Source: Octopus vulgaris (lineage: Eukaryota). From it: a DNA stretch of 64,000 bases. Every line of letters begins with the position of its first letter. Position 1 is the first letter of the stretch. The stretch spans positions 88,846,001 to 88,910,000 of the forward strand of contig OX597817.1 of assembly GCA_951406725.2 (NCBI GenBank), written 5' to 3'. Below the pieces are notes generated by a model. The model was not told the origin of the DNA. It saw only the letters and a list, made by a program, of their open reading frames with translations, and ran no database searches. This document shows positions 1 through 64,000 of the stretch, piece by piece. Both the position numbers and the translations under genes were made by a program.

Positions 1-192
1 CTTGAAAACTAAATGTGACGTAGAATTTCTGTTTATTTTTTTATTCCTTTTTTTTATTCCTCACGTTATCATAAATTTAGATATACTGGCTTTTCTTAGA
101 ATATCATATTTCTTCTTAACGTACTTTTTGCACGCGTTCATGTATTATAGATATTATTTCAGTTTGCTTTGAACTAAACCTGTTTCGGGTTA

Positions 193-303
193 CCTTGATG
201 ACATTGTGTTCGCAATTTTTTTTTTTGTATTTATTGGTTTGACAGGTATTTGGTACCTTTTTCCTTTATCTAAATATACTGGTACAATAGAAACAACCGT
301 CGG
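193..303 (+). ncRNA. Degenerate type I hammerhead-like motif with very long stem/loop II
   Basis: cc-TTGATGA-cattgt...acaata-GAAAC-aacc-GTC-gg; upstream of a (TA)n tract at 361; C3 altered and stem I short. Confidence 0.35.
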
Positions 304-371
304 CGCTGTATGGTGTAATCAAGTAAAGATGTGATATTCGCCATTCTTGTTCATGTTGTTTTATATATATG

Positions 372-425
<54 letters not shown>

Positions 426-639
426 TACATGCATATATGGATACAAAATATATATTTATATTTGTAGTATAATATATGGATTTGTAGAATAGTGTGGTTA
501 TCAAAGCTCATCTTGCAGACTCGGTTAACAGACGACTTAGCAATTCAATGCAGAGTTCCATGCAACTGAAATCCAGAAGATCCGATTATTTTATAAGACA
601 TATATCAACAATTTACGTCTTATTTTATAAGACGTATCT

Positions 640-925
640 TAACAATAAAAGGTCAGGAGGTATGAGAGATGAATATATTTATTTAACCACTTGTCATCCT
701 TAAGATTACGGCTGTTTCGCAACCCTCTTCATGTATTAATACTAACACAATGTATTGTATTGTAAAATGTGTTGTGTACATATTAGTGCTGATTTATAAA
801 CATAATTTATTATATACTGAAATTATTGTTACATGAAGAATGTTGCGAAACGGCCGTAACTCAAGGGATGACAAAGGATTAAATAAATGTATTCATCTCT
901 AATATCTTCTGACTTTTTATGTTAT
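640..925. mobile_element. Fold-back (inverted-repeat) Penelope-like non-autonomous element with decayed HHR in each arm
   Basis: Diverged inverted arms ~640-737 and ~828-925; right arm has ATGAAGA...GAAAC-GGCC-GTA; ends in (TA)n. Confidence 0.55.
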
Positions 926-948
926 ATGTAAATATATATATATATATA

Positions 949-1118
949 TTGATAAAAATGGTAAGACAACAAAAGAATGAAAGAGACCTCGATATTATGT
1001 AAATGGAGGAATTTATCTGTAAATGTAATATATGGCAATTATTCGGTAGCCATGATAAAATATCCGAAACTTGGAGTTTTATCATGGCTACCGAATAATT
1101 GTGACATATTACATTTAC

Positions 1119-1123
<5 letters not shown>
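949..1123 (-). mobile_element. Short fold-back element between (TA)n tracts; hairpin loop holds the 3' half of an HHR
   Basis: Arms 1014-1060 and 1077-1123 nearly perfect; loop/junction reads tcc-GAAAC-ttgga-GTT. Confidence 0.6.
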
Positions 1124-1169
<46 letters not shown>

Positions 1170-1177
<8 letters not shown>

Positions 1178-1185
1178 CATACATA

Positions 1186-1228
<43 letters not shown>

Positions 1229-2305
1229 GTGTATATATGTATATGCATTGTCTATATATATATATATTATATGTATGTATTGCGTATGTATATTGCATGC
1301 ATATATTGTGTATGTATATTACTTACATGCTGTATGTGTGTATTGTATGTGTGTATATATATGCTAGGTGTATTTGTGTGATATTTATATTATGTATGTA
1401 TGTGTGCGTGTGTTGTGTGTGTGTGTGTGTGTGTGTGTGGTTATTGTGTGTGTATGTGTGTTATATATCTGTGTATGTTATATATAGATACATGTTATAT
1501 TTGTGTGCTGTGTGTATATGTGATATATGTGGGTGCGTTGTGTGTGGGTGTGTGTGTTCTGTGTGTGTTGTTTGTATGTGGTGTGTGTTTGTATACTATG
1601 TGTGTGTGTGTGTGTGTTGTTGTGTGTGTGTGTGTTTGTGTGTATATATATGTGTGTGACAAACAGACGCTATCTGACCAGCAGGCACCAACACATCTAT
1701 TCACACTCGCATACTAACCTCCTGATAACCCCAAAATCATTCATGCATAAAGGGGAAGTATACACCACATTGGCTACTTCTTCTGTTCTCTCAGTTCAGC
1801 CTTTCTGCTAATACTGACAGGTCAGTAAAAACATACTTAAAATATTCTGAGATGTACAAAAAATCCATTTTAATTTTTGCTGTCAAAACGCTGTATATAT
1901 ATACCAAAGATTGTATATATATACATGTAATGTGACAATTTGCGACAACCAATAATTAACGCAACCAATTCCTAATAATATATTTGTTTTATCCTTTTCT
2001 GCCAAATTTTCCCAAATATTCTCATCACACTATTGAACTTCTCTGTTACCAAACACTATATTTATACATGTAATGTGACAATTATGTATAAAAAAACATT
2101 TTTGAATTCATAATATCCAATGTGACAATTATGTAAAAAACTTTTTTGAATGCATAATATTCAATGTGACAATTATGTAAAAAACTTTTTTTGAACCCAT
2201 ATTATTCAATGTTTCCTTAAATGTAACTTTTGACAATCTTTTACCAAAGAGTGAAACCGGTTAAGTAAATAAACATCGTTTAAATTGCATTTTCAAACCT
2301 TTTTT

Positions 2306-2308
<3 letters not shown>
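1170..2308 (+). mobile_element. Microsatellite-rich Penelope pLTR-like element, diverged copy of 31200-32284
   Basis: Colinear similarity to 31200-32284; internal ~42-bp tandem repeats at 2070-2210; HHR variant at 2226-2266 then AATAAA; flanked by (TA)n. Confidence 0.75.
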
Positions 2309-2351
<43 letters not shown>

Positions 2352-2357
<6 letters not shown>

Positions 2358-2742
2358 TTACATTATATAAAAGGGCTTAGTAAAATAAATTACTTTGCCG
2401 CATACTGAACTCATTAGAAATAGCAGCTAAAAAAACTTTTTTAAAACTATTTCCAATACTTAAAGAAAATCTCTCTCATATAGTGTTTGCTCAACTCAAC
2501 TCACGAGTTGAGTTGAGTTGAGCAAACACTATATGAGAGAGATTTTCTTTAAGTATTGGAAATAGTTTTAAAAAAGTTTTTTTAGCTGCTATTTCTAATG
2601 AGTTCAGTATGCGGCAAAGTAATTTATTTTACTAAGCCCTTTTATATAATGTAATAATTTGAATTCGCCTTAAATGGTCCCTTTGCATACTGAATACTTG
2701 GTGAAATTGATTAATCAATTAATTTTACCCTCAATTGTTGAA

Positions 2743-2743
<1 letters not shown>
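2352..2743 (+). mobile_element. Fold-back element: ~150-bp near-perfect palindrome plus ~85-bp tail, inside (TA)n
   Basis: 2352-2500 is the reverse complement of ~2510-2659; centre (ACTCA)n/(TGAGT)n; (TA)n on both sides. Confidence 0.75.
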
Positions 2744-2773
<30 letters not shown>

Positions 2774-2924
2774 TACATATATACATACATACATACATAC
2801 ATACATACATACATACATACATACATACATGTGTATTGGTACAGGACGTCACGAACGGCGCAAATAACATGAAATACGTAAACAACGATAAAAATATGGA
2901 AAACAGGACAAGTAAACACGGAGA

Positions 2925-2992
2925 AAGGACCCTTCATCAGTTGTCGTCTGTCTATCTACTCCTCATTTCGAGCATTCAACGACAATATGAGG
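2925..2992 (-). ncRNA. Putative pseudoknotted/permuted hammerhead ribozyme (copy 1)
   Basis: Minus strand: cctcAT-A-ttgtcgt-tgaatgctc-GAA-Atgagg-linker-acgacaa-CTGATGA-agggtcctt; stem III cctcat/atgagg, stem I ttgtcgt/acgacaa. Confidence 0.6.
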
Positions 2993-3531
2993 CTTCAAAG
3001 GCAGTTACTCCCATAAATTCTAGGATTTATGGAGGGTCAAAGTTGGGAACAAAAACATGACTGTGGAGACATAAATGGAAACCGGACGAAAACAAACATG
3101 GAGGGTCGTTAGACCAGAACGAGAAAAAAATAGTGAACGCTAGGAGGAAGCTGAAAATAAAGAAATTTAGGAGAAACTTTTTTGAGAGAGAAAAGATGTG
3201 TGTGTGTGTGTGTGCGTGTGTGTGTGTGTATACATTCATATATGTTTATACACCGACATGCAAAGCACGTATTTATATGCGTGTGTGTTGGGGTGTGCAT
3301 GGTTGTCTGCGTACAATCGCGCGTACGTCTGCATGTGTGTATGTGTGTGTGTGTATGTATGTGTGGGTGTGCGTGCGTGTTTGTGCCTACTGCACGCACG
3401 TATCGTTACATTGTGTGCGGTATAAAAAAGGGCGTGCTCAATACATACAATGTTATGTTTGAAAAGTGTAGAATTGTGTAGATTAGTATACATACAAGTA
3501 CTAATGCGTAAATACATGCATAAACTATATA

Positions 3532-3744
3532 CAAGAGGGTGCTGAAAAGTTCCTGGGTTTGGGTAAAACAAAATACAGGAGGATCAGTTAACTATGATTT
3601 TATTCAACATATTCACCTCTCTGATTCACACATTTATTGTAGGAGTTCAGTTTTTCTAAGCCTCGAGGAAGAATCGGAAGGTTGGGCCTCCAGCCAGGCC
3701 TTTCGCGACACCCTTAAAGCCAGGAACCTTTCAGCACCCTCTCG
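3532..3744. mobile_element. Mariner-type MITE
   Basis: Terminal inverted repeats c(a)agagggtgctgaaaagttcctgg / ccaggaacctttcagcaccctctcg, TA on the left; related remnant at ~46480-46647. Confidence 0.75.
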
Positions 3745-4154
3745 TGAATATATACTTTTATTATTTTACAGTAATATAGGTTCTCACACAAATGCATACC
3801 TTACATAAACATGCAGTTCTCCATCTTTCCTTCCATCCATCCATCCATCCATCCATCCATCCATCCATCCATCCATCCATTCCTTCCATCCATCCATCCA
3901 TCCTTCCATCCATCCATCCATCCATCCATCCATCCATCCCTCTCTCCCTCCTCCACCCCTCCCGCCCCCCTCCATCGCTCCATCCATACATACGCCCATG
4001 CCTAAATATATGTATACATGCATGCATAAATACATATCTGTGTACATGTATACATGTACACGCATGCGTGTGTTTGCGTCTGTCTGAACGCTCATATATT
4101 CACAAAGAACAGATGCATACACACGCACACATGTTTGGACACACACACACACAC

Positions 4155-4221
<67 letters not shown>

Positions 4222-4599
4222 CATATATATATATACATATATATATACACATATATATTTATGTATACATACACACTAAAAATATATTATAAATATATAT
4301 GTATGTACACATAGATAATGCATGCATACTGAAGCACGACCGTATACTTACTAACATAAAGGCATACATACACATACAAATACACACATTTCATACACAC
4401 ACATTCACCCATCTCTGTCGTCTCTCCAGCCACCTCACTTCTTTAGCTCTCTCTTCCCTTCGTATCCCCGCTGTCTGTCTGACTGTCTGTCTCTCTCCAT
4501 TTCCTTATATATCCCCTCTGCCATCAAAAGACTATGGCCTCAACCCTCCCCTTGTACCCCTGCTCAGACATAGATAAGAAAATTGGTGACACCTCATTC

Positions 4600-5680
4600 T
4601 CTCTCTTCCGCCTGGCAGCAGTACTGCCATCACGATCGACCACCTCCATCACCACCGCCGCCTTCACTGCAATTACCACCAAAACCTTCACGACTATCAC
4701 CACCATCACCGCCACCAACCCTACCACCTGCGCCTCATATGTACTACCACTATCACCACCACCACTAACAACTTACTGCTCAGCTACCCCCAACCACAAT
4801 CATTACGTCTATTACCCACCAACACCACTACAGCCGCCACCACCACTATCACCATCACCATCATCTATCGTAACCACCAGCTCACATCTCCCACTATCAC
4901 ATACTTCACTATTACTACCTCCACTACCACCACCAGAAATCCACTATGTCTCCCCACCACCATTGATGTAATAGAAGTTATATAGCGGGAAGGAAGTCAG
5001 AAGGGGCAGGTAAGATGTGTAGGATGCGGAAGTCACGTCCATTCATCATCACTGTATTCATTCTTCCTCACAACTCTTCTCTTCTCTCAATCTTTCTCTT
5101 TCTTACAAACACGAGCTTCTCGCACTCAGTCTTCCTTTTTACACTCATACTCTCTTTCTCTCACTCTCTCTTGCTTGATTCTCTCCATTTCCCTTTCTCT
5201 CTCTCTCTTGATATCCCGTTCTTTCATTCATTCAAAAATATACTTCCACTCTCTTTCTCCTTTACATTCAGACTTCATACATGCATGCATACATACACAC
5301 ATACATACATAGATATATACATACATACATACATACATACATACATACATACATACATACATACATACATACATACATACATACATACATACATACATAC
5401 ATACATACATACAAACATACATACAATTTCTCTTCCCCTTTTCGCGTTCGCGCACACATGCATAACACGTAAAGCACATATACACACAAACTCATCCTGT
5501 CTGTCTATCTGTCCTCTTCTTGCCTCATTTTATCTTTTATCTCTCTATCCGTCTCTCTCACGAACTCACTCCGGTATCACACATTTACACATGCACACAG
5601 ATACACTCAACACATACATATAGTACAACAAGCATACACACACACACACACACACATATATACACTCATGTATACATACA

Positions 5681-5718
<38 letters not shown>

Positions 5719-5736
5719 TAATAAATAAAACATATG

Positions 5737-5773
<37 letters not shown>

Positions 5774-8700
5774 TAGATAGATGATAGATAGATAGATAGA
5801 TAGATATGTATGTATGTATGTATAAATACATATACATCTTCACTGTTACGGGCATAGACGCACAAATAGTCTTCACAGAGAGATATAAGCACAGACACAA
5901 ACACCTAACATAAACAGAAGCATACAAACATACATAGGCACTCGCGCAAACACATATACATACACATACACGCACACATACAGACAGCCTATTAGACAGA
6001 TGTACATATACGGACGGATTGGCACACATACACACACTCGAGCGCATACACAGATACATATAGATGCAATTAACGCTACCACCACCTCCACCACCACCAC
6101 CACCGCCATCGCCACCAACTCTGCTAAGTACATCACCACCACCACCACCAATACCACTACCACCAGTATTTTCGTTACCGTCAATACCATCACCATCAAC
6201 AACCTTTATTATAACTGACAGCACCATCAACATTTTAATCGCCACTATTAATATTACAACCACCACCACCACCACCACCACCACAACCACCACCATTACC
6301 ACCACAATCACTATTACATTCACTGTGACCACTGTCACTACCACTACAACAGTAATAGTAGTAGTAATGGCAACATCAGTTGTAGCTGTAGTGTGCAGTA
6401 CCAGTACTACTACAACTACTACTACGCACACCACCACCATCATCATCACCATAATCACTACTACTGCCTACATCAACCACCTTTGCCTACCACAAAGAAC
6501 AAAGAAAGCACCTCCAGCACCAACACCATCAGCATCACTATTATCGCAACCACTACCACTAAACATCACCGTAATATTCTTTCATTCAGTCAATACAACT
6601 CTCTGCACCTACACCGCCACTATTCCTCCCACTGTCTTCCCTCCTCCACACTTCCAAATTTTTTTCCTTCACTACGAAGCACCATCACGACCACTACTAC
6701 TATCACAGCCGGTAACACAACCACCAACAGCACCGCCACCATTAAACCCCCACCATCACTATCACCATCTTCCAACGACATCTTCCTAAACTACCCCACT
6801 CTCTCTCTCTGTCATTACCCGTTCTTCTTTCTTTCTTCATTGCCATCCCTTCTTTAAAAAAAAAAAACTATCTGCTTCCACCCACAACTCTTCTGCCATT
6901 ACCACAGATCCTACATTACCATCCTCCTCATCCATTCTAAGACTGTAGGCTGACTGTAGTGGAGGCGGGAGGAATGGTTGTAGTGAGGGAAAGTTATTGA
7001 GGGAGGGAGAAAATGTAGGAAGTGGAGGAAGTGAGTCGTCTCTCCTACCTCCTCTTATAGCAACCGACCTTTTTTCTTCCTCCCACCACCACAGAAGCCT
7101 TCCACTCAAACCCCTGCCCTCCATCATAATATTCCTCCACCAACGCCATCCTCCTCATTAAACCCCATCATCTCGACCCCACCACTTCCACCCACCATAA
7201 TCCCTTTCCCACTAAACCCTCTCCCGCCACTACCCTTTCCACCCACGCATTGTTCGTTCGTCCCATACTACGACCTAACCACTATCAGCAACCTCTTTCC
7301 CTCTCCTATGCTACATAACCAACGCCCAGGCACCATACCACAACCAACTCTACCACCCAACCAGTCTGCTACCACACTATCACACCAGCACTAGCATTAC
7401 GGCATTTGCAACCACCATACTTATCCAGCACTACCACTTAAGCTACAACCGTACCACCATACCAACCACAGCTAAATTACACTACTACTACAACTACAAT
7501 CACACAACAACAGCGACCACTGCTATATTACACTACCACCAGCACTGTTACCTAAATTACAATTATACTACCACACAAACAGCTATATTACACAATCATC
7601 CGTACCACTACCCAAACTACAATCAGATTACCACACCAACCACCGCTGATACCATTACCAAAACTACAATCAGTACTATTACAACAACCATCGCCATATA
7701 CCACCACCACTACCACACCACCATCAACTCTACAACCTAAACTACAATCACATTACCACACCAACCACCGCTGAGTTATACCACCGCTGATACCATTACC
7801 AAAACTACAATCATTACTATTATAACAACCATCGCCATATACCACCGCCACTACCACACCACCATCAACTCTACAACCTAAACTACAATCACATTACCAC
7901 ACCAATCACCGCTAATACCACTACCAAAACTACAATCACTGCCACACCAACCAATGCTGTATTCCACCCCCACTACCACCAACACTACTACTAAACTCTA
8001 ATCACACTACATCATCCACATCATATATTCCACCACTACTACAACTACAATCACTACCACACCAACCACCGCTATATTCCACTACCACTACTACCTATAC
8101 TACAGTTCCATTACCACACGAACTACGGCTATATTACACTACCATTAACACTACTACTTAAACTACAATCACTACAACCATCATTACTTCCCAAACTACA
8201 ATCACACTACCACACCAGCCACAACTATAGTACACCGCCATTAACACTACTACCTAAACTACAATCACACTACCGTACCAACCACTGCTATATTACACCC
8301 AACAAAACTACTACCCAAACACTACCACGCCAACCACCTACTATCACTCTAACAACTTCGGACTCTACCTCTTCCCCTTACTCCCCAACGTTTCATCCGG
8401 CAACCACCTCCTCATCCTCCATCTACCACTTCCACAACCGCCTCTACTCCACCCCCACCAATGGACACCCTTCGTTTTTTTTCTTTTAACTTATCAGTCT
8501 ACACACCAACTCCTACACTTCCTCCACACTCACACACGCTGTCTACAGACGCTACACGCTATAAACACACACTCACGCATGCTATAGTAACACCACATAC
8601 ATATATATACACATACATATACGCACACACACACACTAGCTACACCACATACATATATACATGCACATACACACTCTATAGACACTACATGTACATAGAC

Positions 8701-9560
8701 ATACAACCTACAGACACATTTGCATACACACATACGCGCGCGCACTCACTTTATACATACTCCACATACATATGCATACAAGGTTGAGACTCTCCACACA
8801 CACATACACAGTCTACACACACTCCACTCACATATACATTACACTCCAGACACTGCATATGCACACGCACACACACAGAGGCAGATATACATACGCGCAC
8901 ACTCAATAAACATTCCACATGCATATGCATACTATGTACAGACAGCACATACACACATACATACACATATACATAGTCTACAGACGCATTACCGACATAC
9001 ACATTACTTCATGAACACTACATACGCACACACACATACACACACAGAGATATACACATATACGCAGACACAGTTATGCACACACATACACATACACAGC
9101 TATACACACACACACACCGTACAGATACAACTCTCACTACTATTACTGCTATAATTCCACCACCAGCAGTCACTACAACGACGACCGAAATATCATCATC
9201 ATCACAACCAGCATCAATACCACCATCACTTCTCGCCACCATCGCCATTACCAGTTATTCCACTATTACCACTACTATAACCATCACCAATGCCAACGAC
9301 AACGCAGTCACCGCCACCACCACACCACTACCGCCACCACCACACCACTACAGCTACCACCACACCACTACCGCCACCAACACCACTACCACCACTACCA
9401 TCAATAACAACAACACAACTGCTACCAGAACCACCACAGCTATGATCACCACCACAACCACTTCCCTCGTTCTCCTCTACCCACTTCTCACCACGTCCCA
9501 CCCGTGCGCCTCTTCTCAACCTCCTCCTCCGCCACTTACTTACCCTCCCATTCCCTCTAT
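4600..9560. repeat. Low-complexity CAC/ACT-rich and CA-rich degenerate micro/minisatellite region
   Basis: (CAC)n, (TACA)n, (TA)n tracts; ACTACAATCAC-type minisatellite at 7400-8340 with a ~140-bp internal duplication. Confidence 0.8.
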
Positions 9561-10991
9561 ACTAACACTTACACTTTGCACATACACACTGGCTGTATGT
9601 AGCACAGACACATAAATGAATACACATACGAATACACATATTCAGTAAGTACACACAAGCAGTGATGCACATTCACACATACACATACACACACACGCAC
9701 ACCCACGTAAGCGTGCGCACGCGCATTCATACATACGCAGAAAGATACACATGCAGATACACAGACACCTATACACACGCAAACACACACATACAGACAT
9801 ATACAAACGCATATATATATATATACATACACAGGATGCACGCATATTCATACATAAACATTCATACAGACACATACACGCATAAACGCAAACACTTTCT
9901 TACTTCCCCCTTCTCTTTCGTTTTGTCTCTTTTCCTTTTCTTCACATAAACGCATTCTGTATCATGAACATACATCACGCAGACTCACACGCACAAAACA
10001 ACAGCAGAAACACACACACCATACGCGTGCACGCGGGCATACGCAAACACACACTCACTCTCTCTCTCTCTCTCTCTTTCTCTCTGTTACACACATTCAC
10101 ACTCATACACATTCACAGAACATACACGATATATGCATTTTTAAGTACATACACATAGATAGCAGGCATTAGGAGCACACACATGAATATCACAACATGC
10201 AGCAGACATGCACATAAACGCAACGTTCAATAAACATTAATATGCATACACACACTCACACGCACAAGCACATTCAGGCATGAACGCGCGCACACACACA
10301 TGGACTCATACGCATTTGCTGAACACATACACACTCAACAATAACAGTGAATACACACGAACACACAAGATACACCCAATCACATATACAAAGCACATAC
10401 ACGCAGACATACCACACAGAAAAGGCAGTGGCATAGAAAGCACGCAAGAAATATACCACACACACACACACAGAAGCATATAGACAAAGGCGCACACTTG
10501 CAATCAACTAGCTTCAACAAGACATATTCACAACACACACCACACGCAAAGCGACACGCACACACACATACACACTATCATACATATACGGAAAACACGT
10601 ACATGCAAACACACGCGTACGCAAGGAACATACGCATGCATTTATATACTCGCACATACACACAGATACTCAGCATTCAGAGACAAGCACGCAAAGAATA
10701 CACACCCGCAACACTGGTATATACGCGCACACGCATGCATGCACGCACACACACACATTCACATGCAAACACACACTCGCGCGCGCGCGCGCACACACAC
10801 ACACTCTCTCTCGCGCGCACACACACACACACACAGATACTCACTAGCTGTTTCAAATTCTGCTCGCTTGTGGCATTAAGACCCTTTAAGATGCTTACAG
10901 GTCTGCATCTGCTGTCGAGCTAGTGTTGTCTGTCTCTACTACCGCTACTACTATTTTCACCACCACCACCACCACCACCACCACCACCACC

Positions 10992-11046
<55 letters not shown>

Positions 11047-11429
11047 TCAGCAATTTCAGGGTTGACTTGCAATTAAACAACAAGGTCACATTAAATAATA
11101 CAGACCTGGTTATAATGTAGTCAACAGGATGATCACGGATGGAACAGCTTTGGATATAGGTTAGAGCTGACCTACAACGAGAGGAAGGAGTTTGCATTAT
11201 TGTTAGATTATTTTTTTATTTCCGATTTTCTCTTAGCCTACCCCACATCGCTCGTGGACGTCGACTCCAAATCGAGAGTAAATTTCCTCACCAGACTGCA
11301 CAAAATGACAATTGCGTGTGCCAACTTTGAGAGAGTACACAGTCCTGCATCCTGCGTACACAGTCCTGTATCACGGATATACAACATAAGGGCCTGACCA
11401 CCAAGCTTGAAGATCCTTACAGGATTATA

Positions 11430-12123
11430 AAAGAAAATAAGCGCTGTGAAGTTGTAGCCTCGACAGTTCCCTAATATTCAGGCAAGAAACGAGGAGAGAG
11501 AAGATAAAAAAAACTAGAGCAACGAACAATGCGTTTAACAATGTAAAGGAAAAACGCGAACGTTTCGGATAATGGTCCTTTGTCGAGAAAGTATAGGAAA
11601 GAAAGAACAACATTGAATCCATGATGTAAATATGCTGGGAGGGTACAGGCAGTGATGGAGTCAAGAAGTTTATTTTATTAATTATTATCTCTCTTCTTTT
11701 GTTCAGAAAGGTGAATAATATTGAAGGAAATAAGCGTAAGAAAAATAGCGTGTGTGTGAGTGTGTTTGAGTGTGTGAAATAGGGTTTTATGTGTGTGCGT
11801 GTGTGTGTGAAATAGGGTTGTGTTTGTGAGTGTGTGTGGTGAGTGTGGATGTGTGCGAGACAAACATGGGATATGAAATGAAGTGTGTGTGTGGTATTTT
11901 TATATGTGTGCGTGTGTGCGGGCGAATAGAATGTTATGTGTATGCGCAAGACTGATTCTGTACAAATGTATGTGAGTATGTTGAGTAGTGTAAGAGTGTG
12001 TTAGCGGATAGTTGAGTAAGGGGTTAATGCGTGTGCCTCTGAAGGGTGTAGGTAAGGAAGTATGGGGTATGTGCGAAGAGATAGGTGGTAAAGTAAGAGA
12101 AGTGAAATATGTGAGAAGTATGC

Positions 12124-12158
<35 letters not shown>

Positions 12159-12269
12159 TGTGTGTGTGTCAAAAGAGTATTTGGTATGTGTGTAAGGTTT
12201 TGCGGGAATAAATGTGTGTGAAGATGAGTAAGACGTGATAGCAATACGTCATACTGTAGTGTGCGTGTA

Positions 12270-12316
<47 letters not shown>

Positions 12317-13940
12317 CATCGTGCGCGTGTGTGTGAGTGTGTGCATGTAGGGATAGGAGTTCAATGGGACAGTTGCATGCCGAGACGAAGTGTTTGCCTT
12401 ATAGATTGTAAGAAATAGTTGCTGGAAGCACGTGCTGTACAGACGATGAAGAAAAGGATCTCCCTCCCACCACTCTCATATTCCATCCTATGACACTCCC
12501 ATCTCTTCCAATACCACCCTGTTGCTCTCCACATTTTCTCGAATATTCTCTTCCTCCAGATATGAACCAACCACAGTTCGTACTACACACACTTTATCCA
12601 ACTTGGACTTTTTGCATGCTCCCCACCTTCCCCTGTAATACCTAAATCGTCATTCAGAGCATCATCACTTTACTTATAACGAAATTATCTTTCTATGCCA
12701 CGACCTGCTTCACTTTCGCCTACACTATGAGATGCTAACTGTGTGGTTTACTTTACATAATGGAAACTGGCCCTGGTTGGATAATTGTTTCAGGGAATAC
12801 TCAGGCTAGCAGCTCACTACTTCAGTTTTCTTGGCCATATCCATCGACACCTTGCTATTTAGAGGAGTTATACAAAATCTGGCTCTTCCGCTTCCCGACT
12901 TCGTCGTGAACAACAATTCATCTTCCGCTGAAACATGTCTTGTCCTGCTGGAATGACAACCAATTTGCATTCCTGTAAAACACTTACCTACATATGCATT
13001 ATAATTTACTACTGCTTTTCTACCTATATACCCACACACTACATACATATACACACGCATTCACCTACTCTTGTTACACATTTCATCGAACATCCGGCAC
13101 ACACACCAACACTCTCAATAATGCCTGCACACGACTTACCCATTCCACATAAACACACTCATTCTCAAACAATCTCGTCCACACACTTAACTCCCTTTTC
13201 ACTCCTTCACTCGCATACACATATATTACCGTACATCAAAACATATTTCACTTCGCTTACTTCATCATTCACCTCAACATACATCCACGTCATTAGCCCC
13301 TTGTACACACCGCTCACTAAAACTCCGTCTTACTCATCGTTCACAAACAGTTGCACACACCTTAGCTCACTCTCTTAACTCCCTATTCGCTCACACACAT
13401 ATACAGGTATAAACATATACGTGTTTTATTTAATTTTCCACGCTTGTCACGCATAAACCTACAAAACACACGCACCCTTACACACCCACATACAAACTCA
13501 CACCCATATATTTACTCACACACACAAATCTACGAACGCACACATACGAACACATACACACTTACACACACTCACACACTTACACACACAGACACACACA
13601 CGTACAAACCTATTTTACGCATACTTTAGTTGTTTTTCTCATGCTAGTCATGCTTGTTTCTCTTACCATTGTTTGCTCATCTGTGCTAAAATACCAAAAG
13701 AACTTTGTTACTTTATTACTTCCCTACTACTAAAATATGTTGAAGCAACAATTTTAATTTCTTTCCTTTCATTATTTCTCTCTTATCTCTCTTGACCCAA
13801 AGGACCATTGTCCAAAACGTCAAATTATTCCCGTTTCCTTCTCACCACAACGTCGACTACATAGAGTCTGTACCTTGTTCGTTTATTTCGTTGTTTGTTC
13901 TTGTCTTTTTAAAATCTTTTTTCTGTTTCATTTGGATATT
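11430..13940 (+). mobile_element. Old 5'-truncated Penelope retroelement: inverted pLTR + GIY-YIG remnant + pLTR
   Basis: 12700-12975 translates to CGLLYIMETG...CFREY and RRREQQFIFR-like...PAGM (GIY-YIG and C-terminus); 11960-12120 is a diverged inverted copy of 13230-13345; decayed HHRs at 11556-11588 (-) and 13793-13826 (+). Confidence 0.65.
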
Positions 13941-14689
13941 AATCAATTATCTACATATTCCTGTCTGAATATGTCTGAATGAAAAATGGTATGTTCACGA
14001 CTGGAACATTTTTTATCATAGATTTACTGAAAAAATGATGACTTGCGATGAATAACAACAACCAGCCAATCAACCATATTAAGTGATATATTCCAAGATA
14101 CACTATGTCTGAGAAAAGATAGAATGGTCATGATTGGAACATTTTTGATCATAGATTTTCTGGAAAAGTGATGACTTACGTTGAATAACAACAACCAGCT
14201 AATCAACATCATATTTGGTGATATATTCTGAGATGCTGAGATGCACTATGAAAAAAAAAAAAAAAGAAAAGGAAACGCGTGGTGGTTATTGATGGTTATG
14301 ATTCTGATCATAGGTCTGCCGGACGCTGGTTGGCCAGTGTTAAATATTAACGACAACCAACCGAACATATCAAAGTAGACGGCGTATGAATAAAACAGTA
14401 TGGTCACTGGCCTTAGTTGGAATGTCTTTGATCATAAGTATTTAGATGGAAGTTAACCTGGGATTAAACAACAGCAGTGTGTGTATCTGATCACACTTGA
14501 TACACCAACCGTTCTTGGTCTGATTCTCATCTTCAAACCCATCCTTTACTAATACACTGCAATCACTGTACTCATTTGATCCTTTGAGGCGTGGATTCTC
14601 CCGTCGTTGACGACAGATGAGGGCTCAGAAATTTTTTGCTGAACAACGGCATGATTACGGAAGTGGTTATTTGGTAGGAAGTTTTTTTC

Positions 14690-14829
14690 CCAATTACACG
14701 GTTTCGGGTTCATCCTCACTACATGACACCTTGGGTAAGTGACTTCTACTATAGCTCCGGGCTGATCAAAAGGCTTGTGAGTTGATTTGGTCCACAGAAA
14801 ATGTACCAAACTATAGTTATATATGTGCA

Positions 14830-14889
<60 letters not shown>

Positions 14890-15500
14890 CGCGTGTTTGT
14901 CTCCCAGCACCGCTTGACAACCGATGTTGGTTTGTTTACATCACTGTAACCCAGCGGTTTGGCAAGAGACCGATAGAATGAATACCAACATTAGAAATAA
15001 ACAAATATTGAGGTCAATTCATTCGACTAAAGCCATATGTGTGTGTGTGAGTGTGTGTATGTATGTGTGTGTGTGTGTGTGTGTGCGTGTGTGTATGTAT
15101 GTATGTGTGTGTGTGTGCGTGTGTGTATGTGTGTGTGTGTGTGTGTGCGTGTGTGTGTGTATGTGTGTGTGTGCATCTGTGCGTGTGTGTATGTATGTGT
15201 GTGTGTATGTGTGTGTGTGCATCTGTGATATTATAAACCTTTTGTTTCAGTCATTGGTCTGTGGATATACTGGACTGTCGCCTCCATGGGTTTGGTCGAA
15301 CAAACGAACTCCAGTACTCATTTTAAAGCCAGTTATAAAGCGGTTTCAGCGGGACAAACACAAACACACACACGATGGGCTTCTTTTAGTTTCCGTCTGA
15401 CGAATCCACTTACAAAGATTTAATCGACCCGGATCTATAGTTAAAGTAACTTCCTTAAGGTACCGAACAGTGGGACTGAACCCAAGATCACGCACTTGCG
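14690..15500. mobile_element. Two opposed octopus-type SINE copies with (CA/TG)n interiors
   Basis: Motifs cttgggtaagtg, cgcttgacaaccgatgttgg, and reverse cagtgggactgaaccc. Confidence 0.6.
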
Positions 15501-16939
15501 CCTATGCGTATGTATATGTGTGTAATACGAATACTTTTTTCTCGCATGGATAAGTTGTTGCTGCTTTTCATGCACATGCGCGCACTCTTTCTTTCCTTGT
15601 TGGTTCGATTGTTTTTTCTTTCTTTCTTTCCTTTTCTCTCTATCTCTCTCAAACACACATACACGCACACATACACACACGCCCGCGCGCCCGCACGTAC
15701 AGAGTATCTATAATATTGTACAGAGAATCAATAGTCAGATGATGAAGGGCAGCTCTTATGACTTATTTTCAGGACCTACGAAAATACTGAAAGCAATAGA
15801 AGTTAAACCTGAGACCAAGGGGTCATGTCTCTAATACTTTCAGCAGAGTGATCAAACACCGCTAAAAGCACGCAAGTGCCACGTGGTCAGGTTAAAACAG
15901 GCGGCAGATTAGGTATATCACTCAAGTGCACCTGAAGGTTAAGCTATGTCACCCATATCCTTCTGATATGTCTTTGATTAGCGACCTACTTACTTATGTC
16001 TGTCACCTGCAACATGACGCCCTCCTTGTACGTAGACGATTGTACACTTCTCTCCTCCTCCTCCTCCTCCTCCCCCTAGAAAAATATCGTGTTACACAAT
16101 GTAATCGTTACACAACAATCGTCTACCGAAACTTCTTTACATGCCAACAAGCCACAACCAAACCCTTCAAAATCATTGCAAATGCTGGCGCTCAAAACTT
16201 TCGGACAGTCTCCTCTATTATAAGAATAGGGTTTCCCTTAAGGACCAGGATATACTTAACTATTAATCTCTTACTGCTGACCTTCTACAAACTCAAGTAA
16301 GACTCACATTAGACTATTTCACTCATATCCGAAATAGTGTTTATGAAGGTTTCACAAAAATCCGTGGGTTATCTTCTCAGCAGGAATTGGAGGCGGGCTG
16401 AAGGATTCTGTTGCAGTTTAGTAGGAAGATAAGTTGTCTTCATAAATAATATAGCTTGGCAGGCATTGCAATTATTGATGAAATGAAATACTGCCAAGTT
16501 GGTGTTGCTTTTGTGGATTGAAGATAGAGTCCAGGTGCTAGGATTGCTACAGCTGGCTGCGGCAGGTGATATCCTGTCAAACTGTAGCTAGCCTTTATTG
16601 TTGTTTATCTCTAATGTTGCAGCTGTGGAAAAATTTGAGGTTATGGATGATTTGAGGTTATGACCTTCGGTTGTCTGGGGCAAGTAGTTGTGATTGCAAC
16701 AGTTATTGCTGTAGTACTTGCTGTCGCCGTAGTGTTTGTCGTTGCTCTTGTTGTTGTTGTTGTTCTATAACTCTAGATGTTCCGTGATGTATCAGACTTA
16801 ATGATTAAAAACGTCCCATTCCATAATCTCTGATTTATTTTTTTCAGTACACCATGTATCGAGGACTACATTATCTATATGTATCCTTCCTTCAATATGT
16901 TATTATTCAAAATGGTATTATCTAAGGGTGACTTAAGGA

Positions 16940-17832
16940 GGAGAGCTGGCAGAAACGTTAGCACGTCGGACTAAATACTTGGTAGCTTTTCTTCCGGCTT
17001 TCTTCGTTTTGAGGTCGACTTTGTCTTTCATCCTTTCGTTTTGAGGTCGACTTTGTCTTTCATCCTTTCGGGGTCGATGAAATAAACCCCTATCAAGTAC
17101 TGGGGTCGATGTAATCGACTAGACCCCATCTCCCATAAAATTTCAGGCCTTGTGCCTATATTGGTAAAGATTATTTAAGGATATTTTTTTTGGTTGTTAA
17201 TTCTAGCAGGTCAAGTGACAACTCAAAGCCTTAGTGGCTTGTGGAGGATGTAGTTGTTGATTAGTCCGAGAGCAACCCTGATCGAGCTGTCCTATGATCA
17301 AAGCAATCCCAGCCATGACTACTCATGACTTCTTTGTTTTAACTATTTTGCTTTTCCTTCCTTACGGTCTCATTCCCTCAATCTTCTTCATTATTCTCAC
17401 TCACATACTTCTTTATTATCCTTTCTTCTCTCTCTCTCTCTTCAGTATACTCTCTTTTTGCTCTGTCAAAACCTGCCTTCATCCTTTCATTTCATTTCTT
17501 AACATCTTCCCCATACAAAGCGATAACAGGCATGGAATTCGCTCACTTTCATCTCATTTCCTTACTCCTTATGCCTCCATTACTCTATCACATTAGCTTT
17601 CTAGTTTTCCCGTTCTAGTGCAGAGATGTATCTTTCTGTTTACCTCAAGTACTTTCTTACAGTATTACTTTTTCGTACTGTCTTCTCTCTCTCATACCTT
17701 TACTCGCCTGACTGACTAACACTTCCTGTGTGATTGTTTGGTTATTTCTCTCTTTCTTTTTCCAACTTCATTCCTCACTATATTTCATAGTCCGCTCGCC
17801 CGACTGCTTGTCTCATTGTCTAATTTCTGGTA

Positions 17833-17911
<79 letters not shown>

Positions 17912-20137
17912 CTCTCCTCTCTATTTATCTGTCTCATCCACCTCTATTTATTTTACTTTCATTCTCCCTATTCCACCTCCCTCAGCACAGCCATTCTTTC
18001 GCTTTCCTTTTCCTTTAACATGAAATAAATTTGGAAAACGACCAGCCAAAAAAAGTTGCTTGTGACTTGGTCCTTTGAAAGGCTAAGGTCGACTTAGCTT
18101 TTCATCCTTGTGATTGTGTATTTATACAATTACTCTATAAGCCATATATTTATACAATATACTACACATATCATATATCATATCCAAGTTATGCCCTATA
18201 TCACATATGATATACTGTTATACTCTATGTAACATACAAGTTGTACTATATATTATATGCAATTTGTTCAAACGGCGAGCTTGCAGAGTCACTAAGTCGT
18301 CGGCCAAAATGCAGATCGGTATTTCTTCCGACTTATGTTCTGAGTTCAAATTCCGCTCAGGTTAAATTTGTTTTTCATCTTCATGGGGTCGATAAAATAA
18401 GTATTAGTTCAGCACTAGGGTCAATGTAATCGACTTACCGCCTCCCCTAAAATTGCTGGTCTTGCGCCAAAATTTGAAACTATTATATAGTCTGTTATCA
18501 CAAAGCATTGAAACATTATATAATGGCAACATTATATAATATAGTAGTTAAAAGCCTGTCGGAATAAATAACGTGATGGTCAGCGTTGAGGCGACTTTCA
18601 TCATAGTTCTGTCTACATGACCAGGGCTGACCTTCAGTTAGACATCATCATCATCATCATAATCATCAACAATAATAACAAAGCAGTAAATAACCCAAGC
18701 TTTTGGTGTTTTTTTTTTACTGCCTTTCAAACACGACTGCGTCTATGCTGGAACACTTGTTTCGAAGGTTTTCGTCGATAATATCGATTTAAGACTTATT
18801 TGAGTCTAATAGTCAATCGATTTCTATTTATCAGAAAGTTACGTTCAACTATTGAGTTACATTCTTTTTTAGAGTTATCTCCCTTTAGTGACGCAAACGG
18901 ATGAAGGTATTTGCGCAGAGTTACACTGATATAAACAAACACCAACACACTAATGCCAATGCCTGTTTATCAAATATAGAAAGACATCTTCTTCTTCTTC
19001 TTCTTCTTCTTCTTCTTCTTCTTCTTCTTCTTCTTCTTCTTCTTCTTCTTCTTCTTCTTCTTCTTCTTCTTCTTCTTCTTCTTCTTCTTCTTCTTCTTCT
19101 TCTTCTTCTTCTATTATCATTATTATTCGTATTAAGGCGGCAAGCTAGCAGAATCGTTAGCACGCCGAACAAAATGCTAAGCAGCATTTGATCCGGTTTT
19201 ACGTTCTAATTTCAAATTCTGCCGAGGGATCGATAAAACAAATACCAGCTGATTGCTGACGTCGATGTAATCGACTTAGCCCTCTCACGAATTTGTTGGC
19301 TTTGTGCCACTAAGGTCGACTTAGCCTTTCATCCCATCAGAGTCGATAAAATAAGTACCAGTTGGACACTGCGGTCAATTTATCCTCTCCCTTGAAATTG
19401 CTGGCCACGTGCTAAATTGTGAAACCATTATTATTTAGTTTAGGATTGATCTGTTGAAAATCAAGCAAAATGGAGAGAGATTGGTAAAACTGGTGGAAAT
19501 GGTAAACAAAATATTGGTAGAATTGGTAGAGTGACGGCGGGTTGGCAGAAATGTTTGCACGCCGGGCGAAATGCTTAGCGGTATTTCGACTGCGTTACGT
19601 TGTGAGTTCAAATTCCGCCGAGGTCGACTTTGCCTTTCATCCTTTCGGGGTCGATAAATTAAGTACCAGTTACGCACTGGGGTCGATGTAATCGACTTAA
19701 TACCTATGTCTATCCTTGTTTGTCCCCTCTGTGTTTAGCCCCTTGTGGGTAATAAAGAAATAGAAATAGGTATTTCGACTGCCGTTACGTTCTGAGTTCA
19801 ATTTCCGCAGAGGTCGACTTAGCTTTTTATCCTTTCGGGGTCGATTAAATAAGTACCAGTTACGCACTGGGGTCGATATAATCTACTTAATCCGTCTGTC
19901 TGTCCTTGTTTGTCCTCTCTGGTTTAGCCCCTTGTGGGTAGTAAAGAAATAGGTATTTCGTCTGCCGCTACGTTCTGAGTTCAAATTCTGCCGAGGTCGA
20001 CTTAGCTTTTTATCCTTTCGGGGTCGATTAAATAAGTACCAGTTACGCACTGGGGTCGATATAATCGACTTAATCCCTTTGTCTGTCCTTGTTTGTCCCC
20101 TCTATGATTAGCTCCTTGTGCGCAGTAATGAAATAAG
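16940..20137 (+). mobile_element. Cluster of tRNA-derived SINEs (16940-17175, 18272-18480, 19135-19430, tandemly iterated 19533-20137)
   Basis: Recurrent gagctggcagaaacgttagc, gagttcaaattccgccgaggtcgactttgcctttcatcctttcggggtcg, gtaccagttacgcactggggtcg. Confidence 0.85.
18987..19111. repeat. (CTT)n microsatellite
   Basis: About 41 perfect units. Confidence 0.95.
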
Positions 20138-20239
20138 GATTGGTAGAGTAACGCACAAATTGATAAAAACATATCTGCCAATCAGTCATAAGCAACTTGT
20201 ACGTTTGTATATCAGAGACTCAGGGCTGGATAAGATTTA

Positions 20240-20643
20240 GGTGCCCCCACCGTCACCCGTAATGCACAGGAGAGAAAAGCCAATAAGTACAGAGTCGTGG
20301 CCGGCCGCTATCACTTTGTGCCAGTCGCTCTCGAGACGTCAAGTGTTCTAGGATCCCGTACTACCGATTTCCTCCGCAAAATATGGACAACGGCGATCAG
20401 TCGGGGAAAGGAGACACCGCTAGTGACTGCTCCAGCGAGAGTCGCTGACATTCTCCGCAGCAACATCATTGCAGTTATTACCCCCGGGGCGCGGCTGAGC
20501 ACGCTGTTTGTCCTTGGATATGTGGTCCATCGCTCCTCCCCCTCCATCTTCCGCTACTTTACCAACTCACCTTTTTTTTACTTTCTTATATCTCCTCTTT
20601 CCTGTCTTTTTTTATTTAAATGTTCTAATAAGATAAAGATTTC

Positions 20644-20710
<67 letters not shown>
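20240..20710 (+). mobile_element. 3' fragment of a CRE-like non-LTR retrotransposon (restriction-like endonuclease) with (TTA)n tail
   Basis: ERKANKYR...YHFVPVALETSSVLGSRTTDFLRKI...ILRSN motif; (TTA)n tail at 20645-20710. Confidence 0.65.
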
Positions 20711-20711
<1 letters not shown>

Positions 20712-21226
20712 AAACAATAACAAACCATAAAATTGTATTTTCCAAAACGGAACAAAAATAACAGTCAGATGGAAAATAATGTTTATTTATTTTTTTGTAT
20801 ACTTCCACTATTTATATTTGAAAAGTTTTCTTCTGTTTTTCAGTTGCAGAAACTTTCATCAAATCATGACTATGACGTCATGAACACTTCAAAGTTATAT
20901 TTCCGATCATATAAACCGCTTAGAATATTATTTTAGCAAGTTTAAAGTGATTACTTTTGTGCCGTGAACCATTTACTATTTCTGTGGCTCCCCCACTTCC
21001 CTTGATGTTCTAGTTTAATCCAGCGCTACAATATTTCTTCTATTTTTTAAGATATTAAAATATGATTTGAGGCGATTTGGCTGCTGTTTCTAGCAGGATA
21101 GCCTACTGCCTAGAAGCTTTCTATTGCCTTAAGGTGATCCCTTGTTTGTTCTTTTACTAGTTCCAGTCATTTTGGCTGCGGCTATACTGGAGCATCACCT
21201 TAAAGAGTTTTGATTGAAGAAAATCG

Positions 21227-21514
21227 GGATCTTTTCCTTTTGATGGACGGAATTTCTAGTTAACTAAACAATTTGAAACTTCGTATACTGGTAGAATGTG
21301 TCAAAAGAAAACATTATTTTCACTTGGCTTTTTTGAGAAAATTGTAATTTGTAAGTTTAACGTAGTTTAATTCTTCGAATTTTAACCAATGCCAGCATTT
21401 GAGCTCAAATCATTTTCTGCGTTATCGATATTGATAAACAAACGGAGACGCACGCCGCATACACACACACACACACACACACACATATATTCAGATACAT
21501 ACACACGCACACTT

Positions 21515-21579
<65 letters not shown>

Positions 21580-22242
21580 CTCTCTCTCTTACTCTCTCTC
21601 TCTCTCTCTCTTTCAAACACATGCATATACATTTGCACAAGCACATAGTAATTAATATATAAGCGTACACGCACATACAAACGGAGATATGCATACACAC
21701 ACAAGCATATATATACACGTTCGTGAGTTCGCACTGGTGTCGATAGAATCGACTTAATACTTTTGTATCTCATGCTTTGTCCCCTCTGTGTTTTGTCCCT
21801 TGCAAAAAAGGTAAATAAACCAGAAGGGGGGGGGGGGGCAATGTTTAATCGTTTCGGGGTCGATAAATTAAGTACCAATTACGCACTGGTGTCGAGGATC
21901 TTTTTCCCAATTTATATCACAGCCTCCGACAAGCTGGGGCATCCTTTTATGAAAAAATATTTCGCAAATTTTTACAATACGACCCACACTCCACGCGCAC
22001 CCTCTAGACCGATTTAGGCATATTATTGTTTTGTTTTTGTTGTTTTTGGCCCTTCAAAACCACGAGAGAAGCCTTTTCGGTAAAAAAAAATAAAGAAAAT
22101 ATTAAAAAAATATCGTTAATATTTTTATTGGGCGACGATATTCATCGATTTAAGAGATATGGCTGTTATTTCTAGCACATGCATCCTCCTTTGTTTATCA
22201 ATATCGATGAGCGAGACAGACAGAAGAGAGAAGGATGAATAA

Positions 22243-22274
<32 letters not shown>

Positions 22275-22626
22275 ATGGTTACGTTGCAACAGGATGTTGT
22301 CTGAGTTTTTAGACGCAGCAAATGATTTGAGCTTAAATGCTGGCATTTCATTGGTTAAAATTCGAAGTATACGAAGTTTCAAATTGTTTAGTTAACTAGA
22401 AATTCCGTCCATCAAAAGGAAAAGATCCTATATGGATCTTTGAGCTCAAATGCTGGCATTTCATTGGTTAAAATTCGAAGAATTAAACTACGTTAAACTT
22501 ACAAATTACAATTTTCTCAAAAAAGCCAAGTGAAAATAATGTTTTCTTTTGACACATTCTACCAGTATACGAAGTTTCAAATTGTTTAGTTAACTAGAAA
22601 TTCCGTCCATCAAAAGGAAAAGATCC
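21227..22626. mobile_element. Non-autonomous Merlin-like DNA transposon inserted in a SINE
   Basis: ~185-bp TIRs starting GGATC; exact 8-bp TSD GAAAATCG (21219-21226, 22627-22634); SINE halves flank it; extra deleted TIR copy at 22320-22427. Confidence 0.75.
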
Positions 22627-23146
22627 GAAAATCGACCTCAGGACTTATTCATTGTAAGCCTAGTTCTATCGGCCTCTTTGCCGAACCACTAAGTTACAGG
22701 GGCATAAACACACCAGCACCGGTTGTCAAGCGACGGTGAAGGAGACAATCACATACAAACACACACATACACACACACACACACACCTAAAATTTAGGTT
22801 TTATTTCCAGTAGGTGGGAAGATCAGTAAAGGTCACTGTCATTTATTTACCTTATCAGTCCGCAAGGGTTACGAAAGGTCACAGTCACTGACCTCAGCTC
22901 CTTTCTTTCGGAGATTAGAAAAGCTGACAGTCACTGACCTCCAGAGTCTGTAAGGGTCGATAAAGATCATGTTACTGCCCTTCCCATTCTGGGAGAGTCA
23001 GTAAAAATCGCCATCATCAACTCTCTGTGTCTGATTCTCCACACTTTCCCTCCCATTCCTCAGTAGACATTTACATACAAACAGCCTGTCCTCACATACA
23101 TACTCACGCATACACATACATACACATACACATTCATACGCATGCA

Positions 23147-23247
<101 letters not shown>

Positions 23248-23288
23248 GTCTGTCTATCTGTCTGTCCGTCCGTCCGTCCGTCCTTCCG

Positions 23289-23345
<57 letters not shown>

Positions 23346-23367
23346 TAATAGATATATATATCTATTA

Positions 23368-23730
23368 AGGCTGCGAGCTGGCAGAAACGTTAGCACGCCG
23401 GGTGAAATGCGTAGTCGTATTTCGTCTGCCGTTACGTTGTGAGTTCAAATTCCGCCGAGGTCGACAAATTAAGTACCAGTTACGCCCTGGGGTCGATGTA
23501 ATCGACTTAATACCTATGTCTGTCCTTGTTTGTCCCCTCTATGTTTAGCCTCTTGTGGGTAATAAAGAAAGAGGTATATTTCGCCTGTCTTTACTTTCTG
23601 AGTTCAAATTCCGCCGAGGTCTACTTTGCCTTTCATCTTTTCGGAATCGATAAATTAGCTGCGTACTGGAGTCAATCTAATCGACTGGATTCCTCCCACC
23701 AAAATTTCGGGCCTTGTGCCTAGAGCAGAA
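23368..23730 (+). mobile_element. tRNA-derived SINE
   Basis: gcgagctggcagaaacgttagcacgccgg...gagttcaaattccgccgaggtcgac. Confidence 0.85.
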
Positions 23731-23770
<40 letters not shown>

Positions 23771-23771
<1 letters not shown>

Positions 23772-23997
23772 TTTATTTTAAGCAGCAGAAAATTCAACAA
23801 AATCTGTTACTCTGAGTTTCTCGTTGCCGTTCATCAGACAGTTTTTGCTAGCAAAAACTGTCTGATGAACGGCAACGAGAAACTCAGAGTAACAGATTTT
23901 GTTGAATTTTCTGCTGCTTAAAATAAAGCATATTACTCTACCACTGGTATTTGAGTACTCTTTTTTCCACCTTGTTTCACATTTATGTGTTTACTCC

Positions 23998-24000
<3 letters not shown>
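23771..24000 (+). mobile_element. Fold-back mini-Penelope element with minimal type I HHR in both arms (23858-23895 +, 23804-23841 -)
   Basis: ctgt-CTGATGA-acggcaacga-GAAAC-tcaga-GTA-acag; perfect ~80-bp arms centred at 23849/50; (TA)n flanks. Confidence 0.85.
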
Positions 24001-24038
<38 letters not shown>

Positions 24039-24402
24039 GCAAACAAGATACTTCTTCACACACTCACAGAACACTCACACATACTATATAAAACACCACA
24101 CACATACCTACACAAACATACATATATAGAAATAGTCATATAAAAATACACAAAAAAAATATCTCCACACACTCGCGCGCGCGGAGAGCAAGGTTGTGTT
24201 CCAGCATGGCCAGAATTGAGTGGCAAAACCAAAGGAAAAACAAAAGTTCCTCACGCGTACAGATATAGAATGCAAACCACACTTGCACCCACACACACAC
24301 ACACCAACACACAGAGATACAGATACACAACAGAAACCATCTATTCACATTCACAGATGCACATGCACACACTTTATACGTACCGATGTACAACACAAAC
24401 CT

Positions 24403-24453
<51 letters not shown>

Positions 24454-24605
24454 ACACACACACAGACATAGATTAAATGCACATAAAGAACATGCTTACA
24501 TATATATAAACACTAACAACAACGACTCGCACAAACACACATACGTTGTTAAGCAAACGCTTATACACACAACACAGACTGCTTCACAATAACACTATGT
24601 ATAAT

Positions 24606-24654
<49 letters not shown>

Positions 24655-25231
24655 CGTATGTGTGTGTGTGTGTGTATAAGCGTTTGCTTAACAACGTCTG
24701 TGTGTTTGTGCGAGTCGTGTGTGTATATATATATATGTATATATATATACACACACACATATATATACATACACACATATACATATATGCATGTCTGTGT
24801 CAATGTTTGTGTGTGTGTGTGTGTGTGTACGCTGCTGTGTATATTTATATGTGTAAGAGTTATCATTATTGTTTAGTTTCCGGTCTGATTCGGAAGCTCT
24901 ACGATCAAAGGCTTTCCAATTGTGACCATCCATTTTTTTTTATTAGTAAGGAATCCATGACCACATTATCGAAAATATCCTCCGTTTCTAAGACGAGGGA
25001 GATTGGCTGTTATTTTTAGCATGCTGTGCGTCCACTTGGAAGCAACCATACATGTGTGCTATTCGTGAATGTGAGTGTATATATATGTATATGTGTGTGT
25101 ATGCGAACACATATATGCACATACATATATACATACATATACATATATATATATATACCACATGCACACACGCTCAGATATAGATGCACATTTATATATA
25201 TACATACATACATACATATACATATATATGT

Positions 25232-25280
<49 letters not shown>

Positions 25281-25282
<2 letters not shown>

Positions 25283-25509
25283 GGAGTAAACACATAAATG
25301 TGAAACAAGGTGGAAAAAAGAGTACTCAAATACCAGTGGTAGAGTAATATGCTTTATTTTAAGCAGCAGAAAATTCAACAAAATCTGTTACTCCGAGTTT
25401 CTCGTTGCCGTTCATCAGACAGTTTTTGCTAGAAAAAACTGTCTGATGAACGGCAACGAGAAACTCGGAGTAACAGATTTTGTTGAATTTTCTGCTGCTT
25501 AAAATAAAG
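25281..25509 (-). mobile_element. Second, inverted copy of the 23771-24000 HHR fold-back element
   Basis: Near-identical reverse complement; HHRs at 25385-25422 (-) and 25439-25476 (+), stem III actcggagt; (TA)n flanks. Confidence 0.85.
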
Positions 25510-25927
25510 TATATATATATATATGCACGCATTCATACGCACATATACGTACAGACACACATATGTATACACACACATACATCCAGACACACATACACAC
25601 GCACTATATGTCTACTGTTCTACCGTGCTAGAATCCTGACGTGAAATTCTGTCAGGCTGACAACGGGTTTGTCACACCCTCTTAAAGGGCTGTACTTACT
25701 ACAACAAGAATCTGGCATCTGTATAATTACTCTGCATCCCCGTCCACTACTCTTTCTATTTCTCCCTCCCCTAGTTCTTTTTTAGTTTAATAGTAATCTC
25801 CTCCTTCTCCTCTTTTTTCTCATCCTCCTCTTTCTCATTTTGCTTCTCTTTGCTGTTTGTAAGCAGAGGAGAAGGGGAAAATAAGCCGTTAAATGGTGAT
25901 TGTGTGTGTGAGTGGAAAACAGAGTGA

Positions 25928-25968
<41 letters not shown>

Positions 25969-26226
25969 CGAGACCGAGAGAGAGAAAGAAAGAGAGACAG
26001 ACAGACAAAGAAAGTGAACAAAATATAGAGAGGGAAAGGAGAGAGAGAGAGAGAGAGAATGTGAACGAGTGAGAGTGAGAGGCTGAGAACCTGAGAGTTA
26101 CAGAGAAAGAACAATAAAGTAAGAGAAGAATAGCGAGAGAGAAAGTGAGATGGAGAGCTAGAGAGACAACGAGAGAGAGAGAGAGAGAGAGAGTAGAGAG
26201 GGAGAGAAAGATACCATATATATACA

Positions 26227-26272
<46 letters not shown>

Positions 26273-26744
26273 AAGAGAGAAAGATATATAGGGAAAGAGC
26301 GAGAGAGAGAGCGAAAGAGGGGAGGGAGAGAGATAGAGAGCATGAAAGATAGCTATTCAGACATCTACCTCACCTCAGTCTTTATTTTTCGATAAATGTA
26401 CATTCGTTTCTGCCCTAAGCACAAGGTCCGAAATTTAGTGGGGAGGAGGCCAGTCGATTAGATCGACCCCAAACGTAACTGATACTTAATTTATCGATCC
26501 TGAAAGGATGAAAGGCAAAGTCGACTTCGGAATTTGAACTCAAAACGTAAAGATGATCTGTTCGACTAAAATCTCTTTAAAGGAGGTGCTCCAGCATAGC
26601 CGCAGACTATTGACTGAAACAAGTAAAAGGCAATAGATAAAAGATTATATATTCTTTTATTCTTTTACTTGTTTCAGTCATTTGCAGCGGCCATGCTGGA
26701 GCAAAATATATGTGTGTGTGTGTGTGTGTAACCAGCTACATAGC

Positions 26745-28021
26745 TACATTGAGTTATTTTTTTCAGCTCAAATTATTTTAATTTTAAAAATTATCAAATG
26801 ATATATTTAATTGAAATTTAACCATCACTGTACTTTTCCTGAATATCTATGACTTCCTTCCATCTACAAGCTTTTTAATCCCATCAATGTAAAAACTCTT
26901 TTGGTTTCAAAGCGAAGAACTCTGAAATGTCAGTTTCGACCTCCTCCTGGCTTGCGAAAATTATCTCCCCCAAATGATTCTGTAAACTACGAAACAAATG
27001 GTAGTCTGAAGGAGCAAGGTCGGGAGAATAAGGTGGATGAGGAATTTTTTCCTAACCAAGCTCTTCGATCTTTTGTGATGTGATCTTTGCAGTGTGGGCT
27101 CGCGCATTGTCCTGATAAGACATCACTCCTTTTCGATTCACTAAAGCGGGTCTTTTTTCTCCAAAGCTTGGTTCAGACACTCCAATTGCTGATAGTAGAC
27201 TTGAGCATTGATTGTTGCATTAGGTGGTAACAATTCAAAGTGAAGTACTCCTTTGCAATCCCACCTGATAGAGAGAAGAACCTCTTTTCTATGAAGTTCC
27301 CTTCTCGGTTGTGGTTGAGCTTTTCCCCTTTTACCAAGCCACTGTTTGCGACGTTTAACATTTCGATAGAAGATCCATTTTTCGTCACCAGTCACAAGTC
27401 TATCCGAAAAGGGTGAAATGAGTTCGAGAGAATGGAGAGAAAAGCTAATGTCAACTCGGGATTTGCGGTTGCTTTCGGACAATTTACGAGGCACCCATTT
27501 TCCAAGTTTAGGAACCTTTCCAAGTTGTTGAAGATGACGATGAACAGTTGTCTGGTTTGAACTAAGCTTTATTGCCAATTCTTCAACTGATAATGCAGGA
27601 TTTTCTTCAAGTAATGCCTCAAGGAGCTTATCATCAAACTCAACTGGACGTCTGTTTGATCTTCATTTTCAAGGCTGAAGTCTCCACTTCTAAATTTTGC
27701 AAACCATCTTCTGCAAGGTCTTTCATTCAAGCATTCTTTCTCATAAACCGAATGTATGTTTCGAGTCGCTTCGGCTGCAGAGTTTCCTTTTTTATACTCA
27801 TAAAGCATTATGTGCCTCAAATGCTCTTTGGATACTTCCATGTTAGAAAGGGTTTTAATCAAAGAAATTTTAATTCTATTATTCTGTAAAATAATATTTA
27901 ATTAGTTTAAATGTACACAAATGCATAAAAATAATTTTTAATTCCAATAGACATTCTAAAATACTATTAAATTTCATTCAATTTTGAAAAAGGTAAAATC
28001 GGACAGAACTTATGGGATGAC

Positions 28022-28024
<3 letters not shown>
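26745..28024 (-). pseudogene. Decayed mariner transposon (frameshifted transposase)
   Basis: MEVSKEHLRHIMLYEYKKG...RRWFAKFRSGDFSLE, GKWVP, LVTGDEKWIFY; terminal sequence tcaggtcatcccataagttc next to (TA)n. Confidence 0.9.
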
Positions 28025-28073
<49 letters not shown>

Positions 28074-28114
28074 TGTGCACATATTTTGTTTGTATCAGCA
28101 AACCCATATGTGAA

Positions 28115-28373
28115 TACCGTGGCACTCTGTCGGTTACGACGACGACGGTTCCAGTTGATCCGATCAACGGAACAGCCTGCTTGTGAAATTTACGTGCAAG
28201 TAGCTGAGCACTCCGCAGATACGTGTACCCTTAACGTAGTTCTCCGGGAGATTCAGCATGACACAGTGTGACAAGGGTGGGCTTTTGAAATACAGGTACA
28301 CCCAGTCTGGGAATCGAAACCGTGATCCCACGACCGCGAGTCCGCTGCTCTAACCACTGGGCCATTGCGCCTC
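28115..28373 (-). mobile_element. tRNA-derived SINE (second family)
   Basis: Head ggaggcgcaatggcccagtggttagagcagc...gtttcgattccc with A/B boxes; related copy at 55882-56120 (+). Confidence 0.7.
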
Positions 28374-28420
28374 CTTATGTATATGTATAGAGTGTTTGCA
28401 GTGGTGTACAGATATTGTAT

Positions 28421-28594
28421 ATTAAGAAAAAGGAGGCAGTCAGAATTTTGGATAATTCTTTAAGAGTACTTTCGTTCGTTAAATCGAATTCTTCAAGAAA
28501 ATAAAAACCTTATTTTCTTGAAGAGTTCGGTTAAACGAACGAAAGTGTCTGATGAAGAATTACCCAAAATTCTGACTGCTTCCTTTTTCTTAAT
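28421..28594. mobile_element. Fold-back element with decayed minimal HHR in each arm
   Basis: ~85-bp imperfect arms; TTGAAGA-gttcg-gttaaa-cgaac-GAAA; opposite arm has GAA-agtact-C palindromic stem III. Confidence 0.6.
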
Positions 28595-28618
28595 CTATCT
28601 ATCTACCTACCTACCTAC

Positions 28619-28704
<86 letters not shown>

Positions 28705-28896
28705 GTCTATCTATCTGTCAATCTATCTGTCTATCTATCTGTCTGTCTGTCTGTAGTTATACTTGGCTATGGTTCTTTTCGAATTAAACACACACACTGT
28801 TTACTTGATCTTCACTTCAGTTTTTATTCGCATTATTTTTATCTTATACGTGTCAAAATTCTGTGATTTCTTCAGTGACTCCCTGTCCCATGTGTC

Positions 28897-28974
<78 letters not shown>

Positions 28975-28989
28975 ATATATATATATATA

Positions 28990-29838
28990 TATGAAAAAAG
29001 GTTTGAAAATGCAATTTAAACGATGTTTATTTACTTAACCGGTTTCACTCTTTGTTAAAAAGATTGTCAAAAGTAACATTGAATATTATGGGTTCAAAAA
29101 AGTTTTTTACATAATTGTCACATTGAATATTATGAATTCAAAAATGTTTTTTATACATAATTGTCACATTACATGTATAAATATAGTATAAAAAAGTTCA
29201 ATAGTGTGATGAGAATATTTGGAAAAATTGGCAGAAAAGAATAAAACAAATATATTATTGGAAATTTGGTTGCGTTAATTATTGGTTGTCGCAAATTGTC
29301 ACATTACATGTATATATATACAGTCTTTGGTAGAAATGACATGTTAAAGACATAAGGAAGTGTAATAGTTTGGTGAGAAAGCTTGTAATATTGACAGAGA
29401 AAATTAAAATGGATATTTTAGACATCTCAGAATATTTTGAATCGAAGGCGAGAATTTGTTTTTACTGACCTGTTTGTTTTAGCAGAAAAGTTGAATTGAG
29501 AGAAAAAAAAGATATGTACCCAATTTGGTTTATACTTCCCCTTCAAGCATCAGTGACTTTGGGGTTATTGGGAGGTGAGTATGCGGGTGTGAATAGATGT
29601 GTCCGTGTGCCTGCTGGTCAGACAGCGTCTGTTTGTCACACACATATATACACACACACACACAACAACAATACACACACACACATAGTATACACACACA
29701 CACCACATACACACAACACACACACACACAGAACACACACACACACAACGCACCCACATATATAATATATACACACAGCACACAAATATAACATGTATTT
29801 ATATATAATATACACACATATATAAAACATACACACAC

Positions 29839-29875
<37 letters not shown>

Positions 29876-30569
29876 CACACGCACACATATATACATAATA
29901 TAAATATCACACAAATACACCTAGCATATATATACACATACAATACACATACACAGCATGTATATAATACACATACACAATATATGCATGCAATATACAT
30001 ACGCAATACATACATATAATATATATATATATAGACAATGCATATACATATATACATATATACATATAAATAGTGTTTACATACACATACATAGATATAC
30101 CACATATACACACAATATACATACATACAATGCATACACATACACGTACGCATACATATAAAATATATAGACACACACACACATAACATACATACACAAT
30201 GCATACATATATATACACGCAACGTATATACATGTATTCATGTATATATACACACTTACAATATACATATATACAATGCACACATACACACATATATACA
30301 CTTAATTGTACACATACATATACAATACACATACATACAATATACATATACACAATGCGCATGCAAATAATGCACATGTTTATACACCCATATACATGAA
30401 AATATATATACACACACACACATACACACACACATATATATATATACACATATATATATATATATACACATATACATACATACATACATGCACATACATA
30501 TATTTTTTCACACACATACACACACATATATATATAAAATTCACACACACACCCACACACACAAAATAC

Positions 30570-30609
<40 letters not shown>

Positions 30610-31392
30610 ATATGCATGGTATGTGTGTATATGTGAGTACATTGTTTGTGTGTGTGTGCGGTATGTAGAGATATATTTGAGTGTGTACACTATAGGTTTG
30701 TATTTTGTGTGTGTGGGTGTGTGTGTGAATTTTATATATATATGTGTGTGTATGTGTGTGAAAAAATATATGTATGTGCATGTATGTATGTATGTATATG
30801 TGTATATATATATATATGTGTATATATATATATGTGTGTGTGTATGTGTGTGTGTGTATATATATTTTCATGTATATGGGTGTATAAACATGTGCATTAT
30901 TTGCATGCGCATTGTGTATATGTATATTGTATGTATGTGTATTGTATATGTATGTGTACAATTAAGTGTATATATGTGTGTATGTGTGCATTGTATATAT
31001 GTATATTGTAAGTGTGCTATATATACATGAATACATGTATATACGTTGCGTGTATATATATGTATGCATTGTGTATGTATGTTATGTGTGTGTGTGTCTA
31101 TATATTTTATATGTATGCGTACGTGTATGTGTATGCATTGTATGTATGTATATTGTGTGTATATGTGGTATATCTATGTATGTGTATGTAAACACTATTT
31201 ATATGTATATATGTATATATGTATATGCATTGTCTATATATATATATATTATATGTATGTATTGCGTATGTATATTGCATGCATATATTGTGTATGTGTA
31301 TTATATACATGCTGTGTATGTGTATTGTATGTGTATATATATGCTAGGTGTATTTGTGTGATATTTATATTATGTATATATGTGTGCGTGTG

Positions 31393-31433
<41 letters not shown>

Positions 31434-32320
31434 GTGTGTGTATGTTTTATATATGTGTGTATATTATATATAAATACATGTTATATTTGTGTGCTGTGTG
31501 TATATATTATATATGTGGGTGCGTTGTGTGTGTGTGTGTTCTGTGTGTGTGTGTGTTGTGTGTATGTGGTGTGTGTGTGTATACTATGTGTGTGTGTGTA
31601 TTGTTGTTGAGTGTGTGTGTGTATATATGTGTGTGACAAACAGACGCTGTCTGACCAGCAGGCACACGGACACATCTATTCACACCCGCATACTCACCTC
31701 CCAATAACCCCAAAGTCACTGATGCTTGAAGGGGAAGTATAAACCAAATTGGGTACATATCTTTTTTTTCTCTCAATTCAACTTTTCTGCTAAAACAAAC
31801 AGGTCAGTAAAAAACAAATTCTCGCCTTCGATTCAAAATATTCTGAGATGTCTAAAATATCCATTTTAATTTTCTCTGTCAATATTACAAGCTTTCTCAC
31901 CAAACTATTACACTTCCTTATGTCTTTAACATGTCATTTCTACCAAAGACTGTATATATATACATGTAATGTGACAATTTGCGACAACCAATAATTAACG
32001 CAACCAAATTTCCAATAATATATTTGTTTTATTCTTTTCTGCCAATTTTTCCAAATATTCTCATCACACTATTGAACTTTTTTATACTATATTTATACAT
32101 GTAATGTGACAATTATGTATAAAAAAACATTTTTGAATTCATAATATTCAATGTGACAATTATGTAAAAAACTTTTTTTGAACCCATAATATTCAATGTT
32201 ACTTTTGACAATCTTTTTAACAAAGAGTGAAACCGGTTAAGTAAATAAACATCGTTTAAATTGCATTTTCAAACCTTTTTTCATATATAATCCCACTCGT
32301 GCGATACCCCACAACTCAAC

Positions 32321-32325
<5 letters not shown>
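28990..32325 (+). mobile_element. 3.3-kb palindrome: inverted partial copy (28990-30570) + full copy (~30590-32325) of a microsatellite-rich pLTR-like element
   Basis: Arms 28990-30570 and 30699-32284 nearly identical in reverse complement; 128-bp spacer; HHR variant at 32199-32244 and ~29030-29075 (-); (TA)n both sides. Confidence 0.85.
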
Positions 32326-32406
<81 letters not shown>

Positions 32407-32415
<9 letters not shown>

Positions 32416-34574
32416 TTAATAAGGGTGAGAGAATTAGATACTAATTTAATAGTATATTTATTACACCAAGTGGCCTAGTGCTTCGAGAAACCTGGATTAT
32501 TATAATATTTTATAACATATTATAATATTTTTACAAAATAAATATAAGAGAGTGGTCACTATATTGCTCACTCTAGCACCAGTTAATCCAAAAGGTTTCA
32601 ACCACGAAAATACATGCTTATCATGAAAGTCAGTACGATTGTTAGCTCACACGGACAGGGCAAATAAAAAATAACAAAAATACAGATTATTTTGGGACCG
32701 TGTGATTGAGTGGATTTCATCCAGATAGTCTTGGCTGACGAGCTACAAATGGATTTTTATTGTAAGTAAAATTACATTTAATTCATTAATAGCGAAACAA
32801 TTGTCCCAAAATAATCTGTATTTTTGTTATTTTTTATTTGCCCTGTCCGTGTGAGCTAACAATCGTACTGACTTTCATGATAAGCATGTATTTTCGTGGT
32901 TGAAACCTTTTGGATTAACTGGTGCTAGAGTGAGCAATATAGTGACCACTCTCTTATATTTATTTTGTAAAAATATTATAATATGTTATAAAATATTATA
33001 ATAATCCAGGTTTCTCGAAGCACTAGGCCACTTGGTGTGGAATAAATATACTATTAAATTAGTATCTAATTCTCTCACCCTTATTAATTAATTATAATTA
33101 TGCTGCATTTATTTCTAAATGCTGTATTTGTTTTCCGTGAAAGTTTGGCGCGCTGTTGGTTGGGGCATTTGAATTATAACGTCGGATGTAATCAATTGAA
33201 CCACACGCGTATTTATCGTTATGGTAAAATCTGGCGTGTGATTGAGTGGATTTCATCCAGATAGTCTTGGCTGACGAGCTACAAATGGATTTTTATTGTA
33301 AGTAAAATTACATTTAATTCATTAATAGCGAAACAATTGTCCCAAAATAATCTGTATTTTTGTTATTTTTTATTTGCCCTGTCCGTGTGAGCTAACAATC
33401 GTACTGACTTTCATGATAAGCATGTATTTTCGTGGTTGAAACCTTTTGGATTAACTGGTGCTAGAGTGAGCAATATAGTGACCACTCTCTTATATTTATT
33501 TTGTAAAAATATTATAATATGTTATAAAATATTATAATAATCCAGGTTTCTCGAAGCACTAGGCCACTTGGTGTGGAATAAATATACTATTAAATTAGTA
33601 TCTAATTCTCTCACCCTTATTAATTAATTATAATTATGCTGCATTTATTTCTAAATGCTGTATTTGTTTTCCGTGAAAGTTTGGCGCGCTGTTGGTTGGG
33701 GCATTTGAATTATAACGTCGGATGTAATCAATTGAACCACACGCGTATTTATCGTTATGGTAAAATCTGGCGTGTGATTGAGTGGATTTCATCCAGATAG
33801 TCTTGGCTGACGAGCTACAAATGGATTTTTATTGTAAGTAAAATTACATTTAATTCATTAATAGCGAAACAATTGTCCCAAAATAATCTGTATTTTTGTT
33901 ATTTTTTATTTGCCCTGTCCGTGTGAGCTAACAATCGTACTGACTTTCATGATAAGCATGTATTTTCGTGGTTGAAACCTTTTGGATTAACTGGTGCTAG
34001 AGTGAGCAATATAGTGACCACTCTCTTATATTTATTTTGTAAAAATATTATAATATGTTATAAAATATTATAATAATCCAGGTTTCTCGAAGCACTAGGC
34101 CACTTGGTGTGGAATAAATATACTATTAAATTAGTATCTAATTCTCTCACCCTTATTAATTAATTATAATTATGCTGCATTTATTTCTAAATGCTGTATT
34201 TGTTTTCCGTGAAAGTTTGGCGCGCTGTTGGTTGGGGCATTTGAATTATAACGTCGGATGTAATCAATTGAACCACACGCGTATTTATCGTTATGGTAAA
34301 ATCTGGCGTGTGATTGAGTGGATTTCATCCAGATAGTCTTGGCTGACGAGCTACAAATGGATTTTTATTGTAAGTAAAATTACATTTAATTCATTAATAG
34401 CGAAACAATTGTCCCAAAATAATCTGTATTTTTGTTATTTTTTATTTGCCCTGTCCGTGTGAGCTAACAATCGTACTGACTTTCATGATAAGCATGTATT
34501 TTCGTGGTTGAAACCTTTTGGATTAACTGGTGCTAGAGTGAGCAATATAGTGACCACTCTCTTATATTTATTTT
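32407..34574 (+). mobile_element. Retrozyme-like array: ~3.5 tandem 536-bp units preceded by an inverted partial unit
   Basis: Unit starts at 32701, 33237, 33773, 34309; 32407-32698 is the reverse complement of 32803-33097; (TA)n flanks; one HHR per unit. Confidence 0.9.
32731..32809 (+). ncRNA. Intact type I hammerhead ribozyme (repeated at 33267-33345, 33803-33881, 34339-34417)
   Basis: ttgg-CTGACGA-gcta[long hairpin]tagc-GAAAC-aatt-GTC-ccaa; predicted cleavage after 32805. Confidence 0.9.
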
Positions 34575-35233
34575 ATATATATATATATATATACATATAT
34601 AAAGATCTGTCTCTTTTATTCTTAACAGTATTTCAATTCTGAAATATTCTTGATACTTGACATTATCACTCTTCTCATTCGGAGTCGATCTCAGTTGCCA
34701 CCAGGTGATTTCTTTGTAGTTACTCTGCATCTAAACAGAAATTCAATTAATCAAGAATATATCTTGTATGGTATTTAAAATGTCTTAATTATTATTGATC
34801 GCTCTGAGCTATGTGTAACTTGGAGTAAAGGTTTGTGAAGTTCTTCACTTTCATTAAAATTCTCTCTCTCACTTTCTCGTTCTCTCTATGTACGTTCATA
34901 GATACGAAAGTGTGTGTGTGTATGTGTGTGCGTGCGTGTGCGTGTATAACCACTTCTAGCCACCTTCGATTAACATTCCCAGGACCATATTTTTTAGTAA
35001 GTCATAGTTTTAGTGGTTAACCAAACTGGCCACTCATAGTGCATACGTATTACATTACGTGGATTTAGTCTTTCTCATTTGCAAAATGAACCCCACTTAA
35101 TTTTGCTCAGATTGCTTTCAATTTTGGTGTATCGATGTAAGTCTGAATTTTGGTTACGATGAACCAATTATTTTATTTCGTAAATTAAAGAATCTGATGT
35201 TATATCAAAGTTGGGAAATTTGGGTAATTTTAG

Positions 35234-35279
35234 CCAATCAACAGACAGCGTGGCATTAGCAGCTTGTTACTATGGCAAC
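35234..35279. promoter_or_regulatory. CCAAT box plus RFX X-box
   Basis: AGCCAATCA at ~35232-35240; GTTACTATGGCAAC at 35266-35279 fits GTHNYYATRRNAAC; unique non-repeat context. Confidence 0.45.
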
Positions 35280-35732
35280 CGTACGCTGTGTTGTGGTTCA
35301 CTGTTGTCTGTGCCGCTGTTGTCTATGTTGATATTTCACACTTATTACTTTTACATATTTTTTCATTTCATGTATTTTTGGGACTCATTGACTCAAACAG
35401 CTGGATTTATGATTTCACTAGGTTAATTCTATTCATAAAAATTTAAATAGGAGTATTTCTTAAACTGTTAACTTCACATCTCAACAGCTTAAATGAAATT
35501 TAGCCCACGTAACAGGAACTGAGAGGGATATCGTGGAACAAAGAAACTGTGGGTGATACAGATAATTTGACATTACTTTTTAATTCTGCATGCAAAAACA
35601 TATACGAGGTATTCTTTTCTTTGGGACAAATTCTTAGTTGACCAGTGTTATTCATATCACAGTTTACAAATCCAAGCATGAAAAAATTTTTCAGTTTCCG
35701 AGTTTTGGAGACACACACACACAAACGCGCAA

Positions 35733-35788
<56 letters not shown>

Positions 35789-36349
35789 TGCACTTATATA
35801 TTAATGATCTACATGGCAGGTATACATAATACTGAAGTATGCATAAAGTAAACAGATGCAGGCAAATATATTAATATAACAAATCTTTTAAAATGATAAA
35901 AACATACAATCAATGAAGAGAGAGAGGAAACAGTAAGTTGACACATGTTGATTTTATCAGGTATTTCTGTTTATTTAGAAACCTACAATGAAGGGGTCAG
36001 ACGCTAAACTAAAAAAAAATCACAGAGTACAACCTTAAAGTTGACACCGCTTCGCTAAACGCAGAACATTTCTGTCTCGCTAAAAATACCCAGTTTTTTT
36101 TTATTTTTAAACCTTTGTAACTTTTTTCTTCAATATTTTTTCTCCACAACATCATACCATTAAAACAATGAGACTTGAAGGCGGCATTATTATAGCCGAT
36201 TTTCAGATTTCTTTCTTCCTTTTGAAAAATGCATATTTGACGAAAACTCCTGTGTATTGTCTCTCTCTCTTTCCTTCCCTCCCTTTCCCTCTCTTCCTCT
36301 GATCTCCTTATCTCTCTCTCTCTACACACATACACATATCTGTATATAT

Positions 36350-36735
36350 GCACAGGCGTGGCTGTGTGTAAGAAGCTTGCTTGTCAAAAACATGATTCTG
36401 GGTTCAGTCCCACTGCATGGCACCTTGGGCAAGTGTCTTTTCCTATGGCCTCAGGCCGACCAAACTCTTGTAAGTAGATTTGGTAGACAGGAACTGAAAG
36501 AATCTTGTCGTATGTATATATGTGTAAGCATGTATGTGGGGGTGTCTGTGTTTGTTCCCCTGCCATCGCTTGACAACCGATTCTGATGTCTATGTTCCCT
36601 TAACTTAGCGGTTCGGCAACAGAATCCGATAGAATAAATACTAAGCTTATAAAGAATCAGTTTTGGGGTCGATTTCTTCGACTAAACTCCTTTAAGGATG
36701 TGCTCCAGCATGGCCGCAGTTTAAATGACTGAAAT
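36350..36735 (+). mobile_element. Octopus-type SINE
   Basis: ggcgtggctgtgtg...ggttcagtcccactgc...tgctccagcatggccgcag. Confidence 0.75.
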
Positions 36736-36954
36736 ACCCCCTTCTATTAACTGACCCTTTCCTTGCTTCTCTTCCCTTTGTAACTTATCTTCCTCTTCTT
36801 CTCTATTCTACTTGCATCTTTCCAGTTCCACCTCCTCACCTATGTACATACCATTCCTTCAGTCATTTAAACTGCGGCCATGCTGGAGCACATCCTTAAA
36901 TGAGTTTAGTCGAAGAAATCGACCCCAAAACTGATTCTTTATAAGCTTAGTATT

Positions 36955-38620
36955 GATGCCATTTTAGTCTCCTTGTATAAAATCTGGGCCAAAGGATTTT
37001 GTTAGAACGCATTTTGTTAGAACGTTTAAATACCTTTATAGTTCTAAATATAGTGTCTGAGTCTCAGAATGGTTTTCCTTCCCCCAGGAGCACCGCTGAT
37101 TGTATCTTTACCGAGAAACAATTACAAGAAAAGTGCATTGAACAGAATCTTGCTCTATACCATTGCTTTGTTGATTTGAGCAAAGCATTCAATACTGTTA
37201 ATCGAAATGCTCTATGGCTAATTCTAAGGAAAATAGATTGCTCAGAAAAATTTATAAACATGATCAGGGCTTTGCATCAAGGTAGAAAAGCTAGAGTTAA
37301 TTTTGGTGGTAGGCTCTCTGAATCTTTTGCTGTGGAAAATGGAGTAAAGCAAGGAGACCTTGATGCACCCACCCTCTTTGCAATATATTTTGCTATTGTT
37401 TTGTCACATGCTTTTCAAAACTCTGAGGAGTGTATTTACATATAATATCGAACCACAGGGAATGTTTTCAATCTGACTAAACTGAAATTCAAAACAAAGG
37501 TTTTTACTTCACTCATTAGGGAACTTTTGTGTGCTGACGATTGCGATCTTGTCAGTCATTCTGAAGCAGGTCTGCAATCTCTTGTATCTGCATTTGACTC
37601 AGCTTGTGATGATTTTGGCTTGACCATCAACTTGAAAAAATAGTTGTAATGCATCAACCTGCGTGTGGTGCTGTTTGTAACTCCACTAAAACTTTTGTAA
37701 AGGGAAAGTTACTTGAAGTTGTCGATTCGTTCGTCTACCTTGAAAGCTTTGTCCAAAATGATGGAAATCATGATAGAGAAATACAGCTGCGAATTTAAAG
37801 GGCAGCAAAAGTATTTAGTGGTTTCGAGTCAAGTGTTTGTGCCAGCGACATATAAATAAGAAAACAAAGCTGGCTCTTTATAAATCATTTGTCTTACCAT
37901 CCTTGTTGTATTCCTGTGAAACTTGGACATGTTATGAAAGGCATTTTAAATTGTTAGAACAGTTCCACCAAAAATGCCTTCATCGCATTTTAAAAATTAA
38001 ATGGAGTTCTTTTACTCCAAACTCAGATGTCTTTGTATCTGCAGCCATCATCTCAATTAAAGCTACGATTTTTAGAACCAACTGAGACGGTGTGACCATA
38101 TTGTTCGAATGGCAGATGAACAAACACATTCCGAAACAGCTGTTTTATGGTGAGCTTGCAGAAGAGAAACGATATCGGCGTAAACCTAATAAAAGGTTTA
38201 AGGACGGCATAAGGAATACCATGAAGTCATTGGGAATGGTTCTAGAAGATATAGAAACCCTTGCTTCAGATCGACTTGGATGGCGATCAAAGGTGTAGAG
38301 TGGGGTGAAAGCATTTGAAGAGGCCAAGATAAAACAAGTAAGACTTAAAAGAGAACTAAGGAAGAATGTAACTATCGAGAAGGGGAATGACAATGACCCT
38401 TTTGTGTGTAAAGTCTGTAACAGACCACGCCTGTCTTTTGCTGGCCTCAAATCTCATCTGCGAACGCATGGAAAACAAACCTCCACCAACTATTCTGCCT
38501 ATATGCCTGTGCACACCTTTGAACGCAGTGTATGCTAGGAAGTTTGCAAATCCAACGGAGGCCTCAAGAGACATTTTAAGATCCACAAAGAGCAGAACTT
38601 ATCTGCAGCTCTTGGAGATC
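36955..38620 (+). pseudogene. 5'-truncated RTE-clade LINE (RT and C-terminal C2H2 fingers), disrupted
   Basis: ESQNGF, FVDLSKAFNTVNR, GVKQGD..AP, CADD, LLYSCETW, PKQLFYGEL, CKVC...LKSHLRTH; stops and frameshifts. Confidence 0.9.
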
Positions 38621-39790
38621 TGGGGGCCGCAGTTTGTAACTGATACTTAATTTATCGACCCCAAAAGGTTGAAAGGCAAAGTCGACCTCGGCGGAATTTG
38701 AACTCAGAACGTAGTGGCAAACAAAATACCGCTAAATTAAAGGCTGCCTCTTGCTTCTATTGACATTATTGACTTTTCTTTACGAGGCCTGAAATTTTAG
38801 TGAGAGAGGCTAGTTGGTTACCTCAACCCCAGTGCTTAGTTGGTACTTATCTTATCGCCCCTTGAAAGGATGAAATGCTTGGTTGACCTCAGCGGAATTT
38901 GAACTCAGAACGTAAAGCAGGAACGCTAAACGAATCTGCCAGCATGCAGCCTTTCTGCTACAGTTGTTATATTGGTTTCACATTTTGGCCCAAGGCCAGC
39001 AATTTTGAGGGAGGGGTAAGTCAATTACATCGTCCTCAGTGCGCAACTGGTACTTATTTCATCAACCCCTAAAGGACGAAAGGCAAAATTGATCTCGGCA
39101 GAATTTGAACTCAGAACGTAAGGACGGACGAAATGCTGCTAAACATTTTGTCTGGCGTGCAAACGGTTCTGCCAGCTCGCCAACTTTTTGGTATTCCTTT
39201 CTAATCTAGGAATAAGGCCTGAAATTTTTGGGGAAACGGCCAGTCGATTAGATCAACCACAGTATGCAAGTGGTACTTAATTTATCGACCCCGAAAGGAT
39301 GAAAGGCAAAGTCGACCTCGGCAGACCACCTTTTTGACATTATTGTTGATGATAAACATGGTGAACTGGCAGAAACGTTAGTACGTCGGGCGAAATGCTT
39401 AGCGGTATTTTGTCTGCCATTACGTTCTGAGTTCAAATTCCGCCGAGGTCGACTTTGCCTTTTATCCTTTCGGGCTCAATAAATTAAGTACCAGTTACAC
39501 ACTGGGGTCGATGTAATCGACTTAATCCGTTTATCTGTCCTTGTTTGTCCCCTCTATGCTTTGTTCCTTGTGGGCAAAAAAGAAATAAGAAAAGTTAGCA
39601 CGCTGGTGAAAACCCTTAGCAGCTTTCGTCTGTCTTAACGTTGTTTGTTCAAATTTCGCTGGATTCGACTTTGTCTTTCATTCTTTCAGGGTCGATTAAA
39701 TACGTACCAATTGGGCACTGGTATCGATGTAATTGAACAGCCTACGCTCCTCACAAAATTTCAGGCTTTGTGCCTATAGGGGAAAGAATT
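38620..39790. mobile_element. SINE cluster (several minus copies then plus copies)
   Basis: Repeated aaaggcaaagtcgacctcggcggaatttgaactcagaacg and its complement. Confidence 0.8.
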
Positions 39791-40099
39791 ATTATATTGA
39801 TGGTAGTATACGGTTGCTGTCGTTGTTATTGCTGTTATTTAGACCCTATTCGTCCCTGATTTAACAGCTCTAGCTCTTCATCAGAAGATCTTTCGGATTT
39901 TCACTGATGATCCTTGACAACTTGTATTCTTTTATTCTTTTATTCTTTTATTCGTCTCAGCGGCTGCGGTCATGCTGGAGCACCACCGTGTATCTCAATG
40001 TTTTATCATTAATTTGATACAACTTGTCCACTCGTTGCTGAATGTTGTAGTCTTTATTTTCAAATATAACATAATAAACATTAATTATTTATTCTTTAT

Positions 40100-41162
40100 T
40101 TTACAACTTTGATGATGTGGTGTGAAAAATTTGCAATTAGAGTCATTTTACGCTACCTGTGAAAAAAAAAAAAGTAAAACGGACTGAATGCAAGGGCAGC
40201 GGTAAAATAAACTAATGATGTCAACAAACGTCTGGCACAAAACTGGTTCTGATATCTCAAGGAAGACGACACCAACCTCGAAGACAAACTAAGATCAGGG
40301 AGACCTTCTGTTGTGGAAGATGAGGCTTTTCTTGAGATGACTGGACAACAGTCAAGCCCAAGCACTCGTACACTGTCAGCAGAACTTGGTCCTTCACAAA
40401 GCATCATCAATCAACATCTCTACAAGCTGTCCTTATGAACTGATCAATAATCAGTCTCAACGATATGTGAGCATTTGCAAATAAATGCTGGCAAATCCTC
40501 GAGACGCCTGCTTTTCGTTGGGGATGAAAAAATGGATCTACTTTCGTAATCCTAATAAGAGGAATCAGTGGCTTCGTTCCTTGTTGCCAAACAAGGGCCG
40601 TTTAAAAAAGAAAGTCATGAGTGTCTGATGGAATTTCGAGAGCGTGTTGCACTTTGAGCTTGTCCTAGATGGTATACTATGAAGGTTAACATTTATGCCC
40701 AAAGCTGCAGCGAGTGATATGATCCTTTGAAAGCTCACTACTCGGCATTGGTCAGTTGAAGACGCAGACTCCTACACCATGGCAATGCCACAGTACACAC
40801 TGCCAATGTGACCAAGCGCAAATTCGAGGTGCTAGAGGGGCAGGAAGTGTTGCCTCACCTTACCTACAGTCCAGACCGAGCACCATTAGACTTCCACCTT
40901 TTCTGAGCCACGTACGGAGGCTCAACAGTATGGATGATGCTGAAAATGGATGCAGGGAGATTTTTTATTCTTAACCAGCCAAATGGTATAAGCATAAAAT
41001 TGAACTTCTGGTAGAAAGATGGCAACACACAATAGAATACGCTGGAATATATTTTGATGAAAAAAAAAAAATTTACATCTGTAATGTTTTAAGTATTAAT
41101 TTGAAATATTAATTAAAGTTTTAAATAAAAAAAGACCCAACAACTTTTGACTCAACCTGATA
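40100..41162 (+). pseudogene. Decayed mariner transposon
   Basis: AQNWF..L.EDDTNLEDKLRSGRP, GDEKWIY, PYSPD.AP.DFHLF-like segments; terminal caacttttgactcaacctgata. Confidence 0.8.
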
Positions 41163-41768
41163 TGATCAAAAACATTCTAGTCATGGTCAACTAGCATGAC
41201 AAGAAACCATATAGTATTTTTCCATTCTGGTTTGATGTTTGTTTGTGTGGTGTATGACGTGGTATGTTATAGTGATTGCTACCATTCTGACTTGGGACCA
41301 TACTGACCACCACCACCACCACCACCACCACCACCACCACCACCACCACCACCACCACCGCCGCCGTTGCCGCCGCCACCACCACCACCATCACCACACC
41401 ACCGCCATTGCCACCACCGCCACCACAGCGACCGCTGCCATCACAGCGACCGCCGCCACCACAGCGACCGCCGCCACCACAGCGACCGCCGCCACCACAG
41501 CGACCGCCGCCACCACCGCCACCACAGCGACCGCCGCCGCCGCCGCTTCCACCACCGCCACCGCCACCTCCACCGCCACCGCCACCGCCGCCTCCACAGC
41601 AGCCACCAACAATTGCATTCTGTGCTGGTGTCGGAACCATCTGGAGAATTTTACCATTTCTCTGCTTCAAATTCTCATAGCGGAAGATAACAAACTGTGT
41701 GGGAGTAAATGTATGTATGTATGTATGTATGTATGTATGTATGTATGTATGTATGTATGTATTTGAGA

Positions 41769-41809
<41 letters not shown>

Positions 41810-42079
41810 TGGTGTGTATGGGATTTGAATGTGTGCACGTGCGTTTGTGCGTCTGGTGTGTATATGCCGGGAGTTTCTCTTGAAGGATGTGGTTTGTGGA
41901 ATGTGGGTGGTCTGTGTGTGAAATGCGTGTGGTCAATGTACAAAGTATGTTTTTACGTTTTGTGCGGGTGTGCATGTATGTGTGTATGTGAAGCGGGGTA
42001 GGATTTATATGTGTAGGTGTGCTGCTCTGTCTGTTTGTCTATCTGTCTGCCTGTCTGTCCGTCTGTATGAATGTATCGT

Positions 42080-42194
42080 CTAGGGATACAGGCATCCAGC
42101 AACAGGACCTCCGTAATGCCATGATGGACCGTGAAGTCTGGCGTAGCATGGTAAATTCCATTGTCTCGACCACGGTCGAACAATGATGATGATG

Positions 42195-42196
<2 letters not shown>
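42080..42196 (+). mobile_element. RTE LINE extreme 3' end with (GAT)n tail
   Basis: DTGIQQQDLRNAMMDREVWRSMVNSIVSTTVEQ* then (GAT)n. Confidence 0.75.
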
Positions 42197-42272
<76 letters not shown>

Positions 42273-42405
42273 TTATCTATATATCTATCTATCTGTCTGT
42301 CTGTCTGTATGTATGTCTGTCTGTCTGTCTGTCTGTCCGTCCGACTGCCTGTCTGTTTATCGATTTATGTATATATGTATGTATTTGAATATGTGTGTGT
42401 TTGTT

Positions 42406-42455
<50 letters not shown>

Positions 42456-43017
42456 CGTGGAATAGTATGCAATATATGTGAGATGGTTTCAGGTATGTCT
42501 GCTGTTGTATACGTGGTATGTGTGAGAAATTTGACGGCGTGACATTATGTCTGTGACATGACTGAGCAGTAGACTTCTTGACTACTCGGCTGTAACTTCG
42601 CCCTACATACTTTCTATTCACATACGTATGCATATACATTATGTATGTATGTATGTATGTATGTATGTATGTATGTATGTATGTATGTATGTATGTATGT
42701 ATGTATGTATGTACGTATGTATGTATGCATGTATGTATACATATATACGCTCACATATACATACACAATTATGCATATATCTACGTTCATAGCTACGCAT
42801 GCATATATATTAATATATACACACACAAACACACACACACACACATATATATATACACACATATATACACATTCGTATATGTGTGCTAGTGCAAGTGTGT
42901 CGTATTTGTATACACATATGAAAAATAGAACTCAAAATATAAGTATATGTATATATTTATAAATATCTAGAAGTAACAGAGTGACTCAAGGTCCGAGAGT
43001 TTCGTGCATTGGCATTA

Positions 43018-43141
<124 letters not shown>

Positions 43142-43154
43142 GTACATATATACA

Positions 43155-43380
43155 TACACTATTATTACCAGGTGACCTGGCTGATGAATAGAAGCCTAAC
43201 ACCTGGAAGTCATCTTGAATTTATCCTCTCAAAGCACTCACCGTTCTCCCAACATCCGATGAGATGAATGTATCCGAAGCACTTCACGAAACTGTAAGTC
43301 TTGTGCAGCTGAGTCAAATTCTTATTAAAAGTATATGCACCAAATATTTTGATTGCCTTTTTTCGTCTGTTCACCCATAT
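43155..43380 (+). mobile_element. (TA)n-embedded element with decayed type I HHR (43252-43304)
   Basis: acat-CCGATGA-gatgaa...ttcac-GAAAC-tgtaa-GTC-ttgt. Confidence 0.5.
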
Positions 43381-43397
43381 GTACGCACATATATATG

Positions 43398-43437
<40 letters not shown>

Positions 43438-43519
43438 TATATATACATATATATACATATGCATACATACATACATACATACATACATGCATGCATACAT
43501 ACATACATACATACATACA

Positions 43520-43586
<67 letters not shown>

Positions 43587-43999
43587 GTTTATCAATTTGT
43601 GTTGCAAGATTCGTGATGTGAAATCGTGTGTTGAAAAAGATGTAGTTGTATTTCGGAACTATGCTGCCAATCCTCAGGTCTAGATTATATAAAACTATTT
43701 TGCTATTTACATCATATATAATGACACGACAATCAAAATTATACAACTAGAAATCCAGACCTGAAGGTTGGCAGTATAGTCGGATTGATATGGTATTGAA
43801 TTTCGAAACCGTCTATTTCAGAAATACCGATAGATATATTATTCATGAAACGCGCGTTGCCTAAATAATTTGATTTAATATATGATTCAGAATAGTAATT
43901 GTAGATATCAATTTTGATAAAAGTTAATCTTATATATCTCTATCATAGATAATATCGTTCAATGTTGTTTGAGTTGCTTGAAGGTGATTCTATCTCTTA

Positions 44000-44046
<47 letters not shown>

Positions 44047-44164
44047 TATATATATAGTTCTTATTCTGTGTAAGCCCAGTATTTATTCTATCGGTATTAA
44101 GTTTCGGGGACGTAAACACACCAGCATCGGTTGTCAAGTGATGGTGAGGAGGGGGACAAAAACA

Positions 44165-44232
<68 letters not shown>

Positions 44233-44568
44233 TAATGTGATTTTAGAGATATTTTATCCGGGTGGTTACCGTGGTAGCTCTTAGTTGTGTTCTAGGTTAC
44301 GGCTAACCTCATCGGTTCCTCCTGAAACCTAACCAATAAACAACTAACTGTATTCAGTTCGCTTCGAGCCAACCTGGTTGAAAGGATCTGAACGAAGCTG
44401 CACAGAAAATTTTGCCCGGATGCATATGCAACTGTACGTACTCAGTGTAGTGTAAACACGTGTAAGCCGTTGCAACCATAAAAATATGCTGTATGACATT
44501 GTAAATTAAAAGGAAATAGATTTTGAGGATGTACCAGTCCCCATATTCTCTATCATTATAATTATTGC

Positions 44569-44615
<47 letters not shown>

Positions 44616-44639
44616 TGTGTGTTTGTATGTCAAATGAAT

Positions 44640-45763
44640 AATAACATACGATGGATAATTGTCAGCTCATTACAGCTGTTTCTTACATAACTTTTAATAG
44701 AAGAATGAGAACATTACATAACATCATTATAAAAGGCCGTAATCATCAGATGAGAAGAAATTTTACAAAATAAAAGAATATCCAAGAATACAGCAAGGAT
44801 ATGTCTGTCGAGGCCAGCTATGAATGGGAGAATGAGTGACTACGTTGGCAGTTTAGGTTAAGAATGTAGTTCTTTAAAGTGTGTAATTTAATATCTAAGG
44901 TCAGTGACTCGGGTGAGAAGGAGTCTGCTAGACTAGATCACAGGTAGACGAGTGGGTTGTAGGAGAAAATTTATTATGGTAAGCTCTGGGTTGTGGTAAC
45001 ACACTATCCAAACGTCGTACCCACGACTATTGTATTGAGTTGCTATCATAGCCGCCCGTTTAACATTATATAGCTAATCATTAGACTACTCCTTATCGCT
45101 GGCTTTCCTGATTCCGCTCTGCAACTTCCTATAATCCTGTACTTGGTGTTTCTCATTATATAACTCCACCTGCTTTAAATTTTTAATTTTTAAATTTTAA
45201 TTTTTTAAACTCCTTATTGATAGGCAGTATTCTGCTTTACTATAACTTTAATTCCATAATATCACTCTTATTATTTAATGGCCTCCGTACTCTTACCCCA
45301 CTTCCAACCAATATTCACCGATTACCCCTAGATTTCTGTATTTCTCTATCCACCTCCCTTAGTCATTTTCCATTTACAAGAGACTCTCATACTCAGACCC
45401 TATACCTGATCGTCTCATTTTAATTTTTCGGTCATTCTTACGTTTGATTTATTTATTTTCTCTTCTTTCCCTTATACTTAATTCTTTTATGACCCTCCTT
45501 ACTTGCCACAGCCCAGAGCTTACCATAATACATTTTCTCCCACAACCCACTCCAGTCTACCCATAATCTAGTCTAGAAGACTCCTTCTCACCAAAGTCAC
45601 TGACCTTAGATATCAAATTACACACTTTAAAGAACTACATTCTTAACCTAAACTGCCAACATAGTCGCTCATTCTCCCATTCATAGCTGGCCTCGGCAGA
45701 TACATTCTTGCAGTATTCTCGGATATTCCTTTATTTTGTAAAATTACTTCTCATCTGACGATT
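44640..45763 (+). mobile_element. Penelope remnant with ~260-bp inverted pLTR arms
   Basis: 44742-44999 inverted at 45503-45763; GAAAC-AGCT-GTA HHR half at ~44668-44682 (-); right arm cut by a SINE at 45765-46147. Confidence 0.65.
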
Positions 45764-46383
45764 CTTTTCTACACTAGGCACAATCACCGAAATTTTTGGG
45801 GAGGGGGCCAGTCGGTCGATTAGATTAACTGGTACTTAATTTATCGACCCCAAAAGGATGAAAGGCAAAGTTGACCTCAGCGGAATTGACCTCAGAACGT
45901 AAAGGCAGACGAAGTACCTATTTCTTGATTACCCATAAGGGGCTAAACACAGAGAGGACAAACAAGGAGAGACAGACGGAGTAAGTCGATTATATCCACC
46001 CCAGTGCGTAACTGGTACTTATTTAATCGACCCCGAAATGATGAAAGACAAAGTCGACCTCAGCGGAATTTGAACTCAGAACGTAGCGGCAGACGAAATA
46101 CCGCTGAGCATTTCGCCCGGCTTGCTATCGTTTCTGCCAGCTCGCCGTTTTCATCCTATAATATGCTAACAACGCAATACACAAATATACGCGTAATATG
46201 GAGCAGCCCTTTTAGGCGCGAAATACTCATCGGGTTGTTTTTTTTTTCTAGGTAGACAACAGAAATATCCTATCTGATATTTCGACTTTAACCAACCATA
46301 GACCGGAACCACTGACATTACCCAAGCGTAACTGGTGTATACATTTTCAAGTACCAGATTCTATCAGAATCCTCACCTAAATT

Positions 46384-46471
<88 letters not shown>

Positions 46472-47231
46472 GTTAATTATGGATCTGTTAATTATGATTC
46501 TATTCAACATAGTTTCTCTCAGATTCGCACACTTATTGCAGCGGTCCTTCAGTTTTCGTAAGCCCTGTAAAAGAACTCGGAAGTTGGTCATTTAGCCAAG
46601 CCTTTCGCGATACCCTTAAAGGCAGGAACTTTTCATTCCCACTTGTTTCCTCGCGCGTGTGTGTGTATGATATTATTTGAACACTTGGTTTGTTTCTGGT
46701 GATTTACCATTAACAGGAAGTGAATCTCTTCTACGTTATACTGAGATAAGTTGAAGAGCATATTTAATTTTTAATGCTTTTTTTCTCTTACATAAAATAA
46801 AATAAAATTCCTAAAGCTTTTAGTAGTTGGTAGCCGTGTATAGTACTAGTTCATCCTCCTTTGGAATCGTCGGCACGACATAACTCGAGACAAATTATTT
46901 AACCTAAATTCAGCATTCAACGAAGTTTCTTAAATAGAAAGAAAATAGTTCATTGTTTAAAAAGCATATTTCATTTATCCTAATTTGTTAACTGTTTGGC
47001 ATTTGTGAAGATAGAAAGGAATTTCTTATATTTAGGCAAAATGCTTCCTGGGTAATTCTGCCTAGCACAAAAGTTCTTTGTGTAATTAGAGTTAATGTTT
47101 TAACAACGAACAAATTTTGCAAGCCCATTTCAGTATATTCTTCATGGGTGCAGATAAGGATTTCTGGCAGCCATTTTATATTGTACTATCTATCCAGATG
47201 AGTCAGAATAGACATTCTTTATGTTCATCTT

Positions 47232-47790
47232 ACCGCGGCCATTGCCGCCATTTTCCATGGAATATCTTAGAAAAGTAACCAGAGTATTTCGAACACACGG
47301 TTTGTGTCTGGTGAGTTATCATTAAAAGGGAGAAAATCTCTTCCAAATTAAAGTAGCTCAATTGAAGGAAATGCATATATAATTTTTACATCAAATGAAA
47401 TAAGGACCATAAAGTTTTTAGTCGTTGGTAGCTGTATATAGTTCTATTTCATCTTCCTGTGGAATCGTCGGCACGGTATAAATCGAGACACAAATTAATC
47501 AAGCTAAACTCAACATTTTACGAAGTCTCTTAAAAAGAGAGAAAATAGTTCATTGTTTAAAAAGCGTATTTCATTTCTTTTCTTTCCTGTTATCTTCCTT
47601 TCTGTTTTCATCTTTTTTCTTTTATTTGGTTAAAGTATAATAGCGTTACTCGAGTGTTTCTGCGTGTAAACACGCTTCGTTAGGCGGAATTTATGACACA
47701 ACAAAACAATAGATGTCTGTACATGAAGTTAACAAGCACTTACAAATCTCATTGGTTAAACAAGTCCTCGCCTTGTTAACGCGCGAAATT
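47232..47790 (-). promoter_or_regulatory. Candidate promoter and first coding exon of a minus-strand host gene
   Basis: Minus strand aaaATGGCGGCAATGGCCGCG|gtaaga (47251-47234); ATTGG at ~47751 and E2F-like GCGCGAAA at ~47781. Confidence 0.4.
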
Positions 47791-48813
47791 TCCTGTGTTC
47801 TAGCAAAAGAAAGAGAAACAAACACATTACAAACATTGGCTTAGGAGTGATAATTGTCAGATTACTTTTAAAGGGAGATAACTGAAAGTAATTAGTAAAT
47901 ATATTTAACAAGAAAATAAATACATTAGTTCGGAGTAAAGAAAAATTTTAAATATAATGCCTTCAAATTTTGGAATAAGGCCAGCAACTTTAAAGGAGCT
48001 ACGACAATTACATCATGCCTCTACATATTTTATCGGCTCCAAAATATTGAAAGGCAAAGTCGACCACGGCAGCTTTTGAACTCGGATCGTAAAAACGGAC
48101 GAAATGCCTCTAAGTGTTTTGTTCGGCGTGTTAACGATTTTGCCAACTCGTCATCTTAATCTAAGTTACAATGAGATGTATAACAATGTAATACGATGTT
48201 ACGGGCAGGGATTGACTAACACAGTGTCCGTACGTATCTATGCGCGCGCGCATGTGCATATGCGTGTGTGAGTGTGTGAAGAAGCCTCGTATTAACTGTG
48301 AGACTGCAATAGTAGATGTTTAAAAAATGTTATAAAATGTATATTGATTAAATAACAAATGATTGAATAAAAAAAAACCTAGATTGATAAATAAACTGTG
48401 AAATAAGTAAGTAAATAGATTAGTAAATATTTAGTCGAATAAACAGTTAATAGCATGACTCAATAAATTCTTGCTTTGTAATATACAATTGATTAATAAA
48501 TAGGAGTAAGGATATACAACTGAGTTATACCTAGGTAACATGTTGTGGGGAGAAAGATGACCAGGGTGTAGTTATGGTTACAGAAAGGATTGTTGTCGAA
48601 GATTTGAAACCACATGTTACTTAAACAACAGAATTTCTATCGAATATTTTATGGTATATCTTAGAAATGAGGTTTTCGATAATTGGTGACACGTTTATTC
48701 TGACTAGGCTGTGAAATCATGTTATTTTCATGTCTTTGTTTATTTTATCTTGTGGTTAAAATTGATTTTCTTTAATGTTCAAATAAAGAATGGGGCCACT
48801 TTATTAAATATAT

Positions 48814-49839
48814 TGTTACGAACCACCTGCCGTCGCTCAAACTCTTCGGAAACCCGGGACCCTACCAAGTCGGCGACGACGATTGGCCGGCCCAGTCGAA
48901 CGGGAAATTCGCCACACAGAAAGAGAGGACCCGGTGGGGGAGGCGGCAGCGAACTCGAACCGGCGACCGGAGAGAACAACAACAACAACGGCAGGAAGAG
49001 ATACAGAGACACGGCGGAAGGCAATTGACTTACGTTTAAAAACAGTTTATAACAATCATTACAACATCAAATAAAATGTAAAATACACCAGATACATCAA
49101 AGAAAATAACATACAACAAAATAAAAGGCATGCACGATACAGTTCAATGTTCAAATCAGTTCAATTCACGATACAGTTCAGAGACAAATCAGAACAGTTC
49201 AACTCAATACATTAAAGTCTTTCTCTTTCTTTCTTTAACACAACTCAGTTCTTTTCAACAACTCTTTTCACAATGTCTTTACAATTTCATTTCTTTTCTT
49301 CCTCTTTTCCTTAATTCACAGTTCTTTCTCCTTTTTTTGACACATCAATTCTTTTTTAGTTCAACAATTCTTTTTCCTCTTCATCACAGATTGCAATTTA
49401 CGCCACAATTCTTTCTTTTACATTTCACATCAAAACATAAACAACACATACCGTTACAACTCCTACTACAATAGCCATGCCTTCTATCCGCCGTAATCCC
49501 TCTCCTTCGCTCTACATGTTCCCTGTGTATGTCTTTCTCAACCTCTCGCTTGTCATCCTCACATTCACAGTCTGTCTTTCTCAACGATGTCGCTGCCTCG
49601 CCCTGTTGCCATCTCACTATCGCCACCTTCTTGGCTGACCGTCCGTATCACTGCTGTCTTTGGCCAAAACTGCCCTGTTGCCAACTGCCGACTGACTGAC
49701 CAACTCCCAGCGCGTCGCATTTTAAAGGGGTGGTTTCTCGAACTTCCCCTGACCGGAACAGGGCCAAAGGTCTCTTCCGAATGCATAAATTTCCCAAGAA
49801 ACCGACAGGTCAAAAGGTTTACCCGTCTCCTTGACGACA
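48814..49839 (-). mobile_element. Probable solo LTR
   Basis: ~1 kb GC-richer block bounded by TGT...ACA; TATA-like tttaaaa on minus; no clear TSD. Confidence 0.5.
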
Positions 49840-51765
49840 AATCACAAAAGTGGGTCATAGCATTCTTATTTTCTTTTTCCGAACTGACCTCCATATCAAT
49901 ATCTTTGTTTGATAATATGTTGAAAATGCGTCTACTGATATTGTTTGTGATAATTTTAATAATTGTAGGAGAGCAATTATAATAGCCTTTATCATTGTAT
50001 ATAGTTTCTTCAGTCAGCTTACATGTGCTTAGGTTTCATGTTATATCTAGAAATTTCTTTTTTTTCATCTTACTGTTTATTGTAATTTTTTAGATTAAAC
50101 TGTCTGAATATACTAATTATTGCTTTGCTAAGCTTTCCCATTTTATTGAGTGATTCTCTCCGTAAATAAAAACTGGATATAAACACATTATAACAAGGTA
50201 TGGTGAATTCACTGTAACCCATCATATAAGGAAAGGCGAGTCTGTCATCTCTATATAATCATTCCTAACTTTTGCTTTATTCTCTGTGTATATGGTATAA
50301 ATATCTTGACAAGATCCGTTATTTTGCACCACCATAACTTCTCATAGCTTCATCAAAACATTATTTTCATATTTCTTAAACCCCACTCCAAATTACTGTA
50401 AAATAACATTGATTTCTTTTCGTTCATTCTGATATTATTGTCGGTGTCGCTAATGGTTGTGTAAAGTTACCAAATTCTTGCTCGAGAAAATTTCAGGAAA
50501 TATATTGGTAGAACTCTCCCATTTTAATCTGAACGAATCTATTTGATTTCGTCTTTGGCACTGTTAAACAGCTTGATAGTGTCACTGATGAAATTCTATT
50601 GCGTTAATTTCGTAACTAGCCTAATTTTTGTAATTATGCTATCTAGTATGTTTTGTTGATTATGCTTACTTCATTTTTTTGTCCGCTTATTAGTCTACAT
50701 TTGGGATTCCCTCTAAAATTCCCTTCGAGATCCTTAAGTGTTTAGCTACAGTTTACATGAATTTTGGCGCTTAGTCCAATTTTCGTCATCTCTTGTGTTA
50801 TATGTATTTGGGTTAGTAATATTCTCTAGTAAAAGCTTGCGTGTATTTCTATCAAAGTCCTGTCAAATATTTCGTCTTATTTGCTTACACCTTATCTGCT
50901 TACATGAATTCGTAAAAAGTGTTAACTAAGCCTTTAGCTCATTCTGAAAATTGTTTATATGGTTGTTGAATTTCATTATTTTTATTAATTTGATTAAATT
51001 CATTTCAAATCATTCAGTGCCTTTGGTCTGCAGGGATTTCTGTTAGTTATGGAAACGAACATGTTTCTGTAGATACGTTGGAAATATCTCTGTCGAAGAG
51101 GAATGCTTCTTATTTAATCATTTTTACCACTCTTTCTGTCTTCCCAATTAGTCGCTTCATGTAGAGGTTCCATTTTCATTATTCAGTATTGTATTTTCTG
51201 TTCATTTACTGTACTCAACTGAAAAGGAGCGTCTGGAAGCTTAGATTCAACTGTAATAACGAACGGAAAATGATTAGCGGCATTTCGTCATTTTTTATGT
51301 TTTGAACTCAAATTCCGCTGAAGTCGACTTTGCCTTTCATCTTTTCGGAAGTCGATAAAATAAAGTTCCAGTTGAGCACTGGGATCAATGTAATCGACTT
51401 ACCCACTCCCCGAAATTGTGCTAAAATTTGATATGAATATTATACCAAATGGTTTACACACAGTAAAAGTTGGAAATATTTTTGAAAATTTAGACCAGCT
51501 ATCACCTCCCGCCAACCACTTGCTCCCAATATCCCTATATAATTTTTCATCGCCCCCCCCCCCCCGATCGATTCTGCTCAATTTAAGAAGGACTGATAAA
51601 GATGGTTATACAAATAATACTTATGGATTCATATATAAAGAAAAAAAACGTGTTGTTTCGGGTTGAGTCGCACTGCGAGACGCCTTGGGCAAGTGTATTC
51701 TAGTATAGTTCCAGGCTGACCAATACCGTGAGAGTGAATGTGGGACTCCTTCGTGCGTATCTGCG

Positions 51766-51798
<33 letters not shown>

Positions 51799-52939
51799 GT
51801 GTGTATGTGTGTGTGGGTGTGTGTTTGTGTTTATACCCAATATATATAACTTATTCTAATTGTTAGCCTTCCTATGTCTCCAGCACCACCGTCTTATTTT
51901 ATTTACGTCACGTATTAAAGAAAACCAACTGAGAATCACTTATAGCAACGGTTCTACACCTATCCAACTCCCTGACTGACGAAATGATTATCTTTCTAAT
52001 ACTCATAGTTTGAACTGAAGCCTAAAAACAATTATAAACCGAAACAAAGAATGAAATAATATCACTGTGTCTCGTATGTCTATGTTGTTGAGTATGAGTG
52101 TTCGTTGCTTTCAATGTTCTGTAGTTATCCTGGTCAGGAGGGAGACAGTAGATTTGGCAGGTGTTAATTTATGGCTGTTGTTATCGAGACAGGTTTCTCG
52201 GTCATTTGTGTATGTTTGGAGTAATTGTGTCGCTGCGTCTGGGGTTTAGTACAGTGGGAGTATCCATAACCAAACGGTTTTCTAAAGAACCGAACTGAAT
52301 AACGAACAGTTTTTCCGAAGAAAATTGAACTCACATAACGAGCTGAAATTTGATCAACGAACTAAGTATAAGTCAATGGGAGCCCATTCGCTGAACGCGT
52401 TGATATTTGAACAACAAACCACGAGTAGACTACATACGCATTTAGCGCTAGCAAAGCATATACAAAGTGTACGCTAAATGAACAAACTGTATAGTGAAAA
52501 GTTTTTCTGAAGAATATTCAGCCAACGAACTTAAATTTGAATAACAAACAAGGAGCAGACTATGCACGCATATAAGTGACTGGGAGAGCGTGTACAAACG
52601 GTTCCATGTGCACATTTGATGCGGCTTGCAAATTTTCATATTTTATATAGAAAATATTTCTCATATTTCTTGTTAAAAACGCAACCATGGACCGACTGAA
52701 GCAAGACAAAGAGAAAACGCGCTCGCGAACACAAACATATATACATGTATACATATATTTATGTATTTTGTTATTGTTGCATGAACAAATAAAGTATCAT
52801 TTTATACCTTTATGTGTAGCTTGGAACAAACAGCTCCTACTTATAATATATATACATATCTTGCAAGTTCTGGAAACGTTGTTTTATACAGTAGGTAATC
52901 TGGACTACTTGACAGGTAGTTTACGAGCCATCGTTTTGT

Positions 52940-53240
52940 GTTGTTTCTTAGTGTGACCTTAAGTATTCTGTTTAAAGAGAAATAAAATAGAAAACTTGAC
53001 TGATATCGATAGTAAAAGGAAAGGTGGATTTGTGGGAGGTTTATTATTAAAGGTGTCATGTAATCCAATGCCTGAAGTTTGTCTGTAATGTAGTAGTTAG
53101 GTACACCGGTCTGAACCCATGTTGTGATTTGAAGATGGGGAGAGTGTTGTTTGTATTACCCTTTCTAGAACTTTTGAGTGCTGACGGGTGTATATGATAT
53201 ATTCCAGATGGGACTTTGTTGGGTTTTAAAATAATGATTT
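52940..53240 (-). pseudogene. Non-LTR retrotransposon RT fragment
   Basis: ILKPNKVPS...QHGFRP..LTTT motif. Confidence 0.55.
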
Positions 53241-53701
53241 TAACCAAGTTTATCCGTGTCTGTCTACCTCTTTCTCTGTCTGTCCAACTCTCTCTTTCTC
53301 TCTCTCTCTCACTCTGTTTATTTGTTTTTATCTCCCTATCTCCCTGTCTCACTTTCCTCATCCCAGTTTCCCTTTTCTTTTCTGCCTTACTGTATTTGTC
53401 TCCATGCTTTCACACCCTTATCTCTCTTGCCAACACTCCCACATCTCTCTCTCACATACACACCATGTCTCCTTTCTACCAAAATCCCTTCATATTTCTG
53501 AAAATCTAAGTGATACTTACGTCAATGATTAGAACCACTCCAAATAGATGGTTCCGGAATTTCTACAATTTTCCATTGTTAAAGACGGACAATTTGCCAG
53601 GCCGGCCATATTGAAATACTTACAACTCAATTTTATTGAAGACCTGCACAAATTGAAGAACAAAATATGGAATGAATGGGAAAATATAAGAAAAGCAATA
53701 A

Positions 53702-53735
<34 letters not shown>

Positions 53736-54403
53736 CGCGCGAGAGAGAGCGCGCGCGAGAGAGAGAAAGAGAATTGGAAAAGAAAAAGAAAAAGAAGGAA
53801 AATAAAGCAACGAAAAATGAAGAAGACATAGAGAAGTAAAGAGATGAATAAAAAATGCAAACTAAAAATAAAACAAAAAGGAATGTTTTTTGGTTGTTTT
53901 TGGTGAAATGTTAATTAAATCGGTCAGTGGTATTACCATGGGTGTTGGTGTGGTGTGTTGGAGTGGTGTTGGGCTTGTGATGCACTGTTGTGGATGGTGT
54001 GGAAATGGTAAGGTTGGGTAATGGTGTGCTGTGCAGATGTAGTGGTGGGAGTGGGAGTGACGTAGTGGAGTGGTGTAGTGCGGTGATGTGGGGCTGTGGT
54101 GATGGGGTGTGATGGTGGTGATGGTGGGAGGTAGAGGTAAGGAAGGAAGATGTAGGGAATCCCGAATCATCAACATAGTTTTTCGGTCAGTTCCAAAATA
54201 GATTTTCAAAAATGAGAAAAAAACAAAATAAAAACAAAACAAAACAAAAACAACAATAAAACAAACAAACAACCAAACAAACAAACAAAGAAGCAAATAA
54301 AGAATATAATGAAAACAATGAGATTACCGACTGAGAAGTCCTTCGTGATGGTCTGAAGTAGCTATAATACATACATACATACATACATACATACATACAT
54401 ACA

Positions 54404-54437
<34 letters not shown>

Positions 54438-54483
54438 CACAGACAGACAGACAGACAGACAGACATACACACACACACACATA

Positions 54484-54646
54484 CAGGCGCAGGAGCGGCT
54501 GTGATAAGAACCTTGCTTTCCAACCACATGGTGCTGGGTTCAATCCCACTGCGTGGTATCGTGGGCAAGTGTCTTCTACTACAACCTCGGGCCGACCAAA
54601 GCCTTGTGAGTGGATTTGGTAGACGGAAATTGAAAGAAGCTCGTCG

Positions 54647-54721
<75 letters not shown>

Positions 54722-55352
54722 GTGTGTGTGTGTGTATGTGTGTATGTATGTATTTGCGTGTCTGTGTTTGTTCTCCCACCGTCGCTTGACAACCAATGTT
54801 AGTGTGTTTACGTCGCCGTAACCTAGCGGTTCAGCAAAAGAGAACCGATAGAATAAGTATTAGAAAAAAAGATCACGCTTGGCCGAACACCGGTCACGTG
54901 GGAAGAGAAGAGAGAAAGGTAGAGGCAGAGGGACAGAAGACTGAAGGAGGGGCGAGAAAAAATGACAGGGAGACCACTGCCGTAAGACTTTATTTCCGCA
55001 CACGCAAGCTTAAATTAATTCGTCCTTAGTCGAAAGACACCTGTTGTTATGTCCTGTTATTTGCATTTCTGTAACATTCTTTATTTTTTTCCCGTCCTTG
55101 TTTTCGTATATATTCGTTGCTCTCTTCCAACGAATCTAATGCTCTTAGCTTAGTTTTTCTTTGGGGCTGGCCAGATTGGAGCGATCTCGAGTATAACCAG
55201 CCGAATGCAAAGATAATCTGGAATTCGACTGAGGGAAGAAAACTCCGAATGACAGGTCCTTGTTTTCTTTGTATCGTCTATCTGGATGTTTTGCGTTCGT
55301 GTCCCATTTTGTATTTTTATATATGTGTGTTTATATATATATATATATGTAC

Positions 55353-55392
<40 letters not shown>

Positions 55393-55427
55393 GTGTGTAT
55401 ATGTATGTATGTATGTATGTATGTGTG

Positions 55428-55489
<62 letters not shown>

Positions 55490-55862
55490 CATACATACAT
55501 ACATATATTTTATTTTATCACTTACTTGTTACAGTCATTAGACTGCAGCCATGCTGGGGCACGACTTTGAAGAATTTTAGTTGAATGAATCGGCCACTGT
55601 ACATTTTTAAAGCCCGGTACTTATTCTACCGATGTAGAATCGATAGGTTACGGGGACGTAAACTCACCAATACCATCTATCAAGTAGTGGCGGGAGTCTA
55701 ACACACACACAAACATATATACGTAAACTCGACGGGCTTCTTTCAGTTTCCGTCTACCAGGCCCACTCACAAGGCTTTGGTCGACTCGGGACAATCGTAG
55801 AAGACACTTGCCGAAGGTGCCACGCAATGGCACTGAACCCGGAACCATGTGGTTGGGAAGCA
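54484..55862. mobile_element. SINE copies (54484-54865 +, 55520-55862 -) flanking a T-rich structured element (~54990-55320)
   Basis: ggcgcaggagcggctgtg...gggttcaatcccactgcg; reverse gtgccacgcaatggcactgaacccgg. Confidence 0.7.
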
Positions 55863-56519
55863 GTATGTTTGTATGCATGTGTGGAGGTGCGTGGTTTAGT
55901 GGTTAGGGTATTACAGTCACGATCATATGGCTATTTTTTTCGATTCCTGGACCGATCGATGCATTGTGTTCTTGAGCAAAACACTTCATTTCACGTTGCT
56001 CCAGTCCACTCAGATGGCAAAAATGAGTAACCTTGCGACAGAGCGCCGTTCTGTCCCGTGCGGAGTGGGGAATATATACGCCACGTAATCCGGGAAACCG
56101 GCTTCATAAGACTATGATTCGGGAAGGACCTTTCATCTTCACACACACACATGCACACACACATACTCACACACACAATCATGTATACAAAGTGCCTCAG
56201 TGTTTGAGAACACCTCTTTTAAGACCTGTAACTTTCTTCTTTTTTTTTCCTCTCTTTAACTTTATAGATAAATAATGTCAGATATGAAATTGGTTTAGCT
56301 AATTAGAAAGCACGCTGTAATTGTTGACTTATACGTATGCATTTTTTATCTTAGGTGAAGGAATTAATACCCAATTCCTTTTCAGAGCATCATAACCGAA
56401 AGAATTACCGTGATTTCCGGCACACAAATAGACATAGCATATAATGTCAATATATAGTGTAAATATTCTAGCATCATCAGAAAATCCTGCTGCATTTCAC
56501 ATAGAATTTTTGGTCAGAC

Positions 56520-57270
56520 ATCAAGCTGACTCAGTAAATGAAAAGGCTCACTGTAATAGTTGCCTTAAAAGCGCAGCATAATGATATAGAGATGGCTGAC
56601 TTCCTGAAAGTTGATTCATACTTTGCTGTTCGAAAAGAGCTGGAAGCTGCTGATGGAGATCCAACATCAGCAGCTTAATGCAAAGCACATGTACAGGGTC
56701 CTAATACAATAAGAAGACATAACTTTGTACAAAAAGTTCAAGAAATAATCGATAAAAACTCCAGAAAGTCAATCAAAGCCATTGCAAAGGATTTCAAGGT
56801 TTCGGAAGGACACCAAAAAGATTTCAAGGTTTCATAAGGATATCCGATAGAAGTATATGATTCGTAGAGGTCAGTTTATGTCGGATGTGACGAGAGAGAA
56901 TAGTTCGATCCGTGCAAAGCGTTTGCTAAACATGCTAAAACATCAAGAGGCTGGAATATTTTAGTTTTTCACCGATAAGTAAAAAACTTCGATCAGGATC
57001 TAAAGGTAAACAAAAAGAACGACAGACAGATATGAGATTCCAACGGTCATGCATACCAAGTTCTCAAGAACTCTGGTGGTTCTGGGATGAGACAGCAACG
57101 TGGAGATGCCATGCCCTCACTTTTTTTTCACAGAGCTTAAGAGTTAATGCTGCAGACTACATAGAGTTGTTGAAGAAAGTTGTGCATCCATGGATAGACA
57201 GAGTACGCAACAGAAGACCGTACGCCTTCCAAAAAAAAAAAAAAAAAAAATCTCTGCACCGTATATATGC
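56520..57270 (+). pseudogene. Decayed maT/DD37D-like Tc1-mariner transposase
   Basis: KRLTVIVALKA, RRGQFMS, RAKRLLN.LKH, KNFDQD.KVN..NDR, LRVNAADYIELLKKVVHPWI...PYAFQ. Confidence 0.7.
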
Positions 57271-57299
57271 ATGTAAATATGTGCGTTCTCTTCTGTTTT

Positions 57300-57695
57300 T
57301 AATTATCTGAATGCGTAATTTGAGGAAGTAACTCGTTTCTAATAAGGACACAAAGCTCACTTAAACATTTATTCACAAAACCAAGAGCACTAATAATTAT
57401 TGGTATAAATGTGAATTTATAATCTGGATATAGAAGCTGGGGATCGCAGAGCAGTAATTCATAGTTATCCTCTTTTTTCTTGATTTTTAAAGAGATATTC
57501 ACACCCACAGGACAGCTGACCTACAAGATGGTACATACTTTTTCTTGTCGTCCCAAACAACAATATCTGGCCCGTTATATTTAACACTTGACCTGTTTTG
57601 ATAGGAATGTCCACCATTATTCCTTGTGCTGATATTTGTGCATGTATTCAATAACAGGAGGAATCTCTTTTTTGATTCTAGGACAGTCTTTTTCC
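57300..57695 (-). pseudogene. R4/Dong-like non-LTR restriction-like endonuclease fragment
   Basis: PDIVVWD...VSCP..VNISLKIKKKEDNY...YPDYKFTFIPIIISALG. Confidence 0.6.
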
Positions 57696-58454
57696 ATATG
57701 TCTGTCTGGCAGCCAGTCTGTCTATCTGTCTGTCTGTCTGTTTGTATGCATGTATGTATGTGTTTAAGAAAATATGTACGTATAACTATTGTCTACATTA
57801 GTAAGTAGTAAAGCCAAAAACAGATGCTACATCAACAGCATTAAATAGTAACATCATCATCAACAACAACAAGAAAAAACAACAACAAAAGCACTACTGA
57901 CAATAGTAGCAACATAGCAAAAGCGACAACAACAACAACAACAACCAAGACAATAACGATAACAACAACAACGACGACAATAATGACAACAACGACAGCA
58001 AAAGCAGCAATAACACTGATAATCACACCACCACCACCACCACCACCACCACCAAAACAAAACAGCAACAACAATGTCACTGACAACAAAACCAACAACA
58101 ACATCAACATAATTGTCATTCCAATAACGATAACTGCCAAATAGATAAATTAATATTAGAGGAAAAATAAAACATCTTGAGGTAAAAATCGATAAAATAC
58201 CATTTGTTTTTGGTGCCACTGTCAGTTTGTCTGTCTGTCTGTCTGTCTGTCTGTTTCTCGGCCACTCTGCCTGTCTTTCTCTTTCTCTCTCTCTCTCTCC
58301 TCCCTTTCTCTCTTCCCTCTCTCTCCCCGCTCTCTGTGTGTATCACTCTATGCATATATATATGTCCGGATGTCTGTCAGTCTATCTGTCTGTCTGTTTC
58401 TCCGCCTCTCTCTCCCCCTCTCTCCCTGTCTCTCTATATAAGTATGACTGAATG

Positions 58455-58519
<65 letters not shown>

Positions 58520-58640
58520 CTTACTTGGAGGATAAGAAACGACGCGAGGCGCTCAGTCATATAATAACAATTTAACAAATAAAACATATGCATACATACA
58601 TACATATATGTACATACCTACATCTATATGTATATATACA

Positions 58641-58686
<46 letters not shown>

Positions 58687-58807
58687 ACAATATAAGGAAT
58701 GGCCATATAGGACATTCGACTCACTAGAAAGAGCAGCCAAAACTCATACCGCTAAGTAGTTGTAATTCTGAAATAGACAGAGAAATAAAAACGTTTACCC
58801 CTTTCAT

Positions 58808-58906
58808 CTCTGGACTATGCATAGTTTCGGCAAAACTTTGGCAAATGAATTAATTAAATTAAATTAAATTAAATTCATCTACATCTGGCGTGCCTCGTCA
58901 GCAGAG
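58808..58906 (-). ncRNA. Intact type I hammerhead ribozyme with long AT-rich loop II
   Basis: ctctg-CTGACGA-ggca[~58 nt]tgcc-GAAAC-tatgcata-GTC-cagag; in an element (58685-59085) between microsatellites. Confidence 0.85.
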
Positions 58907-59085
58907 AGCCTAGGACGAGTATATGTCCACGAGGCTATGGTAAAGAAGCCTTCAGTACATATGCTCTAAATTTTCAAATCTTAGCGCAATCGCGCGGTCT
59001 TCTCAGCAGCAAATATAAACTGCTAATTTAATTTCAAAATTAGCCAAAAAATCATTAATTAATAAATATAAGGGTAGCAAAAAAT

Positions 59086-59179
<94 letters not shown>

Positions 59180-59290
59180 TACAGGACACCACAAATAAAC
59201 GTAGAACACAACGAGAAACGAAAACATAAAAACAAACAAGGAAACGGACTTTTTTTAACAACGAAAAAACAGGGTACAAGACAACAATAC

Positions 59291-59362
59291 AAGGAATATT
59301 CCCCTTCATCAGCTGCCCTTGGTTCGATTCAATGCGTGTTTCGAAGATAAGGGCAGAACACG
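59291..59362 (-). ncRNA. Putative pseudoknotted/permuted hammerhead ribozyme (copy 2)
   Basis: Minus strand: cgtGT-T-ctgccctt-atcttc-GAA-Acacg-linker-aagggcag-CTGATGA-aggggaatattcctt. Confidence 0.6.
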
Positions 59363-59984
59363 ATTCGGCCGAAGCAATCCTTCCTGAAAAATGAATTAAA
59401 TGAAATTCTTTTGCAGAGGGGTAAAAAAAGGAAAGAAAAAAAGTGACAAAAACAGGACGTAAAAGCAATACAAATAAAAATACAGGCTTAAAAGAGCCCT
59501 CAATGTTGGGTTTTCTTTATGTGTACGGTGCGTTGTGTTCTTGAGCAAAGCACTTCATTTCATACTGCTCCAGTTCACTTGCACCTGTACAGTTAACGCC
59601 AGTTTGATGGACTGAGTGAGCGACTGTACAGCACAGACATTTGATAAGCATAAACAAGTCATCTGTACAAGTTGTTCATCGATAAGCTGCAGCGACCTTA
59701 TCTGTCATCATCGACTGAAGAGTTCATGCATGTATGTATGCGTGCATGCGTGCATGTATGTATGCATGCATGTATGTATGTATGTATGTATGTATGTATG
59801 TATGTATGTATGTATGTATGTATGTATGTATGTGTGTGTGAGTATGTGCACGTGTACATATGTATGTGTGTGTGTATATGTGCACGTGTACATATGTATG
59901 TATGTATGTAGGTAGGTACGTACTTATGCAAGCATGCATGCATGCATGTAAATATGTATGTATGTGTGTGTACGTACGTATGCA

Positions 59985-60211
59985 AGGCGAGCTGGCAGAA
60001 ACGGTAGCACGCCGGGCGAAATGCGTAGCCGTATTTCGTCTACCGTTACGTTCTAGTTCAAATTCCGCCGAGGTTGACTTTGCCTTTCATTCTTTCGGGG
60101 TCGATAAATTAAGTACCAGTTACGCACTGGGGTCGATGGAATCGACTTAATCAGTTTATCTGTCCTTGTTTGTCCCCTCTGTGTTTAGCCCCTTGTGGGT
60201 AGTAAAGAAAT
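59985..60211 (+). mobile_element. tRNA-derived SINE
   Basis: ggcgagctggcagaaacggtagcacgccgggcg... Confidence 0.85.
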
Positions 60212-60508
60212 ATATATGTATGTATTTATGTATGTCCGTCTGTTTACTTTTTGTCTGTCGGGTTGTATGCTTGCATGATTTGTTGTTTAGCAGGACAGGT
60301 ACTTGAAGAGAATACACATATCAATAAATTATATATATGCAAAATACCTTACCTTCACGACTTTTTGTTTATGCGAGTATGCATGCATATATGTGTGTGT
60401 GTGTTTCTGCGACAGCAGTGAGTGTATGCACACATGCGTGCGCGAGCACACGCACATACTTTCGTATGTATGTATGTACGTACGTACATATAGATACGTG
60501 CATATATA

Positions 60509-60556
<48 letters not shown>

Positions 60557-61086
60557 CACACATAAATGTGCAATGGTGTCTGTCTGTCTGTCTGTGTGTT
60601 TGGGATTACTCTAACTCCTCCCACACCGTCCAACCGATTTTAATGATTTTTGGCACATGCCCTGAAGTTCAAATAAGGCCGGAAGTTTTCCGAAAACTCC
60701 ATAATACTCAGTTGGCATCGATTTTTGTGAGCTCAATCGGGCGTTTGAAGGGAAATTTCCATAACGATGTTATTTTTTCTGCAGCTTTTGTATTTTTTGA
60801 CTGATATTGATGAAAATCGATGAGTCAGCGAGGCTCAGGGCAATGAGTTGATGTCAGTATATGGCGTTGACCCAAAATCAATAATTGCGACTGAGCAGTG
60901 GTTTTATAAAATGAATAGGGTTTTGCGTGCAAATACCCATAACGATTTTATTTTTGGCCGTAACTTTTATATTATTTATCCGATTTGAATGAAATTTGAG
61001 ATGTAGGTAAGTTTTGTGGTGGGGGAGACGGTAAAGGTGCTTATTTAATTCAAAAGGGCTTATATATATATATGTATATATATATA

Positions 61087-61400
61087 TATCTCTTATTATA
61101 AAAGGCAGATTTTATCTGCCTCCCTTTGGGAGTTATAGAAATCTACAATATAGGATTTCTTCAATTACAATTTACCTAGCAGTTTTAAGAGTACAATGCA
61201 TCGCGTCATGCCAGGTCCAGTTTTTAAAATTTAAACTCCAATTTAGCAAAATTTACAGAAAACTCACATTCTGGTGTGTGTGTCAAATGCTTTTCTTAGT
61301 CTGGTTTACACCACACGCAAACGCACACACACAGTGGGCAACGAATAAAATGAAAGTAAATAGCGACAGAGTGATTTGAGGAAGACTAAAGTGAAAGTAT
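61087..61400 (+). mobile_element. Helitron-like 5' segment, repeated directly at 63046-63360
   Basis: Begins A|TCtcttattataaaaggcag next to (TA)n; high identity between the two copies. Confidence 0.55.
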
Positions 61401-61567
61401 TCTGTCTATGACGCTGATAGATACATGAGTAAAATGTATGGGAAGCTAAGAGCTAAGAGTGAGTGAAAATGTTCTTGGAAGAGAGTAATTAGTAATAAAG
61501 TAAACATACACTCATACATACATACATACATACATACATACATACATACATACATACATACATACAT

Positions 61568-61598
<31 letters not shown>

Positions 61599-61828
61599 TA
61601 CACACACACATACATACACACACATACATACATACACACATACATACATACATACATATACATACATACGTACATACATACATATACATACATACATACA
61701 CACACACACATACACACACACACAGTATTGAAGCTTGAGAACAATCAGATACATTTGCAACACATCTGTTGAAAATATTATTGTTCACACACATACATAT
61801 ACATATATACATACAGACAGACAGACAG

Positions 61829-61877
<49 letters not shown>

Positions 61878-61929
61878 ATCCAGCATGGCCACAACCTCAA
61901 GGCTGAAACATATAAAAGAATAACAGAAT

Positions 61930-62297
61930 ATAAATGTGTGCAAAGTACAAGAAATATTAATGCAGTATATGGGGATTGGACAATAAGCGTAAGGCAGTGT
62001 CAATGGTGGTTCCAGAAATCCCGAGCCATAAACTACAGCCTAGAAGACGAGCCTCATCCTGAAAGATCTGTAGAACTCGACAAGGACATCCTGAAAACCC
62101 TGGTGGAACAAAATATCATCGTAACTGTTGAGGAACTAGCAGAGAAGCTTGGATTTGGTCATTCAACCATTCATTGACACCTGTGTGCTATCGGAAAAGT
62201 CAGCAAATTGGGTCAATGGGTTCCTCACGAACTTTCCGAGTCTAATTGCATGCAGAGAGTGAATGTATGCTTTTCTTTGCTGTCATATCTCACCACT
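61930..62297 (+). pseudogene. Mariner transposase N-terminal fragment
   Basis: STRNINAVYG..SVRQCQWWF..YSLEDEP..TVEELAEKLG..STIH, KLGQWVPHEL. Confidence 0.85.
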
Positions 62298-62311
62298 ACT
62301 GCGCTATGTAT

Positions 62312-62949
62312 ATCTATATATATAAAACTGTAGTTGTGTGAGTGTCTGTCCCCTTCGATTTAGATTCCTAACTACTCCCACATTTTGCGGTACAGTTTAA
62401 CCAAATTCGGGTAGCTTATAGTCGTGATTCATATCGAGCCCGTCTGAATATTAGCGCGCGTCTACGATGAGTCTACGATTTTAAAAATAATTTAACATCA
62501 TTTTTTATTCCATTTTAATGCATAATTTTTCGTGTGTCGATGGCGGCGGAGCTGGCGTCCACGCTCACACCTGCACCTGTGGGGAAGGGAGTGTAAGGAA
62601 ATCAACGTCGTAATGCGTTGTCAAGGAGACCAGTGTTCTTTTAGAACAACGACTTCATGGCTTGAAGACACCAAAACAGAAATGGCTAAGAAAGTGTCTA
62701 CATGAGTCTACGATTTAAAAAAAAATTTACCATCGTTTTTTTTCCATTTTAATGCATTTTTTCGCTATTATATAAGGGAAGTAACTCTCTAAAAATGTCT
62801 ACGATGAGTCAACGATTTAAAAAAAAATTTACCATCATATTTTTTCCATTTTTAATGCATTTTTTGCTATTTTTTGGCTATAACTCTCTAAAAATGCTTA
62901 TATAGTTATTTCCCTTACAAACCCGAGCAACGCCGGGCGATACTGGTAG
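62312..62949 (+). mobile_element. Non-autonomous Helitron
   Basis: 5' A|TCtatatatataaaa; 3' hairpin cccgagcaacgccggg followed by ctggTAG|T; internal subrepeats. Confidence 0.7.
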
Positions 62950-62963
62950 TATATATATATATG

Positions 62964-63022
<59 letters not shown>

Positions 63023-64000
63023 TTATGCATGTAAGTGTATATATATATCTCTTATTATAAAAGGCAGATTTTATCTGCCTCCCTTTGGGAGTTATACAAA
63101 TCTACAATATAGGATTTCTTTAATTACAATTTACCTTGCATTTTTAAGAGTACAATGCATTGCGTCATGCCAGGTCCAGTTTTTAAAATTTAAACTCCAA
63201 TTAAGCAAAATTTACAGAAAACTCACATTCTTGTGTGTGTGTCAAATGCTTTTCTTAGTCTGGTTTACACCACACGCAAACGCACACACACAGTGGGCAA
63301 CGAATAAAATGAAAGTAAATAGCGACAGAGTGATTTGAGGAAGCCTAAACTGAAAGTAATTAAACCACTACTCAAAAAATAAAAAAATACAGCAAACAGA
63401 AACAAATAAATACATAACCATTTAGTCCTCACACAATTTCTTCAATTAGAATTTACCTAAGATTTTTCAAAGTACTCCATTCGCTCATGCCATAATATAT
63501 TTCTTTCAATTTCACCCCCAATTAAGACAAAATTCGAGAAAACTCAATATTTTAACATATCACTCCGAAAGCATTGATGTACATGTGTGCTTGCGAGAGT
63601 GTGTGTGTGTCATTCCTCACACACACGCATACACATACATATACAACTACATACAACTACATACACATACAACTACATACAAACACGTGTGTGTTTGTTA
63701 TTAGTAAAAAAGGCGCAAAAACACAACTCACTTATCATTCCAACACATTTGCAAAGACACAGGGAGGACAGAAAAGGTAAATTGGTTTTTATTTTACTCT
63801 GTATATATTTTATTATATAATATTATATATAGATATATGTATACATAATTGCAGTATGAAACAGTGTTTATGTATAAACAGACGACACTTATATATAGTT
63901 ACCAAGCCGCCCGAATTTACCTATTCATATTTAAATGAGAATATCAGAGCAAATCTCTTTAGTACATTCGTGAAAACACGTATTATACTTCGTAAACACT

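Follow-up and report, generated by a model that had tools for sequence, protein, structure and literature searches.

Introduction

The described systems closest to the RNA fold analysed here are the hammerhead ribozymes of Penelope-like elements and the permuted hammerheads. In known hammerhead alignments the CUGAnGA core is separated from the adjacent stems by at most 1-2 nt, and the junction between A9 and G10.1 was assumed to be unsplittable (Eckert 2023, PMC10085705). Of the permuted forms covered in that paper, type CSG was represented by no more than two metagenome sequences. At just this 9/10.1 junction Penelope hammerheads have an additional base, and circularisation of the cleaved RNA has been proposed for them (Cervera 2014, PMC4209133). 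For the reverse transcriptase (RT), internal initiation has been described (Frangieh 2024). Among the traits listed for Penelope-like elements are 5' truncation as well as inverted and tandem arrangements; in the same work Naiads were reported to be without a canonical hammerhead, some of them being flagged 'HHR_core' or 'HHR_half_core' (Craig 2021, PMC8557442).

Here we analysed 64,000 nt of the Octopus vulgaris genome (contig OX597817.1, positions 88,846,001 to 88,910,000), in the following called the window. Twice, at 59383-59306 and again at 3010-2934, its minus strand carries the UH, GAAA and CUGAUGA core of a hammerhead; the cut site comes first, GAAA follows and CUGAUGA stands last. With a probability of roughly 0.68 we consider these motifs to be hammerhead cores whose stems come in crossed order and whose chain is open between A9 and G10.1, with predicted self-cleavage after the GUU ending at 59357.

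Wiring of the two window copies

On the minus strand the elements of both copies follow each other as IIa–P4a–IIIb–UH–Ib–IIb–GAAA–IIIa–P4b–Ia–CUGAUGA. In the first copy IIa (GAAGG, 59379..59383), assigned by descriptor and family covariation, supplies G10.1 and pairs with IIb. It is followed by P4a (UUCGG, 59369..59373), the 5' strand of a fourth helix taken from the table of 14 consensuses, and by IIIb together with U16.1 and H17 (59357..59362, ending in GUU with H17 at 59357). The predicted cut lies after H17, between 59357 and 59356. Behind it stand Ib (CUGCCCUU, 59349..59356; like IIIb assigned by descriptor and covariation) and the block 59335..59347 with IIb (UCUUC, 59347-59343), GAAA (59342-59339) and IIIa (CACG, 59338-59335). 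P4b (UCGAA, 59323..59327), again from the consensus table, precedes the last block (59306..59320), in which Ia (AAGGGCAG, 59320-59313) leads into the CUGAUGA core (59312-59306), the last element of the fold. Read from the sequence, stem III is cgtgt 59362-59358 / acacg 59339-59335 and stem I is ctgccctt 59356-59349 / aagggcag 59320-59313. For the second copy (2934..3010, minus strand) the revised descriptor places IIa at 3010-3006, P4a at 3004-2999, IIIb and U at 2991-2987, H17 at 2986 (AUA), Ib at 2985-2979, IIb at 2974-2970, GAAA at 2969-2966, IIIa at 2965-2962, P4b at 2953-2948, Ia at 2947-2941 and CUGAUGA at 2940-2934.

An earlier sequence-only reading of this locus had listed stems I and III, the GUU, GAAA, a 14-nt linker and CUGAUGA, all of which are present at the minus-strand places it gave. 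Its coordinates were incomplete in that the stem II partner lies outside them, at 59383-59379 (3010-3006 in the other copy), and its drawing lacked the fourth helix, which is present. The descriptor based on that reading returned exactly the two window copies versus one place in 300 dinucleotide-shuffled windows. The revised descriptor returned the same two copies, with 0 places in 1000 shuffles. Rfam gave no hammerhead match over either copy at E values up to 10. Nested folding programs favour other folds (z -0.67), one of which hides GAAA while another pairs Ia and CUG with downstream sequence.

Past the core, an AGGGG...CCUU stretch (59290..59305, minus strand) lies outside the supported fold; it could fold into a hairpin by itself or act as an alternative, weak stem II. 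The ggaatattcc palindrome found there (59302-59293, minus strand), previously taken as a conserved companion of the motif, turned out to be specific to subfamily B, and related subfamilies have other sequence at this place. In most subfamilies the sequence past the core (59306-59270 on the minus strand of the window, and its homologues) can fold back on Ia and CUG, which is a candidate for an off-switch or for a vestige of an ancestral type I arrangement.

Host elements

Both motifs reside in non-coding Penelope-like elements. The first host belongs to subfamily B (59177..59484, minus strand) and is 5'-truncated; its 3' end gtcctgta(ttc) abuts (AT)n. At its 5' junction lies an inverted piece of the same element (59484..59526, plus strand), recognised by comparison with the upstream sequence of other copies and a hallmark of Penelope-like elements. 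The second host (2838..3198, minus strand) is a related, likewise 5'-truncated element of subfamily A. As already noted in the sequence-only reading, gtcctgta followed by a microsatellite is common to both hosts. For subfamily B the 2.8-Gb genome holds 3142 candidate copies, with 93-100% identity at 40 scored places, and for subfamily A 4477 candidate copies, with 84-100% identity at 40 scored places. The copy at 59177..59484 is a truncated insertion, likely inert as an element, whose core is intact.

The fetched copies fell into 13 usable non-coding subfamilies. They share the 3' end gtcctgtac at (AT)n, are 5'-truncated and carry the motif 130-190 nt from the 3' end of the element. Inverted 5' pieces were found in 9/30 B and 7/30 A copies, partial tandems in 4/30 B and 1/30 A copies. 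The hosts thus display 5' truncation, inverted 5' copies, partial tandems, a tail and (TA)n targeting, all of them Penelope-like traits. Subfamily B has a repeat unit of about 800 nt and E2 one of 898 nt; no coding frame was found in either unit, and a supposed EN C-terminus remnant in the units was not significant. The B unit (upstream part of loci L010 and L026) contains an intron-like segment with GTAAGT donor, TACTAAC branch site and CAG acceptor, a predicted feature resembling the 5' UTR intron of Penelope.

Elsewhere the window contains long near-perfect inverted repeats at 29140-32133, 23756-25524 and 21227-22626, whose arms reach about 1.4 kb, 281 nt and 165 nt. At 32463-34584 there is a 536-nt tandem repeat, whose first copy is inverted and whose units each contain CTGACGA. 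The palindromic elements at 23756-24036 and 25244-25524 have CTGATGA on both strands; no hammerhead stems were seen in them.

Covariation of the stems

A core pattern, CGAAA-N17-32-CTGATGAAGG, had 5,728 exact matches genome-wide versus 27 for the reversed control. A second pattern with other N7 bases had 7,376 matches versus 501 in the control, part of the 7,376 being an unrelated canonical type I hammerhead family. For a pairing table we used 14 consensuses, i.e. the 13 non-coding subfamilies and a Naiad-type end; subfamily G2, represented by a truncated copy only, was left out. CUGANGA, GAAA and UH are invariant in these and in coral-type consensuses, where CUGAUGA and GAAA served as search anchors and UH did not. 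All 14 consensuses have U16.1-A15.1, G10.1-C11.1 and an H17 that is A, C or U. Stems I, II and III abut the core, together with the A15.1-U16.1 and the 10.1-11.1 pair, with support from covariation.

Watson-Crick pairing amounted to 70/70 for stem II with the upstream partner, 68/70 for stem III and 70/70 for stem I, compared with means of 3.1-3.5 of 5 pairs for non-cognate partners. A hand count over the 14-consensus table on the subfamily tree gave at least 16 independent double changes. Upstream stem II has double changes at three positions and occurs as GAAGG/CCUUC, GAACG/CGUUC, GAGCA/UGCUC and GACAC/GUGUC. The sequence-only reading had formed stem II from the AGGG following CUGAUGA; this pairing reaches 25/70 Watson-Crick pairs and no compensatory change versus the 70/70 upstream. 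Judged from these comparisons, the stem II partner lies upstream of the cut site in both window copies and the AGGG was a mis-assignment. The wiring corresponds to that of the SGC/CSG circle, with the opening placed between A9 and G10.1.

Our first working model, a type-SGC match, had likewise used the downstream GGG and was abandoned, as its stems I and III covaried and its stem II did not. The true partner upstream was recognised through inspection of Naiad 3' ends. An early I-II helix, in which the linker paired with the 3' flank, was replaced by P4. An upstream partner arises by chance in 6209/20000 shuffles of the upstream stretch for the copy at 59383-59306 and in 585/20000 for the other copy. 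In the window copy taken by itself it is therefore weak evidence, and the case rests on the covariation of the family.

We also scored a sequence-only alignment of 41 copies from the 13 subfamilies, obtained from 49 rows by removing 4 Naiad-type rows and 4 copies that were 5'-truncated or deleted. In it 92.4% of 609 cells of stems I–III pair and 11/15 pairs have double (compensatory) changes, compared with 29-45% pairing and 2-4 double-change pairs for slid-partner controls. G1 and G3 were kept, and their IIa, 1-2 columns off, was scored as failure. With short flanks the cut-site block of A and D was two columns off; a longer 5' flank brought it into register. The number of double-change pairs did not exceed that of a column shuffle (83/500), and on the other measures of the covariation tool related sequences can beat this shuffle.

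The fourth helix P4 connects the 3' side of IIa with the 5' side of Ia in 14/14 consensuses and has 4-10 bp. Its duplex energy is -8.1 kcal/mol for cognate versus -4.5 for non-cognate partners; its register varies between lineages, and the cognate partner ranked first in 4/14. The order of elements, the invariant core and the covariation of stems I to III are thus established, and the covariation of P4 is looser.

Neither of the two outcomes named as refuting the earlier reading occurred: family consensuses retain the pairings, and shuffled sequence does not yield the motif at a similar rate. Its view that the helices had been replaced completely went too far: the A and B consensuses differ in stem III at 3/4 variable pairs and in stem I at 2 of its first 5. 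That reading had also proposed a selected, pseudoknotted hammerhead-type RNA near the 3' ends of related retroelements. This is supported, except that selection does not extend to inserted copies. Among subfamily C copies that had been chosen solely by their upstream sequence, decay at non-CpG sites was 5.9% in the core, 6.6% in the stems and 6.5% in the flanks. Since all three decayed alike, selection acted on source lineages and not on inserted copies. An intactness test that used the downstream-stem-II model was passed by 22/30 B, 8/30 A and 3/21 C copies.

Folding within one molecule or between two

In the fold as we picture it, P4 and stem III would form a hairpin whose loop bears the cut site, Ib, IIb and GAA. 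IIa, located 5' of the hairpin, would pair with the loop to give stem II. Ia-CUGAUGA, located 3' of it, would pair with the loop to give stem I, such that CUGAUGA is delivered last. P4 would connect stems I and II at their far ends, like the 'I' helix of type-SGC hammerheads. In subfamilies A, C, D, G and H the internal loop between stem III and P4 has purine-rich GA/GA strands adjoining stem III, possibly a kink that allows P4 to fold back. A CGAAR directly 5' of the cut-site block in subfamilies A, C and D may be the vestige of a second GAAA.

The active form could also be a dimer or tandem swap, in which IIa and Ia-CUGAUGA, with P4 holding them together, bind the loop of a second copy, and cutting needs two units. 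Dimer action has been described for metazoan Penelope hammerheads (Cervera 2014, PMC4209133), and tandems do occur here (loci L149, L007 and L026). In some published Naiad consensuses, assessed by eye, P4 runs into stem III almost without interruption, through linkers of 0-3 nt that a rough estimate of 2.8 A per pair finds too short for fold-back in one molecule. By the same estimate a monomer is feasible in the window subfamilies, whose III-P4 linkers have 4-9 nt and whose P4 has 5-10 bp; moreover, most copies are solitary. We regard the swap as rather unlikely in general and as a real alternative for Naiads with near-continuous P4 and stem III; it is compatible with a crossed-order self-cleaving fold.

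Relation to Naiads and mobilisation

The 3' ends of the published Naiad_Ovul and Naiad_Obim consensuses (Craig 2021, PMC8557442) fit the split fold, and a pattern derived from them had 237 exact places in the genome and 0 in the control. The putative assignment of coding carriers to Naiads, a clade marked by an N-terminal GIY-YIG ahead of the RT, is based on the match to these consensuses. At L385 and L256 of this genome, RT C-terminal remnants precede the motif in the same orientation by 0.85-1.3 kb. With L276 and 3/18 divergent RT hits included, such same-strand remnants are found 0.3-1.4 kb upstream of the motif. Among the matches listed, six RT hits are located 0.8-1.9 kb upstream of Naiad-pattern motifs. 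The fetched Naiad-type copies are 5'-truncated and retain RT C-terminal remnants only.

With a pattern from the Acropora consensus we pulled 120 metagenome loci. Of the coral-type copies 36/99 are complete and 63/99 are without the upstream part. The complete ones fall into two subfamilies and show a C-G/U-A change in stem I. They have a 10-bp P4 and a 6-bp stem II, all 6 Watson-Crick pairs being made with the upstream partner and none with a downstream one. In the coral-type locus L276 a Naiad-type RT end precedes the motif by 341 nt. In the supplement of the Naiad study (PMC8557442) the Beroe entry also shows the split order by eye, as do three entries for Acropora, one each in parts 9 and 19 and two in part 12, the last four by file order in the cnidarian and arthropod range. 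A type CSG order with I-II helix is likewise seen by eye in three Nippostrongylus entries, two in the Pristionchus range and two or three further entries in the nematode range. Look-ups in the supplement, which miss motifs split over line ends, gave no such motif for many other entries. The permuted order likely explains why Naiads were reported as hammerhead-less.

The Octopus Naiad consensus shares the fold with the window elements and is identical to subfamily B in stem I over 6 bp; (TA)n targeting, 5' truncation and inverted and tandem arrangements are common to both (Craig 2021, PMC8557442). Unlike Naiad, the window elements are non-coding, have another 3' terminus and contain the intron-like segment. 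Outside the core the Naiad end and the B copy are barely similar (z 3.5). Rough divergences, all from biased samples, were 2.8% for B, 5.7% for A, 7.9% for Naiad, whose sampled copies thus look older than B, and about 0.9% for a Neptune-type family. A Naiad-type element, whose 3' end has the same wiring, is the best source of the ribozyme, and the fold would have been inherited from it.

An autonomous partner, for which a search had been proposed in the sequence-only reading, was not found in direct association with subfamilies A and B. Across about 190 loci no A-H type 3' end was found joined to an RT or endonuclease, and the window elements share no terminus with Naiad-type ends, the ribozyme wiring being common to both. 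An RT fragment beside a B copy (L004) is the insertion target, and its Neptune-type family has a canonical hammerhead. EN fragments near L037, L103, L152 and L202 are antisense or of other families.

The Neptune-type family itself (L121:3752-7393, minus strand, and L122-L124) encodes an RT, a Zn-finger linker and GIY-YIG, is young and has at least 150 scored copies. Conceivably, though in our view improbably, it moves the non-coding window elements in place of Naiad, the Naiad-type ribozyme having only been inherited or captured. Its low divergence, its many long open frames and its insertion beside (AT)n speak for this, as does the state of the Naiad copies here, which are broken remnants; broken cephalopod Naiads are also reported in Craig 2021 (PMC8557442). 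Against it, the family has no sequence homology to the non-coding units and a different 3' terminus, its pLTR carrying a canonical minimal type I hammerhead with an UUGAAGA core. This genome contains at least three further canonical Penelope-type hammerhead families (L111, L118, L158, L173, L198), many of them nested within the (TA)n tails of one another.

Predicted cleavage and its traces

The crossed-order fold would be complete once CUGAUGA is transcribed, and the predicted cut after H17 would follow. Cleavage would trim tandem or read-through RNA, with units of roughly 600-900 nt, to unit-length templates. A Penelope-type RT/GIY-YIG protein would copy these in trans into (TA)n sites. Completion at CUGAUGA, cutting after H17 and release of a unit-length template that is possibly circularised are, taken together, a probable course of events. 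The fixed 3' end and the tail fit the internal RT initiation of Frangieh 2024.

If the RT uses cleaved RNA as its template, the 5' ends of new copies are expected directly behind the cut. Within 19 nt behind the predicted cut we found the 5' starts of 22/83 pattern-picked non-coding copies, where 7.7 were expected from the upstream rate (p 5e-6). The adjoining interval had 6/61 starts (Fisher p 0.018 versus 22/83), and after dropping starts at the pattern edge 17/78 remained versus 5.8 expected. No starts fell between +4 and +14, and another upstream interval reaches 21.6% versus the 26.5% behind the cut. Naiad-type copies show no excess (3/30), and for coral-type copies the position of the excess depends on the method. 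The pile-up of 5' ends, a pattern in genomic copies, may hint at cleavage in vivo; RT stalling in the structure is the alternative.

A hammerhead-derived fold that no longer cuts and is kept as a binding or initiation signal for the RT is doubtful. The motif does sit near the 3' end, where the RT engages, 61/83 copies run unbroken through the cut site, and metazoan Penelope hammerheads cleave poorly in vitro (Cervera 2014, PMC4209133). However, turnover of the stems has left every catalytic nucleotide and the exclusion of G at H17 intact, 5' ends accumulate behind the cut site, and uncut or circular templates are expected to give read-through copies.

Comparison with known hammerheads

That the motif is an ordinary type-SGC hammerhead, with stem II formed by an extra A and the GGG past CUGAUGA and with the upstream GAAGG as folding intermediate or switch, is very improbable: although AAGG follows the core in 13/13 non-coding subfamilies, giving G-C and G-U, although Penelope hammerheads usually carry a single additional nucleotide at 9/10.1 (Cervera 2014, PMC4209133), and although duplex energies in the window copy are alike (-2.8 upstream versus -2.7 downstream), the downstream pairing is no better than with non-cognate partners and impossible in coral-type copies (A.C or C.C at 10.1/11.1), and a downstream hairpin formed by the conserved AAGG itself can account for it.

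Counting against the split reading, no precedent for a break at 9/10.1 was found in the literature. The open-access literature gave no report of a split block C, nor of permuted hammerheads in Naiads, Penelope-like elements, Octopus or animal genomes. If the split reading is true, hammerhead wiring goes beyond the six-permutation scheme, and a core that tolerates a chain break at 9/10.1 offers design freedom for engineered ribozymes. Non-circular permutation would move from environmental RNAs into animal genomes. The notion that Naiads spread without a hammerhead, used to question a ribozyme role in Penelope-like elements, would be overturned, and this role would become testable with a self-contained 80-nt RNA. 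Because Rfam and standard descriptors miss the motif, ribozyme counts in invertebrates are likely underestimates. With odds slightly better than even, we further propose that the split-9/10.1 hammerhead is a seventh natural architecture, active and the standard ribozyme of Naiads across a range of animals that spans ctenophores, cnidarians, arthropods and cephalopods, its counterpart in nematodes being type CSG; non-circularly permuted forms would then number tens of thousands in animal genomes, rather than being rarities of viroid-like RNAs, and would cut retroelement RNA in vivo.

Animal (non-LTR) retrozymes (bioRxiv 10.64898/2026.07.22.740005; PMC7229834) are, like the window units, non-coding, tandem-prone, hammerhead-bearing derivatives of Penelope-like elements, and are defined by a type I hammerhead in each tandem unit. 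The window units differ from them in being longer, mostly solitary and of permuted form; since the form is permuted and tandems are confined to a minority of copies, they fall outside that definition.

The minimal type I hammerheads in the pLTRs of Penelope, Poseidon, Neptune and Hydra (Cervera 2014, PMC4209133) likewise lie near the 3' end, have G10.1-C11.1, tolerate insertion at 9/10.1 and form many covarying subfamilies per genome. They are unknotted in the order C-G-S with a palindromic stem III of 1-2 bp, whereas the window fold has a 5-bp stem III, crossed order and an upstream IIa. Canonical minimal type I hammerheads coexist with it in this genome.

Nearest in architecture are types SGC and CSG (Eckert 2023, PMC10085705), which have the same cyclic order, three mutually crossing stems and a full core, the same helix bridging stems I and II at their far ends and the same link of 2-6 nt between Ib and IIb. 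In types SGC, CSG and GCS, however, IIa directly follows CUGANGA as an intact block C. The window fold lies outside this block-C arrangement because its covarying IIa is upstream and the downstream partner fails. With the chain opened at A9/G10.1 it is thus outside the six types as described in the main text of that work, and its crossed order separates it from types I, II and III, which are unknotted three-way junctions. We regard it as a predicted ribozyme that would work like a hammerhead and that belongs neither to types I-III nor, strictly, to SGC, CSG or GCS.
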